DNA of 58,391 bases from Pseudonocardiales bacterium. GTDB taxonomy: Bacteria > Actinomycetota > Actinomycetes > Mycobacteriales > Pseudonocardiaceae. A program made the translations under genes and the position numbers. The notes below the pieces were generated by a model. The model saw nothing but the letters and a program-made list of their open reading frames with translations, did not search any database and was not told the DNA's origin. Of the stretch, positions 1 to 58,391 are shown one piece after another; within the stretch, counting starts at the first letter, position 1; each line of letters starts with the position of its first letter. Where the stretch lies: NCBI GenBank assembly GCA_019240665.1, contig JAFAXZ010000017.1:1-58391 (forward strand), given 5' to 3'.

Positions 1-68
1 GGGAGATTGTCTCCCGTTCCTCGACGCACAACGGCGTGCCCCCACTCATCAACCATCCCCCCAGAATA

Positions 69-110
69 TCCCCCAGAAAGGGGGACACCTTAGCAGATCA
101 AAATCTGCTA
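69..110. repeat. Two adjacent short inverted repeats: tccccc-agaaa-ggggga (69-85) and tagcagat-caaa-atctgcta (91-110), in an AT-richer patch
   Basis: Read directly from the sequence. They lie upstream of the 166-572 reading frames. Confidence 0.6.
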
Positions 111-165
111 GAATAAAGGCCTGTCGCTACGACCGTTTGAGCCCAAGCGGAGATGAGCACCAGCG

Positions 166-572
166 GTGATCTTCAAGGAAGTCCGGCAGGGCCGCCCCTA
201 TCCCGAGCACGGGTTTTCCATGAAGGACTGGGCGCAAATCTCGCCCCAGCAGGTGCGCTTGGCGGATTTGGTCACCACCGCGACGGTGGTGGAGCTGGAG
301 CGGCTGCTATCCGAGGACTCCACTATCCGAGGACTCCACTATCCGAGGACTCCACGCCTTTCGGCGATCTGTTCCCGCACGCAGTGCGGTGGTGCGGTGA
401 GCTGTTCTTAGAGGACAGTTTGCATCGAGCCCTATGCGCCGACCTACAACAACACACCGCACTACACGTCCGGATCCTGGACCTAGACCTCCTCCGCATC
501 GTCCTCGGCGTTCAGCGGGCTCAGCGGAGCTCATCGGTCGAAGACCAGAAGACCACCCGCTCAGCCCACTGA
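166..572 (+). pseudogene. Hypothetical protein, possibly with a degenerate ParB/Srx-like fold, disrupted by a 16-bp tandem triplication
   Basis: The frame-1 N-terminal part (FSMKDWAQISPQQVRLADLVTTATVVELERLLSEDST) looks protein-like. The frame-0 C-terminal part (LSEDSTPFGDLFPHAVRWCGELFLEDSLHRAL...) also looks protein-like. The two join seamlessly if two of the three 16-bp repeat copies are removed. Confidence 0.35.
309..355. repeat. 16-bp tandem repeat atccgaggactccact, 3 copies (last copy 15 nt)
   Basis: Perfect copies at 309-324, 325-340 and 341-355. Confidence 0.95.
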
Positions 573-581
573 ATGCGATCT

Positions 582-1625
582 TTACACTGCATGGAGCCGC
601 TTGGGTTGGATGAGGAACGGATTGGCTTTCGCGCCTGTCGCGAATCCAGCCATGCCCGCTATCTCATCATCGCCCAATCCTCGCTCACGCATCCTCGCGC
701 CAATTTCTTGCGCCAGTTCCGCTCGTTCAATAGGAAGTTCATCACTGGCTGGCTCACAAACCTTCCATCCTCGCGAATTGAGCGCCTTGTAGAAGTCCAC
801 ACGATCGCTCGATTTAACGAATCCAAGACGGTAGGCCCGCTCGAAAATAGCTTGCATGGAAACCCCCCACTCACGCTTCAAGTCGATGAGCTTCCCGAGA
901 GTGAGGTTGCGTAGCTCTGACCGGATGACATGCTCTGGCATGAGGAATTCGGCGGCAAACGCGTTCGCTTCTTCTTCCATGTTGGCGGTGGCGAGAGAGC
1001 TATGTAGGCAAAGGTGACCCAGCTCGTGCGCAAGGGTCAGACGCTTCCTATCTGTGGGGAGTCTGCTATTGATCAAGATGACCGGATGGTCCCCGATCCA
1101 CTGGGACAACCCATCAATGCGTATCGTGCCGAAATCCTCCTCAATGACGACGCATCCCGCAGCCTCGAGCCAACGAATGAGATGCAGGACCGGACCGGCA
1201 GGCATCTTCCACTGCGCGCGCGTGATCAGCGCTGCCGTAGCAGGCTGCGTCCCTTCTGGGTCGAAGGTTGGGATGATGTTGGTCGACCGGATCGACACCT
1301 CCTCGAACAGCAGCGAGATGTGCAGGCGATACATGGTCAAGCGGGCTTCAAGCCGCCGCCAGAGTGTTGCTTTCGTGGTTTTCTGTCTCCGCATATGCGA
1401 ATCAATCGCCAAGGCACCCTGCGTACGCTGTCCATACCGCAGAAAGCTGACTGTAACCCCATAGATCTTTGCGAAATTGGCGAGTGTTTCGTCATCAGGT
1501 ATCCGCTGATCGTTCTCGTATCGTGAGAGCGTCGCCTGTGTGATGCCAAGCTGGCCGCAAACGTCGTCCTGCGTGAGGCCTTGCGCTTTTCGCGCCACGA
1601 GCAGGGCTTCACCCGGTCCGATCAT
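582..1625 (-). CDS. XRE-family HTH fused to an ImmA/IrrE (COG2856) zinc metallopeptidase domain
   Basis: N-terminal HTH (LTQDDVCGQLGITQATLSRYENDQRIP). HEXXH motif (AHELGHLCLH) followed by EEEANAFAAEFLMP. Confidence 0.9.
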   Translation of the reverse strand: MIGPGEALLVARKAQGLTQDDVCGQLGITQATLSRYENDQRIPDDETLANFAKIYGVTVSFLRYGQRTQGALAIDSHMRRQKTTKATLWRRLEARLTMYRLHISLLFEEVSIRSTNIIPTFDPEGTQPATAALITRAQWKMPAGPVLHLIRWLEAAGCVVIEEDFGTIRIDGLSQWIGDHPVILINSRLPTDRKRLTLAHELGHLCLHSSLATANMEEEANAFAAEFLMPEHVIRSELRNLTLGKLIDLKREWGVSMQAIFERAYRLGFVKSSDRVDFYKALNSRGWKVCEPASDELPIERAELAQEIGARMRERGLGDDEIAGMAGFATGAKANPFLIQPKRLHAV

Positions 1626-2272
1626 GATAACGAGCCCTCCTCGTCTCGTTCGTTGATACGAGTCACATCAAAGAGATCGACGGTAGGAAGGTCAGGTCGG
1701 GTGATCGGCCGCCAGCCTATGGTGTCTGCGCTCTCGCCGGGCTCATCAAGCTCAACGGCCCAGAGGGGGTTGTCTTTGCCGTCCCGGTATGAGATCACGG
1801 CCGGACCAACCCGGCGTTCCTGCGCGATCCACCGATAGCCCGCGCCCAACGTGATCGCCTCAAGGCTCGGCAGTTGCGATCCCTGCGCCCAGAACTCCAG
1901 GGCTGCAGCTGTTGGGTATGTGCTGATCTTGTCCTCTGGGTGGTGCCGCTTAAACCGAACCTGGTATTTCTGCGAAATCCAAATCTCTCTGACCGGTTCG
2001 CGATCGATCGTCTCAATGCCTGGGGTGCCATCGACAGCCGCAACCAGCCGAGCCCAGATGCGGTCATGGATGAGGTTGGCAAGGCATCGCCTGCTCATAG
2101 AAGGGAACCAGGCCGGTTGCCACTTCCGAAATTCAGCGAGGTCCTCGCGTGCCCCACGAACCGACCAGGCCAGGTCCGTGAGGAACTTGTCGCCGAGGCC
2201 GGACATCACTGCCCGCTGATCATGAGGCGAAAACATACCAGAAAATATACCACCGTCGATCTTGGCCGGCAC
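1622..2272 (-). CDS. Hypothetical protein translationally coupled to the XRE-ImmA/IrrE gene
   Basis: 216-aa ORF with a protein-like composition. Its stop overlaps the downstream start (ATGA at 1622-1625). No motif recognised. Confidence 0.55.
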   Translation of the reverse strand: MPAKIDGGIFSGMFSPHDQRAVMSGLGDKFLTDLAWSVRGAREDLAEFRKWQPAWFPSMSRRCLANLIHDRIWARLVAAVDGTPGIETIDREPVREIWISQKYQVRFKRHHPEDKISTYPTAAALEFWAQGSQLPSLEAITLGAGYRWIAQERRVGPAVISYRDGKDNPLWAVELDEPGESADTIGWRPITRPDLPTVDLFDVTRINERDEEGSLS

Positions 2273-2483
2273 AAGGGGACACGCGACTGCGGAGCCGCCA
2301 GCACAGGATGATCACCACTTGCGCACCGGAAGCGACACCTGATGTCGCTCTCGACACCCTATCTGGCGATCACGAGGCGTGGGCAGCATCTAAGCTTACC
2401 GTGACCACCGGTTCGGCTATCGGACAGACCCCGACCGGAGAGGCCGCCCCCTTGCTGGTCGTCCCTGTTCCCACCCGTGTTGG

Positions 2484-3695
2484 TCAGCTGACGAGCAGGT
2501 CGCGCACCACGGTGTCGGCGAGCAGTCGGCCGCGGGGGGTGAGCACCAGGCGGTCGCCCGGGGTGGCGGTGAGTAGGCCGTCGGTGATTGCACGATCGGC
2601 GGCAGCTCGCTCGGATGCGTCGAGCACGTCCAGCGGCAGCCCGTCGGCCAGCCGCAGCCCGAGCATCACCCGCTCGGTGTGCCGCTCCCCGGGGCTGAGC
2701 ACCTCCCGGCCGGCCGCCGGGGAGCCACCGGCCTTCAGCACAGTGGCGTAGCGGGCTGGATGTTTGACGTTCCACCACCGCACTCCACCAACGTGCGAAT
2801 GCGCCCCCGGTCCGGCGCCCCACCAGTTCCCCCCGGCCCAGTAGCCGAGGTTGTGCCGGCACCGGGACTCGGCCGAAGTGGCCCAGTTGGAGACCTCGTA
2901 CCAGTGCAGGCCCACCGCGGACAGCGCCGTGTCGATCTGCTCATAACGCTCGGCGAGCACGTCGTCGTCCAGGCCGGGCAGCTCACCACGGGCTACCCGG
3001 CGGGCCAGCGCGGTGCCTGCCTCGACGACCAGGGCGTAGGCCGACACGTGGTCAACCCCGGCGGTCAGCACCGCGTCCAGGGAGGCGGCTAGGTCGTCGT
3101 AGGTCTCCCCCGGCGTGCCGTAGATCAGATCCAGGCTGACCTGCCCGATCCCGACAGCGCGGGCCTGCGCCGCCGCAGCCACCGGTCGGCCAGGGGTATG
3201 CAGCCGGTCCAGCACAGCCAGCACGTGCGGCGCGGTGCTCTGCATCCCCAGCGAGACCCGGGTGTAGCCAGCCGCAGCGATCCCGGCGAAGAACTCCGGT
3301 GAGGTGGACTCGGGGTTAGCCTCGGTGGTCACCTCAGCACCCTGGACCAGGCCCAGCGACCCGCGGATGGCATCCAGGACCGCAGCCAGGCCACCGGCGC
3401 CAAGCAGCGACGGGGTGCCGCCGCCGACGAACACCGTGTCAGCCGGCACCGGCTTTCCGAGTACGCGGGCAGCGAGGTCCAGTTCCCGGCGTACCGCGTC
3501 CAGCCAGCTGGACGGTGATGACGAGGAGCCCAGCTCTCCCGGGGTGTAGGTGTTGAAGTCGCAGTAGCCGCAGCGGGTGGCGCAAAACGGCACGTGCACG
3601 TACACCCCGAACGGCGCCTGAGCCAACTCGTGCAGAACCGTGGCGGGCAGTGCGCCGTCAGGTGGGGCAGGGCCACCGAGGGGTAGGACAGCCAC
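2484..3695 (-). CDS. hemW: Radical SAM heme chaperone HemW (HemN-like, oxygen-independent coproporphyrinogen oxidase family)
   Basis: CATRCGYCDF radical-SAM motif and HemN-family layout. GTG at 3695 is preferred over the ORF-track start at 3770. Confidence 0.88.
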   Translation of the reverse strand: MAVLPLGGPAPPDGALPATVLHELAQAPFGVYVHVPFCATRCGYCDFNTYTPGELGSSSSPSSWLDAVRRELDLAARVLGKPVPADTVFVGGGTPSLLGAGGLAAVLDAIRGSLGLVQGAEVTTEANPESTSPEFFAGIAAAGYTRVSLGMQSTAPHVLAVLDRLHTPGRPVAAAAQARAVGIGQVSLDLIYGTPGETYDDLAASLDAVLTAGVDHVSAYALVVEAGTALARRVARGELPGLDDDVLAERYEQIDTALSAVGLHWYEVSNWATSAESRCRHNLGYWAGGNWWGAGPGAHSHVGGVRWWNVKHPARYATVLKAGGSPAAGREVLSPGERHTERVMLGLRLADGLPLDVLDASERAAADRAITDGLLTATPGDRLVLTPRGRLLADTVVRDLLVS

Positions 3696-3959
3696 GTGAG
3701 CATTGTCCCAACATCCGAACCTGGGTAGTCGAGACCGCGCGCGGGTGGCAGTCTGGTGGGGTGGGCGCACTCGGACTCTTGCTGGTGGCTCGCCGCCACG
3801 TCGACTATGTCCGGGTTTCCAGCGCGCTGTGCCACCCGATGAGCTGACGCCCCGCCCGATTGCTGTTCAGCCGGCGCTGGGTGCGCCCGGAACCGGGCGG
3901 AACACGACCTGGTCACGGCCTCCCCGGCACGCCGGTGCTCCCTTGACGGAGGCACTCCG

Positions 3960-5642
3960 ATGTCCGCACCAGTCCGCCGAGCACCAGCGGCGAAAGCCCG
4001 CCGGGGGGAGGGCCAGTGGGCCCTGGGCCATCTCGAGCCGCTCAACCCTAACGAGCGGACCAAGAAAGACGACGACGGCCTCAACGTCCGGCGCCGGATC
4101 GAGATGATCTACTCTCGGCGGGGCTTCGACTCGATCGACCCCGCCGATCTGCGTGGCCGATTCCGCTGGTGGGGGCTGTACACCCAGCGCCGGCCCGGCA
4201 TTGACGGCGGCCGCACCGGCACGCTGGAGCCCGAAGAACTCGACGACTCCTACTTCATGATGCGGGTGCGCATCGATGGCGGCGCGTTGAGCACCGAGCA
4301 GTTGCGGGTGGTGGGCGAGATCTCCCGGCTCTACGCTCGCGACACCGCCGATATCACCGATCGGCAGAACATCCAGTACCACTGGATCCGGATCGAGGAC
4401 GTGCCCCCGATCTGGGAACAGTTGGAAGCCGTCGGGCTGTCCACTACCGAGGCTTGCGGCGACTGCCCCCGAGTGGTATTGGGCTCTCCGGTCGCGGGTA
4501 TCGCCGCCGACGAGGTTATCGACGGCACCCCGGCGATCGAGGAGATCAAGCGGCGCTACATCGGCAGCCCTGAGTTCTCCAACCTGCCCCGCAAGTACAA
4601 GACCGCGATCTCCGGTCTGCAGGACGTCGCCCACGAGGTCAATGACATCTCCTTCGTCGGAGTGGTGCACCCCGAGCACGGTCCGGGATTCGATGTGTGG
4701 GTCGGCGGCGGCCTGTCCACCAACCCGAAGATCGCGCAGCGGCTGGGCGCCTGGGTGGCGCGCGACGAGGTGCCCGAGGTCTGGGCCGCAGTGACGGCCC
4801 TGTTCCGCGACTACGGCTACCGGCGGCTGCGGCACCGCGCCCGGATCAAATTCCTCATCGCCGACTGGGGCGCGGAGCGCTTCCGCGAGGTGCTGGAGAC
4901 GGAGTACCTGCACCGCACACTTATCGACGGTCCCGCGCCGCAGCCGCCGCCCGCGCCGATCGACCACATCGGCGTGCACCGCCAGCAGGACGGCAAGTTC
5001 TACGTCGGACTCGCCCCGATGGCCGGGCGCGTCTCCGGCACCACGCTGGTCGACGTGGCCAAGGCCGTTGAGCGCGCCGGGTCCGCCCGGGTTCGGCTGA
5101 CCCCGTATCAGAAACTCGTCGTGCTCGACGTTGCCGAGTCCGACGTGGACGGTCTGGTCGTCGAGCTGGGCCGACTCGGGTTGCGCGCCGATCCGGGCCC
5201 GTGGCAGCGCTCGGTGATGGCCTGCACCGGCATCGAGTTCTGCAAGCTGGCCATTGTGGAGACCAAGAACCGGGCGATCACGCTGATCGCCGAGCTGGAG
5301 CAGCAGCTCGCCGACGTTCAGGCCACGCTGGAGACTCCGGTCTCGGTGCACCTCAACGGCTGCCCGAACTCGTGTGCCCGGATCCAGGTCGCCGACATCG
5401 GACTCAAGGGCCAACTGGTCACCGACGCTGAGGGCAACCAGGTCGAGGGCTTCCAGGTGCACCTGGGCGGCGGGCTTGGGCTGGACAGCGGATTCGGCCG
5501 AAAGCTGCGCGGGCACAAGGTGACCTCTGCCGAACTGGCCGACTACGTAGCGCGGGTGGTCCGCGGTTACGCCCAGCAGCATGTGCCGGGCGAGCGGTTC
5601 GCGCAGTGGGTAGCCCGCGCCGACGAGGACGCTGTGCGATGA
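3960..5642 (+). CDS. sirA: Ferredoxin-dependent sulfite reductase (SirA/NirA/CysI family)
   Basis: N-terminus GQWALGHLEPLNPNE...DLRGRFRWWGLYTQR, as I recall for mycobacterial SirA. It heads the cys operon. Confidence 0.9.
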   Translation: MSAPVRRAPAAKARRGEGQWALGHLEPLNPNERTKKDDDGLNVRRRIEMIYSRRGFDSIDPADLRGRFRWWGLYTQRRPGIDGGRTGTLEPEELDDSYFMMRVRIDGGALSTEQLRVVGEISRLYARDTADITDRQNIQYHWIRIEDVPPIWEQLEAVGLSTTEACGDCPRVVLGSPVAGIAADEVIDGTPAIEEIKRRYIGSPEFSNLPRKYKTAISGLQDVAHEVNDISFVGVVHPEHGPGFDVWVGGGLSTNPKIAQRLGAWVARDEVPEVWAAVTALFRDYGYRRLRHRARIKFLIADWGAERFREVLETEYLHRTLIDGPAPQPPPAPIDHIGVHRQQDGKFYVGLAPMAGRVSGTTLVDVAKAVERAGSARVRLTPYQKLVVLDVAESDVDGLVVELGRLGLRADPGPWQRSVMACTGIEFCKLAIVETKNRAITLIAELEQQLADVQATLETPVSVHLNGCPNSCARIQVADIGLKGQLVTDAEGNQVEGFQVHLGGGLGLDSGFGRKLRGHKVTSAELADYVARVVRGYAQQHVPGERFAQWVARADEDAVR

Positions 5643-5652
5643 AGGAGATTGC

Positions 5653-5817
5653 GTGACGGAGGTTGGGGCAGTTCCGTTCTACTGCCCGTACTGCGGCGAG
5701 GAGGACCTGCGGCCGGCGGAAGAGTCACATGCAGCGTGGCGTTGCGCGGACTGTCAGCGGGTGTTCGTCGTCCGCCTGGTGGGACTCGTAGCCCCAGCCC
5801 GAGAGGCAGCGGAATGA
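5653..5817 (+). CDS. cysX: Small 4-Cys zinc-ribbon protein between the sulfite reductase and cysH (CysX-like)
   Basis: Hand-translated 54 aa, absent from the ORF track: VTEVGAVPFYCPYCGEEDLRPAEESHAAWRCADCQRVFVVRLVGLVAPAREAAE. Its stop overlaps the cysH ATG (ATGA at 5814-5817). The position matches cysX of the Corynebacterium cysIXHDN cluster, from memory. Confidence 0.55.
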   Translation: MTEVGAVPFYCPYCGEEDLRPAEESHAAWRCADCQRVFVVRLVGLVAPAREAAE

Positions 5818-6506
5818 CGGCGACCGTCAATCTGGAGCAGCTGGCACGCCGCGCCGGGCGGGAACTGGACGCCGCCCCGGCGCAGGAGATCGTGCGCTGG
5901 GCGGTGCAGACCTTCGGTGCCCGGTTCGCAGTGGCCACGTCGATGCAAGACGCCGTGCTGGTGCACCTGGTGTCGCGGGTCGCTCCGGGTGTCGACGTGC
6001 TGTTCCTGGACACCGGGTACCACTTTGCCGAGACGTTGGGCACCCGGGACGCCGTGGCAGCCACCTACGACGTCAACTTGATCACCGTGACACCCCGGCA
6101 GACCGTCGCGGAGCAGGACGCCTCGTATGGACCCCAGCTGCATGACCGCGATCCCGACTGGTGCTGCTGGTTACGCAAGGTGGCGCCGCTGGATCGCACG
6201 TTGGCGCACTACGACGCCTGGATCACCGGGTTGCGCCGGGCCGAGGCACCGACCAGGGCCAGCACGCCGGTGGTGTCCTACGACGCTCAGCGGGGCAAGG
6301 TCAAAATCTCCCCGATTGCGGCCTGGAGCGACGCCGATGTCGAGGACTACATCGCCACGCACGGCATTCTGATCAACCCGCTGCTGACCGTCGGTTACCC
6401 GTCGATCGGCTGCGCCCCGTGCACCCGGGCGGTGGCGGTGGGGGAAGACCCTCGAGCCGGACGCTGGGCAGGCTCGGCCAAGACGGAATGCGGGATCCAC
6501 CGTTGA
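5814..6506 (+). CDS. cysH: Adenosine 5'-phosphosulfate (APS/PAPS) reductase
   Basis: Fe-S type motifs CCWLRK and SIGCAPCT, plus the C-terminal ECGIH. ATG at 5814 is preferred over the ORF-track start at 5649. Confidence 0.9.
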   Translation: MTATVNLEQLARRAGRELDAAPAQEIVRWAVQTFGARFAVATSMQDAVLVHLVSRVAPGVDVLFLDTGYHFAETLGTRDAVAATYDVNLITVTPRQTVAEQDASYGPQLHDRDPDWCCWLRKVAPLDRTLAHYDAWITGLRRAEAPTRASTPVVSYDAQRGKVKISPIAAWSDADVEDYIATHGILINPLLTVGYPSIGCAPCTRAVAVGEDPRAGRWAGSAKTECGIHR

Positions 6507-7039
6507 GCCGGGGAGCTACCGTCTGGCTCACCGGACTGTCCGGGGCCGGCAAGACGACGATCGCTTCAGTCCTCGCCGGGCAGCTGCGCGCCGCCGGCCG
6601 GGAGGTCGAGGTACTCGACGGCGACGAGGTGCGCCGCGGCCTGTCCGCCGGACTGGGCTTCTCCCGTGAAGACCGGGACACCCACGTCCGCCGGGTCGGA
6701 TTCGTAGCCGAACTGCTCGCCCGGCACGGTGTCCTCGCACTGGTTCCGGTCATCGCCCCCTACGCGGCCACCCGCGATGAGGTCCGGGCCCAGCACGAGG
6801 CGCACGGCACCGGCTATCTGGAGGTGCACGTGGCTACCCCGCTGGCCGAGTGCGTTCGCCGCGACGTCAAGGGCCTCTATGCCCGGGCAGCGGCCGGTGA
6901 GCTGACCGCGATGACCGGCGTGGACGATCCGTACGAGGAACCGGGCAGACCAGATCTGCGCTTGGACACCACCGGTTTGGACGTCGCCGCCGCGGCAAGG
7001 CGCGTGATGGACCTGCTGATCGAGAGGGGCATGGCATGA
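6488..7039 (+). CDS. cysC: Adenylylsulfate kinase
   Basis: P-loop WLTGLSGAGKTT and a typical length of about 183 aa. The start ATG at 6488 overlaps the cysH end. Confidence 0.85.
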   Translation: MRDPPLSRGATVWLTGLSGAGKTTIASVLAGQLRAAGREVEVLDGDEVRRGLSAGLGFSREDRDTHVRRVGFVAELLARHGVLALVPVIAPYAATRDEVRAQHEAHGTGYLEVHVATPLAECVRRDVKGLYARAAAGELTAMTGVDDPYEEPGRPDLRLDTTGLDVAAAARRVMDLLIERGMA

Positions 7040-7968
7040 CGGCGATCATGACGGCACCGGTTAAACTGTCTACAGTAGAGACTGATTACGTGGCAGCGCT
7101 GGAGTCCGAGGCGGTGCACATCATCCGCGAGGTGGTCGCCGAGTTCGACCGGCCAGTGCTGTTGTTCTCCGGCGGCAAGGACTCCGCGGTGCTGCTGCAC
7201 CTGGCGCTGCGCGCGGTGTACCCAGCGCCGCTGCCGTTTCCGCTGCTGCATGTGGACACCGGGCACAACTTCCCCGAGGTGATCGCCTACCGGGATCGCC
7301 TGGTCGCAGATCTGGGACTGCGGCTGCACGTGGCGGCGGTGCAGGACTGGATCGACGACGGGCGACTGACTGAGCGCCCCGACGGCACCCGCAACCCGCT
7401 GCAGACTGTCCCCCTTCTGGACACCATCAACGAGCATCACTTCGATGCCATCTTCGGCGGCGGCCGCCGCGACGAGGATCGGGCGCGAGCCAAGGAACGC
7501 ATCGTCAGCCTGCGCGACGCCTTCGGCGGCTGGGATCCTCGCCGGCAACGTCCGGAGTTATGGAGTCTCTACAACGGCCGGCACACCGCCGGTGAGCACG
7601 TCCGGGTTTTCCCGCTATCCAACTGGACAGAACTGGACGTCTGGCACTACATCGCCCGCCGCGGCATCCCGATCCCCAGCATCTACTACGCACATGAGCG
7701 GGAAGTGTTCGCCCGGGACGGGATGTGGCTGACCGCCGGCGAGTGGGGCGGTCCGCGTCACAACGAACGGATACTCACCAAGTCAGTGCGCTATCGCACC
7801 GTCGGGGACGCCTCCTGCACCGGCGCGGTGGAGTCCACGGCCTCGACCATTGATGAGGTGCTCGCCGAGGTAGCCGCCAGCCGGATCACCGAGCGCGGTG
7901 CCACCCGGGCCGACGACCGGCTGTCGGAGGCCGCGATGGAGGACCGCAAACGCGAGGGCTACTTCTGA
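7036..7968 (+). CDS. cysD: Sulfate adenylyltransferase subunit 2
   Basis: PAPS-reductase-fold motifs (LLFSGGKDSAVLLHL) and the C-terminus REGYF. ATGA overlap with cysC. Confidence 0.93.
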   Translation: MTAIMTAPVKLSTVETDYVAALESEAVHIIREVVAEFDRPVLLFSGGKDSAVLLHLALRAVYPAPLPFPLLHVDTGHNFPEVIAYRDRLVADLGLRLHVAAVQDWIDDGRLTERPDGTRNPLQTVPLLDTINEHHFDAIFGGGRRDEDRARAKERIVSLRDAFGGWDPRRQRPELWSLYNGRHTAGEHVRVFPLSNWTELDVWHYIARRGIPIPSIYYAHEREVFARDGMWLTAGEWGGPRHNERILTKSVRYRTVGDASCTGAVESTASTIDEVLAEVAASRITERGATRADDRLSEAAMEDRKREGYF

Positions 7969-9254
7969 TGGCAGCGCTGACGTCTCGACCCTGCGAGCAG
8001 GTCTCGAGCTTGCTGCGGCTGACCACCGCGGGTTCCGTCGACGACGGCAAGTCCACGCTGGTCGGGCGGTTACTGCACGACACCCAGTCGATCCTGGTCG
8101 ATCAGCTCGCCGCGGTGGACCGGGCCACGCGTGCCCGGGGCGGTGTCTCGTTGGATCTCGCCCTGCTCACCGACGGGCTGCGCGCCGAGCGGGAGCAGGG
8201 CATCACCATCGACGTCGCTTACCGCTATTTCGCCACCCCGACCCGTAAGTTCGTGCTGGCCGACTGCCCCGGACATGTGCAGTACACCCGCAACACCGTC
8301 ACCGGGGCGTCCACCGCTGAGCTCGCCGTGGTGCTGGTCGACGCGCGCAACGGACTGGTGGAGCAGACCCGGCGCCACCTCGCCGTCATGGCGTTCCTGC
8401 GGGTGCCGCACGTGGTACTCGCAGTGAACAAGATGGACTTGGTGGACTTCGACGAGCCGACGTTTCGCCGCATCGAGTCGGAATTCACGGCGGTGGCGAG
8501 CTCGCTGGGCGTGCCAGATGTGATGTCCGTGCCGGTGTCCGCGCTGCACGGCGACAACGTTGCGACTCGCAGCCGGCACACCGGGTGGTATCAGGGCCCG
8601 ACGCTGTTGGAGCACTTGGAGGCGGTACCTGCTGGGCGGGAGGCGGTGGCCGAACCGATGCGCTTCCCGGTGCAACTGGTGCTGCGACCCCGCACCCCCG
8701 AGCATCCCGACTACCGCGGTCTGGCCGGCCGGGTCGCCTCCGGGGTACTCAAGGTCGGCGACGATATCGTCGCGCTGCCCTCCGGAGGCCGCTCCACGGT
8801 TGTTGGCATCGACACCCCCGACGGTCCGATGCCGCGCGCCGCCGCCGGGCAGTCGATCACCGTGCTGCTTCGCGACGAGATCGACGCGGGGCGCGGCGAG
8901 GTGCTGGCCCACCCGGAGCAGCCGCCGCGGGTGGTTACCGAGCTGGACGCGGACCTGTGCTGGTTGGCCGAGGCGCCGCTGCGGGCTGGCGCGCGGGTGC
9001 TAGTCAAGCACGGCACTCGCACCGTCCAGGCACTCGTCACCGAGCTGACCGGGCGGCTGGACCTGCATACCCTGCGGCCTACCGAGGCACCGACCGCGTT
9101 GGAGCTCAACGAGATCGGTGGCGCGCAGATCCGGCTCGCCCAGCCGCTGGCGGTGGACTCCTACGCCACCGACCGCCACACCGGCAACTTCCTCGTCATC
9201 GACGCCACCAACGGCAACACCCTCGCCGCCGGACTCGTCGGCCCCGCGGCGTGA
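7968..9254 (+). CDS. cysN: Sulfate adenylyltransferase subunit 1 (GTPase)
   Basis: GTPase motifs GSVDDGKST, DCPGH and NKMD. The start overlaps the cysD stop. Confidence 0.93.
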   Translation: MAALTSRPCEQVSSLLRLTTAGSVDDGKSTLVGRLLHDTQSILVDQLAAVDRATRARGGVSLDLALLTDGLRAEREQGITIDVAYRYFATPTRKFVLADCPGHVQYTRNTVTGASTAELAVVLVDARNGLVEQTRRHLAVMAFLRVPHVVLAVNKMDLVDFDEPTFRRIESEFTAVASSLGVPDVMSVPVSALHGDNVATRSRHTGWYQGPTLLEHLEAVPAGREAVAEPMRFPVQLVLRPRTPEHPDYRGLAGRVASGVLKVGDDIVALPSGGRSTVVGIDTPDGPMPRAAAGQSITVLLRDEIDAGRGEVLAHPEQPPRVVTELDADLCWLAEAPLRAGARVLVKHGTRTVQALVTELTGRLDLHTLRPTEAPTALELNEIGGAQIRLAQPLAVDSYATDRHTGNFLVIDATNGNTLAAGLVGPAA

Positions 9255-9300
9255 GTGCCGGCGCATCGGGCGCTGGTGCCGGCCGGGGAGCCGCCGCGCG

Positions 9301-9345
9301 CGGGTGTCGGGACGATGGGTGTCGGAACGATGGGTGTCGGGACGA
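9301..9345. repeat. 15-bp tandem repeat gggtgtcgg(g/a)acgat, 3 copies, in the cysN to RAMP-gene intergenic region
   Basis: Copies at 9301-9315, 9316-9330 (one mismatch) and 9331-9345. Confidence 0.95.
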
Positions 9346-9465
9346 TGTGGTAGACCGTTTTGTTGGCGCGGTCCACTGGGCGCTCACCCGCCGGCAACGA
9401 CGTCACGGCTCAGGTGTTTGCCGCGCTGGCCCATTTCGCCGACGGCGCTGGCGTGGAGGTGAGGC

Positions 9466-11994
9466 ATGCCGCGGGTTTCGGTCGTTGCCGTGAGTGCGGA
9501 ACAAGTCGTGTTCGCGCCGCATACCGAGGTGAGATGGCTGACCAGGGACCTTGTCAATGACTGCGGTACCACTCTCCCAGAAGTGGGTCAGGTCGGGGAG
9601 TTCGAGGAGGATTGCTCGAACTGGATCTTTGAGGTGGATCCGGGGTGGCGCGTCGAGTTGCGTGGCCTGAAAGCGGTCGGCAGCCCAGAGTTGATGACGT
9701 TTCGGGTCAACGGCACGAGGACTGTCATTGACCTGACCGATCATGGTGTGCCGCCGGCGATGAAAGCGAAGGCAGCGAGGTTGAGGTTCTGGCTGCTCGT
9801 CCGCCGCGACGGGGACGTCGCTGCCGTGCCGGATCAGGGGGGACTGTATGGACATTTCGATCACCCGGACGTGCCGTCCTGGGTGGCGGAAATCGAGCAG
9901 GAGGCCGCTGCCGAGACTCAGCGAAAACAGGACGCGGAGCTCCTCTGGCGCAAGCGGGAATCGGAGAAAACATCGCGGGACCATTTCATCAATCCGTACA
10001 CCTTCGTCCCGTTCCCGGCGCAACCGCCGCAGCGTGTTAAGCCGTATGGCCATCACGCACTTGCGGAGGAGAGGAAAGAAGCCCGTTTCGCGGGTAGGAT
10101 CACGGCCCAGCTGGTGGCCCGGTCGCCGCTGTTGGTGCGTAACGTCGGCTCGGCCGCACCGCTCGTTGACGATGTAATGACGGCACCGCGAACGGGCACG
10201 GGCCTGCTGTTCATCCCCGGATCGTCGCTGCATGGTGCGATCCGCTCACTGCACGAGACCCTTACCGGCAGCTGCCTGCGTGTCTTCGACCCCGACTTCG
10301 TCCCCGTCTATCGGGACGTCGCCAGCGGTGCGCTGCGCCAGGGCTGGGATCTGGGTGTGGTCGAGGAGGTCGGCCAGGACCACGCTGGCCGTCCGACCAG
10401 GCTCACCCGCTGCGATGAAACCAGGTGGGTTCCGCTCACAACGCTGGCCCGCAGCATACCGAAGGGCGGTGCGGTGACGACCGGACAACGCTTCCAGCTC
10501 AACGAGCAGGACTTCTCCACGCAGCACGGCAGGGAGGTTTACAAGGAGACAGCGTCCGCAATTCTCGACCCGAACGGTGGCTGGGTCGTGCTCGTCACCG
10601 ACGACAGCGCCCGGAAATCGAACATGCCGTACTACTGCGCGGTGGGGCGCCTGCCCGCAACGCCGCAACCGATGGCGCTGACCGACCGCGCGTGGCATGA
10701 GTATCTGCGAGCTGCGGAGGGCACCAAGCAGTGGTTCGCCGGAGAGACCCAGCCACACTTCGAGGCCGAGCGTGCGCGGCTCGCCCAGCCGGGCACCAAC
10801 ATCGGCGACGTGGTCGGTGACCCCACCCTGGCCCGGGGACAAGGTCGCTGGTTGCGGCCGCGTCGGTGGTTTCATCAAGGTCAGGTGGTGTGGCTTGCGC
10901 CTAGCCATGGTCGGCTCCTCGACGGTATGGCGCTGTCGTACCTGTGGCGTACCGCGGGTCAGGGCAGCACCGGTGAGCGCCTCCCTGATGACGGATTCCA
11001 CCCGTGCCACGACCCGGATTTGCTGTGCCTGAGTTGCCGGGTGTTCGGCAGCGCCGATGTGCGGGACGTGAGCGGGCACGAGGTCGACCGTCGGCGCGCC
11101 GAGCAGCGCAGCTATCGGGGGCACGTCCGGGTGCTGGATGCGGTGCTGGAGTCGGGCGGCACGCTTGCTGAGCCTGTCGTGTTGCCTGCGATGGGCTCGC
11201 CTCGACCGGGGTCGGGGCAGTTCTATCTCGATGATCCACAGAGTAGTAAGGAGAGGCTGGGTTATCAGAAGCCACGCAACAGATGGGGTACTCCGGACCC
11301 GCTTCAACCTCGTCACCTGCGGGGGCGGAAGTTCTACTGGCACACCGATCCCCGGACTGATGAGCGGCGTCAACGGTGGCGAGCGCACGATCACGCCCCG
11401 GCCGGCGAGCAGGTCGAGTTGGTCGCCGCGGGCAGTGCCTACCGGCTGGACGTGGTGTTCGACGGGTTGACCAAAGCTGAGATCGGCGGCTTGGTGGCCA
11501 CGCTCCAACCGGACCGCCTGTTCGCCACGCAGCAGCAGCCACTGCCGTATCCGCTCAGCGGCGACCCGGAGTACGCCATCCACATCGGAGGCGGCAAGCC
11601 GCTCGGCCTCGGCTCCTGCCAGGTCCGGGACCTGCAGATCATCGCCGACAGCGTCGAGTCCCGCTATCTGGGTGCTGAGCAGCCGGTGCTCGATCCAGCC
11701 GACCTCATCGCAGCCTTTGTCACGGACCAGGGCGACCTCGGTTCCACCTGGCAGAACCTGGCCGCGGCGTTGCACACCGACCACGTTGACTCCCGCATCG
11801 TCTCTTACCCCACCGCTACCGAGTGGGCAGACGACGACGGAACCTGCTCCGGTAAGCGACAGCATGAGGCATTCACGTGGTTCCAGCAGACGACCGGCGA
11901 AGCCTTGCGAGACGGAGAGCGACCGTTCGTCCCGTTGCCGTCGGTCTCGGATATCGCTCCGGTACTGGCGGTGCACGCCAAGGAGAACAGGTGA
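9466..11994 (+). CDS. Large RAMP-superfamily protein (842 aa) with an unknown roughly 170-aa N-terminal domain and a large internal insertion
   Basis: RBS GGAGGTGAGGC precedes the ATG. RAMP signatures: FINPYTFVPF, LLFIPGSSLHGAIRSL, CLSCRVFGS, LRGRKFYWH and the glycine loop IHIGGGKPLGLGS. Confidence 0.8.
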   Translation: MPRVSVVAVSAEQVVFAPHTEVRWLTRDLVNDCGTTLPEVGQVGEFEEDCSNWIFEVDPGWRVELRGLKAVGSPELMTFRVNGTRTVIDLTDHGVPPAMKAKAARLRFWLLVRRDGDVAAVPDQGGLYGHFDHPDVPSWVAEIEQEAAAETQRKQDAELLWRKRESEKTSRDHFINPYTFVPFPAQPPQRVKPYGHHALAEERKEARFAGRITAQLVARSPLLVRNVGSAAPLVDDVMTAPRTGTGLLFIPGSSLHGAIRSLHETLTGSCLRVFDPDFVPVYRDVASGALRQGWDLGVVEEVGQDHAGRPTRLTRCDETRWVPLTTLARSIPKGGAVTTGQRFQLNEQDFSTQHGREVYKETASAILDPNGGWVVLVTDDSARKSNMPYYCAVGRLPATPQPMALTDRAWHEYLRAAEGTKQWFAGETQPHFEAERARLAQPGTNIGDVVGDPTLARGQGRWLRPRRWFHQGQVVWLAPSHGRLLDGMALSYLWRTAGQGSTGERLPDDGFHPCHDPDLLCLSCRVFGSADVRDVSGHEVDRRRAEQRSYRGHVRVLDAVLESGGTLAEPVVLPAMGSPRPGSGQFYLDDPQSSKERLGYQKPRNRWGTPDPLQPRHLRGRKFYWHTDPRTDERRQRWRAHDHAPAGEQVELVAAGSAYRLDVVFDGLTKAEIGGLVATLQPDRLFATQQQPLPYPLSGDPEYAIHIGGGKPLGLGSCQVRDLQIIADSVESRYLGAEQPVLDPADLIAAFVTDQGDLGSTWQNLAAALHTDHVDSRIVSYPTATEWADDDGTCSGKRQHEAFTWFQQTTGEALRDGERPFVPLPSVSDIAPVLAVHAKENR

Positions 11995-12629
11995 CGGTCT
12001 ACCTCGACATCGGCGCGAAACGCATTCAGGCGTATCTCGCTCGCACACCCCGCTTGCGGGGCCGACGGGGTGCCTCCGCGCTGCTCGAGTACGAGAGGTT
12101 GCACGAGTGGACCAGGGATGCCTGGTCACGGTACGTGGAGGTCAACGAGGAGGGCAAGAGGACCGACGGGGTGCTCTCGCTGCGCTTCACCAACCCGGAC
12201 GTCGATGACCGCACGATCGATGCCGTGGTGACCGAGACCGCGACGCGGCTGCAGCGTCTGGCGCCGGGAGCCGAATGGGACGTGCATCTGCGCCGCGCGG
12301 ACAGCTATCGGCAGGCTCTGCGCGACGGTGCCGCCGCCGAGCGCGCCGGGCACGATCTGTTGCCCGGCAGTGTCATGCGGTACCGACCGCTCCCGGCCGC
12401 ACCGAACGAAGTGCCGGTCGTGCGGTTCTGCGACACCTGTGGCCTCGACCCGGCGGTGTGCACCGGGCAGGTGGAACCGGCTGAGGCAGACGGGAAGAAG
12501 TCGTTGTGCGCTGACTGCTCCCGCCGTTTCCTGGAGGGCGGGTACCGGACCGACACCCGCAACTGGACGCCGGACGAAGCGCGGAGGCGCTGGCAGGACA
12601 AGATCGCGCCGGGCGGGCTCGCCGGCTGA
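11991..12629 (+). CDS. Cas10-like protein, N-terminal part (palm-like domain plus CxxC..CxxC knuckle; no HD domain)
   Basis: AAGGAG RBS, and the GTG overlaps the upstream stop (GTGA). VYLDIGAKRIQAYL..RLRGRRGASALL resembles the Cas10 D-x-x-GIQ..LRGRS start. Zinc knuckle CDTCG..CADCS. It ends at a TGA, where homology continues in the +1 frame. Confidence 0.65.
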   Translation: MTVYLDIGAKRIQAYLARTPRLRGRRGASALLEYERLHEWTRDAWSRYVEVNEEGKRTDGVLSLRFTNPDVDDRTIDAVVTETATRLQRLAPGAEWDVHLRRADSYRQALRDGAAAERAGHDLLPGSVMRYRPLPAAPNEVPVVRFCDTCGLDPAVCTGQVEPAEADGKKSLCADCSRRFLEGGYRTDTRNWTPDEARRRWQDKIAPGGLAG

Positions 12630-12648
12630 GCGGGACCTGCGCGTCGGC

Positions 12649-13518
12649 GTGGAGCGGACCAAGCGCACGAATGCCGGGACGTTGAGGGTTGCTCCGGATT
12701 TCGGTGACCTCGCGGCGCTCGGTTCGGGCGACGCGAACCACTTATGCACCGTGGGCGACGCGAACCACTTATGCACCGTGTTCGTCGACGGCAACCGGTT
12801 CGGCGCTCTGTTCGCCGCATTGCAGGATGCCAAGGTCAGCTTGCGGGAAGAACTCTCGGCCGCACTCAACGAGGCGATCCGGGGTGCGCTAGTCGTCGCC
12901 ACCGCGGACGTGACCGGCGAGGCCGATACCTACCTGCCGGTCGTCCCGCACCTCGTCGGCGGCGACGACCTGCTCGCGTCGGTCACCGCCGACCGGGCAT
13001 GGGACTTCGTCGTGGCGTTTCTCAACGATTATCACCGACGGACGGCGGCGCTGGCTGCCGACTATCAGCAGCGCGCCGGTACCCCGGTCCCAGCTCCTCC
13101 CACCGCATCAGCTGGACTGGTGTTCGCCCACTACAAGTACCCGTTCGCCAACTGCCTCGACCTCGCCGAGACCGCGCTGCGGCGGGCGAAGTCCCGACAC
13201 AAGGCCCGGGAGCCGGCGGTGTGTTGGATCGACGTCACCGAGGACGGCCCGGAACTACCCCTGTCACGATCCGCGCCTCGCCTGATGACGCTAGCCGATC
13301 ACCGCTCCGACATCGACGGGCTGTGCACCATCCCACCATCCGGTCGAGCGCAACTGGCCAAGGCCGCCCAGGACGGCGATGACACGGCGGTGGCTGCGCT
13401 TGCGCACCGGCTCGGCCACATAAGTCTCATCCGGCCGTTCCAGCTGGCCCAGCCACCGATGCCGCTGCTCGACGCGCTGGCTCTCGGGAGGTGGTGGCAG
13501 TGCCGGCGACCCGCCTGA
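12649..13518 (+). CDS. Cas10-like protein, C-terminal part (Palm2/cyclase domain with intact GGDD)
   Basis: FGDLAAL, FVDGNRFGALF, VVPHLVGGDDLL (GGDD codons 12958-12969), SAGLVFAHYKYPF and ETALRRAKS. The frame is readable from 12628, and GTG at 12649 is a possible independent start. It may be the downstream half of a frameshifted single gene. Confidence 0.7.
   Translation: MERTKRTNAGTLRVAPDFGDLAALGSGDANHLCTVGDANHLCTVFVDGNRFGALFAALQDAKVSLREELSAALNEAIRGALVVATADVTGEADTYLPVVPHLVGGDDLLASVTADRAWDFVVAFLNDYHRRTAALAADYQQRAGTPVPAPPTASAGLVFAHYKYPFANCLDLAETALRRAKSRHKAREPAVCWIDVTEDGPELPLSRSAPRLMTLADHRSDIDGLCTIPPSGRAQLAKAAQDGDDTAVAALAHRLGHISLIRPFQLAQPPMPLLDALALGRWWQCRRPA
12727..12780. repeat. Perfect 27-bp tandem duplication (ggcgacgcgaaccacttatgcaccgtg, 2 copies) inside the Cas10-like Palm2 gene
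   Basis: Copies at 12727-12753 and 12754-12780. In frame, it duplicates GDANHLCTV. Confidence 0.97.
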
Positions 13519-14069
13519 TCTTTGAGGTCACCTTCCACGGCCCGGTGCGCGTCGGCCGGGGCCGCGCTGGCGTCGGGGTGGACGACACCGTTGACCCCGA
13601 CGTGATCGTGCCGGGCTCGTCGCTGAAAGGGCTTATGCGTGCCGAGGCGGCTGTCTTGTTCGGCGGTCGCCAGGCCGATCTGGTCGGGGAGGTCTTCGGC
13701 ACGGCCAGGCAGCCCAGCCCGTGGCACTGGAACGACATCCGCGCTGACAGCACGGCCGAGAACCTGGTCAGATCCGGAGCCCGCATCCGCGTCGACAGCA
13801 CGTCCGGCTCTACCGTTGACGGTGGTCTGTTCTCGGCGGAATACCGCTGGCCACGAACCGCCCGGTTCGCCGTTCAGCGTTTCGCCGCACTCACCGACGA
13901 GGACAGCGAACGCCATGAGGTGTTGCTGTGGGTCGCGGCGCTGTCCGTGCACAGCGTCGGCGCCGACCGCAATCGCGGTTATGGCTGGGTCGATGTCAGG
14001 CGGGTAGGCGCCGAGCCGGACGAGGTGTTCCTGGCCCGGGTCGCCAACGTGCTGGGGGTGCGATCATGA
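13500..14069 (+). CDS. Small RAMP protein (Csm3/Cmr4/Cas7-like, about 189 aa)
   Basis: GGGAGG RBS before the GTG at 13500 (the ORF is open from 13491). VPGSSLKGLMR, EVFG, RVDSTSGSTVDGGLFSAE and the C-terminal glycine loop NRGYGW. Confidence 0.78.
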   Translation: MPATRLIFEVTFHGPVRVGRGRAGVGVDDTVDPDVIVPGSSLKGLMRAEAAVLFGGRQADLVGEVFGTARQPSPWHWNDIRADSTAENLVRSGARIRVDSTSGSTVDGGLFSAEYRWPRTARFAVQRFAALTDEDSERHEVLLWVAALSVHSVGADRNRGYGWVDVRRVGAEPDEVFLARVANVLGVRS

Positions 14070-14695
14070 TCCGAGTCACTGTACGGGCCGAGCAGCCGCT
14101 GCACCTGGGTTCCCAGCTGGATGCCGGTTGGCTCACCGACACGCACCGTTTCGTGCCCGGCAGTGTGTTGCGTGGTGCGCTGGCGGCGCTGTGGCTGGCC
14201 GAACACCGTCCCCCGAAGCCCGACACTAGCGACGATGTGGAATTCCAGCGGCTCTTCGAGGGCGGGGTGCGGTTCGGGCCGCTCTACCCGAGCGACGACG
14301 CGCTGCGCCCGCTGTCGGTGTTCGGCTGCAAGTACGCCGATGATGACGCCTGCCGCGGGTTCACCTACGACGCCGCGGTCGACGGCGCCGCTCGCCCCAC
14401 CTGCCCAGCCTGCGGTTCCCCGGTCGAGGCGAGCAAGGGCCACATCGACGGTGTCCGGGTCGTCGAGCACACCCGGGTTGAGCTCGACGAGCGCGAACGC
14501 GCCGCCAACTGCGTCAGCCCCTCTGTGTGCGGGGGTACGCTAAGGATCATGGCCAACGGGGCAGGGTACGTCGTACCCGCACCGGTTGTTACGGCCGGAC
14601 GCCTACTCGGTCGCAGAGCGCGTGCACGTCATCTCGTAGTCCCGTGGGCGGGGCGGCGGCGAGAAAAAGCAACATATCGCGGGCGTAGCCGTTGA
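14066..14695 (+). pseudogene. Second RAMP protein (Cas5/Csx10-like N-terminus with a zinc-ribbon insert), apparently 3'-truncated
   Basis: ATGA coupling to the previous gene. MIRVTVRAEQPLHLGS, FVPGSVLRGALAAL, VRFGPLYP and CKY..C....CPACG. After about 14510 the translation loses protein-like character and runs into the convergent gene that ends at 14589. Confidence 0.6.
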
Positions 14696-15812
14696 AGCGG
14701 ATGGTGTCCGGCGCGGTGCGCTCGGCGGCATGCAACATCGCGTACGCGCCATCCCGGTCGTGCCGCTGGTGATGGGCACGGGCGACTTCGATCAGGTGCC
14801 TGCTGCGCCGGGCAAGCGAGGGAATCTCGTTGGCGTCGAAGCCGTTTGCGGTGCGCATCGCCTCGCCGGGACGGCGCAGCTCCACATCGAGCGTGACCGC
14901 GTGGGCATTCATCACGGTGATGCTGAATGACGTCTGCACATGCCGGTACCGCGAACCTAACCGCCGGGCCATCTCGTTGGCCCGTTCCCAATACGACCAC
15001 GCTTCACCGTGCCGACCGCGACGGGCATGCACATAGCCCACCTCGAATTGCAGGGCTCCCCACATGCCACGCCAGTCGTCATCGGAGGTGCGGTGCAACC
15101 ACGGTTCGAGCTGCCGCGCTCCGCCGAACGCAACCGTGATGGCTTCTTCCCAGCGCCCGGTGTCCCGCAGCGCGCCGGTCAGCGCCCACGCGCCGCCCGC
15201 GATGCCGTATGGGTCATCGGCTTCCTGCGCCTCGGTAATCGCGCGGTCGGCCACCAGCCACACCAGTTCGGGAGCCGGTTGGTAGGCGACATAGAAATCC
15301 GCCAGCCGGTACACCCCGGCCAGCACTCGACGAGCTGTGCGCCGCTCACTGCCCTTCGTGGTGCGCACCGCGCGTTGGCCATCTCGGATGAGATCGGGCA
15401 GCAACGCGCCAACGGCCGTCCGGTGAGCGGGGCTACTGTGGCGCACATCCCACGCTTGATCCAGCCGCATCTGTAGGTGCGCCACGTTGACCGGTGCATC
15501 CTGAGCCGCGAACCGGTAGTCGGTGAGCGCGGCCTGCACCGCGGACAGCGCGGCGTGCGCTTCGCCGGTGAACGCTTGTACCGGCACCGCGTGACCGTCC
15601 CCGGTCAACTCGGCCAGGTCGCGCACGTCCAACGCTCGCGCGATCCGCAACAGCATCGGCAGCCGGGGCACCTGCAACCGGCCCGTCTCGACGGCCTTCA
15701 CCCATTCCGCACTGCGCCCCACCAGCCCGCCGAGAACAGGTCGGCTCATTCCGATTCGGTTGCGGAAATGCTTGATGCGCTCGCCGGTGGTCTTCCCCGT
15801 CACATCGGCCAT
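14589..15812 (-). CDS. XRE-family HTH regulator with a C-terminal TPR-like domain (WhiJ-like)
   Basis: N-terminal HTH (GERIKHFRNRIGMSRPVLGGLVGRSAEWVKAVETG). The long helical C-terminus is typical of actinomycete 400-aa XRE regulators. Confidence 0.8.
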   Translation of the reverse strand: MADVTGKTTGERIKHFRNRIGMSRPVLGGLVGRSAEWVKAVETGRLQVPRLPMLLRIARALDVRDLAELTGDGHAVPVQAFTGEAHAALSAVQAALTDYRFAAQDAPVNVAHLQMRLDQAWDVRHSSPAHRTAVGALLPDLIRDGQRAVRTTKGSERRTARRVLAGVYRLADFYVAYQPAPELVWLVADRAITEAQEADDPYGIAGGAWALTGALRDTGRWEEAITVAFGGARQLEPWLHRTSDDDWRGMWGALQFEVGYVHARRGRHGEAWSYWERANEMARRLGSRYRHVQTSFSITVMNAHAVTLDVELRRPGEAMRTANGFDANEIPSLARRSRHLIEVARAHHQRHDRDGAYAMLHAAERTAPDTIRFNGYARDMLLFLAAAPPTGLRDDVHALCDRVGVRP

Positions 15813-15895
15813 ATCCCGCCTCTCCTGCTGGACGCCAGGGTAACGGCGGCCGTGCAGCGTGGCAGCTGCTCAACGCTGCAGATCAGCCACCGCTC

Positions 15896-16290
15896 TCAGC
15901 CCCCGATCCAATCGACGATCTGCGACCCCGCCAACCCCTGGGCTGACAACAACACGATCCGGGCCCGCCGCTCCAGCATCACCCCGATCAGACTCCGAGA
16001 ACTCCAGACTGCGCACCCGACTCGGCATGCGCCAATAGTCCACTGTTCCGCGGAACACCAAAGACAGACACGCGTCACGACACTAGCGTGTTGGTACTGG
16101 ATGCAGTGTTCAGTCTGGCTGGCTTCCGGGTGCTGGCCGCGACCGATGCTGGCGGTGAACTGGAGCTGTGTGATCGAGTTCTCGCCAGCCCTGCGGACCT
16201 GCCTCATGGATCACGACACCGACGTTGCGCCGAGATGCTCATAGAATCCGCCATCGCCGGGCACGGTCTACTTCGGCTATTGGACAGGTG
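15896..16290. mobile_element. Possible insertion-sequence remnants (transposase HTH-like fragments on both strands)
   Basis: Minus-strand fragment ..ERRARIVLLSAQGLAGSQIVDWIG resembles an IS630-type transposase HTH. Plus-strand fragment AGFRVLAATDAGGELEL resembles an ISL3-type N-terminus. No intact ORF is present. Confidence 0.25.
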
Positions 16291-16291
16291 A

Positions 16292-16627
16292 TCACCGGAG
16301 CGGACGGATTCCGACAGTCTTGCATGCCTCGTCCCAGCACGACTCGCAGGTAGGCCAGAGCCACTCCATGTCACCGTCCGGGATTCGTGGGTGGGTGGTA
16401 CCACAGAGGGTGCGCATGGGGCTGCCAAGCCGCACGGTGCGGTCCCGCCGATCAATAGCGTGGCGCGCTCCGGCGAGCGGGAACCACACGAAGGGCCTCT
16501 CCGAGTACGGCACAGGCCCAGCATTGAACGCAAACGACAACTGCGTCACCCCCCCCCCGCGATCATGCCCCTGAGGATGGACGTGGGCGACTTGACCGCT
16601 CCCAATACGACCACGCTTCGCCGTCAC
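16292..16627 (-). CDS. Small Cys-rich (zinc-finger-like) hypothetical protein
   Basis: C-terminal RTLCG....WLWPTCESCWDEA pattern, common next to XRE regulators in actinomycetes. An alternative GTG start at 16549 lies directly after a G10 run. Confidence 0.5.
   Translation of the reverse strand: MTAKRGRIGSGQVAHVHPQGHDRGGGVTQLSFAFNAGPVPYSERPFVWFPLAGARHAIDRRDRTVRLGSPMRTLCGTTHPRIPDGDMEWLWPTCESCWDEACKTVGIRPLR
16549..16558. repeat. Homopolymer C10 (G10 on the coding strand)
   Basis: Counted directly. It encodes RGGG or serves as 5' leader, depending on which start is used. Confidence 0.95.
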
Positions 16628-16924
16628 TCACGCCGTTCGGATCCCGGTCCCTCTTGCTCTGCACGTCCATGCCATCCCGCTCCCGTGATCGCCTCGCTGG
16701 ATGGCACCCAGGACCGGGGCGAGTCACCGCAGCGGCGAGGGGAGGTACTGCCTGCTAGCGCAATTCGGGGCAGACAGGCAGCACGACCGCCCGGTCGACT
16801 CGAACGTCCCGGCCCTGGGGCCTGCGGGACAGTCAAGGACGTGGCCACCGGCATGGGCCACGCCGCGAACCACACCCACCGGAACATTCACGCCCCGCTA
16901 CTCTGAGCGGATCAAGGAGGCCAG

Positions 16925-18411
16925 ATGAGCCGGGAACCGGAAGCCATCACGGCGCAGCGCCGCCAGCTCGGCGCAGCGCTGGCCACCTTCCGGCAGGCAG
17001 CTGGGCAGAGCCAAGCGCAGCTGGGCCTGCACACCCGGTACGACCGAACCTCGATCAACAAGATCGAGCGCGGCCAGCAGTTGCCGGACCGGCCGTTCTG
17101 GCAGGCAGTCGATCGACTGCTGCACGCCGAGGGGGCGCTGCTGAAGCGCTATGACGAGCTGGTCGCCAGCAAGCGGGAGCACGCCCAGCGGCAGCGGCAG
17201 TCCAGCCGGGCGCGCCATCAGGTCGACGCCGCGCGCTTGCGCGGTGAGCGAGCACCGACACCCGCACTGCTGAACTCGGACCCGGCGAACGAGCCGGCCA
17301 ACGATCCCGAGCATGAGGTGGCGCTCTCCGCGCCGTGGAGCCACCAAGGTACCGTCGAGGCGTCAGTCGTGCTGAGAGGCGGTGAGAGTCGAGTGCAGCG
17401 CCGACGCTTCGTGTTTCTGACCGGCACAGCCTTGACTGCCCCGGCGCATCAATGGTTGGTGCACGAGCCGGGACCGCTGGTGTCCGGCCTGTCCGGGCGT
17501 CGGGTCTCGGCCAAGCTGATCGACCGGCTTATGCCGATGGTCTCCGAACTCCGCAGATGGACGACATCGCCGGTGGTGGCAGCGTGCTCTCCCTGGCTGC
17601 GCACGAATTCCAGTGGGTCGCCGGGTTGCTCGACCAAGCCAGGTATGACGAGCGGACCGGCCGCGCGCTGCACATCGCACTCGCCGAGCTGGGACAGGTT
17701 TGTGGCTGGGCCGCCTACGACGCCGGATACCACGCGCTGGCCCAGCGCTACTACGTCACTGCCTTGCGCGCAACGCACAGCGCCGACGAGCGGCCGCTCG
17801 GCGCGCACGTGCTCGGTCTCATGGCCGAGCAGGCCGCCCACCAGGGCCAGCCCGCTGAGGCCGTGACGCTTATCGAGACCGCCCTGGCCGGTACCCGGGG
17901 TCGGCAGACCCCGAGCCTGCTGGCCGAGCTGTACAACGTGCAGGCCTATGCCTTCGCGACACTGGCTGACGCGTCGAGCTGCGCCGCCGCGCTCTCCCAG
18001 GCACGCACGCAGATCGAGCGACTGAGGCCAGCTGACGAGCCGTCCTGGCTGTACTGGGTGAATCCAGCGACCATGACGAGCGACGGCGGCAGCGCCCTGC
18101 GGCAGTTGGGGCACACCGAGCAAGCGGCGACGGTGCTCGAGAATGGCATCGCCCTGTTCGACGACTCACTCCCCCGTGGCCGCGCCGGCTATCTCACCGC
18201 CCTCGCCGATGTCCTGGCTCGGCCGGACAAGCAGCGCGACCTGGATGCCGCCGCTGACCGGGGCATGGAGGCGATCCAGCTGGTCGAGAACCTGGACTCC
18301 GCCCGCGTTGCCGGTCTGATCCGCAACCTCTACCACCAGATGACGCCACACGCGCGGCTGCCCGCCGTAGGAGACTTCGTGGAGCGAGCGCGAGGTTTCC
18401 TGGCGACATAG
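16925..18411 (+). pseudogene. XRE-HTH plus TPR-like regulator (paralogue of 14589-15812), frameshifted near 17556
   Basis: ORF 16925.. carries the HTH (LGLHTRYDRTSINKIERGQQ). ORF ..18411 carries the TPR-like part. The join SELRR / MDDIAGGG is restored by a 1-nt indel around 17555-17558. Confidence 0.65.
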
Positions 18412-18775
18412 GGTGATAGACCATCCTTCTTGATCACCCCAGAACGCTTCCAATCCGGAGTCAGCCAGCGCGGCCACAGCCTCACGCACCGAAACTGTCG
18501 CCCCACGCTGCAAGCATCCTCATCGTGGACCGAGATAGGGAGGAACTGCGTGGGGGCATGCGCGCGGAGCCAGCGTCACCCAAGGCGGCTCTCGTGTTAC
18601 AGGGAGGCCCGGACACCGGCGTGCACCTGTTACCCCACGGCACCCCGACCGCATTTCACCGCGGTGATCGCTTCAGACGAAGAAGTCGAACTTCGGCGGT
18701 TGCCTGCCTGTCTCGGTCCGCCCCGGGAGAATCATTACGGCATGCTCCCGCCGAGAGGACGGAGAGGAGGAGATC

Positions 18776-19033
18776 GTGATCGTCGTTGACATCGCCGCCG
18801 ACCTTATGACGAAGACGACACCGGTCTCGTCTGGACGTTCCTTGATGAGGCGCGCAACCCCGCGATCGTCGTACCCGGCGCGATCGTGGTCGCGGGCGAC
18901 GCGGACGCGCCAGCAGTCGCCGAGGTGGTAGACCTCGGCAACAAGCCGGCGGGCACGATCGTGCACCTGCGTCTTCTCCCCCGGAACCTTCGACTACGAA
19001 GCACTGATACAGCGCAGTACATTGCCCGCCTGA
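18776..19033 (+). pseudogene. Small conserved-looking hypothetical ORF with at least two frameshifts
   Basis: GGAGGAG RBS plus GTG at 18776. The pieces VIVVDIAADL / YDEDDTGLVWTFLDEARNPAIVVPGAIVVAGDADAPAVAEVVDLGNKPAGTIVHLRLLP / GTFDYEALIQRSTLPA lie in three different frames. Confidence 0.3.
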
Positions 19034-19112
19034 AAGTGGCACCACATTGCGCAGGTAGCCGCCGACCTCCGCAACCACCCGCTCGCGGACCGTCCCCGAT
19101 CGGGCGCCGCTG

Positions 19113-19331
19113 ATCTAGCACGGCGACCGTCCGCTCTCCGGTATCCAACGCCGCGGTATGCGCGGCGGTGTCGATGCCTGCCGCCAGGCCGGAGACGACC
19201 GTGATCCCGGCTGACACCAGTGCTGTCGACGCCTCGGATGCCCAGTCCAAGCTGCGCTTGGAGGCCCGCCGGGACCCGACCACTGACATTGCCGACTCGC
19301 CGGTCGGACTCGACAGCCTGGTCCAGGTCAT
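19113..19331 (-). pseudogene. dprA: DprA/Smf fragment (Rossmann-core remnant only)
   Basis: VVGSRRAS....ITVVSGLAAGIDTAAHTAALDTGERTVAVL matches the DprA core signature. Both flanks of the protein are missing. Confidence 0.5.
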
Positions 19332-19385
19332 CGCACCATAGTGATCAAACAGGTTAAATCTCGGCGGACGTCTACGGTCAGGCCC

Positions 19386-20141
19386 ATGACCGCCGAGCTG
19401 GTGCACCTGAGCGTGCAGTCCGGAATCGCCACCATCACGCTGGACTCCCCCGCCAACCGCAATGCGCTGTCCACGCCGCTGCGCGCTCAACTGGTGGATG
19501 CCTTGGAGCGCACCGCCGACGACGACTCGGTGCGGGTGGTGGTGCTCGACCACACCGGACCGGCGTTCTGCGCCGGAATGGACCTCACCGAGCCTCCGGA
19601 GGCGGTCAAGGAGTTACCCCGCATCTTGAACCGGATCTGGACGCATCCGAAACCGGTTGTCGCCAAGCTGGCCGGGCACGCCCGCGCCGGCGGGATCGGC
19701 CTGCTGGCGGCCGCCGATATCGCCGTCGCGGCAGCGCACACCACGTTCGCGTTCACCGAGGTGCGCCTCGGTGTGGTGCCCGCGGTGATCTCAGTGACCG
19801 TGCTGGCCCAGTTGCTGCCCCGCGCGGCGCACGAGCTGTTCCTCACCGGGGAGATCTTCGACGCCACCAGGGCGACCGCCATCGGCCTGCTGAACCGCGC
19901 GGTCCCGGCCGATCAGCTTGACGCCGAGGTGAACCGCTACACCGGAATGCTCGTCAAGGGTGGACCGCAGGCACTGGCGCTGACCAAGCGGTTGCTGCGC
20001 CGCAGTTCAGAGCCCACCATGGCGCAAGACTTCGCGGCGATGCTCGAGCTGTCCGCTGCGCGCTTCGCGTCAGCAGAGGGCCAGGAAGGGATCCGTGCCT
20101 TCGCCGAGAAGCGCCCAGCGTCCTGGGTTCCCACCAGCTGA
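19386..20141 (+). CDS. Enoyl-CoA hydratase/isomerase family protein
   Basis: Crotonase motifs (ITLDSPANRNAL, FCAGMDL, GHARAGGIGL, FTEVRLGV). Confidence 0.88.
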   Translation: MTAELVHLSVQSGIATITLDSPANRNALSTPLRAQLVDALERTADDDSVRVVVLDHTGPAFCAGMDLTEPPEAVKELPRILNRIWTHPKPVVAKLAGHARAGGIGLLAAADIAVAAAHTTFAFTEVRLGVVPAVISVTVLAQLLPRAAHELFLTGEIFDATRATAIGLLNRAVPADQLDAEVNRYTGMLVKGGPQALALTKRLLRRSSEPTMAQDFAAMLELSAARFASAEGQEGIRAFAEKRPASWVPTS

Positions 20142-20486
20142 TCACGCGTCCGCGAGCAGCACCGACAGGGGGCGTCCCGAGCTGGCTGCGGCCGCGTCGT
20201 CGAGCACCGCGAGCACGGCGCGGTACCCCTCAGGGTCGGCGGCCTCGAGCTGGTGGTGGCCTGCCCAGACCAGCACGTGCTCACCAACTGGTTGCCAAGA
20301 CAGGTCGACCAGGCAGTCGTGCAGCGCGTCGAGGTTGCGGCCGTACCAGAACGGGAAATCCAGGGCGACGCCGATCGCTTCCAGCGCCTCGGCCTTGCTG
20401 CTCATCGGGCCCACCAGGTGCGCCAGCGCGCCCCGGTCACGAGCTTCGGCGAGTGCACGGGCGGCATCAGGGACATAACGCAGCAC
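20142..20486 (-). CDS. Barstar-family ribonuclease inhibitor
   Basis: FPFWYGRNLDALHDCLVDLSW signature. The GTG start lies 5 nt after the RNase stop. Confidence 0.8.
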   Translation of the reverse strand: MLRYVPDAARALAEARDRGALAHLVGPMSSKAEALEAIGVALDFPFWYGRNLDALHDCLVDLSWQPVGEHVLVWAGHHQLEAADPEGYRAVLAVLDDAAAASSGRPLSVLLADA

Positions 20487-20490
20487 GGCC

Positions 20491-20907
20491 TTACCGTTTC
20501 GGATCGACCGTGACGAAGGACACATAGTGATTCCCGGTGTAGTACAGCTCGGCGGCACCGCCGGTGATCAGGCGGCGGGGGCCCCGGTCATGTTCCCCCG
20601 GTGTCGGAACGGTGTACTCCCGGTAAAAGCCGGACTGCTGTGGCGGCAAGCGCCCCTCCCGGTTGCCGAACACCGCCCCGTCCTGCCGGTAAGGGAACGG
20701 GCCGCCGTGCTGGATCAGCTGCCACACCTGCGTGGCCTGCGGCGGTAGCTGCGACAAGGCCCGGACCGGCAGGCCAGTCGTCGAGGCAACCACCGAGGGC
20801 CGGTCACCCACGAGTGGAGCGGACAGCGCGTGGCGCCCCCAGGCGCCGCCGGCCACCAGCACAACCAGGCCGATCAGCGCGGCGCTGACCCGTCGGCGGG
20901 AACTCAC
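20491..20907 (-). CDS. Secreted guanyl-specific ribonuclease (RNase Sa / N1-T1 microbial RNase family)
   Basis: N-terminal signal/TM segment (AALIGLVVLVAGGAW). Catalytic-core-like GPFPYRQDGAVFGNREGRLP..YREYTV..RGPRRLI..YYTGNHY. Confidence 0.82.
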   Translation of the reverse strand: MSSRRRVSAALIGLVVLVAGGAWGRHALSAPLVGDRPSVVASTTGLPVRALSQLPPQATQVWQLIQHGGPFPYRQDGAVFGNREGRLPPQQSGFYREYTVPTPGEHDRGPRRLITGGAAELYYTGNHYVSFVTVDPKR

Positions 20908-21185
20908 CGGGGCTCCCGCGCATCTTCTGCGTCCCCGGCGTAGCGGTGGCCGATCCGTTCGAAGATCAGGCCAACGGCCCGGTCCAGCGTCCGGGCAGCC
21001 CACCAGCAGACCGGCAGCAACACCAGCATGAACAGGGCCACTTGCAGCGCGAGCCCGAGCTGGGTGAGCCACAGCTCCACCCCGTTCCACCAGCGGCTCA
21101 CCGCGTCCCACCCCACCCACAGCACAACCGCAGGGTAGCTCGCGCGGAGATGCCCGCCAGTGGCCGGCACTAGGTTGGGCGGCAT
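20904..21185 (-). CDS. Small membrane protein upstream of the RNase gene
   Basis: Two hydrophobic helices, and the stop overlaps the RNase GTG (GTGA). The start is uncertain because ATG 21185 collides with the divergent gene start. Confidence 0.45.
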   Translation of the reverse strand: MPPNLVPATGGHLRASYPAVVLWVGWDAVSRWWNGVELWLTQLGLALQVALFMLVLLPVCWWAARTLDRAVGLIFERIGHRYAGDAEDAREPR

Positions 21186-22149
21186 GTTCGCCGTCTACGC
21201 CTCCGAGCCGAACCCCCGGCACCCGCTGGCCTCGCTGCGCATCGGCGACCGACCTGACCCAGAAGTGCCCGACGGCACCGTGGCGGTCACCGTCGTCGCA
21301 GCCAGCCTGAACATGCACGACCTGTGGACGCTGCGCGGGGTGGGCATCACACCCGAGCGGTTCCCGATGATCCTGGGATGTGACGGAGCCGGCGTGCTAC
21401 CCGACGGCTCCGAGGTGGTGATCTACCCGGTGGTGACCAGCCCGGGCTGGGTTGGCGAGGAGACCCTGGACCCACACGGCACGCTGCTCACTGAGAAGCT
21501 GCCGGGCACCTTCGCCGACACCGTCGTGGTGCCAGCCCGCAATGTGGTGCCCAAGCCGCCGTCACTAACCTTCCTGGAGGCGGCCTGCATGGGCACCGCC
21601 TGGCTTACCGCCTACCGGATGCTGTTCGTCAAATCCGGGCTGCGGGCCGGCCAGACCATGCTCGTGCAGGGCGCCTCGGGCGGGGTATCCACCGCATTGG
21701 TGCAGCTGGGAAGGGCTGCTGGGATGCGAGTCTGGGTGACCGGGCGCACCGAGGGCAAGCGCGAACTGGCCCGCTCGCTGGGTGCGCACCAGGCGTTCGA
21801 GCCTGGCGCCCGACTACCCGAACGGGTGGATGCGGTGTTCGAGACCGTCGGCAAAGCCACCTGGTCACATTCGGCGAAGTCACTCAAGCCGGGCGGCATC
21901 ATTGTCTGCAGCGGCGCCACCAGCGGCGATGCCGAGCGCGCTGAACTGCAGCGGCTGTTCTTTCGGCAGCTGCGGATGGTCGGCTCCACCATGGGTACCC
22001 GCGACGAACTGCGCGACCTGTTGTCCTTTCTGGACATCACCGGGCTACGCCCGCAGATCGGCGCCGAACTGCCAATGTCCGAGGCTGAGCGGGGCTTCAA
22101 GGCAATGCTCGACGGCGACACCGCCGGCAAGATCGTCTTTACCCGCTGA
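21184..22149 (+). CDS. Zinc-binding alcohol dehydrogenase / quinone oxidoreductase (MDR family)
   Basis: MDR layout with the nucleotide-binding stretch LVQGASGGVSTALVQL. Confidence 0.85.
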   Translation: MFAVYASEPNPRHPLASLRIGDRPDPEVPDGTVAVTVVAASLNMHDLWTLRGVGITPERFPMILGCDGAGVLPDGSEVVIYPVVTSPGWVGEETLDPHGTLLTEKLPGTFADTVVVPARNVVPKPPSLTFLEAACMGTAWLTAYRMLFVKSGLRAGQTMLVQGASGGVSTALVQLGRAAGMRVWVTGRTEGKRELARSLGAHQAFEPGARLPERVDAVFETVGKATWSHSAKSLKPGGIIVCSGATSGDAERAELQRLFFRQLRMVGSTMGTRDELRDLLSFLDITGLRPQIGAELPMSEAERGFKAMLDGDTAGKIVFTR

Positions 22150-22203
22150 GCGCGCATCTCACGCGGGCGCCGAGAGCACGCGGAACCGACAATTCCGCGT
22201 CCG

Positions 22204-24045
22204 CTACTTCTTGCCGGGCTTCGCCACGTCGCCGGTGGACAGCGCGGCGACGAAAGCCTCCTGGGGGACCTCGACCCGCCCGATGGTCTTCATCCGCTTC
22301 TTGCCCTCCTTCTGCTTCTCCAGCAGTTTGCGCTTGCGAGTGATGTCCCCGCCGTAGCACTTGGCCAGCACGTCCGTGCGGATGCCGCGGATGGTCTCCC
22401 GGGCGATGATTCGGGAGCCGATCGCGGCCTGGATCGGCACCTCGAACTGCTGGCGCGGGATGAGGGTACGCAGCCTGGTCACCATTGAGGTGCCGTAACC
22501 GTAGGCGGCCTCGCGGTGCACGATCGCGGAGAACGCGTCCACCGGCTCGCCCTGCAGCAGGATATCCACCTTGACGAGGTCGGCGATCTGCTCGCCGGTC
22601 TCCTCGTAATCCATGGAGGCGTAGCCGCGAGTGCGGGACTTCAGCGTGTCGAAGAAGTCGAACACGATCTCGGCCATCGGCAGGGTGTAGCGCAACTCCA
22701 CCCTCGACTCCGACAGGTAGTCCATCCCCAGCAGGGTGCCGCGGCGGCCCTGGCAGAGCTCCATGATCGTGCCGACGAACTCCGATGGGGCGATGACGGT
22801 GCAGCGAACCACCGGTTCGTACACCTCAGCGACCTTGCCGTCGGGCCAGTCCGCGGGGTTGGTGACGATCTGCTCGGTACTGTCGTCGCGGACTACCCGG
22901 TAAACCACATTGGGTGCGGTGGAGATGAGGTCAAGGTCGAACTCGCGCTCCAACCGGTCCCGAGTGATCTCCAGGTGCAGCAGGCCAAGGAATCCGCAGC
23001 GGAAACCGAACCCCAGCGCGGCGGAGGTCTCCGGCTGATAGCTCAGCGCGGCATCATTGAGCCGCAGCTTGTCCAGCGCATCGCGCAGCTCCGGGTAGTC
23101 CGAGCCGTCCACCGGATACAGCCCGGCGAACACCATCGGCGTGGGAGTGCGGTAGCCGGACAGCGCCACGGTGGCGCCGCCTCGCTCGCTGGTGATGGTG
23201 TCCCCGACCCGGGACTGCCGGACGTCCTTCACTCCGGTCATGAGGTAGCCGACTTCACCGACGCCCAAGCCGTCACACGGCTTCTGATCGGGCGAGATGA
23301 TGCCGACCTCGAGCAGCTCATGAGTGGCGTGGGTGGACATCATCCGGATCCGGTCCCGCGGAACGATCCGCCCATCTACCACCCGGATGTAGGTGACCAC
23401 ACCCCGGTAGGAGTCGTAGACCGAGTCGAAGATCATCGCCCGGGTCGGCGCCGTGCTGTCCCCGACTGGGGCCGGGACCTGCTCGACCACCACGTCGAGC
23501 AACTCCCGCACACCCTGGCCGGTCTTCGCGCTGACCCGCAGCACGTCGTCGGGCTGACAGCCGAGGATGTGCGCCAGCTCGGCGGCGTAGCGGTCCGGCT
23601 CGGCCGCCGGCAGGTCGATCTTGTTGAGCACCGGGATGATCCGCAGATCCTTCTCCAGTGCCAGATACAGGTTCGCCAGCGTCTGCGCCTCGATGCCTTG
23701 TGCCGCGTCCACCAGCAGCACGGCGCCCTCGCAGGCTTCCAGCGCGCGGGATACCTCGTAGGTGAAATCCACGTGACCGGGGGTGTCAATCAGGTGCAGC
23801 ACGTGGTCGACGCCGTGGACCTGCCAGGGCAGCCGGACGTTCTGCGCCTTGATGGTGATGCCCCGCTCGCGCTCGATGTCCATCCGGTCGAGGTACTGCG
23901 CACGGTAGTTGCGCGCATCTAACACCCCGGTGAGCTGCAGCATGCGGTCCGCCAGGGTGGACTTGCCGTGATCGATGTGCGCGATGACACAGAAGTTGCG
24001 GATCAGCTCGGGAGGGGTGAATGTCTTGTCTGCGAACGTGGTCAC
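22204..24045 (-). CDS. lepA: Translation elongation factor 4
   Basis: [33 protein letters not shown] and the LepA C-terminal domain. Confidence 0.97.
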
Positions 24046-24164
24046 TCAGCAGTCCTCAATGGCAGCGGGGGATCACGCCATGGTCGCACGCAGCATCGAG
24101 GACGCCCGCGCCGCCGGGACCATGCCCGTGTCTCGTGTTGGCCGATGGACGGTAAGTTCCTGCC

Positions 24165-24569
24165 CTACCGGGTTTTCTGAGACCTGCTTGCCTTGGCCCG
24201 TTGGTCGGTCCGCAGCGGGTGGTCAGCGGGCACCTCGACGAGTACCAACCGCAGGCCGTCCGGATCGGCGATCCACATTTCGTCGAGTCCCCACGGTTCC
24301 CGACGAGGCCCCCGGAGTACCTCGACCTCCCGCTGGATGAGCTCGGCCGCCGTCGCAGTCAGGTCGCGGACCTGTAACCACACCGCGGTCGCCGCGCTTG
24401 GGCCCGCAGCAGACTCCCCCGATACCTCGAGGAAGCCGCCGCCGAGGACGAACACCGTGCCGCCGGGGAACTCGCGGTGGACCGCGAGCCCCAGCACGTC
24501 ACGGTAGAACGCCGTCGAACGCTCGCGATCCCGCGGGTGAAGCAGGACGCGGCTGCTAAGTACCTCCAT
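24165..24569 (-). CDS. VOC (glyoxalase/bleomycin-resistance) family protein
   Basis: Fold-typical FYRDVLGL...EFPGG pattern and a length of 134 aa. Confidence 0.7.
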   Translation of the reverse strand: MEVLSSRVLLHPRDRERSTAFYRDVLGLAVHREFPGGTVFVLGGGFLEVSGESAAGPSAATAVWLQVRDLTATAAELIQREVEVLRGPRREPWGLDEMWIADPDGLRLVLVEVPADHPLRTDQRAKASRSQKTR

Positions 24570-24690
24570 CCCCCTGTCCTACCGGCTTTCATCTGGGGTT
24601 TAATCCTGGGGCGGTCATACCGGCTGTTACGATCGTCCACCGTGCCGCGTGACGGCACCCCCTGCGGAAGGCGAGATCGAGGGTAAACGC

Positions 24691-24951
24691 GTGGCCAACA
24701 TCAAGTCGCAGCTGAAGCGGATCCGGACCAACGAGAAGGCGCGACTACGCAACAAGTCCATTAAGTCGTCGCTGAAGACTGCGATCCGCCGGTTCCGCGA
24801 AGCTGCGGCTGCCGGCGAGAGGGACCGGGCCTTGGGCGAGCTGCAGACTGCCAGCCGCCAGCTGGACAAGGCCGTGAGCAAGGGCGTCATCCACCGCAAC
24901 CAGGCGGCGAACCGTAAATCGGCGATGGCTCAGCGGGCCAATCAACTGTAG
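24691..24951 (+). CDS. rpsT: 30S ribosomal protein S20
   Basis: [23 protein letters not shown]... from the GTG at 24691. Confidence 0.93.
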
Positions 24952-24989
24952 CGCCGCTGCGCGGCGGCAGCGGCCAGCTGAAACGCCGT

Positions 24990-25967
24990 TCAGCGTCGGC
25001 GGGCGGCGCACAGCGCGAGTACCGCACGTTCCAGTGCGTAATCAGCGTCTGCGGCCACTCCCTTGACATCGGCGTTAACCTCGGCGACCAGAAGGATCGC
25101 CTGGGCCAGCCCGTCGCGCTCCCAGCCACGGGCCTGTGCCATCGCCTTCTTGACCTTCCACGGTGGCATGCCCAGCGTGCTGGCAAGCCGGTACGGGTCA
25201 GCGCGACCCGAGGCGCTCACCCGGGCAACCGTACGCACGGCGTCGGCCAGCGCGTCGGCGACCAGGACGTGCGGCACGCCCAGTTGCATTGCCCGGCGCA
25301 GCATCTCCAGAGCACCGGCGCGGTCCCCGGTCATCACCTTCTCCGCGACCGAGAACCCGGTGACTTCAGCACGGCCCCGGTGATAGCGGCGCACCGCGGC
25401 CTCGTCGACCGAGCCGCCGCTGTCGGTGGTCAGCTGGGCCGCGGCCGAGGCAAGTTCACGCAAGTCGGAGCCGACCGCATCCAGCAGGGCGGTGACCGCA
25501 CCTGCGCTGATCCGCCCACCGGCGCGGTGGACTTCGTCGCGTACGAAGCTGGCCCGGTCCTCGAAGCGGGTGACCCGGGCGCATTCGCTGACCGCAGCAC
25601 CGGCTGCGCGCAGCGCATCGACCAGCGCCTTACCGCGACCGCCTCCCGCGTGCATCACGACGAGGACAACGCCCTCCGCGCCCTCCGACAGATGGCGCGC
25701 ATGGTTGAGGACCGCATCGGCGATATCCTTACCCGCTTCGTGGGCGGCACCCAGTACCACGACCCGCCCTTGGGCGAACAGCGACGGGCTGACCAGTTCG
25801 TCAAGCTCACGGGGAACCAGGTCGGTGGTGCGCATTCGGCACACTTCGGTCTGCGGGTCGGCCCGCCGCGCCGCATCTACTACAGCCTGTACCGCCCGCT
25901 CGACCAGCAGTTCCTCCTCGCCGAGGACCAGGTGCAGCGGTGGGGGCGTGACCGTCAGGGAGTTCAC
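24990..25967 (-). CDS. holA: DNA polymerase III delta subunit
   Basis: Conserved position next to rpsT and comEC, and a HolA-like helical C-terminus. GTG at 25967 is preceded by AAGGATGGGGG. Confidence 0.8.
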   Translation of the reverse strand: MNSLTVTPPPLHLVLGEEELLVERAVQAVVDAARRADPQTEVCRMRTTDLVPRELDELVSPSLFAQGRVVVLGAAHEAGKDIADAVLNHARHLSEGAEGVVLVVMHAGGGRGKALVDALRAAGAAVSECARVTRFEDRASFVRDEVHRAGGRISAGAVTALLDAVGSDLRELASAAAQLTTDSGGSVDEAAVRRYHRGRAEVTGFSVAEKVMTGDRAGALEMLRRAMQLGVPHVLVADALADAVRTVARVSASGRADPYRLASTLGMPPWKVKKAMAQARGWERDGLAQAILLVAEVNADVKGVAADADYALERAVLALCAARRR

Positions 25968-26076
25968 GCCCCCATCCTTGCATCGGGCGGCGACCCGATC
26001 GCTTGCTCCCGCATCGTGGACTCGGCTGGGCGGTCGGTACCGACTAACGTACGGTGAAGACCACAACCGAATACAG

Positions 26077-26211
26077 CTCATCCAGAGGGGCAGAGGGATC
26101 GGCCCGACGAAGCCCCGGCAACCGACGCTAGCTGACGCGCATGTCTTTGCATACCGCGAGGCCGCTAGCGATCACGGTGCCAATTCCGACCCGCCGTGCG
26201 GGAGAGATGAG
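26077..26211 (+). promoter_or_regulatory. SAM-I (S-box) riboswitch
   Basis: P1 ctcatc...gatgag. Conserved cores agaggggcagagggatcggcccgacgaagccccggcaaccg and ggtgccaattcc. It sits immediately upstream of the ATG at 26226. Confidence 0.85.
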
Positions 26212-26225
26212 GAGAGGACCTCGCG

Positions 26226-27506
26226 ATGACTGGCACGCTCGGCACTAGCGCGATCAACACCAGGACCACCACCTCTGGCCTAGACCTGGGACCTGCGCGC
26301 CATCTGGTGTGTCGGGAATGTGGATTCAGCACCCCACTGGCAGCAGAGTTCGCCTGCGCCGAGTGCTTCGGGCCGCTGGAGGTTGGCTATGACTTCGGGC
26401 GCCTCACCCGTCCGGACATCGAATCGGGGCCCCTATCGATCTGGCGCTATCGCAGGCTGCTGCCCGTGCCGGACGACGTCGACGAACACCCGAACACCCA
26501 GCCCGGCCTGACCCGGCTGATCCGCGCCGACCGACTCGCCAAGGCGCTGGGGGTTCGCCGGCTGTGGGTCAAGGACGACACCGGCAACCCGACACACTCC
26601 TTCAAGGACCGGGTGGTGGCGGTCGCGCTGGCCGCCGCTCGACAGCTCGGTTTTCGGGTACTTGCCTGTCCTTCCACCGGCAACCTCGCGAACGCGGTGG
26701 CCGCTGCGGCCGCCCGTGCCGGCTGGGAGTCGGTGGTGCTCATCCCCTCCTCATTGGAACGGGCCAAGGTGCTGACCACAGCGGTCTACGACGGTGCGCT
26801 GATCGCGGTGGACGGCACCTACGACGACGTCAACCGGCTGGCCACCGAACTCGCCGCAGAACACGAGGACTGGGCATTCGTCAACGTCAACGTCCGGCCC
26901 TACTACGCCGAGGGCTCCAAGACGCTGGGTTACGAGGTCGCCGAGCAACTCGGCTGGCGATTGCCCGATCAGATCGTGGTGCCGATCGCCTCCGGTTCGC
27001 AGCTAACCAAGGTGGACAAGGCTTTCCGCGAGTTCACCGAACTGGGCCTGGTGCAGCCCTTGCCGTACCGGGTGTTCGGGGCCCAGGCCACCGGCTGTTC
27101 ACCAGTATCCGCAGCCTTCAAGGCTGGCCGTGACGTGGTCGTACCGGTCCGGCCGGACACCATCGCTCGCTCACTGGCGATCGGCGCGCCCGCCGACGGT
27201 CCCTATGCGTTGGATGCCGTCCGCCGTACCAACGGCGCGATCGAGGACGTCACCGACGCTGAAGTGATCGAGGGTATCCGGCTGCTGGCCCGCACCGAAG
27301 GGATCTTCACTGAGACCGCTGGGGGGGTAACGGTGGCCTGCGCGAAGAAGCTCGTCGGGTACGGCCAGTTGGACCCCGACGCCGAAACCGTCCTGCTCAT
27401 CACCGGCGACGGGCTCAAGACCTTGGACGCTGTAGAAGATCACCTGGGACCACAAACCACCGTGCCGCCGAACACCAAGGCGATCCGCGAGGCCCTCGGA
27501 AGCTGA
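26226..27506 (+). CDS. Threonine-synthase-family PLP enzyme with an N-terminal zinc ribbon (possible MetM-type homocysteine synthase)
   Basis: CRECG..CAECFG ribbon and the PLP-lysine motif HSFKDR. It is preceded by the SAM riboswitch. Confidence 0.85.
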   Translation: MTGTLGTSAINTRTTTSGLDLGPARHLVCRECGFSTPLAAEFACAECFGPLEVGYDFGRLTRPDIESGPLSIWRYRRLLPVPDDVDEHPNTQPGLTRLIRADRLAKALGVRRLWVKDDTGNPTHSFKDRVVAVALAAARQLGFRVLACPSTGNLANAVAAAAARAGWESVVLIPSSLERAKVLTTAVYDGALIAVDGTYDDVNRLATELAAEHEDWAFVNVNVRPYYAEGSKTLGYEVAEQLGWRLPDQIVVPIASGSQLTKVDKAFREFTELGLVQPLPYRVFGAQATGCSPVSAAFKAGRDVVVPVRPDTIARSLAIGAPADGPYALDAVRRTNGAIEDVTDAEVIEGIRLLARTEGIFTETAGGVTVACAKKLVGYGQLDPDAETVLLITGDGLKTLDAVEDHLGPQTTVPPNTKAIREALGS

Positions 27507-27674
27507 TCTGGCTGCGTTCTTCGCGAAATTCGAGTATCTCCCCCCACCATTGGTAACGCACCGTACAGCCTCGACAACACATGGTCATGGGACGGCCTCC
27601 GTCGCAGCCGCCTCGGCGGGACCAGCCGCTGAGTCCCCACAACATCCGATAGATGCACGGCCGGCACGCTCGGC

Positions 27675-30035
27675 TTAGGGTGCTCGCACCATGGCTCCGC
27701 GCGCAATCACCTGGAGCCTGGGTCCGCCCACCACCGCAACGTCTCCTTTCAGATCGGTGCGCATTACCTGGGCGCCTGCCGCGGTAAGCGCGTCGAGCAC
27801 ATGTTGGCTGGGCTGGCCGTAACTGTTGTGCGCTCCGACACTGACGACCGCTATTCGCGGCCGCACTGCGGCAAGGAACTCGTCGGTGTCGTAGCGCGAG
27901 CCATGGTGCGGAACCTTGAGCACATCAGCCTGCAGATCGGTCCCGCTGGCCAGCAGGTCCGCTTGAGCTTCGAGCTCCACGTCTCCGGTGAGCAACACCC
28001 GGCCGGCAGGAGTGTTCGCCCTGAGCACAACCGAGGTGTTGTTCACCACGGTGCCGTCGATCTCGGCCTGATGGTCCCCGACCGGCGGTGGGTCCCGCAG
28101 CGGGGCCAGCACATCGAGCGCCAAACCGGGCCAAGACAGTCGCTGCCCCGCAGTCAAGGCAACCACCGGCACGCGGGCCACCGCTGCGACCCGCAGGACC
28201 TGGGCGAATGCCCACGAGGGGCTACGTCCGGGGCCGAGCGCGACGGCGCTGACAGCCCGTCCCCGTAGCGCGCCGACCAGCCCGCCGATGTGGTCGGCAT
28301 GCAGATGGCTGATCACGACCAGGGCGAGCCGCCGGACACCGAGGCGGTCGAGGCAGGCCGATACTGGTCCCGGATCGGGTCCCGTGTCGACGAGCACCGC
28401 CCGACCGGGCTCGGCGGTGGCCAGCACCGCCGCGTCGCCTTGGCCGACGTCGCAGGCCACCATGACCCAGCCGACCGCTGGCCAGCCTGGCGACACGAAC
28501 CTCGTCGGCACGAGCACAAGCAGGGCACCGACCAACCCGGCCGCTGCGAGAACCCGTAGCCGGTGCGCTCGCATCGCGAGCAGCACCACCACGACGATCA
28601 ACGCCAGCAGGAGCGCACCAAAGGCCCCTCCTGGCCACTGCACCACGCCGTCGGGGATCGCGGCTCCCTGGTGACCGACACCCACGAGCCAGGCCACCGC
28701 CGGTCCGGCCAACTGCACCACGACAACGGCGGCACTGGGGTACAACGCCCCAAGTATCGCGGCGAGTACGCCAAGCACTGTCGCCGGCGCCACCGCCGGG
28801 GTGGCCAGTAGGTTGGTCAGTATCGCCACCAGGCTCACCTGACCGGATAGGCCCGCCACCACAGGCGCGGTGACCACGTGGGCGGCGGCGGGCACCGCAA
28901 GTGCCTCGGCGATCCCCGGTGGCACTCCGTGACGGCGCAACGCCGCCGTCCAGCCCGGGGCGAGTAGCACCAACGCACCGGTGGCCAGCACGGAGAGCGT
29001 GAACCCGGGGTCACCGCCGAGCGCCGGATCGACCAGCAGCAGCACCAGGACCGCAGTACACAGCGCGGGAACCGCCGAGCGACGGCGGCCGAGCACCAGG
29101 GCCAGCAGCATGACGGCACCCATCACCGCGGCGCGCAGCACGCTCGGTGATGGGCGGCACAGCACCACGAACCCGACCAGGACCAGCCCAGCCACCGTCA
29201 CTGCGGTCCGTGGTCCCAGCCGGGCGAGCCGGGCCAGCCCTAGGGTGGCCCCACACAAGATCGCCACATTCTCACCGGACACCGCGATGAGGTGAGTAAG
29301 GCCAGCAACGCGGAACTCCGCGTCGACAGTAGGCACCATCGCCGACGTGTCCCCCACCACCAGTGCGGGGAGAAGTCCGGCCGGCTCCGGATCAAGGACC
29401 CCGGCCGCCAGCCGCAGCCCGGACCGAAGCCTCTCGGCAATCCGTTGGACTGCGGTTGGCGCCGCCAGTACGTCCGGGCCACCTCGCACCCGCAGCACGG
29501 CCACCGTCAGGTCGGATCGGTCAGATGCGGCGAGCAGCCCGGTGGCCCGCACTCGCTGACCGGGCAGCAGTCCAATCCAGCCCTGCGCTGGTGCCAGGAG
29601 AACTACCCGACCGCCGGTCCGCCACTGGTGCCCAGCCACTTCCGCAGCCTCGAGCTCCGCGTGTACTACCACCCGCTGAGGGTGCGGTTGCTGGCCACCG
29701 TAGCCCGGGGAGGCGACCGCCCGCGGGTCATCGCGCAAGTGCGCCACCACTGTCGCCAGCGAACCACGCTCGGCAGCCACCCGCACCGGATGATGCTCAA
29801 CCTGCCAAGCCTGCGTGCCGACCACGAGTGCCACAGCGGCTGCCACCCCGCCCACCGCGATCACCGCTGCCGAACGGCCGCGCAGCGCGGCAGCCACGGC
29901 AACGAGTAGGCCCCCCATGCCCAGTGCAGCAGCGACCAAGGACCCGAGATACAGCCCGGAGAGCGCCACAGCCCAGCCGACGAGAGCGGCGGGCGCAAGG
30001 CGCAGGTCATGCCGCGCTGCACCGTCGGCGGTCAT
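27675..30035 (-). CDS. comEC: ComEC/Rec2 DNA internalisation channel with a metallo-beta-lactamase domain
   Basis: Polytopic membrane protein with a C-terminal HLHADHIGG motif. Confidence 0.9.
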   Translation of the reverse strand: MTADGAARHDLRLAPAALVGWAVALSGLYLGSLVAAALGMGGLLVAVAAALRGRSAAVIAVGGVAAAVALVVGTQAWQVEHHPVRVAAERGSLATVVAHLRDDPRAVASPGYGGQQPHPQRVVVHAELEAAEVAGHQWRTGGRVVLLAPAQGWIGLLPGQRVRATGLLAASDRSDLTVAVLRVRGGPDVLAAPTAVQRIAERLRSGLRLAAGVLDPEPAGLLPALVVGDTSAMVPTVDAEFRVAGLTHLIAVSGENVAILCGATLGLARLARLGPRTAVTVAGLVLVGFVVLCRPSPSVLRAAVMGAVMLLALVLGRRRSAVPALCTAVLVLLLVDPALGGDPGFTLSVLATGALVLLAPGWTAALRRHGVPPGIAEALAVPAAAHVVTAPVVAGLSGQVSLVAILTNLLATPAVAPATVLGVLAAILGALYPSAAVVVVQLAGPAVAWLVGVGHQGAAIPDGVVQWPGGAFGALLLALIVVVVLLAMRAHRLRVLAAAGLVGALLVLVPTRFVSPGWPAVGWVMVACDVGQGDAAVLATAEPGRAVLVDTGPDPGPVSACLDRLGVRRLALVVISHLHADHIGGLVGALRGRAVSAVALGPGRSPSWAFAQVLRVAAVARVPVVALTAGQRLSWPGLALDVLAPLRDPPPVGDHQAEIDGTVVNNTSVVLRANTPAGRVLLTGDVELEAQADLLASGTDLQADVLKVPHHGSRYDTDEFLAAVRPRIAVVSVGAHNSYGQPSQHVLDALTAAGAQVMRTDLKGDVAVVGGPRLQVIARGAMVRAP

Positions 30036-30069
30036 CCCGCCGTCTCCACGCGACGGAGTGCGTCGGCGG

Positions 30070-30933
30070 TCACACCCGCACCAGACCTTTCAGATGGGCC
30101 AACCGCGCCTGTCCGATGCCGCTTACTTCGCGGAGCTGATCCACCGACGTGAAGCGTCCGTGCGCGGCGCGCCAATCGAGAATCCGATGAGCGGTCACCG
30201 TGCCCACACCGGGTAGCCCGTCAAGCTGCTCAAGAGTCGCCGTGTTGAGATCAACCGCCCGGGACGCGCCGGGAGTATCCGACGCCACGTTGCCGGCCGG
30301 TTGCCCTGGCGGTGGTGTTACACCGACCAGAAGTTGCTCGCCATCGGACAACCGCTGGGCGATGTTGAGGCTCATCAGGTCGGTGCCGGGCAGCGCGCCG
30401 CCGACCGCGGCCAGCGCGTCAGCCACCCGGGTGCCGTCGGGTAGCCGGATCAGACCAGGATGGAGCACCCGGCCTACCACACTGACCACTACCTCATGGG
30501 CTGCGCCGGGCGGTGATGGCGCCGACGAAGCCCTCACCGCGGTGGCGGTGACCAGCGGCAGGACCGGGGCTGGTTCGGGCACCGGGCGCTCCCGCCACAC
30601 CCCGACCGCAGCCACGACCGCAGCCAGAGTCGCAACCAATGACAGAATCAGGGCTCCTGGTCGTCCAGGTTCCCACCGAGCGTCCCGCAGCGGTCCGGGC
30701 ACCCAACGCTGGACCAGCCGGCCTCCTCGCGATGCGGTGAGTAAGCCATCCGCATTGTCCGAGGGGGTCCTGTGCGGCCCACCCTGCATGGCGTCGACGG
30801 CCACAGCGTGTCCGGCGTCTGGATCACCGGGATCCGGCGGCGGATCAGGAGCACCACCCAGGGCCACAAGCCGCGTTCGGACACGCTGCGGTCCACCGGT
30901 GTCGAGGGACGGGAAGCTGGGAAGCAAGGCCAC
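30070..30933 (-). CDS. comEA: ComEA helix-hairpin-helix DNA-binding protein
   Basis: C-terminal LNTATLEQLDGLPGVG...RILDWR...GRFTSVDQLREVSGIG. Confidence 0.88.
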   Translation of the reverse strand: MALLPSFPSLDTGGPQRVRTRLVALGGAPDPPPDPGDPDAGHAVAVDAMQGGPHRTPSDNADGLLTASRGGRLVQRWVPGPLRDARWEPGRPGALILSLVATLAAVVAAVGVWRERPVPEPAPVLPLVTATAVRASSAPSPPGAAHEVVVSVVGRVLHPGLIRLPDGTRVADALAAVGGALPGTDLMSLNIAQRLSDGEQLLVGVTPPPGQPAGNVASDTPGASRAVDLNTATLEQLDGLPGVGTVTAHRILDWRAAHGRFTSVDQLREVSGIGQARLAHLKGLVRV

Positions 30934-31094
30934 AAGGCGACGCTAGGAGATTTCCCCGCGCACCTCGATGGCCGAACTCCTCAACTGTGGACTACAGGGG
31001 CGGGTGGGGACAAGTCAGGATTATCCGCACCTGCACCGCGGTTGGTGTCCAGGGTTTGTGCGAGTCTGGACAGCTGCCCCGAGTTCGGTTGAGA

Positions 31095-31199
31095 AGGCCT
31101 CAGAACGTGCAGTTGAACCTGCCGGATACCACGGCGCTCGGCGAGCCCGTCCGGGAAATAGGCGGTTGAGTCGGTGACAACAGCGAGGGCACTGAACAT
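31095..31199 (-). pseudogene. DegV-family N-terminal remnant
   Basis: MFSALAVVTDSTAYFPDGLAERRGIRQVQLHV matches the DegV start. Only about 35 aa remain in a 333-bp gap where DegV normally sits. Confidence 0.4.
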
Positions 31200-31265
31200 C
31201 GGCGTAGGTTGCCTTACCAGCCCAGGAGCAGAACCACCTGTCACTACCACAGCCGGAAAAGTCGC

Positions 31266-31871
31266 TCAGACGGGAGCGGCAGTGTTATAGGAGAATAGCC
31301 GCCAGCCAGAACTGCGGCGGACAAGCACCGTCCAGTGGCAGTTACTGATCCCTCCGAATACCGACCAGCCTGATACAGGCAAATCGAGCAGCAGCGGTGT
31401 CAGACCGGCGATCAGCCCGCCGTGGGTGCACAGCACCGCGCTACAGTGGCCGGCCGCATCGAGCTCAGTGACCACGTGCACAGCCCGCCCGGCCACTTCC
31501 ACCCGGGTCTCGCCACCCGGCGGGGCCCATTCCGGGTTCCCCCGCCAAGTCACGATGCCCCCCGGCCAGAGCTCCTCCACCTCAGCGTGGGTCAGGCCCT
31601 GCCACGTCCCGAGATGAGTTTCCCGAAGCCGCCTGTCGACCCACAGCGGCGTCCCGGTCTCAGCGGCAAGCGCTGCTGCGGTGTCCCCGGCGCGGGACAG
31701 GTCAGAGGTCATGAGCACCTCCGGCTTCAGCTCCGCGAGCGAACGGGCCGCACGGCGAGCCTGGTCGAGGCCAGTTGCGGTCAACTGCGAGTCAAGCTGA
31801 CCCTGTATCCGCTGTGCCACGTTGTAGTCGCTTTCGCCGTGCCGCCAGAGCACGAGCTGCTTCAGGGTCAC
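31266..31871 (-). CDS. Histidine phosphatase (phosphoglycerate-mutase-like) family protein
   Basis: LVLWRHGESDYN motif and the conserved position after rsfS. Confidence 0.85.
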   Translation of the reverse strand: MTLKQLVLWRHGESDYNVAQRIQGQLDSQLTATGLDQARRAARSLAELKPEVLMTSDLSRAGDTAAALAAETGTPLWVDRRLRETHLGTWQGLTHAEVEELWPGGIVTWRGNPEWAPPGGETRVEVAGRAVHVVTELDAAGHCSAVLCTHGGLIAGLTPLLLDLPVSGWSVFGGISNCHWTVLVRRSSGWRLFSYNTAAPV

Positions 31872-32251
31872 CCCGATTCGTCCACCTCGAGGACGTCAGC
31901 TTCGAACGGGATCATCGGGCAGTCCTTCCACAGTCGCTCAAGGCCGTAGAAAGAACGCTCCTCGGCATGCTGCACGTGCACGACAACGTCGACGAAATCC
32001 AGCAGCACCCAGCGCCCCTCACGGGCGCCCTCGCGGCGAACCGGCTTGCTCCCAGCGGCCGCCATCTTCTCCTCGACGGCGTCCACGATGGCTTGGACTT
32101 GGCGCTCGTTGGGCGCTGAGGCGATAACGAAACAGTCTGTGATCACCAACTGGTCGGACACGTCGAGCAGGGTGACGTTGTGCGCCTTCTTACCCGCTGC
32201 CGCGTTCGCCGCGGTCAGTGCAAGCTGTCGCGCATGATGAGAAGCTGACAC
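31868..32251 (-). CDS. rsfS: Ribosome silencing factor
   Basis: Iojap/RsfS core (TDCFVIASAPNERQVQAIVDAVEE). GTG at 32251 is preceded by GGAGACGGAG. Confidence 0.85.
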   Translation of the reverse strand: MSASHHARQLALTAANAAAGKKAHNVTLLDVSDQLVITDCFVIASAPNERQVQAIVDAVEEKMAAAGSKPVRREGAREGRWVLLDFVDVVVHVQHAEERSFYGLERLWKDCPMIPFEADVLEVDESG

Positions 32252-32599
32252 ATCACTCCGTCTCCCCGGCTCCGCTAGCCGGCGCTCAATGGTGCGCGGC
32301 ACCGTACACACTCCGCTTGTCCGCGCTCAACCACAGGTGAGCGTACGTGTTCTGGCTTGATCGACGCGGATCTACCCCCGGGGCATGTTGGAGAGCATGA
32401 AGCACTCTACGGTGCCCGTCGCCGTCCGGAAGCTCGATCCTTGGCTAACCGACTGCGCGAGAGGACCTCAGGCAGTCTTCTCTCGGCCGATCGGGTGGTC
32501 CAGTGTCACGGGGGGATACTCAAGCGCCGTTCGGGGAACGCTGGAGTAATCTAGATCAACACCCGGCGTTCCGGCCGGGGCTGACCGGGAGGATTCCGC

Positions 32600-32869
32600 A
32601 TGAGCAACGTGCCTGATAAGGCCGAGCGGCCTACCAATCAAAACGACGCGATCGTGGCCGACGTCGACATCCCGGGGCCCTACCCCACCGGACGTGGGGA
32701 TCCTACAGGTGAGCCCCTTTCCGCTGAGCCTGAGCCAACAAAAGAAACCAGAGGCGCGGGGTCGCTGGGGAACCTGACCGAGGAGGCTAGCACGGCGGCA
32801 GTGCGCGAGGAAACTGGAGGCTTAGGTAGCGCCATATACGAAGAGGAAAATACTAGTAAAGAAGCCTAG
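32600..32869 (+). CDS. Small acidic hypothetical protein
   Basis: 89-aa ORF with GGGAGG upstream. The region has lower GC. No motif recognised. Confidence 0.35.
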   Translation: MSNVPDKAERPTNQNDAIVADVDIPGPYPTGRGDPTGEPLSAEPEPTKETRGAGSLGNLTEEASTAAVREETGGLGSAIYEEENTSKEA

Positions 32870-32934
32870 CGCCCTCTGGTGAGGCGGTGATGAGCGGCCG
32901 CATGTCGAGGAGGAGAAACGTAGGAACTGAGGAC

Positions 32935-33480
32935 ATGGCCCGCATTACCGAGCGCAGCATCCGCACCAGGCCACTCATCAACATCACGTTCATCTCCCAC
33001 GGAACCTTGGATTCAGTCAATCTGCAGGAATCGCGCCGGTTCTACGAGGAGGTGTTCGGCTTCGAGGTAGTTCAGCTAAGCAAAGTCTCGCTGCTGGTGC
33101 GCAAGGGTGGTGCGCACACCTATGTCGTGGTGGAGACCGGCAACGAGGACCACAAGATGAGTCTGATGAACCACAATGGCATCGACGTCGGCAGCTCAGA
33201 GGAGGTGGATCGGGCCCATGAGATTTTGAACACGGTCAAGGAGGAGTACCGGATCCGGCAGATCCATCCTGTCCGGCATCAGCACGGCGCGTACTCCTTT
33301 TATCTGCTGGATCTGGACGGGAACTGGTGGGAGATCTTGGCGAATCGCGCGGGTGGCTACAGCTACGCCTATGACGATCCCGGCCGCGACCTCACCGGGC
33401 GACACGATCTTCTCCTGAGCAACACCGACCACGTGATGGATGACGAGACCGCGGCCAGGGTGCGCGGCACGGTGCTCTGA
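32935..33480 (+). CDS. VOC/glyoxalase-fold family protein
   Basis: ISHGTLDSVNLQESRRFYEEVFGFEVV and YLLDLDGNWWEI. ATG at 32935 is preceded by GAGGAC. Confidence 0.65.
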   Translation: MARITERSIRTRPLINITFISHGTLDSVNLQESRRFYEEVFGFEVVQLSKVSLLVRKGGAHTYVVVETGNEDHKMSLMNHNGIDVGSSEEVDRAHEILNTVKEEYRIRQIHPVRHQHGAYSFYLLDLDGNWWEILANRAGGYSYAYDDPGRDLTGRHDLLLSNTDHVMDDETAARVRGTVL

Positions 33481-33533
33481 GGTTAACCCGGCGACACTCA
33501 CGCTGAGCAAGACTGAGCAAGATTGCCCTGGCC

Positions 33534-34193
33534 ATGGACCGTAAATCCGAGCTGACCCAGCTCGCGAGCGTCCTCGGGGGTGCCGCTGGCCTCGGCTGTT
33601 TGGATGTGTCGGTTGTGGTGTTCGCGCGTGCGCTGGTCGACGAGTGTGGGGGCGTGGGCGCGTCGCGAGGCTGTATTGGTCAGTTGTCTGGATTGGTCAG
33701 TTGTCTGGCGGCTGCGGCGGCTATTGCGCTGGTGGCGGGTCCGCTGGGTGCGGCGTGGCTGCGGGTCGCTGGTGTGATCGTTGCAGCGGTAGGAGCGCTG
33801 GTGCGTGTCGTGATTGCCGTGCAGCGTGCTCGGCTGGAGGGTAAGCGCGAGAAGGCTGAGTTTGGCGGTCGTCTTCGTGTCGCGGTCGCGCCGATCGGCG
33901 AGGTTAACCCGACGCTGGTCGGTGTTGACCCGGCTGCGCAGACGATTCTCTCAGGCGGTGTGGTGCCGGATTATGTCGGGCGCGCGGCCGATGAGGCGGT
34001 GCGGAAGGCGGTAGCGGCGGCGCTGGATGGCAGTGGGCCCTGGCTGCTGGTCGTTGTTGGTGACTCTAAGGTCGGCAAGTCCCGCACGCTGTTTGAGGCG
34101 TTGCACCGAGGCTGCGAAGCCTACGACTATGTGATCCGGCTCGTGCGCGATAAGCCGGGGATGAAGCGAACTAACCTCGGGCTTTCATCATAG
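33534..34193 (+). pseudogene. N-terminal fragment of a membrane-anchored P-loop NTPase (STAND-like), truncated just after Walker A
   Basis: TM segments followed by LLVVVGDSKVGKSRTLFEAL. The ORF ends about 30 aa later, next to the IS fragment. Confidence 0.4.
33675..33708. repeat. Perfect 17-bp tandem duplication (attggtcagttgtctgg, 2 copies)
   Basis: Copies at 33675-33691 and 33692-33708, inside the 5' part of ORF 33534-34193. Confidence 0.97.
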
Positions 34194-34286
34194 TTGATCT
34201 TGTGTGCGACACGCGGAGTTGAGATACGCGAAAGTGCCTGCTCAGCGCGGTTGGATCGGAGTTGCTCAAGACCCTGATCGGACCGG

Positions 34287-34598
34287 ATGAGAGGCACTTC
34301 GTGGGTGAAGGATAACGGTCGTCGTCCCTGGTTGTCAGTGGTTGCTGGTGGAAAGCCGCTGGTCTCGCACGCCGGTGGCGTGTTGTTGGTGGAGAACGCC
34401 CGGCGCAGCGGGCTGGCGAAGGAGCTCTCGGCTCGGTGCCGGGCCTGGCGGCGGCCGCTGGCGGTGCACGATCCGGGCAAGATCGTGTTGGATCTGGCGG
34501 TGGCGGTAGCGCTGGGCGGGGACGCCGCATGTGACATCGCCCTGCTGCGCGACCAGCAGCGGCCTCGGGTGGCTCTGCCCTCGCGTGCCGTGTGGTAG
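34287..34598 (+). mobile_element. Transposase N-terminal fragment (IS1380-like; family assigned from memory)
   Basis: VSHAGGVLLVENARRSGLAKELS...AVHDPGKIVLDLAVAVALGGDAACDIALLR signature. The DDE domain is missing. Confidence 0.5.
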
Positions 34599-34868
34599 CC
34601 CTCGGGGAGGTCGGCGGGACGTCACAACCCTGCCCACCTCAGCCCAGCTGCGACAGCGCTCGTAGTCGGCCATCCCGGTGACCTGTCACCCGGCGAGAGC
34701 ACGCCCTTCATAGAGGAAGGCAGTGACCCCTCCGGGCGCCGCGTCCCCACACTGCGCCGACATCGGCTCCACACTCATGACCACCCTCCCGGCTCACGGA
34801 CTCGACAGCCATGCGGTCTGGTCATGTTTCCTGGCGGAACACGAACCAAGAGTCTCGCCCGCTTACGC

Positions 34869-35339
34869 CTACGCGGTAGCGGTTTGATGACTGCTCCTGC
34901 TGAGCAGGCCACCACCGACTATCAGGCTCGCCAGAGCGACCGCCAGGTCCAGGATGTTGTCCCCGTTAATCCCGGCGGGGATGGACAGCAAAGACCAGTA
35001 GCCCAAAAAGCCCAGCACGGCGACCAGCAGTAAGGCGCCACCGACCGCGATGTTCATCCCCTGATTGCCAGCGGGGGTAAGCGCGATGGCCCCCAGCAGC
35101 CACAACAGCCCAAGGATGATGTACACGGTGTTGTGGAAGCCGTTCGTCTGGAAGAGCCCGAAAATCGCATGGTCCGTCATCTCGGTAAACTTGGTGAAGC
35201 CCGTGAGGATGAACCCGAGGATCCCAAGGACCAGCACGACTAAGCCGAGGAGCACAGAATAACCCTGATCAATCGTCCCGGGCCCTGGCTTGCTCTGGAG
35301 CTTGATCCCGAACTTGTCTTCTGGACTAACATTCACCAT
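34869..35339 (-). CDS. DUF4383-like four-helix membrane protein
   Basis: Hydrophobic helices with the FHNTVYIILG motif typical of this family, from memory. Confidence 0.6.
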   Translation of the reverse strand: MVNVSPEDKFGIKLQSKPGPGTIDQGYSVLLGLVVLVLGILGFILTGFTKFTEMTDHAIFGLFQTNGFHNTVYIILGLLWLLGAIALTPAGNQGMNIAVGGALLLVAVLGFLGYWSLLSIPAGINGDNILDLAVALASLIVGGGLLSRSSHQTATA

Positions 35340-35682
35340 TTCTGTCCCCTTTCACATGACACTGCTGTACTCGATGCCCACCAGCGCCGGCGCTACGCAA
35401 CGAACCTGTGACGTCCAGCTGGTCCATACCAGCTACGGCACCGACCGGCGAAGCTACGCTCGTATTGGCCTCGTTGGCCCGAGTCGGGGGTCTCGGCAAG
35501 GCAGGAAGTCACTTCAGCCCACCAGCCCGTATCCTCCTCTCCGGGCAACAGGCTGCAGACCCAGCGTAGCGACCAGGGCCCCAGCGCGGAATCCGGACGA
35601 AAGCCCGCTGTTGCCCGCCGACCTCTGAGGCTGATGCCACCGAGGTTTTCGCTGTCCCCGGCGACGAGTGCGCTATGACCGC

Positions 35683-36035
35683 TCACGCCGGGCCTGCCTC
35701 GGTCGAGGGAGTGACAGGGAAGCGAGGGGGCGCGAGCAGCTGACTCAAGTCACTGCGGTCACGACCGTGTTGCAGGGCGTGGACGGCGCGGGCGCGGCCC
35801 TCAACCGACAGCCGGTAGTACCGCCGCAGGGGCCAACCCTCGGTATGAGCAGGCTCAGGGTCTTCCCATCGGTCGCTGACCTGCCCGGCTCCCCGCCGCC
35901 GCTGCAAAATAGGGTAGATGGTGCCCGGCTCAACTCCGCTGGCGCGCACGATCTCCGACCCATACAGCGCGGTGTCAGGGCCCATCGAGCAGTGCCCCCC
36001 ACACCGCCAAGACACCCACCGTCATCCGCAAACCC
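35683..36035 (-). pseudogene. PadR-family transcriptional regulator, frameshifted near the N-terminus
   Basis: The winged-helix core YGSEIVRASGVEPGTIYPILQR..RRYYRLSVEG is in one frame. The helix-1-like MTVGVLAVWGALLDGP is in another frame and ends at a TGA. Confidence 0.5.
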
Positions 36036-36120
36036 GCCATAGGGCTAAAATCAACATAATTGGTGTTCGCTGTCCAGGGACGGGGCGTCAAATCATTCGG
36101 ACGAGGGAGTACAGCGAACA

Positions 36121-36832
36121 CTGACACCGACCGAACACCTCAACCTCAGCAGACGCGCTGCTGAGCGCAAGGCCGAGGCCGAGCGGCACGACGTGAGCAT
36201 GCAGGCGGACATCCCGCGCGGGCCGTATATCGACCCACGCGCCGGAAAGATCACGATCGCGGAGTATGCAGCTCAGTGGCGAGCGCATCAGCTTCACCGG
36301 GACTCGACTGCTGACATGGTGGAGAGGGCGTCTCGTCTACACATCCTGCCGGTGCTTGGGCACGTGCCGATGGCCGACCCGCGCGCGAGTCACATTCGTA
36401 CTTGGGTCAAGGTGGCAACCGAGAACCTGTCCGCCTCGACCGTTCACCTTGTCTACAGCTATGTGAAGTCGATATTTCGAAAAGATACTCGCCCATCCCC
36501 TACCTGCGGCAGGATGTGGTCTACGCGGGAGTGAGATCTTCGGCATTGAGATCAGCCAGATCGACTTCCTGAATCGGAAGATCCACGTGCGACAGCAGCT
36601 CAAGCGAATGCCGGGAGTTCCGCCGTACCTGGGTGAACTCAAGACGAAGACCAGCCGGCGCACCGTCGAGCTTCCGGAGATCGTTCAGCTCGCGCTCGGG
36701 CACAGCACACCGATGATCACCTTGAACACCTACGCGCACGAGTGGCCGAACGCTCTTGATCGAACGCGAACCCTCGTGGACGCGGCGCTCGGATCACGCC
36801 CGTCAACGGCTGCCATCGGGACGGGCCAGTGA
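36121..36832 (+). pseudogene. Tyrosine recombinase (phage-type integrase) with a 5' truncation, a frameshift and an internal deletion
   Basis: SAM-like N-domain (ITIAEYAAQWRAHQ...HILPVLG...IRTW). The C-terminal pieces IDFLNRKIHVRQQL..TKTSRRTVELP and LGHSTPMITLNTYAHEWP lack the intervening catalytic segment. Confidence 0.6.
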
Positions 36833-36866
36833 TGGCGAGCTGTACCGCTGTTGTACCCGGGGCACC

Positions 36867-37484
36867 CTACGACACCGTTGACGCTGGCCAGGGGCGTGTG
36901 CCTCGGTACAGGCCGCGCTTGGTGATGTACTGCACCACCCCGTCGGGCACCAGGTACCAGATTGGCTGACCGCGCCCGACGCGCTGGCGGCAGTCTGTCG
37001 AGGAGATCGCCATGGCGGGCACCTCAATCAGGCTCACTGCGCGGTCAGGCAGGTGCTCGCCGTCGAGGTGGAAGCCGGGGCGGGTCACCCCGACCAGGTG
37101 GGCCAGAGCGAACAACTCGTCGACCCGCTTCCAGGACAGTATCTGCGCCAGCGCATCGGCGCCGGTGATGAAGAACATCTCGTGGTCAGGGAACTGGGTG
37201 CGCAAGTCAGTGAGGGTGTCAACAGTGAACGTGGGAGCCCGGCGGTCGATGTCCACCCGGCTGGTGGAGAACCGTGGGTTGGACGCGGTGGCGATGACCG
37301 TCATGAGATAGCGGTCTTCGGCTGGGCTGACTTCACGTGCATTCTTCTGCCACGGGATCCCGGTGGGCACGAACACGACCTCATCCAACTCGAAACGGGC
37401 CTGCACCTCGCTGGCGGCAACAAGGTGGCCGTGGTGGATCGGGTCGAAGGTCCCGCCCATGACCCCGAGTCGCCGGCCGGACAT
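36867..37484 (-). CDS. nadD: Nicotinate-nucleotide adenylyltransferase
   Basis: [15 protein letters not shown] and the ISSTDCR motif. Confidence 0.93.
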
Positions 37485-37579
37485 GGGCGCAGCCTAGGCG
37501 AGCCGTTCGGGAGCAGCCCCGGCGGCGATAAGGCGGCGATAAGCTGGGGCTCCAGCGAGCAACCGGTGGTTGGACAGTC

Positions 37580-39466
37580 GTGGCGAGCAAGAGTCTCAGC
37601 GAGGTCTCAGCGAGGGAACGGGCGCTAGTCGACGCCTTGACGTCCGGCTGCGTAGTCGAGTGCAGCAAACTCAGCACTGAGCAGTTAGGCGCGACGGACA
37701 ACCCTCGGTACACCATCCGTGCCGAGCTCCTGCGGGAGCTGGTGCTAGGACGCAGCGGTGAGCGTCTTGATCCACGGGGGGTGCGTGTCCATGGAGCGCG
37801 GATCATGGGAACGCTTGATCTCACCCATGTCCCGGCCGCAGTGGGGATTGAACTGCGAGGCTGCTTCTTCGAGCGCGCTGTGCTGCTGGCCAGTGCCCAC
37901 TTGCCCTGGTTGACCTTGGCGAGCTCGCATCTGTCGGCGCTGGACTGTGACGGCCTCCACGTTGACGGCGACGTTCTGCTCGGCGACGGATTCACGGCCA
38001 CCGGACAAAGCGACTGCGGTGCAGTGCGGCTGCTCGGCGCCCACGTCAGAGGCCAGCTCAACTTCAACGGCGCGAGGCTGACCAACGAGACCGGGCCCGC
38101 CCTCATCGGCGACGGGCTGCGCGTTGATGGCGACGTATTTGGCGGGGGGTTCATCGCCACCGGATACGGCGAACTCGGCGCGGTGCGACTGCCGGGCGCC
38201 CACATCATCGGGCAACTCAACCTCAACGGCGCCGAGCTGGCCAATCAAGCCGGGCCCGCCCTCATCGGCGATGGGCTTCATGTTGACGGCGGTCTGGTGC
38301 TCGCCGAGGGATTCACCGCCACCGGACACTACGAGCGGGGCGCGGTGCGGTTGCCCGGTGCCCACATCAGCGGCCAACTCAACTTGGATGGCGCGGCGCT
38401 GATCAACCCGGTCGGGCCCGCCCTCATCGGTGACCACCTCGACGTCAACGGTGGCGTGTTCCTCGACGGGTTCACCGCCACCGGATACGGCGAAGACGGC
38501 GTAGTGCGGCTGCCGGACACCCATATCACCGGCCAACTCAACCTCGACCGCGCGGAGCTGACCAACCCCACCGGGCCTGCCTTCATCGGCGACCACCTCC
38601 GGGTCGACAGCGACATGTTCGCCGAGGGATTCACCGCCACCGGACACAGTCAAGACGGCACCGTGCGGCTGGCAGACGCCCACATCAGCGGCCAACTCAA
38701 CCTCAGCCACGCCAAGCTGACCAACCCGGCCGGGCCGGTCCTCGATCTGGAGGACACTGCGACCAAGCACCTATTTCTGCCCGCCCAGGTGATCTGCCCA
38801 CACGATGCGGCCAAGAGGACTAGCTGCACCGCGCCAGCACATCGGCTCGCGCTATCCGGCCTCGCTTACACGTCGCTGCATGCGGTCGACTGGCGTGAGT
38901 GGCTGCACGTGATCATTCACCATACCCGTGACTACCGACCTCAGCCCTACCAGCAACTTGCCGCCGCATTGAGAGCCAGTGGCCACGAATCCACCGCGCG
39001 GGAAGTCCTCATCGCCCAACAGCAGGACCTTTACCACCGCGGTGATCTCGGTGGCCCGCTGATCAAGAGTGCGCACTGGCTCTGGGGAACACTCGCCGGA
39101 TACGGCTACCGCAGCAGCCGCGCTGTCCTCGTCCTCGTGCTGGTGCTCATGATTGCGGCAGGGCTGGGTGTTGCCGCCGGGCACATCCCCATCGGCCCGG
39201 GCCACTACGTCACCGCGCACACCAGTCAAACCCCCGATCCCAACTCGCCGTGCTCTCTGGTCGAGCAGATCGGGGTAGGTATCGACCGCAGCGTGCCGCT
39301 GGCTCCAGCGGGCATCAACAACCGCTGCGATTTCGACACGTCCAGCCCGCTTGGCCAAGCGTTCACCGCATCCACCTGGATACTCCAAGCCCTGGTTTGG
39401 ACGCTGGCCGCGCTCGCCATCGCCGGTTACCTCGGTCTCATCCGTAAGACCAGTGCGCCGGGATGA
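37580..39466 (+). CDS. Repeat-rich (beta-helix-like) protein with a C-terminal membrane domain. The family is often annotated as membrane-associated oxidoreductase or pentapeptide-like; its function is unknown.
   Basis: About 5.5 tandem 53-54-aa units (GAVRLPGAHIxGQLNLxGAxLxNxxGPALIGDxLxVDGxxF..GFTATG). C-terminal TM helices. Its 3' end overlaps the proA end by 29 nt. Confidence 0.75.
   Translation: MASKSLSEVSARERALVDALTSGCVVECSKLSTEQLGATDNPRYTIRAELLRELVLGRSGERLDPRGVRVHGARIMGTLDLTHVPAAVGIELRGCFFERAVLLASAHLPWLTLASSHLSALDCDGLHVDGDVLLGDGFTATGQSDCGAVRLLGAHVRGQLNFNGARLTNETGPALIGDGLRVDGDVFGGGFIATGYGELGAVRLPGAHIIGQLNLNGAELANQAGPALIGDGLHVDGGLVLAEGFTATGHYERGAVRLPGAHISGQLNLDGAALINPVGPALIGDHLDVNGGVFLDGFTATGYGEDGVVRLPDTHITGQLNLDRAELTNPTGPAFIGDHLRVDSDMFAEGFTATGHSQDGTVRLADAHISGQLNLSHAKLTNPAGPVLDLEDTATKHLFLPAQVICPHDAAKRTSCTAPAHRLALSGLAYTSLHAVDWREWLHVIIHHTRDYRPQPYQQLAAALRASGHESTAREVLIAQQQDLYHRGDLGGPLIKSAHWLWGTLAGYGYRSSRAVLVLVLVLMIAAGLGVAAGHIPIGPGHYVTAHTSQTPDPNSPCSLVEQIGVGIDRSVPLAPAGINNRCDFDTSSPLGQAFTASTWILQALVWTLAALAIAGYLGLIRKTSAPG
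37940..38760. repeat. DNA-level tandem array of units about 159-162 bp long, encoding the protein repeats
   Basis: The periodicity is read from the translation. Unit boundaries are approximate. Confidence 0.7.
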
Positions 39467-40727
39467 CCACGAACTGCCGCAAGTACAGGTCAGCGAAGGT
39501 GACCGGCCCGCGCGGCCCGGGCACCCGGTCGACGTTGATCCCGGTCTCGGGGACCCGCCGTAACTTGAACCCGTCAAGCAGCCGGGTGCTGGCGTTCCAG
39601 AACACTCCGGTGCCAGCGTAGCCGTCCAGGAACTCCCGGGCGGCGGCCTCGTCATTGGTGACGATCGTGGCGGCCAGTCCGGAGGTTTCCTGGTTTGCGA
39701 CGTGGGCAGCGTGCCCCGGACCGACCACCCGGCTCACGGTCAGCGTTGCCTCTCGGCCGGTGTCCAACGCCCACTCGTGCCCAAGCGGGTGGTTGTGCGG
39801 CGGCAGGGACAGCGTGATCCCGCGCTGGCGGGCCGCCTCGAGCAGCGCATCGTGCACCCGGTCCGGGACGCGCTCGGCCACCAGCAGGAGGTTGACCCGG
39901 TTACAGACACCCAGCCGGTCCAACCCGGCCACGAGCAGCTCGACGGCCAGCACGGGGTCAGCCTCGGCGTCGACGTACAGCACACCGCCGCCGGCGGCGT
40001 GGGCCAACACCCGTACCCCATGACGGGCGCCCTCGGCGGCCAGTATCCGGGTGGTTTCTCCGCTGCCCCGCACAATGACCAGCGGAATCAGCTCGGGTTG
40101 CTGCACGAGTGCGACGGCGCTGTCCCGGCGTGGGTCGGGCACCAGCTGCACCGCACCGGGGTCCAGTCCGGCGTCGGTCAGCGCCGGCGCGATGACCTGC
40201 TCGCGCAGCGCCAGCGCGGAACGCAGGGCCGCTGACCCCGTTCGCAACACCCCGGCGTTGCGGGACTTCACCAGCTGCGAGGCGACATCGACGGTGACGT
40301 TGGGGCGGGCCTCGAAGGTGGCGCCCACCACGCCAACCGGGCGGCGACGCTCAATCAGCCGCAAGCCGTCCGGACGATCTTCCAACACCCGGTCCCGTGG
40401 CGGGAAGGGGATCTGGGCGAGCAGAGCGAGCTGACCGGCCATCTCGATCAGCCGCGCCTCGCCCAGGCGCAGGCGGTCGATCAGCGCCTGGGTCATCCCG
40501 GACTGCTCGGCGGCGGCGATGTCGGCGGAATTCGCGGCAAGCAGTTGCGCGGCGGAAACGGTCAGCCGCCGTGCCATGGCGTCCAACGCCGCGTCGATGA
40601 CCTCGTCGGACGCGGAAGCCAGCGTGGGAGCGGCGCGCTGCGCCCGCCGCGCGCAATCAGCGACGATCCCCGCCCCAGACACGGACTCAGGCTCGGTGGG
40701 CACCTCGGAATCCGTTGGCAGCTGCAC
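39438..40727 (-). CDS. proA: Glutamate-5-semialdehyde dehydrogenase
   Basis: Aldehyde-dehydrogenase-type ProA sequence, in the conserved position after proB. The start is uncertain (GTG at 40727 or 40703). Confidence 0.88.
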   Translation of the reverse strand: MQLPTDSEVPTEPESVSGAGIVADCARRAQRAAPTLASASDEVIDAALDAMARRLTVSAAQLLAANSADIAAAEQSGMTQALIDRLRLGEARLIEMAGQLALLAQIPFPPRDRVLEDRPDGLRLIERRRPVGVVGATFEARPNVTVDVASQLVKSRNAGVLRTGSAALRSALALREQVIAPALTDAGLDPGAVQLVPDPRRDSAVALVQQPELIPLVIVRGSGETTRILAAEGARHGVRVLAHAAGGGVLYVDAEADPVLAVELLVAGLDRLGVCNRVNLLLVAERVPDRVHDALLEAARQRGITLSLPPHNHPLGHEWALDTGREATLTVSRVVGPGHAAHVANQETSGLAATIVTNDEAAAREFLDGYAGTGVFWNASTRLLDGFKLRRVPETGINVDRVPGPRGPVTFADLYLRQFVVIPAHWSYG

Positions 40728-40797
40728 GATTCCGAGCCTACTTGTCCGCGTGTCGCGGGCTCGTGAGTGGCATTGATGCTGGAACACTGTTACACAC

Positions 40798-41913
40798 TCA
40801 GGAGCAAGCGGGCTGCACGGGCACCAGGTCGTCGGCGTGCACCACTTCGCGGCGCAGCTCAGCAGGCAGGTCATGGGTGGAACGGCCGATCAACTCGGGT
40901 AGCTCGGCCGCGTCGAACCCGACCATCCCGCGAGCGACTACGATGCCCTGCCCGTCGACCAGCTCCACCACGTCGCCGGCCTCGAAGTCACCCTCGACGC
41001 CGGTGATGCCAGCCGCAAGCAGCGAACGCCGACGGTGCACCACCGCGCGGACCGCCCCGTCGTCGAGCCATACTCGGCCGGCTGCACCCGCGGCGTGGCG
41101 CAGCCAGAACCGGCGAGCCGATAACCGCGTTCCGGTCGGCGCGAAAGCAGTGCCGACGTCGGCCGAACCCAAGGCTCGTCCGATTTGCGTCGCAGCGGCC
41201 AGCAGCACCGGCACCCCGGCTTGGGAGGCCACCGTGGCGGCCTCGAGCTTGGAGGCCATCCCCCCGGTACCCAATGCACCGCCGTGACCGGCCCGCACAC
41301 CGCGCGTGTCGGCCGGCCCCTTCACCTCCGGGACCAGCCGAGCCGCACCGAGCCGAGGATCACTGTCGTAGAGCCCCCCCACGTCGGAGAGCAACACCAA
41401 CGCGTCGGCACCCACCAAGTGCGCGACCAGGGCAGCGAGCCGGTCATTGTCACCGAACCGAATTTCGTCGGTGACCACGGTGTCATTCTCGTTGACCACC
41501 GGCACCACGCCGAGGCCACGAAGCCGAGCGAACGTGCGCTGCGCGTTGCGGTAGTGCGCGCGGCGGACCATATCATCGGAGGTCAGCAGCACCTGCCCGA
41601 TGGTGCGGCCATGTCGGGCCCAGGATTGCGTGTAAGCGTACCCGAGCGCCAGCTGCCCGACGCTGGCCGCAGCCTGTTGGGTGGCCAGATCGCGGGGCCG
41701 GCGGCGCAGCCCCAGCGGCGCCAATCCGGCGGCGATGGCGCCCGAGGACACCAGGACCAGCTGGGTTCCGGTCGCGACGCGGGCAGCGAGTGCGTCAACC
41801 AGGGTGTCCAACCTGACCCGGTCCAGCCCGCCGGCAGCCGTGGTGAGCGAGGACGAGCCGATCTTAACCACCAGGTGCCGGGCCTGCGCCACGGCCTGCC
41901 GGGTCGGGCTCAC
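40798..41913 (-). CDS. proB: Glutamate 5-kinase
   Basis: [22 protein letters not shown] and a C-terminal PUA domain. Confidence 0.93.
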
Positions 41914-41915
41914 TC

Positions 41916-43361
41916 CTACTCGACCTCACTGTCGGCGGCGCTCTCGCGTCTCGCGTGGCGGGCGGCTTTGCGCTGGGCCGCGCTGGCGCGCTGGTCGCTG
42001 TCCAACCGCCAGTCTGTCCCGCGCACGCCGAGGCGAACCCCGGCTGCCCCGGCCGGCGTGGAGGGTTCCCAGTCGAAGGTGACGTGACCGATGGTAACCG
42101 GGCACCCAGCCTGGGCACCCGCAGCGGCCAGGGCATCCTCGACGCCGAGCCGGGCCAGCCGGTCAGCGAGGTAGCCGATGGCCTCGGCGTTGTCGAAGTT
42201 CGTCTGCCGCACCCACCGCTCCGGGCGTCCGCCGCGGACGATGAACCCCCCGGACCGATCGGGATCAGCCGTGACGCCGAAACCGGACTCGTCGACCGCC
42301 GTGGGGCGCAGCACCACCCGAGTCGGTTCGGCTGGGGGTAGCGACCCGCGATGCTGGCGCACGGCTGTGCCGAGCGCAAAGCGCAGTTTCCGCAGACCCT
42401 CAGTGGTCACCGTAGACACGCAATGCACCGGTAGTCCGCGGGTTGCGAGCTCGGGTCGCACTATGTCAGCCAGCGCCCGGGCATCCGGGACGTCAATCTT
42501 GTTGAGCACCACCAACCGGGGACGAGAAGCCAATTTACCGCCCAGCGACGGCGTGTAGGCGGCGAGCTCGCGTTCCAGAGCATCCACATCAGACAGGGGG
42601 TCGCGGCCAGGCGCAACAGTCGCGCAGTCCACGACATGTACCAGCACGGCGCACCGTTCGATGTGCCGTAGGAATTCCAGCCCGAGTCCCTTGCCCTGGC
42701 TGGCACCGGGGATCAGGCCAGGGACGTCGGCCACGGTGAACACCGTCTCGCCTGCGGTGACCACACCAAGGTTGGGTACCAGGGTGGTGAACGGATAATC
42801 GGCGATCTTGGGACGGGCCGCTGAGAGCACCGACACCAAGGAGGATTTGCCCGCTGAGGGGAACCCGACGAGCCCGACATCGGCCATCGACTTCAGTTCC
42901 AGTACCAGATCCCGGGTTTCGCCTGGCTCACCGAGCAAGGCGAAGCCCGGCACCTTACGAGTTCTGGAGGCCAGTGCTGCATTACCCAGTCCGCCGTGCC
43001 CACCCGCCGCGGCGACAAACCGGGTTCCACCGCCCACCAAGTCAGCCAGTACCTCGCCGTCGGGAGTGAGCACCACGGTACCTTCCGGCACCCGCAACTC
43101 GAGGTCCTCACCCATGGCGCCGTTGCGGTTGCCACCCTGCCCCGGCTTGCCGCTCGAGGCCCTCGCCTGGGAGCGGTAGTGGAAGTCGAGCAGGGTGTGC
43201 ACTCCGAGGTCCACCACCAGCACCACATCCCCACCGCGCCCCCCGTTGCCCCCGTCGGGGCCTCCCAGCGGCGTGAACTTCTCCCGGTGCACCGAAGCGC
43301 AGCCATGGCCGCCATCACCTGCGGCGACGTGAATCACTACCCGATCCACGAAGCGGGACAC
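41916..43361 (-). CDS. obg: GTPase Obg/CgtA
   Basis: [18 protein letters not shown], the glycine-rich Obg fold, and GFPSAGKSS. Confidence 0.95.
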
Positions 43362-43482
43362 CTTGTTCTCCTCAATTCGGTGTCACCCGGTACCGCAACA
43401 AGTGAGACAACCTCGACGAGGGACGGGTCGGTCACCGCCGCTCCCGCTCGCTCCTCGTCGAGGTGCGTTGGAGGGGCCGGGT

Positions 43483-43740
43483 TCAGCCCTTGACTGGGAC
43501 GATGTTGACGGTTTTGCGCCCCCGCCTGGTGCTGAACTGCACCGAGCCCGCCTCAAGGGCGAAGAGGGTGTCGTCACGGCCGCGGCCGACGTGCACGCCC
43601 GGATGGAACTTGGTGCCGCGCTGGCGGATGAGAATCTCCCCTGCGTTGACCACCTGGCCACCGAACCGCTTCACCCCAAGCCGTTGAGCGTTGGAATCGC
43701 GGCCATTCCGGGAACTGGACGCGCCTTTCTTGTGTGCCAT
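43483..43740 (-). CDS. rpmA: 50S ribosomal protein L27
   Basis: [24 protein letters not shown]. Confidence 0.97.
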
Positions 43741-43792
43741 CAGTGCTCACACCCTCGTCAGGAGTTTCTCAAGGCCAACTGGGTTCTCAAGG

Positions 43793-44101
43793 TCACTGGT
43801 AGATGCCGGTGACTTCGACGCGGGTCAGCTGCTGCCGGTGACCCTGGCGCTTGTGGTAACCAGTCTTGTTCTTGAACTTGTGGATCCGGATCTTGGGGCC
43901 CCTGACTTGCGCAATGACCTTCCCGCGGACTGAGGCGGCGCTCAGGGTAGCCGCGTCGGTGGTCACAGTGGAGCCGTCCACGAGCAGCACGGCGGGCAAG
44001 CTGACCTCGGTCCCGGGATCGCCATCAAGCTTTTCCACCTCGACGACGTCTCCGACGGCCACTTTGTGCTGCTTGCCACCGGTCTTCACAATCGCGTACA
44101 T
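43793..44101 (-). CDS. rplU: 50S ribosomal protein L21
   Basis: [18 protein letters not shown]. The internal ATG at 44101 is preferred over the ORF-track start. Confidence 0.95.
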
Positions 44102-44282
44102 CGGGTGGTACTCCTGGCTGTTCGGATGGCTCGGACTGGCTGGGACTCGGACTCTCTGGGACTCGGACTGACTGGGGCTTGCTTGCATCGCCTGATGCTG
44201 CATCACGCGCGCCGTGGACAAGCCTAGGCCCGCCGAACTGGCGGGCCGCACTCAGAAGGGTACGGTCCGCCGTCCGCCCCGG

Positions 44283-46961
44283 TCAAACCGGAGTGCTCAT
44301 CTCATGTGCGGTACCGCGAAGGACTGGAGCTGCCGAGTCGACGCCTTCTGGCAGCTCTGTGGCGGGCGGTCCGGCGGGCCGCGAGGCGGCCCGCCGACGC
44401 CGCGTCAGAGTACGCGTTGGGGGCTGCGCAGGCACGCTCGGTGCGTCGTCGGTAGGCGGTGACACCTGTTGTTCCGCGGAGACGGATTCAGCCGGTGCAG
44501 CACCGTCCGGCGCCGACGTGGACTGCGGGCCATCCGCCGGTGCCGGCAGCGGCGCAACCCCTTCCGCGGTCAGTCCCTGCGCGATCGTCTGCTCCGATGC
44601 CGCGGGGGCGCCTTGCGACCCACGTCCGCGGGGTTTGGAACGACGGCCATTCACATTACCGGAGTCCCTGGGCACCGATAGCGTCTCAGACGACGCCTCA
44701 GACAACACCGGCGCCGCCTGGCTTCGGACGTTCACCGGTTCCGCAGACACCACCACGCCGCGACCCCTGCAGTACTCGCAGGTGCTGGAATACGCCTCCA
44801 GCAGGCCGGTGCCGACCCTCTTCCGAGTCATTTGGACCAGACCCAGTGAGGTGACCTCGGCGACCTGGTGCCGGGTGCGGTCCCGGCCCAGGCATTCGGT
44901 CAACCGGCGTAGTACCAGGTCCCGGTTCGACTCGAGCACCATGTCGATGAAGTCAATGACGATGATCCCACCGATGTCCCGCAGCCGGAGTTGCCGGATG
45001 ATCTCCTCGGCAGCTTCGAGGTTGTTGCGGGTGACCGTCTCCTCGAGGTTGCCGCCCGACCCGGTGAACTTGCCGGTATTGACGTCGATCACGGTCATCG
45101 CCTCGGTACGGTCAATAATCAGGTATCCACCGGAGGGCAGCCACACCTTGCGGTCCAGCGCCTTGGTGATCTGCTCGTCGATCCGGAACTCGGCGAACAC
45201 GTCGTCCACACCAACGTACCTGCGCACCCTGGACATCAGCTCGGGAGCAACGTGCTTGACGTAACCCTCGACGGTGTCCCACGCCCTGTCGCCCTGGACA
45301 ACCAGCTCGCGAAAGTCCTCGGTGAACAGGTCCCGCACCACCTTCACCAGCAGATCGGGCTCCTCATAAAGCAGCTCTGGCGCGGTGACCTTGCCCCCGG
45401 AACTGTTCGTGGCGGCACCGGAGCGGTTCTGGATGACCTCCCACTGAGCCTGCAACCGGCCAACGTCACGGGCTAGTTCCTCTTCGCTGACTCCTTCGGA
45501 GGCGGTCCGGATGATCACGCCGGCATCCTCGGGAACGATCCACTTGAGCACCTCCTTGAGGCGCTTGCGCTCGGTGTCTGGCAGCTTGCGGCTGATCCCG
45601 GTGGCCCGCCCACCCGGCACGTACACCAGGAACCGGCCGGGCAGGCTGACCTGGGTAGTCAACCGGGCGCCCTTGTGACCGACTGGGTCCTTCGTGACCT
45701 GCACGAGAACGCTGTCGCCACTGGAGAGGGCCTGCTCGATGCGGCGCGCCTTGCCTTCGAGCCCAGCGGCGTCCCAGTCCACCTCGCCGGCATAGAGCAC
45801 CGCGTTGCGGCCCCGGCCGATGTCCACAAATGCGGCCTCCATCGAGGGCAGCACATTCTGCACCTTGCCGAGATAGACGTTGCCGACCAGCGACCCAGAG
45901 CCCGACGTGGTGACAAAGTGCTCCACCAGGATGTCGTCCTCGAGCACCCCGATCTGGGTGCGCTCGGGACGCTCACGCACAACCATGGTGCGCTCGACGG
46001 CCTCGCGCCGGGCAAGGAACTCCGATTCAGACAGGATCGCCACCCGCCTCCTGCCAGCCTCCCGGCCGTCGCGTCGGCGCTGCCGCTTGGCCTCCAGGCG
46101 GGTCGAACCGCGGATGGACTGCACCTCGTCCTCAACCAGCGGGTGGCCCTTGCTCTCCCGGACATGCACGACGGTGTCTGGTGGGTCGTCCTCGCCAAGG
46201 ACAGCGTCATCGTCGCTGCCGTCCCGGCGGCGTCTACGGCGGCGGCGCCTAGCCACGCTCCCGTTGGGCTCCTCAGTCGCACGATCGTCGGTCGCGCGAT
46301 CCTCGGTCGACTCGTCCGAGGAGTCACTCTCGTCCTGTTCGCTGTGTACGCCGCTGTCGCCCGGCACGATCGAGCCGTCCTCGGCGTCCCCGCCTGCTTT
46401 ACCGCGGCCACGGCCACGGCGGCCCCGCCGGCGGCGGCGCCGGGTAGTGCCGTCGATCTCCGCCTCGTCGGCACTCGGCTCGTCCTCGCCCACCTCATCC
46501 CTGTGGTCCCCGACGTTGGACTCATCAGCTGCCGTCGGTTGCGGGGCTGGTGGGAGGAACACCGGTGCCGGCGAATTCAACACCAGTGGCCGTGCCGGCG
46601 AGTCCAACACCGGAGGCCGTGCCGGCGAATTCAACACCGGCACCAGGGGTGTCTCCGGCACGCTCTGCTGCGCCACCTCGTCGATCTCCGTGAGGTCCGG
46701 CTCGGGATCCGGCAGTAGCACCTGCAGTGCCCTCAACGCCGTCTCGCGATCGATGCTGGACTGCGCGCCGCGTACTGCGATGCCGAGCTCCGCCAGCGCG
46801 CCCATGACCTCCTTGCTGCTCACCGAGAGAAGCTTGGCCAAGGCATGCACGCGCAATCTGCTCGGCAGCGAGAACGCAAGATCAGCACCGTCGGACGTGG
46901 TGGTCGCGGATGCGTCCATCCGCCCGCCGGTGCGTCCGGCGGGCGTTGTCGTGTTCGCCAT
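44283..46961 (-). CDS. rne: Ribonuclease E/G with Arg/Asp-rich disordered N- and C-terminal extensions
   Basis: S1 domain and catalytic core (VGNVYLGKVQNVLPSMEAAFVDIG, IIVIDFIDM), in the conserved position upstream of rplU. Confidence 0.93.
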   Translation of the reverse strand: MANTTTPAGRTGGRMDASATTTSDGADLAFSLPSRLRVHALAKLLSVSSKEVMGALAELGIAVRGAQSSIDRETALRALQVLLPDPEPDLTEIDEVAQQSVPETPLVPVLNSPARPPVLDSPARPLVLNSPAPVFLPPAPQPTAADESNVGDHRDEVGEDEPSADEAEIDGTTRRRRRRGRRGRGRGKAGGDAEDGSIVPGDSGVHSEQDESDSSDESTEDRATDDRATEEPNGSVARRRRRRRRRDGSDDDAVLGEDDPPDTVVHVRESKGHPLVEDEVQSIRGSTRLEAKRQRRRDGREAGRRRVAILSESEFLARREAVERTMVVRERPERTQIGVLEDDILVEHFVTTSGSGSLVGNVYLGKVQNVLPSMEAAFVDIGRGRNAVLYAGEVDWDAAGLEGKARRIEQALSSGDSVLVQVTKDPVGHKGARLTTQVSLPGRFLVYVPGGRATGISRKLPDTERKRLKEVLKWIVPEDAGVIIRTASEGVSEEELARDVGRLQAQWEVIQNRSGAATNSSGGKVTAPELLYEEPDLLVKVVRDLFTEDFRELVVQGDRAWDTVEGYVKHVAPELMSRVRRYVGVDDVFAEFRIDEQITKALDRKVWLPSGGYLIIDRTEAMTVIDVNTGKFTGSGGNLEETVTRNNLEAAEEIIRQLRLRDIGGIIVIDFIDMVLESNRDLVLRRLTECLGRDRTRHQVAEVTSLGLVQMTRKRVGTGLLEAYSSTCEYCRGRGVVVSAEPVNVRSQAAPVLSEASSETLSVPRDSGNVNGRRSKPRGRGSQGAPAASEQTIAQGLTAEGVAPLPAPADGPQSTSAPDGAAPAESVSAEQQVSPPTDDAPSVPAQPPTRTLTRRRRAASRPAGPPATELPEGVDSAAPVLRGTAHEMSTPV
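46561..46641. repeat. 27-bp in-frame tandem repeat (about 3 copies) in the rne 5' region
   Basis: It encodes VLNSPARPP / VLDSPARPL / VLNSPAP on the minus strand. Confidence 0.8.
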
Positions 46962-47092
46962 TCAACTCCTCCAGCCCCCGGGCGCGTCCCACATGTCCGA
47001 ACGCGGCCGCGCAGAGACTCTGTGCGTCATCCGCCGCCGAGTCCGGCGGCGGCAATCCTGCCTGGCACCGGCAGCTCCGCAGTCCGCAGCGG

Positions 47093-47926
47093 TCAACCGG
47101 TGTGTCCCGCGACGTCGTGCTGACCCGACCCGTCGTCGGACTGCGCCCAAGCATCCGGAGCCAAAGCCGTCCGGGCGAATGCCCGGTCCGCAGCGAGCGG
47201 ATCGACGAGACCCCCGTCGTCGTCAAGCCGGCCTTGCGCCGTCCGGATCGCTTTCACGAGCACCGACGACGGAAGTCCGGCGACGGCGCCGAGCGCACTC
47301 AGCACATCGTCGGGTCGTACCGCAGGGCTGCCCTGTCGCACGACCGCCATAAGTATCCCACACCGGCTGAACTGATCGGGCGCAGGCAGCACCGTCTGAC
47401 AATTCTCGACTTCCAGTGAAATGATCGCCGCCCGCGCGTCGAGCGACCGCCGGCCGTCCTTGGTGACGCGTTCGACGAGCAGCTTTGGAGTGGCGAGCAG
47501 CATGTGAGCCGCCTGCCGCAGCTGTTCATCGTCCAGTCCTCGGACCTCGATGCGCCAGGCGCTGGCCTCGATCCGCTCGGCGAGTCCGCCGGGACCGGCC
47601 AGCACCCCCTCGAGCACAGCGAGCCCATCGGGCAGTGCCGCGTCAAGTTCGGCGCGAACCACCCGGGGATCGACGTGCTCCACCAGCTGAATCTCGGCGT
47701 ATTCTGCTTCGCTGGCCGCTCCGGTAGTCGCCGCGCCCACCCAGGAGATCTTCGGATGCGGGCTGTAACCCTGCGAGTACGCCATCGGCAGACCGGCCCG
47801 CCGCAACGCCCGCTCGAAGGCTCTGGCGACGTCACGGTGTGAGGTGAATCGCAGCTTTCCACGCTTGGCATAGCGCAGCCGCACCTTGCAGACCGGGGCC
47901 GCGGAGGGATTGGGGCTCATCGACAA
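47093..47926 (-). CDS. Radical-SAM-associated protein (DUF2344 / TIGR03936-type, from memory)
   Basis: VRLRYAKRGKLRFTSHRDVARAFERALRRAGLPMAYSQGYSPHPKIS. Confidence 0.8.
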   Translation of the reverse strand: MSMSPNPSAAPVCKVRLRYAKRGKLRFTSHRDVARAFERALRRAGLPMAYSQGYSPHPKISWVGAATTGAASEAEYAEIQLVEHVDPRVVRAELDAALPDGLAVLEGVLAGPGGLAERIEASAWRIEVRGLDDEQLRQAAHMLLATPKLLVERVTKDGRRSLDARAAIISLEVENCQTVLPAPDQFSRCGILMAVVRQGSPAVRPDDVLSALGAVAGLPSSVLVKAIRTAQGRLDDDGGLVDPLAADRAFARTALAPDAWAQSDDGSGQHDVAGHTG

Positions 47927-47955
47927 CCTCTCGTGAATGCGTAACAGAGTGTTCT

Positions 47956-48009
47956 AGCACCTCAGGGCAGTCCAGCACCTCAGGGCAGTCCAGCGCATCA
48001 GGGCGGTCC
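47956..48009. repeat. 18-bp tandem repeat agcacctcagggcagtcc, 3 copies (third copy degenerate), in a divergent intergenic region
   Basis: Copies at 47956-47973 and 47974-47991 are perfect. The copy at 47992-48009 has 4 mismatches. Confidence 0.9.
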
Positions 48010-48118
48010 AGTACCCTCTTGCCACTCACGACCCCCTGCGCGTCCACGCCCTAGGCGCCTTACTAAGGTCACGGCGACGTTTCCTCGGGCCCATATCCCA
48101 TCCACCCGGAGGCTGCGG

Positions 48119-49624
48119 GTGTTGCTCCATCTCCTGCGGGTTGTCGTAGCCGTGCTCGCCCTGGCCGGTCCGCCACCCCCCGTGGTCGCCCGTGCGGCAC
48201 CCACGCTGCCGGACTGCTCCTCGACCGGTCGCCTGCTGCGCTACGTGGTGCTGTTCGACGCCGGGACACCCGATCAGCAGGCGGCGCGAGCGGTCCGGGC
48301 CGCCTGCGGCACCAGCACGGCCTACTACCCCCAGATCGGGGTAGGAGTCGTCACCTCTACCGAGCCGACATTTGCGGCCCGGTTCGGCCCCGCTCGCGCC
48401 TACAGCGCGCAGGCCGAGGCGGTCGTTCCCCCGCAGCGGGCCAAGCTGGCCAGCCCGATAGTCCCGCCCACCGCTGCCCGACTCCCCGGGGCGGCGAAGG
48501 TGCTGGGCGTCGACCGCTCGGCCGAGCAGTGGGACATGAAGCTGATCCACGCACCGCAGGCCAGAGCGATCAACCGGGGCAGCCCGGAGGTGCTGGTCGG
48601 GGTGTTGGACTCCGGGGTGGACGCGACGCACCCCGACCTGATCGCCGCAGTCGATCCCACCAGGTCAGCAGGGTGCCTATCCGGCAAGCCGGATCAAGCA
48701 CCCGGCGCGTGGAATCCCACCACGTCCTCGCACGGCACGCACGTAGCCGGGATCATCGCCGCGGCCGACGATGGGCGTGGCATCACCGGAGTGGCGCCCG
48801 GCGTCCGGTTGGCCTCGGTGAAGGTCGTAGACGACGAGGGGTTCATTTATCCGGAGTACGTCGTCTGTGGCTTCATGTGGGCAGCGCGGCAGCAGATGCG
48901 CATCGCCAACAGCAGCTACTTGCTGGACCCCTGGCTACTGACCTGCTCGGACGTACCAGGTCAGGCGGTGGCCTACGAGGCCGTCCGGCGTGCGGTCCAG
49001 TACGCAACGGCCCATGGCGTGCTCAGCATCGCCGCCGCCGGTAATGAACGGATGGACCTGGCCAACCCTCGGGAGGACCTGCGCAGCCCGGACAATGTGC
49101 CCGACCCACGGCCGCGCCCGGTGGACAAACACTGCGACGTGTTGCCTGCGGAGCTGCCCGGCGTGGTCGCGGTGTCCGCCGTTGGTGCCCAGCGCGTCAA
49201 GTCGGGGTATAGCTCATACGGGTTGGGCGTGGTCGCCGTGACGGCTCCGGGCGGGGACTGGACGCAGCCCCCAGGGGTGTCCCCCAGCGGGTGTGTCCTG
49301 TCCACCGTCCCTGGCGGGTACGGCTACGCGTGCGGCACGTCCATGGCGGCACCGCATGTCTCCGGGGTGGCGGCACTGCTCGCCTCCGTCCGGTCCAAGG
49401 CCGGCCCGCAGGAGCTGGCCACCCTGTTGCGCCAGCAGGCTGACCCGCTGCCGTGTCCAGTGCGCAGCAATGACGGCAATGACTCAGACGCCACGTGTAC
49501 CGGCAACAGCAATAACGGGTTCTACGGCCATGGCCTGGTGGACGCGCTGATGGCAGTGACCGCGCGGCCCACCGCCAGCCCCGGCTCAACGGACGTTGCC
49601 CGGACCTACCGGACTGAGCGGTAG
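48119..49624 (+). CDS. Secreted S8 (subtilisin-like) serine peptidase
   Basis: Signal-like N-terminus and the catalytic triad motifs VGVLDSGVD, HGTHVAGIIAA and GTSMAAPHVSG. Confidence 0.9.
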   Translation: MLLHLLRVVVAVLALAGPPPPVVARAAPTLPDCSSTGRLLRYVVLFDAGTPDQQAARAVRAACGTSTAYYPQIGVGVVTSTEPTFAARFGPARAYSAQAEAVVPPQRAKLASPIVPPTAARLPGAAKVLGVDRSAEQWDMKLIHAPQARAINRGSPEVLVGVLDSGVDATHPDLIAAVDPTRSAGCLSGKPDQAPGAWNPTTSSHGTHVAGIIAAADDGRGITGVAPGVRLASVKVVDDEGFIYPEYVVCGFMWAARQQMRIANSSYLLDPWLLTCSDVPGQAVAYEAVRRAVQYATAHGVLSIAAAGNERMDLANPREDLRSPDNVPDPRPRPVDKHCDVLPAELPGVVAVSAVGAQRVKSGYSSYGLGVVAVTAPGGDWTQPPGVSPSGCVLSTVPGGYGYACGTSMAAPHVSGVAALLASVRSKAGPQELATLLRQQADPLPCPVRSNDGNDSDATCTGNSNNGFYGHGLVDALMAVTARPTASPGSTDVARTYRTER

Positions 49625-51559
49625 CAGCTGCTGGCCGCCACTGGGTCCGCTGTTGATGGGTCCGCTGTGGCTGGGTCCGACCTGGATGTCGGTACCCATC
49701 GACGGGCAGACCCCGCAATCGAAGCAGGGGGTCCACCGGCAGTCGTCCTGCTCACGACCGGCCAGCGCGTCCTGCCAGTCGTCCCAGAGCCAGTCCCGGT
49801 CCAGGCCGGAGTCCAAGTGATCCCAGGGTAGGACCTCCTCGCGACCGCGCTCGCGGGTGGTGAACCACTCCAGCGACACGCCCTCGCGCGTCAGCTCGGC
49901 AGCGCACGCCGCGACCCACCGGTCGTAGCGAAAGTATTCGCTCCAGCCATCGAACCGTCCGCCGTCGCGCCACACTCGCTCGATCACCCGGCCGACCCGC
50001 CGGTCCCCACGGGAAAGCAGCCCCTCGATCAGTGAGGGCTTCCCGTCGTGGTAGCGCATGCCGACATTGCGGCCGATCCTGCGATCCGAGTTGATCTCGA
50101 CTCGAAGCTTCCGTAACCGCTGGTCAACCACATCGGGATGCTCTTGGGCAGCCCATTGAAACGGGGTGTGCGGCTTGGGCACGAAGGCGCCGATCGAGAT
50201 CGTGCACCGGATGTCCTTACTGCCACTGGCTTCCCGGCCGGCCCGGATCACCCGATGTGCCATACGGGCGATCTGCAGCACGTCGTCGTCGGTCTCGGTG
50301 GGCGCCCCGTACATGAAGAACAGAATCACCTGCCGCCAGCCCGCGCCGAACGCGGTGGAGACGGTGCGGATGAGGTCCTCCTCGGACACCATCTTGTTGA
50401 TCACACGACGGATCCGCTCGGAGCCGCCCTCGGGAGCGAACGTCAAGCCGGAACGGCGACCGTTGCGGGAGATCTCGTTGGCAAGGTCGATGTTGAAGGC
50501 GTCCACTCGGGTCGACGGCAGGCTCAGACCGGTGCCGCTGCCCTCGTAGCGGTCGGCCAGGCCTTTGGTGATCTCGCGGATCTCCGAGTGGTCCGCGCTG
50601 GACAGCGACAATAACCCGACCTCGCTGAACCCACTGGCCGCCAGACCGCGTTCGACCATCTCACCGATGCCCTGCGCCGACCGCTCCCGGACCGGACGGG
50701 TGATCATCCCAGCCTGGCAGAATCGGCAGCCGCGGGTGCAGCCGCGGAAGATCTCCACGCTCATCCGCTCATGCACACTCTCTGCAATCGGCACCAGCGG
50801 CTGCTTTGGATAGGGCCACTCGTCGAGGTCCATCGTGGTGCGTTTGGCCACCCGCTGCGGAGCCCGTTCGTTGTTGCGGACAACCTCGGCGATCCGACCA
50901 TCGGGAAGGTAACTGACGTCATAGCAGCCGGGCAGGTAGACACCGTCGATCTCGGCCAGCGCGCCCAGCAGTTCCTGCCGTCCGCCGGGACATCCGTGCG
51001 CCTTCCAGTCCCGTACGGCCCCAGTGATCTCGAGGACCACCTCCTCACCGTCCCCCAGAACCGCGGCATCGATGAAGTCGGCGATCGGCTCTGGGTTGAA
51101 CGCGGCGTGGCCCCCGGCGATGACGACGGGATGATCGTCGGTGCGCGCGTTCGCGGGTAAGGGGATCCCAGCGAGGTCCAGCGCGGTGAGCAGGTTGGTG
51201 TAGCCGAGTTCGGTGGCAAAGGACACTCCGAGCAGGTCGAAGGCTCCAACCGGCCGATGCGAGTCCACGGTGAACTGCGGGACACCGTGCTCACGCATCA
51301 GCATTTCCAGATCCGGCCAGACCGCGTAAGTGCGCTCAGCGAGCACGTCGGGCTGCTCGTTGAGCACCTCATAGAGGATCATGATTCCTTGGTTGGGCAA
51401 CCCGACCTCGTAGGCGTCCGGGTACATCAACACCCAGCGCACCGTGGCGCTGTCCCAGTCCTTCACGGTGGCGTTGAGCTCGCCTCCCACGTACTGCACT
51501 GGCTTGGAGACCCGGGGCAGCAGTAGCTCGAGCTGTTCGAACACCGATGTGACTGCCAT
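49586..51559 (-). CDS. B12-binding-domain radical SAM protein (TIGR03960-type, from memory)
   Basis: FRGCTRGCRFCQAGM motif. ATG at 51559 (MAVTSVFEQLELLLPRVSKPVQYVGGELN) is preferred over the ORF-track start. Confidence 0.85.
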   Translation of the reverse strand: MAVTSVFEQLELLLPRVSKPVQYVGGELNATVKDWDSATVRWVLMYPDAYEVGLPNQGIMILYEVLNEQPDVLAERTYAVWPDLEMLMREHGVPQFTVDSHRPVGAFDLLGVSFATELGYTNLLTALDLAGIPLPANARTDDHPVVIAGGHAAFNPEPIADFIDAAVLGDGEEVVLEITGAVRDWKAHGCPGGRQELLGALAEIDGVYLPGCYDVSYLPDGRIAEVVRNNERAPQRVAKRTTMDLDEWPYPKQPLVPIAESVHERMSVEIFRGCTRGCRFCQAGMITRPVRERSAQGIGEMVERGLAASGFSEVGLLSLSSADHSEIREITKGLADRYEGSGTGLSLPSTRVDAFNIDLANEISRNGRRSGLTFAPEGGSERIRRVINKMVSEEDLIRTVSTAFGAGWRQVILFFMYGAPTETDDDVLQIARMAHRVIRAGREASGSKDIRCTISIGAFVPKPHTPFQWAAQEHPDVVDQRLRKLRVEINSDRRIGRNVGMRYHDGKPSLIEGLLSRGDRRVGRVIERVWRDGGRFDGWSEYFRYDRWVAACAAELTREGVSLEWFTTRERGREEVLPWDHLDSGLDRDWLWDDWQDALAGREQDDCRWTPCFDCGVCPSMGTDIQVGPSHSGPINSGPSGGQQLLPLSPVGPGNVR

Positions 51560-51864
51560 GGTGCCTAGGGTAACGGCCGCGAACGCGGCCCCCTCCTTCT
51601 CCTGAACCGCCGCCTCCTGGGCCGCCGCGAAGGCCACCAGCGGCGCGCTGAACGCCATGCCACACAGCGCGGTAAAGACCAACGCGACCAGTATGGTGGA
51701 GTACCGAGCGATGAGCTCACGCGGCGAGCCCTCGGTGACGATCAACGCTGGTACCGCACCGCCAGCGCTGCAGCTCGGGCCTGGCGACGGCCCTTTGAGT
51801 GGACCGTCGCCAGGCCCGCAGAGTTACTAGATTAGCACATCCGCCCGGCGGGTGGCCGTTCAGA

Positions 51865-52374
51865 TCAATAAGCGAGCTTCTCAGCCAGCGTCTCGTACTC
51901 GAATTGCTCGTCATCACCGAACCACAGCTCAACCTCATACTTTGCTTCCGCGGAGTTACCCGAGGCGTGCACCAGGTTAATGATCGCTTTACCGCTCAGC
52001 TGAGACGAGGCCTTGGTCTGATGTGCGAAGTCGCCGCGGATGGTTCCCGGTGGTGCCTCGTCCGGATACGTGCTACCGATGATGGTGCGCACCTTGCGCA
52101 CGGCGTCCACACCTTCAAGCACAAGCGCGATCACGGGACCGGTCTGCATGAATGCCGCAGTGGTGTTGTAAACATCCGCTCCCAAACGTTCTTCGAGATC
52201 AAAGTAGTGCTGGCGGGTGAACTCCACATCCATGTGCTTCATCTTCACGCCAACGATCTTGAGCAGAGCATCCTCGAATCGCGCGACGATTCGACCCGCG
52301 AGTCCCCGGGCGACGGCGTCGGGCTTCAACAGAACAAGAGTGCGCTCGACACCCACGTCCGGCGAGTCAACCAT
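51865..52374 (-). CDS. ndk: Nucleoside diphosphate kinase, atypical variant
   Basis: ERTLVLLKPDAV, PGTIRGDF and NLVHASG (a catalytic-His context that differs from the usual HGSD), plus an insertion and a C-terminal extension. GGAAGGAAG RBS before the ATG at 52374. Confidence 0.85.
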   Translation of the reverse strand: MVDSPDVGVERTLVLLKPDAVARGLAGRIVARFEDALLKIVGVKMKHMDVEFTRQHYFDLEERLGADVYNTTAAFMQTGPVIALVLEGVDAVRKVRTIIGSTYPDEAPPGTIRGDFAHQTKASSQLSGKAIINLVHASGNSAEAKYEVELWFGDDEQFEYETLAEKLAY

Positions 52375-52593
52375 TTTCTTCCTTCCGATCATGTCCATGA
52401 CGATATACTTGGTTGCCGACGATGGTGACCGAACAGTCGTCCCCAGCCTTGGCACGGACGATGCGGACGCCACCCAGCAGCTGGAGCGTACCGGCGTGAC
52501 CACTTCCCGTGCGGCTTGGTGCCCACCCGTTGTCTGCGCATTCCAGGCATGGGCTCCGATGAAGAAGTCAGGCAGCATCCTGGCCGCATATCA

Positions 52594-52950
52594 CTATTTC
52601 TTACCACCACCACTGGCCGCCCAGCGCACGTACAGCAGGTAGCCCCAGACCATCACAAACAGCAAGCCCAGCCCACCTAGCGCGGGGTGAACAAACCAGC
52701 CGGCAACCATCGCAACCTGCAGCGTCAGGCCTAGTCCCAAGCCCCAGGGGCGGCGCTGCACGCAGGCCGCGACAACCATCGCCAGCGCCAGACCAGCGGT
52801 ATACCAGCCGGCCAATCCACCCAGCCCGCCGCCAATCCGGTCGACGACGAGCAGGGCCAGCCCGACGACGATCGCCTCCATCACCAGGATCCCCGCAAAG
52901 ATGCCGCGCAACCCCCGCAGCGGATCCGTCGGGACCGGCCGGTCGCTCAC
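52594..52950 (-). CDS. DUF4233-type small membrane protein
   Basis: Conserved position between folC and ndk, three hydrophobic helices, and an overlap with the folC stop. Confidence 0.75.
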   Translation of the reverse strand: MSDRPVPTDPLRGLRGIFAGILVMEAIVVGLALLVVDRIGGGLGGLAGWYTAGLALAMVVAACVQRRPWGLGLGLTLQVAMVAGWFVHPALGGLGLLFVMVWGYLLYVRWAASGGGKK

Positions 52951-54326
52951 TGCGGTTCGCGGCCGAACATGGCGCGCGCCTCGCCGACCGTCACCACCGA
53001 GCCAGTGATCACTATCCCAGCACCCAAGATGCCCTCGGAGCCAGGCTCGACCTCCGCTGCCGACGCTATGGCCGTCTCGATCGCGCCGAACAGCTGGGGT
53101 TCGACCCGCAGCCGAGACTCGTCGAAGACCGTCCGGGCCGCCGCGGCGAGGTCTTCGACGTCCATCGCGCGCGGCGAGCTACTGGCGGTGATCAAGATTT
53201 CGTCGGCCACCGGCTCCAGCTCCACGAGGATGCTGCGGGCATCCTTGTCGCGCATGACCCCCACCACGGCGATCAGCCTGCGGAAGCTGAAATCCTCGCG
53301 CAGTGCGGCCGCCAGGGCGCGCGCGCCATGCGGGTTATGCGCACCGTCAAGGAAAACCGAGGGCGCCGTGCGGACCCGCTCCAGCCGTCCCGGGGCGGTC
53401 ACCGTGGCGAAGGCGTCACGCACCGCGTCGATGTCCAGCGACCGATTGGCGCCCGCGCCGAAGAACGCTTCGGCAGCGGCCAGTGCGAGCGCGGCATTGC
53501 GGGACTGGTGCGCACCGTGCAGCGGAAGGAAGATCTCGTCGTACACCCCACCGAGACCCTGCAACCTCAGCTGCTGTCCGCAGGCGGCGACGTCGCGGTG
53601 CAGCACACCGAACTCCATGCCCTCGTTCGCCACGGTCGCGTCCATTTCAACGCTGCGGGCCGCGATCACTTGGGCCACCTCGGGCGGCTGCCGTGCGAGC
53701 ACCACCACCGCACCGGGCTTGATGATCCCGGCCTTCTCCGCGGCGATGCCCGCGATGTCGCTACCCAGATAGTTGACGTGATCCACGGCGACTGGAGTAA
53801 TCGCCGCCACCGCGCCGTCGACGACGTTGGTGGCGTCCCAGCTGCCACCGAGGCCGACCTCCACAACAGCGGCGTCCACCGGAGCGTCGGCGAAGGCCGC
53901 GAATGCCATCCCGGTCAGCACCTCGAACTTACTCATGGGCACCGGCGATTTGGCGTCGACCAGGGCCACGTACGGCTCGATGTCGTGATAGGCCTCGGCG
54001 TAGCGCTCCGGGCTGATCGGCGCCCCGTCCAGACTGATTCGCTCGGTGGCCCACTGCAAGTGCGGGCTGGTGTAGCGGCCTACCCGCAGCCCGATCTGGG
54101 ACAGCAATACATCCAGCATTCGGGCCACTGAGGTCTTGCCGTTCGTGCCGGCGATGTGCAGCACCGGATAGCTGCGCTGCGGCGAGCCGAGTAAATCGAC
54201 CAGGGCCGCGATCCGGGTCAGCGACGGCTCAATCCGGCTCTCCGGCCAACGGCGGTCCAGCTCAACCTCAACTGCCCGTAACGCAGCCGGCGCGGCATCC
54301 TCACGACGAACCGACGGCTGAGTCAT
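52947..54326 (-). CDS. folC: Bifunctional folylpolyglutamate synthase / dihydrofolate synthase
   Basis: Mur-ligase P-loop HIAGTNGKTS and the FolC layout. Confidence 0.92.
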   Translation of the reverse strand: MTQPSVRREDAAPAALRAVEVELDRRWPESRIEPSLTRIAALVDLLGSPQRSYPVLHIAGTNGKTSVARMLDVLLSQIGLRVGRYTSPHLQWATERISLDGAPISPERYAEAYHDIEPYVALVDAKSPVPMSKFEVLTGMAFAAFADAPVDAAVVEVGLGGSWDATNVVDGAVAAITPVAVDHVNYLGSDIAGIAAEKAGIIKPGAVVVLARQPPEVAQVIAARSVEMDATVANEGMEFGVLHRDVAACGQQLRLQGLGGVYDEIFLPLHGAHQSRNAALALAAAEAFFGAGANRSLDIDAVRDAFATVTAPGRLERVRTAPSVFLDGAHNPHGARALAAALREDFSFRRLIAVVGVMRDKDARSILVELEPVADEILITASSSPRAMDVEDLAAAARTVFDESRLRVEPQLFGAIETAIASAAEVEPGSEGILGAGIVITGSVVTVGEARAMFGREPQ

Positions 54327-54436
54327 CGCCAGTCACACTAGAGCGCCTGCTCGCGGAACTCACGCACCACGTCGGCGGTAGCATCCATCTTCAGCACGTC
54401 GAGGGTCGCGCTGCCATCGCGACTCTGCCTGGGCGC

Positions 54437-55708
54437 TCAGGCCGACTTCTCGCGGCGTTCGCGCCGGGTGGGCTGACGGGTCACGATTGTCGGGTTCACA
54501 TTTTCTCGCACAGTCTGCTCAGTGATGACCACCTTCGCCACGTCGTTGCGGCTGGGGATGTCATACATCACCGGCAGCAGTACTTCCTCCATGATGGCAC
54601 GCAACCCACGGGCGCCGGTACCGCGAAGGATGGCCTGATCGGCGATCGCCTCCAACGCGGTGCCGGTGAACTCCAGCTCCACGCCGTCCATCTCGAAGAG
54701 CTTGCAGTACTGCTTCGACAAAGCGTTGCGGGGCTCGGTGAGGATCTGCACCAGCGAGCACTTGTCCAGATTCGTCACGCTGGCAATTACCGGAAGCCGA
54801 CCGATGAATTCCGGGATCAGCCCAAATTTGATCAAATCTTCCGGCATGACATGAGCAAACACGTCAGAGGTGTCGATCTCGGTCTTGGACCGTAGCTCGG
54901 CGCCGAAGCCCAGACCCCGCTTGCCGATCCGATCATCGATGATCTTGTCCAGACCGGCGAACGCACCGGCGACGATGAACAGGACGTTCGTCGTATCGAT
55001 TTGGATAAATTCCTGGTGGGGGTGCTTGCGGCCGCCCTGCGGCGGAACGCTGGCGGTGGTGCCCTCCAGGATCTTCAGCAGTGCCTGCTGAACACCCTCA
55101 CCGGAAACGTCCCTGGTGATCGACGGGTTCTCCGACTTACGAGCGATCTTGTCGACCTCGTCGATATAAATGATGCCGGTCTCGGCTCGTTTGACGTCAT
55201 AATCTGCAGCCTGGATGAGCTTGAGTAAGATGTTCTCCACATCCTCACCGACGTAGCCGGCTTCGGTGAGGGCGGTGGCGTCAGCGATAGCGAAAGGCAC
55301 ATTGAGCAGCTTTGCTAAGGTCTGGGCCAGGTAAGTCTTTCCGCACCCGGTTGGACCGAGCATCAGGATATTCGACTTGGCCAGCTCGATCTCGTCGTCG
55401 CGACCCTTCTCACCGGCCTGAATACGTTTGTAATGGTTGTAAACAGCAACCGACAACGTTCGTTTGGCGTCGCCCTGGCCGATGACATACGCCTCAAGAA
55501 AGTCGTGGATCTCGCTGGGCTTGGGTAGTTCGTCGAGCTTGACGTCACCCGCGTCGACCAGCTCCTCCTCGATGATCTCATTGCAGAGGTCGATACACTC
55601 GTCACAGATGTACACGCCGGGTCCGGCGATGAGCTTCTTGACCTGCTTCTGACTCTTCCCGCAGAAGGAACACTTCAACAGGTCGCCGCCGTCACCGATC
55701 CGTGCCAT
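54437..55708 (-). CDS. clpX: ATP-dependent Clp protease ATP-binding subunit ClpX
   Basis: Zinc finger CSFCGK...CDECI, Walker A GPTGCGKT, and IGRLP. Confidence 0.98.
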
Positions 55709-55872
55709 GGGCGCTGGCCTCTCGTCCTTCCCGGCGCGTGGTGTGCAGCGCGCCTGACTGCGTGTGTGCTCGACGGTACCCGTCCCACCCCGCCGCGTGG
55801 AGGACTACCTTCCCTGACATTGACCGGCGGACTCGGCTCCGCTGCTCGCTCGGCGTGTTGTCCAACGCAGGG

Positions 55873-56529
55873 TCAGAGTCTGACTGCGGAGAGCTTCCGG
55901 ACCTGGGTGATGTCGTCAATGATCCCGTACTCCTTGGCCTCGGAAGCGGTCAAAAACTTGTCCCTGTCGATGTCGGCACGGATACGTGCCTCGGTCTGAC
56001 CGGTGTGGTGGGCTAGTGTCGACTCCATCAGGCTGCGCATGCGCTGGATCTCGGCGGCCTGAATCTCTAAGTCGGAGACCTGACCGTAGGCACCTTCCAT
56101 GGACGGCTGGTGGATGAGGATCTGGGCGTTGGGCACCGCCATCCGTTTACCCGGCGTGCCTGCGGCCAGCAGCACCGCGGCAGCCGATGCGGCTTGGCCA
56201 AGACAGACCGTCTGGATCTCCGGCCGGACGAATTGCATCGTGTCGTAGATCGCCGTCATCGCGGTGAACGACCCCCCCGGCGAGTTGATGTACATGGTGA
56301 TGAGACGGTCCGGGTCCGTGGACTCCAGCACAAGCAGCTGCGCCATCACGTCGTTGGCGGACGCGTCGTCGATCTGCACGCCAAGGAAGATGATGCGCTC
56401 CTCGAACAGCTTGTTATAGGGGTTGGACTCCTTGATTCCGTAGCTGGTGCGTTCCACGAACGAGGGCAGGACATATCGTGACTGGGGCATCCGATCGTGG
56501 GGCATAGCGCCTCCAGGCAGGTGGTTCAT
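55873..56529 (-). CDS. clpP2: ATP-dependent Clp protease proteolytic subunit 2
   Basis: ClpP core ([25 protein letters not shown]). It is second in the tig-clpP1-clpP2-clpX order. Confidence 0.93.
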
Positions 56530-56545
56530 CGGGGCTCCTCGAAGC

Positions 56546-57184
56546 TCAGCGACTCGCGTCGGGCAGTGAGTTGGCGCGAGTCAGGACCTGATCGACAAAG
56601 CCGTACTCGCGGGCCTCTTCCGCAGTGAACCAGCGGTCGCGGTCGGCGTCAGCGATGATCCGCTCCACCGACTGGCCGGTCTGCTCGGCGATGAGCTCGG
56701 CCATCTCTCGCTTTTGCTTGGTGTAGACGTCGGCCTGAATAGCGATGTCCGACGCGGTACCGCCCACACCGGCTGAGGGCTGGTGCATGAGGATCCGGGC
56801 GTGCGGAAGGGCGTAGCGCTTGCCGCGGGTGCCTGCGGACAGCAGGAACTGCCCCATCGAGGCGGCTAGGCCCATCGCGTAAGTCGCCACGTCGGGTTCG
56901 ATCAGCTGCATGGTGTCGTAGATCGCCATTCCCGCGGTCAACGAGCCACCCGGCGAGTGGATGTAGAGCCGGATGTCCTGGTCGGGATCCTCCGCGGACA
57001 GCAGCAAGAGTTGGGCGCAGATCTGGTTGGCGATGTTCTCCTCGACCTGGGAGCCGAGCACGATGATGCGCTCGCGCAGCAGCCGCTCATACACCGAATC
57101 GGTCAGGTTGAGGCCAGCCGTGGCGGCCCGCGTCGCGGGGGCGTCCCGCAGCGGCACGGCCGAGGCGATGTGGTCGGAGGTCAC
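56546..57184 (-). CDS. clpP1: ATP-dependent Clp protease proteolytic subunit 1
   Basis: ClpP core ([25 protein letters not shown]). GTG at 57184 is preferred over the ORF-track start at 57295. Confidence 0.9.
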
Positions 57185-57374
57185 GTGTGCCTGCCTTCTG
57201 TCATCAGGTCCACCTGCGGTGGGTGAGGGTCCGGTTCGGAGATCGGTCTGAACTCTGACGCTGTGGACACTGCCGACCCTAACGAAGGCGGCCACTGAAC
57301 TACTTCCTGGCGCGCCCGCCGTTCGCTCAGAGCGTTACGCCGGTCGCCGGGCTGAGTCACCCGGCGGATGCGGT

Positions 57375-58391
57375 CTACTCCGGGGTCGCCGAGTCGACCA
57401 AGGCATCGACGTCGACAGGGTTGCCGGAAGCGTCGGTGACAGTGGCCTGGCGCACCACAGTGACCAGCGCCTTGCCGCGGCGGACGTCGGCGTACATGGC
57501 GCCCAATTCACCCGATTCGTGAGCCTTCAGGGCGTACTCGTTGGGGCTGACGCCGTGCCGATGCGCCTGGTACATGATGCGCTCGCTGAGCTCGCCGTCG
57601 GTGACCGAGAGCTCCTCGGCGTCGGCGATCGCGTCGAGCAAGAGGTTGGCCTTGACCGTCTCCTGCGCACCCTTGCGCAGATCGGTTTCAAACTCTTCCG
57701 CGGTATGGCCCTGCTGCATCAGCCACCGGCCAAGGCGCTGCTCGTCATGCTCGAAGGCGTGCAGAGCGTCGTGCCTTCGTGACTCGAACTCAGCATCGAC
57801 GATCGACTCCGGCAGCGGGACCTCGGTGGTGGCAAGCAGCGCTTTGAGCACTTTGTCTCGGGCCTGAGCGCCCTGCTGCAACGCCTTGACCCGGCCGAGC
57901 CGCGTGCGCAGATCGGCGCGGAGCTCCTCGAGTGTGTCGAATTCGCTGGCGAGCTGAGCAAACTCGTCGTCGGCCGCGGGCAACTCTCGCTCTTTCACCG
58001 TCTGGATCTTCGCCGTCACCTCGGCGGAGCGTCCGGCGTGCTCCCCGGCGGCCAAGACGGTGGTGACAACTCGCTCTTCGCCCTGGGAGGCCCCCACCAG
58101 CGCGTCGTCGATGCCCTCGATGAGCTCGCCAGAGCCGATCTGGTAAGACAGGTCGGTGGTCGCCAGCTCCGCGACCTCTTCGCCGTCGACGGTGGCCGAC
58201 AGGTCGAGCGCAACGAAATCGCCCTGCTGCCCGGGACGCTCGACCGTGATGAGGGTGCCGAAGCGGGAGCGCAGCCCGTCAAGCTGCTCGTCGACCTCGG
58301 CGTCGGTCACCTCGATACCGTCGACGGACACCGCAAGCTCGGTGAACGCCGGCATCTCGATCTCGGGCCGGACGTCGACCTCGGCGGTGAA
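57375..58391 (-). CDS. tig: Trigger factor (partial; the 5' end lies beyond the window)
   Basis: The frame stays open to the window edge (..FTAEVDVRPEIEMPAFTEL..). The PPIase and C-terminal domain layout is upstream of clpP1. Confidence 0.9.
   Translation of the reverse strand, partial: FTAEVDVRPEIEMPAFTELAVSVDGIEVTDAEVDEQLDGLRSRFGTLITVERPGQQGDFVALDLSATVDGEEVAELATTDLSYQIGSGELIEGIDDALVGASQGEERVVTTVLAAGEHAGRSAEVTAKIQTVKERELPAADDEFAQLASEFDTLEELRADLRTRLGRVKALQQGAQARDKVLKALLATTEVPLPESIVDAEFESRRHDALHAFEHDEQRLGRWLMQQGHTAEEFETDLRKGAQETVKANLLLDAIADAEELSVTDGELSERIMYQAHRHGVSPNEYALKAHESGELGAMYADVRRGKALVTVVRQATVTDASGNPVDVDALVDSATPE

Follow-up and report, generated by a model that had tools for sequence, protein, structure and literature searches.

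The multi-subunit form of subtype III-D, III-D1, is described in the Makarova classification (PMC12669027) and also in PMC11026444 and PMC13294483. For the III-Dv system of Synechocystis sp. PCC 6803, both a structure and biochemical data are available for the complex of Cas7-insertion, a TIGR03986-family protein, with Cas10 (PDB 8s9t, PMC11026444); the insertion-bearing Cas7 caps this complex and presents the 3' seed of the crRNA. III-D2 makes SAM-AMP and SAM-AMP2 and acts via CorA (PMC13294483; PDB 9wxh). Given that TIGR03986 is the Cas7-insertion subunit of III-D complexes (PDB 8s9t, PMC11026444), the statement in a first-pass annotation of the present DNA that the pairing of this family with a minimal Cas10 and small RAMPs was functionally uncharacterised is outdated. 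Herein, we analyzed a window of 58,391 nt, the whole stretch of DNA available from a Pseudonocardiales bacterium (GCA_019240665.1 JAFAXZ010000017.1:1-58391), with a locus at 9466-14695 on the plus strand. Very probably, a conventional type III-D effector operon (III-D1-like and multi-subunit) became inactivated in this Pseudonocardiales lineage, and the locus is its 5' remnant. The type of system is already catalogued, and the copy in the window is a degraded one, not a new CRISPR-independent system.

Gene content of the locus

The locus comprises four co-directional genes, and all motifs quoted in the first-pass annotation were found in the translations. The junctions were likewise as described: the stop codon of the large RAMP gene overlaps the start of cas10 (GTGA, 11991-11994), the start of the small RAMP gene at 13500 falls within the tail of cas10, which ends at 13518, and the stop codon of the small RAMP gene overlaps the start of csx10 (ATGA, 14066-14069). 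Profile searches gave significant matches for all four proteins, and the Pfam, NCBIfam and PADLOC profiles confirmed the identities proposed earlier, namely a large TIGR03986 RAMP, a minimal Cas10 with GGDD, a small Cas7 and a Csx10-like RAMP.

The first gene, cas7-insertion (9466-11994, plus strand), is an intact open reading frame of 842 codons. Its product scored 204.4 bits against TIGR03986, above the NCBIfam curated whole-protein cutoff of 161.35; at least 120 homologues bear the name of this family. The product further matched the Pfam RAMP family and, over its full length, the PADLOC Csm3/Cas7_IIId profiles, and in the PDB it matched Cas7-11 as well as the TIGR03986 chains in 8s9t and 9wxh. 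It is 78% identical in amino acids, over the full length, to its counterpart in the closest intact orthologous locus (L001), and residues 1 to about 170 form an N-terminal extension specific to the clade. The third gene (13500-14069, plus strand) is also intact and encodes a small Csm3-like Cas7 of 189 aa, which matched Pfam RAMPs (49 bits, 1.3e-12) and the PADLOC Csm3 profile (8.7e-34) and is 82% identical to the 189-aa L001 orthologue over its full length.

The second gene, cas10, lies in two reading frames on the plus strand. A 5' fragment (11991-12629) encodes the N-terminal palm-like region and a CxxC..CxxC knuckle, and a 3' fragment in another frame (12616-13518) encodes Palm2 with an intact GGDD and the C-terminal domain. 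Together, the two fragments span positions 3-380 of the 414-position PADLOC Cas10 profile (5' fragment, 3-175; 3' fragment, 153-380 at 1.2e-32), and the 3' fragment matched Pfam Cas10-Cmr2_palm2 at 46.5 bits (4.9e-12; cutoff 27). The GGDD is kept in 77 of 79 Cas10 proteins of the family. The palm that marks a type III effector module is present in the window, in a gene split by a frameshift. The possibility raised earlier, that the GGDD protein might be an ordinary GGDEF cyclase, was not borne out, as no GGDEF match was found in Pfam at E up to 0.1. An ordinary GGDEF diguanylate cyclase and a stand-alone mCpol were both rejected, the best matches being Cas10 profiles and the Cas10 of 8s9t; a stand-alone palm also fails as a reading because cas10 always has Cas7 and Cas5 genes as neighbours. 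As annotated before, no HD domain was matched in the cas10 fragments of the window, nor was one in the 499-aa orthologue. The window Cas10 opens directly with the palm-like segment, at position 3 of the PADLOC profile, and a Cas10 devoid of the N-terminal HD nuclease domain is a feature of III-D.

The fourth gene is the 5' remnant of cas5 (csx10-type; 14066-14508, plus strand), which holds the first 148 of about 432 codons, the zinc-ribbon insert included. Its match to Csx10 (TIGR02674, 3.1e-10) is partial, below the curated cutoff and confined to the N-terminal 100 residues or so, and PADLOC Cas5_IIId (6.8e-11) was matched by the N-terminal part only. The Csx10-type Cas5 of III-D is seen in part in the window and end to end in L001.

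Lesions in cas10 and csx10

The first-pass annotation had considered this copy partly decayed, and the lesions could be located. By tblastn, residues 1-206 of the L001 Cas10 align to 11991-12605 in frame 3 and residues 210-497 align to the 3' fragment, with the change of frame (3 to 1) falling between 12605 and 12616. The DNA alignment places a net gain of one base within 12605-12626 on the plus strand, where the window reads GCTCGCCGGCTGAG and L001 reads GCTCGAC-GCTGAA. The frameshift affects the linker that joins the zinc knuckle to Palm2 and produces the premature TGA at which the 5' fragment terminates; the new open reading frame starts about 20 nt after that stop. In addition, cas10 carries a perfect 27-bp tandem duplication (12726-12779, plus strand; detected by TRF and direct-repeat search), which adds nine residues (GDANHLCTV) directly ahead of the Palm2 motif FVDGNRFG. 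This segment is single-copy in L001, L088 lacks the duplication, and a second copy with one mismatch occurs in L086 and L087, so that the duplication is polymorphic in the population.

In csx10, only residues 1-148 of the L001 Cmr3/Csx10 protein align to the window by tblastn, and DNA homology to L001 stops at about 14505-14508, at codon 148 of 432. No similarity to L001 was found past 14508. Beyond this deletion or rearrangement breakpoint, the frame stays open through an unrelated, out-of-frame tail (14509-14695, plus strand) until a stop is reached, and the tail overlaps the 3' end of a convergent HTH_31 gene (14589-15812, minus strand).

Because the operon is truncated at about 14508, the parts downstream of that point are absent from the window. 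Homologues of the second (double-RAMP) Cas7, Cas11 and TM-SAVED were not found in the 58 kb, and with cas5 reduced to 148 codons the backbone of Cas5, several Cas7 and Cas11 is incomplete there. Neither a CRISPR array nor a repeat remnant was found in the 58-kb window (TRF, direct-repeat search, a k-mer chain detector, and nhmmer with two repeat-family profiles for the array), and searches of the window for Cas6, Cas1, RT and a second type III gene set were also negative. The earlier statement that the 58 kb hold no array, cas1, cas6 or sensor gene was hence upheld by repeat and profile searches, and the window contains no source of crRNA in the form of an array, usually accompanied by Cas6. 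Elsewhere in the genome, beyond the window, there could be arrays, cas6 or another type III locus. Judged from these lesions, the window locus is most likely unable to form an effector complex or to signal.

Intact relatives and alternative explanations

Two loci, L001 and L002, are syntenic with the window (78-82% amino acid identity and about 83% DNA identity, with the flanking cysH/C/D/N included) and hold an operon of seven genes together with an array of four repeats at 19058-19298. L001 occupies the same site after cysDN, and its order is cas7-insertion, cas10 (499 aa), cas7, csx10 (432 aa), double cas7, cas11 and 2TM-SAVED, followed by the CRISPR array. Profile matches were end to end for Cas5_IIId (1.8e-27), with Cas7_IIId at 3.8e-37 and SAVED at 32.4 bits (cutoff 26.2). 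The small protein of the orthologue matched the PADLOC profile 'Cas11 putative small subunit of type III' (1.9e-17) and Csx24 (2.2e-08). The membrane protein combines TM helices at its N terminus with a Pfam SAVED domain, and it matches PADLOC SAVED_TM and also a PADLOC profile labelled 'CorA-like' (6e-49). VapBC-type TA pairs precede the L001 locus. The proposal that the genes are carried on an island was not supported, given the same placement after cysDN in a relative of about 83% DNA identity, the core genes around the window locus (hrcA, hemN, lepA, proB, RNase E) and the lack of a GC shift.

We surveyed 81 non-redundant related loci, 53 of them at least 20 kb long. The full six-gene effector core was present in 53/53 of these long loci, as were Cas5, the second Cas7 and Cas11 individually. 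TM-SAVED was found in 40 of the 53, Cas6 in 32, (RT-)Cas1 in 22 and an array in 30-35. Arrays, with repeats of 36-37 nt, adjoin L001, L004, L008 and at least 41 of the 81 related loci; an array of more than 20 repeats adjoins the operon in S. erythraea. The locus of Pseudonocardia oroxyli additionally has cas6, TM-CARF, RT and cas1 (profile matches to Cas6 and to CARF8--CARF_TM, the latter at 2.8e-102), and the actinobacterial clade usually pairs with 2TM-SAVED rather than with Csm6/Csx1 or CorA. Cas6, Cas1 or an array lies within 10 kb in 42 of the 53 long loci, and none of the three was found within that distance in the other 11. Physical linkage to arrays is thus frequent, not universal, among the related loci.

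In the relatives, the intact system is ordered cas7-insertion, cas10 (no HD, GGDD), small cas7, cas5/csx10, double-RAMP cas7 and cas11, and then a membrane-anchored sensor-effector, which is 2TM-SAVED or, in some of them, TM-CARF. By analogy with characterised type III systems, its mechanism would most likely begin with the cleavage of pre-crRNA by Cas6. Cas7, Cas5, Cas11 and Cas10 would then form a complex on the crRNA, whose 3' end the insertion-bearing Cas7 would cap, and binding of a complementary transcript would activate the Cas10 palm domain to make a messenger, most likely a nucleotide second messenger. TM-SAVED or TM-CARF would sense this messenger and cause membrane damage and growth arrest.

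The first-pass annotation had taken the four genes to be a self-standing, CRISPR-independent system of type III-derived RAMPs and a cyclase for defence or signalling. The lack of an array, cas1, cas2, cas6 or sensor gene in the window, the GGDD kept in the cas10 3' fragment and the 11 of 53 long loci devoid of nearby arrays, Cas6 and Cas1 speak for this proposal. Nevertheless, we consider it very improbable, since the four-gene architecture occurs in no related locus while the six-gene core occurs in every long one, and the syntenic orthologue goes on with csx10 residues 149-432, cas7, cas11, TM-SAVED and an array just where the window csx10 is cut at the homology breakpoint, downstream of a frameshifted cas10. 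Even the array-less relatives have complete effector operons, which is ordinary for type III; many type III loci lack an array of their own (PMC12669027). A regular association of orthologues with arrays, cas6 and cas1 was what the annotation itself had named as speaking against its proposal, and the orthologous loci, with Cas7, Cas11, 2TM-SAVED or TM-CARF, Cas6, (RT-)Cas1 and arrays, do not form a CRISPR-independent class. It is just as improbable that the lesions are assembly or binning artefacts and that the type III-D locus of the real genome is intact. What speaks for this reading is that every copy of this exact locus stems from a metagenome assembly. However, the same lesions are seen in three more assemblies (ENA, NCBI, Logan) with 99.5-99.9% identity to the window: cas10 is called there as proteins of 212 aa and 280/289 aa, and the junction with the HTH_31 gene recurs. 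These assemblies differ by 0.1-0.5% and in the 27-bp duplication, and are therefore separate haplotypes, not one contig copied several times; moreover, the extra base lies outside any long homopolymer.

A remnant that is still partly functional, with two intact cas7 genes and possibly a two-piece Cas10, either exapted or acting in trans together with an array or a further type III locus elsewhere in the genome, has a somewhat better standing but is still unlikely. Both Cas7 genes have clean, full-length frames, and dN/dS lies well below 1 in all pieces (0.28-0.47 across the cas pieces, around 0.3; 0.12-0.19 for cysD and cysN), so that the products may retain residual function; a two-piece Cas10 is conceivable in principle, with the frameshift in an inter-domain linker and a new open reading frame about 20 nt past the stop. 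However, the truncated csx10 fragment has a dN/dS of 0.31, equal to that of the intact genes, so the signal stems from the time before the loss and not from current constraint. Furthermore, Cas5, the second Cas7 and Cas11 are invariable in the long related loci, the polymorphic duplication at the first Palm2 motif looks like ongoing decay, and the 58 kb hold no second type III gene set that could act in trans. We give very little credence to the narrower idea that the 842-aa Cas7-insertion, with its extension of about 170 residues, and the 189-aa Cas7 are kept under selection after the loss of Cas10, Cas5, Cas11, the effector and the array, either as an exapted RNA-binding module independent of Cas10 and arrays or acting in trans with crRNAs produced from another part of the genome. 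Inactivation of a type III-D operon remains the preferred explanation; a dN/dS of about 0.3 suggests that it was recent, and the remaining open reading frames are still clean because of this recent loss.

Comparison with described type III systems

The type III-E effector Cas7-11 (gRAMP) resembles the large RAMP in part: the N-terminal RAMP core and the region flanking the insertion match Cas7-11e positions of about 845-985 (NCBIfam, 1.7e-20; PDB 7yn9/7zol, about 1e-9), consistent with the descent of III-E from III-D. Membership in Cas7-11 (fused Cas7x4-Cas11) was rejected, as the match is only local and reaches 72 bits against the NF041225 cutoff of 700. Cas7-11 is a single fused effector that has no Cas10, whereas Cas7, Cas10 and Cas5 are encoded here by separate genes.

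As for III-D2, the Cas10 and 'TIGR03986 family' chains of 9wxh are distant matches, and two features of the L001 orthologue, the 'CorA-like' profile match of the membrane protein and the VapBC-type TA pairs, recall that system. In contrast, III-D2 carries the fusions Cas7x3 and Cas7-5, and its CorA is a true one, with a soluble domain at the N terminus and a CorA-type TM domain at the C terminus; the membrane protein of the orthologue has its TM helices at the N terminus and a SAVED domain.

Of the solved complexes, Synechocystis III-Dv (8s9t) is the best relative for both the window Cas10 (profile E of 4.2e-14) and the large RAMP, which matches its 'TIGR03986 family' chain, named Cas7-insertion; the similarity is remote (18.9 bits by single sequence, 55 bits by profile). 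III-Dv includes Csx19 and has subunits that are fused (Cas7-Cas5-Cas11, Cas7-2x); in the family here, the genes are separate. Csx19 (all1473-like) is often, not always, present in subtype III-D.

The closest correspondence is with III-D1. The window copy departs from it by having broken cas10 and csx10 genes and no second cas7, cas11, effector, cas6, cas1 or array. Shared with III-D1 are a Cas10 that has a GGDD palm and no HD domain, a Csx10-type Cas5 and several separate Cas7 genes, one with a large insertion (TIGR03986), to which the orthologues add Cas11, Cas6, (RT-)Cas1 and arrays of 36-37-nt repeats.

Gene content of the locus and its intact relatives

Four reading frames in one direction span positions 9466-14695 of the window. 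Their junctions were as the first-pass annotation gave them (GTGA at 11991-11994, ATGA at 14066-14069, and a small RAMP start at 13500 within the cas10 tail ending at 13518), and all the peptide motifs it quoted were found in the window translations. Profile searches upheld the gene identities, namely a TIGR03986 RAMP, a Cas10-like protein, a small Cas7 and a Csx10-like protein. The large RAMP (842 aa, start 9466, + strand) scored 204.4 bits with TIGR03986 (curated cutoff, 161.35) and also gave a Pfam RAMP match and a local Cas7-11e match. A Pseudonocardiales MAG encodes a protein 100% identical to it, and well over 100 homologues were found in Actinomycetota, the majority named as TIGR03986 CRISPR-associated proteins. 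The GGDD protein matched Pfam Cas10-Cmr2_palm2 at 46.5 bits (cutoff, 27), and two cas10 pieces jointly span positions 3-380 of the 414-position PADLOC Cas10 profile. Profile searches gave no GGDEF or HD match for this protein, and its reading as a GGDEF or mCpol protein was ruled out by the profile matches. The small RAMP (189 aa, 13500-14069, + strand) is a Csm3-like Cas7 (Pfam RAMPs, 1.3e-12; PADLOC, 8.7e-34), and the Csx10/Cas5_IIId match of the fourth protein was limited to the first ~100 residues. Given a Cas10 without HD, a Csx10-type Cas5 and separate Cas7 genes including an insertion-bearing one, the locus is type III-D, of the multi-subunit (III-D1-like) form. Type III-E was ruled out (72 bits against a cutoff of 700).

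The closest intact relative (L001/L002; 78% amino acid identity) lies at the same chromosomal position as the window locus, where it immediately follows cysH/C/D/N, the genes for sulfate assimilation; to either side of the junction, its DNA is ~83% identical to that of the window. The L001 operon comprises seven consecutive genes, encoding the large RAMP (845 aa), Cas10 (499 aa), the small RAMP (189 aa), Cmr3/Csx10 (432 aa), a double RAMP identified as Cas7_IIId (444 aa; PADLOC, 3.8e-37), a 136-aa Cas11, 'putative small subunit of type III' (PADLOC, 1.9e-17), and a 328-aa membrane-anchored SAVED protein (Pfam SAVED, 32.4 bits against a cutoff of 26.2; PADLOC SAVED_TM). An array of four 36-nt repeats with 72-74-bp spacing lies ~450 bp past the seventh gene. 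In Pseudonocardia oroxyli (50% identity), the same six-gene core is followed by Cas6, TM-CARF (2.8e-102), RT and Cas1, and in Saccharopolyspora erythraea the core adjoins an array with over 20 repeats, which is interrupted by an IS element. The sensor-effector varies among close relatives, being 2TM-SAVED in L001 (17615-18601) and TM-CARF (CARF8--CARF_TM) with RT-Cas1 in P. oroxyli (18214-18945 of its locus, L003). The Cas10 motif varies as well; GGDD is kept in 77 of 79 family Cas10 proteins, and the motif is RGDD in the syntenic, otherwise intact L001 (13480-13500 region) and AGDD in another related locus, L037. Given its RGDD, the L001 cyclase may itself be impaired.

Lesions and missing components of the window copy

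When the L001 proteins were searched against the window by tblastn, Cas10 was recovered in two frames, with residues 1-206 at 11991-12605 and residues 210-497 at 12616-13509. DNA alignment with L001 located the frameshift to an extra base in GCTCGCCGGCTGAG, which gives a TGA at 12627-12629. A perfect 27-bp tandem duplication at 12726-12779, present as a single copy in L001, adds nine residues directly ahead of the Palm2 motif FVDGNRFG. This duplication is polymorphic: it is missing in the Logan contig, its second copy carries one mismatch in the ENA and NCBI contigs, and the two copies are identical in the window. The Csx10 alignment to L001 was confined to residues 1-148 of 432. DNA homology ends at ~14505-14508, beyond which the frame continues in unrelated sequence to 14695, and this tail overlaps a convergent HTH_31 gene.

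The components missing from these four genes were searched for throughout the window. No CRISPR array or remnant was found in the 58 kb by TRF, a direct-repeat search or a k-mer chain detector, and neither the L001 repeat (allowing up to 3 mismatches) nor nhmmer profiles of two repeat families from the relatives gave a match in the window. Searches by tblastn and jackhmmer with intact-locus queries likewise returned no homologue of Cas6, Cas1, RT, the second Cas7, Cas11 or TM-SAVED anywhere in the window, ruling out that the missing cas genes had moved elsewhere within it.

An assembly artefact would account for a split cas10 and a truncated csx10. The ENA, NCBI and Logan assemblies of the same population are 99.5-99.9% identical to the window and show the same split and the same junction. 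Since several haplotypes carry the same frameshift and truncation, we regard these lesions as real and the duplication as a later polymorphism; with the lesions shared by three other assemblies of distinct haplotypes, an artefact is highly improbable. The dN/dS values against L001 were 0.28-0.47 for every cas piece, the truncated csx10 fragment included, and 0.12-0.19 for cysD and cysN; as a test of relaxed constraint they are uninformative on current function, as fragments and intact genes both stand at ~0.3. The pattern fits a locus that was functional for a long time and was lost recently. The two Cas7 genes are intact and could keep a residual or in-trans function; no support for this was found, and we consider it unlikely. 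Given that there is no intact Cas10, no Cas5 past residue 148, and no second Cas7, Cas11, sensor-effector or local crRNA source, the window copy is in all likelihood non-functional.

Related loci and genomic setting

A scan of one genome per species yielded 80 loci, on which gene families were placed by iterative HMM searches and arrays by a k-mer chain method; the counts given here refer to those non-redundant loci that reach 20 kb or more, 53 in number. All of them had the complete six-gene effector core; TM-SAVED was present in 40, Cas6 in 32 and Cas1 in 22. Arrays were found in 30-35 of these loci, with repeats mostly of 36-37 nt, many of which end in ...ATAGAAAC. In 42 loci, Cas6, Cas1, an array or more than one of these lay within 10 kb. 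None of the three lay within 10 kb in the other 11 (L013, L014, L015, L030, L038, L055, L063, L069, L077, L078 and L080), yet the effector operon was complete in them, several having TM-SAVED. Arrays or Cas6 at other places in the genome presumably serve these loci, and an own array is missing from many type III loci (PMC12669027). The four-gene architecture of the window was found in no surveyed locus.

The first-pass annotation had proposed that the four genes form a CRISPR-independent system. The absences that it reported (array, cas6, cas1 and a sensor gene) were borne out within the window by the array and homologue searches. However, orthologues often adjoin arrays, cas6 and cas1, which that annotation had itself named as evidence against its proposal, and we regard an independent system as very unlikely. 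The appropriate annotation for the window genes is a degraded type III-D cas operon in which cas10 is a pseudogene, csx10 is a fragment and the two cas7 genes are intact.

The same annotation had placed the locus on an island, which was not substantiated: GC content is flat, the flanking genes belong to the core set (hrcA, hemN, sulfate assimilation, lepA, proB/proA, RNase E and folC-like), and the position is the same in the related genome. No integrase was seen among the window gene calls, and the locus has no obvious island setting. Between cysN and the large RAMP gene lies a 212-bp spacer (9245-9456) that is unrelated to that of the orthologue and contains three copies of the 15-nt unit GGGTGTCGGGACGAT at 9302-9347. 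At the equivalent spacer, L001 carries a VapB-like/PIN and a MazE/PIN toxin-antitoxin pair, together with a 112-aa ORF; VapBC-type pairs have been reported beside type III-D2 loci (PMC13294483).

Just downstream of the breakpoint, two long ORFs, 16925-17866 (+) and 17452-18411 (+), overlap in different frames. The former has an HTH_31 domain at its start and a low-complexity end, the latter resembles the helical C-terminal part of such regulators, and the pair may be another frameshifted gene. A tblastn search with the 407-aa HTH_31 protein that follows the breakpoint returned only itself, with no paralogue in these overlapping ORFs. A SAM riboswitch (Rfam RF00162, 77 bits) at 26075-26213 (+) immediately precedes the ORF of a PLP-dependent enzyme at 26211-27506 (+; Pfam PALP, 2e-69); the gene is probably SAM-controlled and involved in sulfur amino-acid biosynthesis. 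The 644-aa ORF at 37532-39466 (+), with no Pfam match, is an uncharacterised repeat protein in which a tandem repeat of 159 nt (53 codons) occurs in ~5 copies of ~74% identity at 37954-38743. In addition, a barnase-barstar-like module, in which a barstar gene (PF01337) adjoins a secreted-ribonuclease gene (PF00545), lies at ~20143-20908 (-), as converted from the gene calls of L086, one of the near-identical assemblies.

Comparison with known type III systems

The family is already known, having curated NCBIfam and PADLOC profiles and solved structures of relatives, and the window contributes a decayed copy and nothing more to it. The locus therefore has little significance beyond its correct annotation and should not be taken for a new CRISPR-less defence system. 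When cas modules of a single window look like "orphans", intact orthologues are better consulted before any derived function is put forward. For type III signalling, moderate interest attaches to the wider actinobacterial III-D clade outside the window, which has separate Cas7-insertion, Cas10, Cas7, Csx10, Cas7x2 and Cas11 genes and, as their partner, 2TM-SAVED or TM-CARF.

We infer that the intact family works by the standard type III pathway. The crRNA would be processed by Cas6, and Cas7, Cas5, Cas11 and Cas10 would assemble on it, the insertion-bearing Cas7 taking its 3' end. Target RNA binding would then switch on the Cas10 palm domain, and a nucleotide messenger would activate the membrane protein, TM-SAVED or TM-CARF. 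The SAVED domain suggests a cyclic-oligonucleotide messenger; this reading is tempered by a III-D2 system that synthesises SAM-AMP as well as SAM-AMP2 (PMC13294483) and by the match of the L001 2TM-SAVED protein to a PADLOC profile named 'CorA-like' (6e-49). The role proposed for the insertion-bearing Cas7 is supported by the Synechocystis III-Dv complex (PDB 8s9t), in which the 'Cas7-insertion' chain is a TIGR03986 protein and Cas10 is the best solved relative of the Cas10 described here (profile E 4.2e-14).

What the first reader, a model, noticed from the sequence alone, without database searches (positions are those of the whole stretch)
11991..13518. HD-less minimal Cas10-like cyclase split across two reading frames at 12627
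The Palm1-like and zinc-knuckle half ends at TGA 12627-12629. The homology-bearing Palm2 half continues immediately in the +1 frame (readable from 12628: ERDLRVGVERT..), with a possible GTG start at 12649. A 1-nt indel just before the stop would fuse them into a protein of about 505 aa (..KIAPGGLA-ERDLRV..). There are three possibilities. It may be a recently frameshifted pseudogene, a naturally split Cas10, or an assembly indel. The catalytic GGDD and surrounding Palm2 motifs are intact, and no HD nuclease domain precedes Palm1. Any activity would therefore be nucleotide cyclase or polymerase only.
Basis: partly seen in the sequence, partly recalled or inferred. Interest (0 to 1): 0.65.

Follow-up and report, generated by a model that had tools for sequence, protein, structure and literature searches.

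The report
Frameshifted Cas10 in decaying CRISPR locus
This is an ordinary type III-D CRISPR Cas10 gene in an uncultured Pseudonocardiales bacterium, broken by one extra G and a 27-base duplication, inside a CRISPR locus that has lost half its genes and its array, so it is best read as a recent pseudogene.

Summary
Window 11991-12629 and 12628-13518 are the two halves of one HD-less Cas10, read in frames 0 and +1.

The best reading is a recent pseudogene.
- Homologues are single genes: 52 near-full-length protein homologues of 448-528 aa, the best 86% identical, and 58 of 59 loci in species-representative genomes.
- DNA alignment to two intact orthologues shows one inserted G at 12623/12624 (GCC GCT GAG became GCC GGC TGA G).
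- The extra G is not an assembly error. It recurs in five independent assemblies with at least three haplotypes, including a 71x contig.

- A perfect 27-bp tandem duplication (12726-12779, GDANHLCTV twice) lies just before the catalytic FVDGN strand of Palm2.
- The operon is truncated. csx10 stops at residue 148 of 432. The double Cas7, Cas11, 2TM-SAVED effector and CRISPR array seen in intact syntenic relatives are absent from all 58 kb.

dN/dS on this lineage is not raised, so the damage is recent. There is no slippery site, and the shift is not conserved, so recoding is unlikely. HD-less is normal for type III-D.

Low interest: a known kind of gene, caught decaying.

The parts
9466..11994 (+). 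Cas7 with a large insertion (TIGR03986 family type III RAMP, 842 aa). The ORF is intact.
   Evidence: NCBIfam TIGR03986 scores 204.4 bits against a cutoff of 161. PADLOC Csm3/Cas7_IIId and gRAMP profiles also hit. It is 78% identical over the full length to the 845-aa orthologue in L001.
11991..12629 (+). Cas10 N-terminal half (Palm1 plus the CxxC...CxxC zinc-finger linker), 212 codons ending at a premature TGA at 12627-12629.
   Evidence: PADLOC Cas10 PDLC00919 positions 3-175. It aligns to residues 1-211 of single-gene orthologues. GC3 is 0.85.
12429..12518 (+). The four zinc-finger cysteines (C147, C150, C173, C176).
   Evidence: They are invariant in the 16-sequence alignment A1. Four cysteines are likewise invariant in the 52-sequence alignment A4.
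12623..12624 (+). The frameshift lesion: GG here where intact orthologues have a single G (CTCGCC-GCTGAG became CTCGCCGGCTGAG).
   Evidence: DNA alignment of the window with L001, L003 and L004. It is the only indel that is not a multiple of three.
12628..13518 (+). Cas10 C-terminal half in the +1 frame (end of the linker, Palm2 with GGDD, C-terminal helical domain). Public annotation calls it from GTG 12649 (289 aa).
   Evidence: Pfam PF22335, E 2.4e-12. PADLOC Cas10 PDLC00919 positions 200-380, E 7.1e-32. Protein P0019.
12726..12779 (+). Perfect 27-bp tandem duplication (GDANHLCTV twice). It copies the loop and the first half of the beta-strand that carries the catalytic Asp of FVDGN.
   Evidence: TRF finds 2.0 copies at 100% identity, confirmed by the repeat finder D14. 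It is absent from all 15 homologues aligned and from L001 and L003 DNA. It is a single copy in the Logan contig of run X1. The second copy carries a C>T change in L004 and L005.
12787..12795 (+). The D-G-N of the FVDGN motif, the first metal-binding Asp of Palm2.
   Evidence: D265, G266 and N267 are invariant. It corresponds to D286/G287 in the III-D2 Cas10 active site (PMC13294483). That correspondence is my inference from motif position.
12958..12969 (+). GGDD catalytic motif, intact.
   Evidence: G323, D324 and D325 are invariant and G322 nearly so.
13491..14069 (+). Small Csm3-like Cas7 (189-192 aa; the start may be 13491, 13494 or 13500). Intact.
   Evidence: Pfam RAMPs, E 1.3e-12. PADLOC Csm3 PDLC01404, E 8.7e-34. 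It is 82% identical over the full length to the L001 orthologue.
14066..14509 (+). csx10 (Cas5 of type III-D) remnant. Only residues 1-148 of about 432 remain. The open frame runs on to 14695 through non-homologous sequence.
   Evidence: PADLOC Cas5_IIId profiles match only their first ~100 positions. tblastn with the 432-aa L001 protein covers residues 1-148 only. Homology to L001 and L003 DNA ends at 14505-14518. GC3 of the tail is 0.58.
14510..16074 (.). Replacement segment. It stands where about 4.3 kb of the L003-type locus would be (the rest of csx10, the double Cas7, Cas11, the 2TM-SAVED effector). It carries an antisense HTH_31 regulator gene at 14589-15812 (-).
   Evidence: Window 16075-16367 matches L003 downstream of its effector gene again, and nothing in between matches. 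Pfam HTH_31.

Best explanation
The two ORFs are one type III-D Cas10 gene that was recently inactivated in this Pseudonocardiales lineage.

What the intact system does (inferred from homology, except where noted):
- In intact relatives the gene encodes a single ~498-aa protein without an HD domain. The domain order is Palm1, zinc-finger linker, Palm2 with GGDD, then a helical C-terminal domain.
- The operon is Cas7-insertion, Cas10, Csm3-like Cas7, Csx10 (Cas5), double Cas7, Cas11 and a 2TM-SAVED membrane protein. A CRISPR array lies next to several of these loci.
- By homology to characterised type III systems, the complex binds a crRNA, and a matching foreign RNA switches on the Cas10 Palm pocket.
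- Cas10 then makes a nucleotide second messenger. Cyclic oligoadenylate is most likely, because the partner carries a SAVED sensor.
- The messenger activates the membrane effector and arrests the infected cell.

What happened here (shown):
- One G was inserted at 12623/12624. Translation now stops at TGA 12627, and Palm2 sits in the +1 frame.
- A 27-bp tandem duplication sits in front of the catalytic strand of Palm2.
- A deletion and replacement removed the C-terminal two thirds of csx10, the double Cas7, Cas11, the effector and any array.

Conclusion (inferred): what remains cannot assemble a crRNA-guided complex and has no effector to signal to. The split Cas10 is therefore a non-functional remnant. 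It is too young to have lost its motifs.
For: 1. One gene, not two. Both halves match consecutive parts of one Cas10 profile. A fused read-through is 83-86% identical over 99-100% of its length to single 496-499-aa proteins.
2. The lesion is defined. One extra G relative to two intact orthologues, and every other indel is a multiple of three. GC3 switches frame at the site.
3. It is real DNA. The same frameshift is in the window, ENA assemblies ERZ27313809 and ERZ27313870, NCBI GCA_019246555.1, JGI contigs and the 71x Logan contig of run X1. These are 99.93-99.94% identical but carry different SNPs.
4. A single ORF is the rule. 58 of 59 loci in GTDB species representatives are single-frame. 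The one exception (Phytohabitans flavus) is shifted at a different place.
5. There is further damage. The 27-bp duplication is unique to this lineage. csx10 is cut at residue 148. The double Cas7, Cas11, the effector and the repeat are absent from the whole window. In intact relatives they follow directly in L001, L002 and L003, and L001 and L002 lie at the same genomic site, downstream of cysN.
6. The break is not in a floppy linker. In the AlphaFold model of the orthologue P0001 (pLDDT 88.4, pTM 0.88), it falls at the N-cap of a confident helix (residues 214-227). Restarting at GTG 12649 would drop about 8 residues of that helix.
7. There is no SD-like sequence before GTG 12649 and no slippery codon at GGC-UGA-G (inspection).
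Against: - The catalytic residues and zinc ligands are all intact.
- dN/dS on the window branch is low: 0.17 for Cas10, and 42 non-synonymous against 76 synonymous changes over four genes. That is lower than on the sister branch. There is therefore no statistical sign of relaxed constraint, and the argument rests on the lesions themselves.
- The Cas7-insertion and Csm3-like genes are still open.
- TGA 12627 and GTG 12649 are only 20 nt apart, so termination-reinitiation could in principle yield both halves.
- Only 58 kb of the genome is visible. A second type III locus or an array elsewhere cannot be excluded.
- No raw reads, RNA or protein data were available. Run X1 is held only as contigs, and no RNA runs are served.
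Confidence: 0.88

Rival explanations
1. Functional split Cas10. The 212-aa Palm1/Zn fragment and a 289-aa Palm2/CTD fragment are both made, the second by reinitiation at GTG 12649 after the TGA. They associate non-covalently into an active cyclase. It might use subunits or crRNA from another locus, or act without crRNA.
For: All catalytic and zinc-binding residues are intact. The stop and the restart codon are 20 nt apart. The split form is fixed in at least three haplotypes. Lineage dN/dS is low.
Against: No other member of the family is split at this place. The break removes part of a confidently predicted helix. No SD-like sequence precedes GTG 12649. A 9-aa duplication sits in front of the catalytic strand. 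Csx10 is truncated, and Cas11, the double Cas7, the effector and the array are gone. The haplotypes differ by only about 0.06%, so 'fixed' means little time has passed.
Confidence: 0.06
2. Assembly or sequencing artefact. The real gene is intact, and the extra G and/or the duplication were introduced by the assembler.
For: The sequence comes from metagenome assemblies. The Logan contig of run X1 has only one copy of the 27-mer, so at least the duplication differs between assemblies.
Against: The extra G is reproduced by different assemblers and sources: MEGAHIT k141 contigs in ENA, an NCBI MAG, JGI contigs and a 71x Logan k-mer contig. The site is a G to GG change, not a long homopolymer. The duplication occurs in four assemblies, and in two of them one copy has since gained a C>T change, which an artefact would not do. 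The single-copy form in X1 needs k-mers that the duplicated form lacks, so both alleles probably exist (my inference from k = 31 logic).
Confidence: 0.03
3. Programmed +1 ribosomal frameshift at GGC-UGA, in the manner of prfB, gives a full-length Cas10 at some efficiency.
For: An in-frame UGA is followed at once by the continuing +1 frame. A G-rich stretch (GGGCGGG) lies about 6 nt upstream of the GGC codon that precedes the UGA.
Against: The site exists only in this lineage, and orthologues are in frame with the same G-rich stretch as ordinary coding sequence. tRNA-Gly on GGC cannot re-pair well on GCU (inspection). The G-rich stretch is neither a GGAGG/GGGGG Shine-Dalgarno sequence nor at prfB spacing. 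Full length would still carry the duplication and would still lack partners.
Confidence: 0.02

Closest known systems
Intact orthologues in Pseudonocardiaceae MAGs (P0001, P0003, P0011 and others; NCBI name 'Cas10/Cmr2 second palm domain-containing protein'). L001 and L002 sit at the same site downstream of cysN.
   Same: They are 83-86% identical over the whole fused length, with the same domain order and motifs and the same flanking Cas7-insertion and Csm3-like genes. L001 and L002 have the same position downstream of the cys operon.
   Different: They are single 496-499-aa ORFs with one copy of GDANHLCTV. They are followed by full csx10 (431-432 aa), a double Cas7 (444-454 aa), Cas11 (134-136 aa) and a 2TM-SAVED protein (328-330 aa). 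L001 also has a CRISPR array.
[quoted passage not shown]
   Same: It is the best solved match by sequence profile (E 1.6e-19) and by fold (Foldseek E 3e-15, TM 0.63/0.57 against the model of P0001). It retains GGDD and works with a Cas7-insertion subunit.
   Different: Identity is only about 17%. III-Dv fuses Cas7-Cas5-Cas11 and needs Csx19. Here Csx10, the double Cas7 and Cas11 are separate genes, and none of the nine operon proteins scanned matched a profile named Csx19. The window copy is broken.
Type III-D2 Cas10 with the CorA effector (Gammaproteobacteria bacterium HyVt-522; PMC13294483)
   Same: Its Cas10 has the Palm1-Linker-Palm2-CTD order with no separate HD domain listed. It signals to a membrane protein, and toxin-antitoxin genes lie in the locus. 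L001 has VapBC-like pairs upstream.
   Different: III-D2 has GGDE and makes SAM-AMP and SAM-AMP2, not cOA. [quoted passage not shown] The effector here has two N-terminal transmembrane helices and a C-terminal SAVED domain, although its best PADLOC profile is named 'CorA-like'. The messenger of this family is untested. PMC12669027 also states that the signal sensed by CorA homologues in III-D loci is unclear.
prfB-type programmed +1 frameshifting
   Same: An in-frame UGA with the protein continuing in the +1 frame.
   Different: The site is not conserved in any orthologue and has no re-pairing-competent P-site codon. It arose by a lineage-specific 1-nt insertion.

Membership tests
Cas10 (type III large subunit) | Palm2 cyclase/polymerase domain with a GGDD-type motif and an upstream metal-binding Asp | tested here: met
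   Pfam PF22335 scores 47.6 bits against a cutoff of 27. GGDD and FVDGN are conserved.
Cas10 (type III large subunit) | N-terminal Palm1 domain and zinc-finger linker preceding Palm2 | tested here: met
   PADLOC Cas10 PDLC00919 positions 3-175. Four cysteines are invariant. The model of the orthologue aligns over its full length to 8S9T Cas10.
Cas10 (type III large subunit) | Encoded as one continuous polypeptide | tested here: not met
   TGA at 12627-12629 and a +1 frame thereafter, caused by one inserted G. Orthologues meet this feature.
Cas10 (type III large subunit) | Sits in an operon with Cas5, Cas7 and Cas11 and is associated with a CRISPR array | tested here: not met
   The window has the Cas7-insertion gene, the Csm3-like gene and only 148 aa of Csx10. 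It has no Cas11, no double Cas7 and no repeats in 58 kb. Relatives L001, L008 and L017 meet this feature.
CRISPR-Cas subtype III-D | csx10, the III-D-specific Cas5 variant | tested here: inconclusive
   The orthologue's 432-aa protein hits Cas5_IIId at E 1.8e-27 over the full profile. The window keeps only the N-terminal third.
CRISPR-Cas subtype III-D | Cas10 without an HD nuclease domain | tested here: met
   Pfam and NCBIfam find no HD domain. The start overlaps the upstream stop. All homologues begin at MTVYLD. That III-D Cas10 typically lacks HD is established knowledge (Makarova classification).
CRISPR-Cas subtype III-D | Several different Cas7 paralogues, including one with a large insertion | tested here: met
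   TIGR03986 passes its cutoff for the 842-aa protein. Csm3-like and double-Cas7 genes are present in orthologues.
CRISPR-Cas subtype III-D | csx19 (frequent but not obligatory) | tested here: not met
   None of the nine operon proteins scanned against PADLOC matched a profile named Csx19.
Pseudogene | Reading frame disrupted relative to intact orthologues, and the disruption is real in DNA | tested here: met
   the lesion; five assemblies.
Pseudogene | Relaxed selection on the lineage | tested here: inconclusive
   Branch dN/dS is 0.17 for Cas10 and is not raised against the sister branch. This is compatible with very recent inactivation. Three of the four within-lineage differences in the two Cas10 halves change the protein, but n is tiny.
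Pseudogene | No full-length product made | not testable with these tools
   No RNA runs are served, and there are no proteomes.
Programmed +1 frameshift (prfB-like) | Shift site conserved among orthologues | tested here: not met
   58 of 59 genomic loci and all 52 near-full-length protein homologues are in a single frame.
Programmed +1 frameshift (prfB-like) | Slippery P-site codon before a poor A-site codon, with a correctly spaced SD-like stimulator | tested here: not met
   The sequence is GGC UGA G, and GGC to GCU re-pairing is poor. There is no GGAGG or GGGGG 3 nt upstream (inspection).

The most novel reading that the evidence does not exclude
The split is tolerated or even used. Both halves would be translated by termination-reinitiation and would re-associate into an HD-less cyclase. 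That cyclase would work with a type III backbone or a sensor encoded elsewhere in the genome, or as a stand-alone messenger synthase. This would be a naturally occurring two-piece Cas10. The 27-bp duplication, polymorphic in the population, would then modulate activity.
Probability: 0.04. Interest if true: 0.55.

Novelty: new member of a known kind. Interest (0 to 1): 0.15.

Why it matters
The main value is for annotation. The two 'hypothetical protein' ORFs in public MAGs (for example MBV9163568.1) should be read as one frameshifted cas10 inside a remnant type III-D locus, not as a minimal or split cyclase.

It is also a clean snapshot of early CRISPR-locus decay. There are three separate lesions: a 1-nt insertion, a 27-bp duplication that is polymorphic in the population, and a 4.3-kb deletion/replacement. 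All three lie on a background that still shows purifying-selection statistics.

The intact actinobacterial family behind it may be worth biochemical study, because its second messenger is not known. It comprises an HD-less Cas10, a Cas7-insertion protein, Csx10, a double Cas7, Cas11 and a 2TM-SAVED membrane protein. That interest does not attach to this broken copy.

Tried and rejected
- Read pile-up. The only run that holds the stretch (X1, rock metagenome) is kept as contigs, so allele counts could not be made. The contigs confirm the extra G but not the duplication.
- RNA evidence. No RNA runs are served.
- Look-up of the JGI protein P0064. It is not on record.
- Relaxed-selection test. A three-taxon parsimony count of dN/dS gave no rise on the window branch, so it cannot be used as support.
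- Promoter and terminator scan of 9200-16200. Nothing above shuffled expectation.
- CRISPR repeat of the L001 array searched in the window with 3 mismatches. No match. The window-wide direct-repeat and TRF scans show no array.
- 'Two unrelated neighbouring genes' is rejected by the profile and orthologue alignments.
- Subtypes III-I, III-H and III-G were considered and rejected. Their Cas10 Palm domains are inactivated or lost (PMC12669027), whereas this family keeps GGDD.
- CorA/SAM-AMP signalling was considered for the intact family. The effector's layout (N-terminal 2TM plus C-terminal SAVED) does not match CorA, so it is left open.

Full report
**1. The observation**

- GTG 11991 overlaps the stop of the upstream gene and opens a 212-codon frame that ends at TGA 12627-12629.
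- The +1 frame reads ...AERDLRVGVERT... from 12625/12628 and closes at 13516-13518.
- The N half matches positions 3-175 of the 414-position PADLOC Cas10 profile PDLC00919. The C half matches positions 200-380 of the same profile (E 7.7e-9 and 7.1e-32).
- Pfam places Cas10-Cmr2_palm2 on the C half above its gathering cutoff.
- Third-position GC is 0.87 in the N frame up to 12626. In the C frame it is only 0.70 upstream of the site and 0.81 after it. The coding signal therefore changes frame exactly at the site.

This is far more than chance.

**2. Are orthologues single genes?**

Yes.
- A read-through of the two halves found 57 proteins. Of these, 52 were used as near-full-length homologues (448-528 aa). 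The best are 83-86% identical over 99-100% of the query and come from Pseudonocardiaceae MAGs. More distant ones come from Pseudonocardia oroxyli, Streptomyces and Rhizohabitans.
- The remaining hits are the window's own 289-aa C half (P0019) and four shorter proteins. At least two of those lie on contigs under 1.5 kb.
- A scan of one genome per GTDB species found 59 loci, all in Actinomycetota. In 58 the match lies in one frame.
- The exception, Phytohabitans flavus NBRC 107702, is shifted near residue 400. That is an independent break at another place.

**3. The lesion**

- The DNA alignment with two intact orthologues (L001, L003) shows CTCGCC-GCTGAG in them and CTCGCCGGCTGAG here. That is one inserted G at 12623/12624, which turns GCC GCT GAG (A A E) into GCC GGC TGA. 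Every other indel among these sequences is a multiple of three.
A perfect 27-bp tandem duplication at 12726-12779 repeats GDANHLCTV immediately before FVDGN. None of the 15 homologues aligned has it, and neither orthologous DNA has it.
- The AlphaFold model of the 86%-identical orthologue P0001 has pLDDT 88.4 and pTM 0.88. In it the frameshift falls at the N-cap of a confident helix (residues 214-227). The duplication copies a loop and the first five residues of the strand 253-262, which carries the catalytic Asp.
[quoted passage not shown] Foldseek gives 8S9T_C at E 3e-15 and TM 0.63. A profile search gives E 1.6e-19.

**4. Real or artefact?**

- The 212-aa and 289-aa products are on record from NCBI, ENA, JGI and Logan assemblies.
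- Three loci were fetched: L004 (ENA ERZ27313809), L005 (NCBI GCA_019246555.1, 'Pseudonocardiales bacterium') and L006 (ENA ERZ27313870). They are 99.93-99.94% identical to the window over 4.2-6.6 kb and carry the same extra G. They differ by a few SNPs that define at least three haplotypes.
- An independent k-mer assembly of the only run that holds the sequence (X1, a rock metagenome, contig depth 71) also has the extra G. It contains only one copy of the 27-mer.
- In L004 and L005 the second copy of the 27-mer has gained a C>T (Thr to Ile) change.
- The frameshift is therefore real and fixed in the sampled population. The duplication is real but apparently polymorphic. I infer that it is later than the frameshift, but tandem duplications also collapse easily, so the order is not proven.

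**5. The surroundings**

The intact relatives carry the full operon, and L001 and L002 lie at the same chromosomal site, downstream of the sulfate-assimilation genes that end with cysN. The operon in them is:

| Gene | Size (aa) | Evidence |
|---|---|---|
| Cas7-insertion | 845 (804 as called in L003) | TIGR03986 |
| Cas10 | 496-499 | PF22335 |
| Csm3-like Cas7 | 188-189 | Pfam RAMPs |
| Csx10 | 431-432 | Cas5_IIId, E 1.8e-27 |
| Double Cas7 | 444-454 | PADLOC Cas7_IIId |
| Cas11 | 134-136 | PADLOC, E 1.9e-17 |
| Membrane effector | 328-330 | two N-terminal hydrophobic helices and a C-terminal SAVED domain |

- CRISPR arrays lie beside the locus in L001 (4 repeats), L008 (14 repeats) and Streptomyces sp. 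BP-8 (two arrays).
- In the window the Cas7-insertion gene (9466-11994) and the Csm3-like gene (13491-14069) are full length.
- csx10 is homologous only to residue 148 (14066-14509).
- The double Cas7, Cas11 and the effector give no tblastn hit anywhere in the 58 kb. There is no repeat array.
- Homology to L003 resumes at 16075. About 4.3 kb has been replaced by 1.57 kb that carries an antisense HTH_31 regulator gene at 14589-15812.

**6. Mechanism**

Inferred for the intact family:
- It is a type III-D effector complex.
- The Palm pocket of Cas10 is switched on by target-RNA binding, as in characterised type III systems, and makes a nucleotide messenger.
- A SAVED-containing membrane protein senses the messenger and arrests the cell.
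- The messenger is unknown. SAVED suggests cyclic oligoadenylate.
- Some III-D systems pair an HD-less Cas10 with a CorA membrane effector and make SAM-AMP (PMC13294483). The effector's best PADLOC profile is named 'CorA-like'. Its layout, however, is the reverse of CorA.

For the window copy:
- Translation ends after the zinc finger.
- Palm2 could be made only by reinitiation at GTG 12649, which has no SD-like sequence. It would lack part of a helix and would carry a 9-aa insertion.
- The Cas5 scaffold, the other backbone subunits, the small subunit, the effector and the guide source are all missing.
- The most likely state is no function.

**7. Timing**

- A three-taxon count (window, L003, with L001 as outgroup) gives branch dN/dS of 0.17 for Cas10. 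Over the four genes there are 42 non-synonymous and 76 synonymous changes. This is lower than on the sister branch.
- Nearly all of this lineage's history was therefore spent under constraint. The lesions are recent, which agrees with the intact motifs.

**8. Rivals**

- A functional two-piece Cas10 cannot be excluded outright, but nothing supports it beyond the intact residues (about 0.06).
- An assembly artefact is contradicted by five assemblies (about 0.03).
- Programmed +1 frameshifting lacks both conservation and a slippery site (about 0.02).

**9. Comparison and novelty**

- HD-less Cas10, Csx10, multiple Cas7 paralogues and a Cas7-insertion subunit are the hallmarks of subtype III-D (PMC11026444; PMC12669027).
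- NCBI already names the intact orthologues 'Cas10/Cmr2 second palm domain-containing protein'.
- This copy is a new but broken member of a known kind.
- Interest is low. The value lies in correct annotation and in a tidy example of stepwise CRISPR-locus decay.

Noticed in passing
window 16925-18411 (+): An HTH_31 ORF (16925-17866) and a TPR-like ORF (17452-18411) overlap in different frames, and the GC3 signal switches frame near 17500. A Streptomyces homologue (L065) has what looks by eye like an HTH-type N-terminal region and the TPR-like region in one frame. This may be a second frameshifted gene. It is identical in L004-L006.
   Followed up: partly
window 14510-16074; HTH_31 gene 14589-15812 (-): The segment that replaces the lost half of the cas operon carries a 407-aa XRE-type (HTH_31) regulator on the opposite strand. 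Its 3' end overlaps the non-homologous tail of the csx10 remnant ORF.
   Followed up: partly
L001 5372-7102 (orthologous locus), compared with window 9255-9465: In the intact relative a PIN gene preceded by a small ORF, and a MazE-PIN pair (VapBC-like antitoxin/toxin), lie between cysN and the Cas7-insertion gene. The window has only a 211-bp spacer there, with a 15-nt x3.1 tandem repeat (9302-9347). TA modules are reported as required parts of III-D2 defence (PMC13294483).
   Followed up: no
L001 15081-16067; L003 7727-8719: The effector of the intact family has two N-terminal transmembrane helices and a C-terminal SAVED domain. Its best PADLOC profile is nevertheless named 'CorA-like' (E 6e-49). 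The messenger it senses is unknown.
   Followed up: partly
L048 8001-9409 (Phytohabitans flavus NBRC 107702 chromosome): This Cas10 homologue has an independent frameshift near residue 400, seen as two tblastn segments in different frames in a complete isolate genome.
   Followed up: partly
window 37580-39466 (+): A 628-aa ORF holds about five or six tandem copies of a ~53-aa repeat (159-nt period, 74-75% matches) followed by hydrophobic C-terminal segments. Its function was not examined.
   Followed up: no
window 1-2000: GC content is lower (0.586 against about 0.68 elsewhere), and there are short perfect tandem repeats (for example a 16-nt unit x3.1 at 307-355).
   Followed up: no
window 9466-9975 (first ~170 codons of the Cas7-insertion gene): The N-terminal extension of ~170 aa matches no family profile scanned here. 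The III-Dv paper reports an unresolved, uncharacterised N-terminal 112-residue domain on its Cas7-insertion subunit.
   Followed up: no
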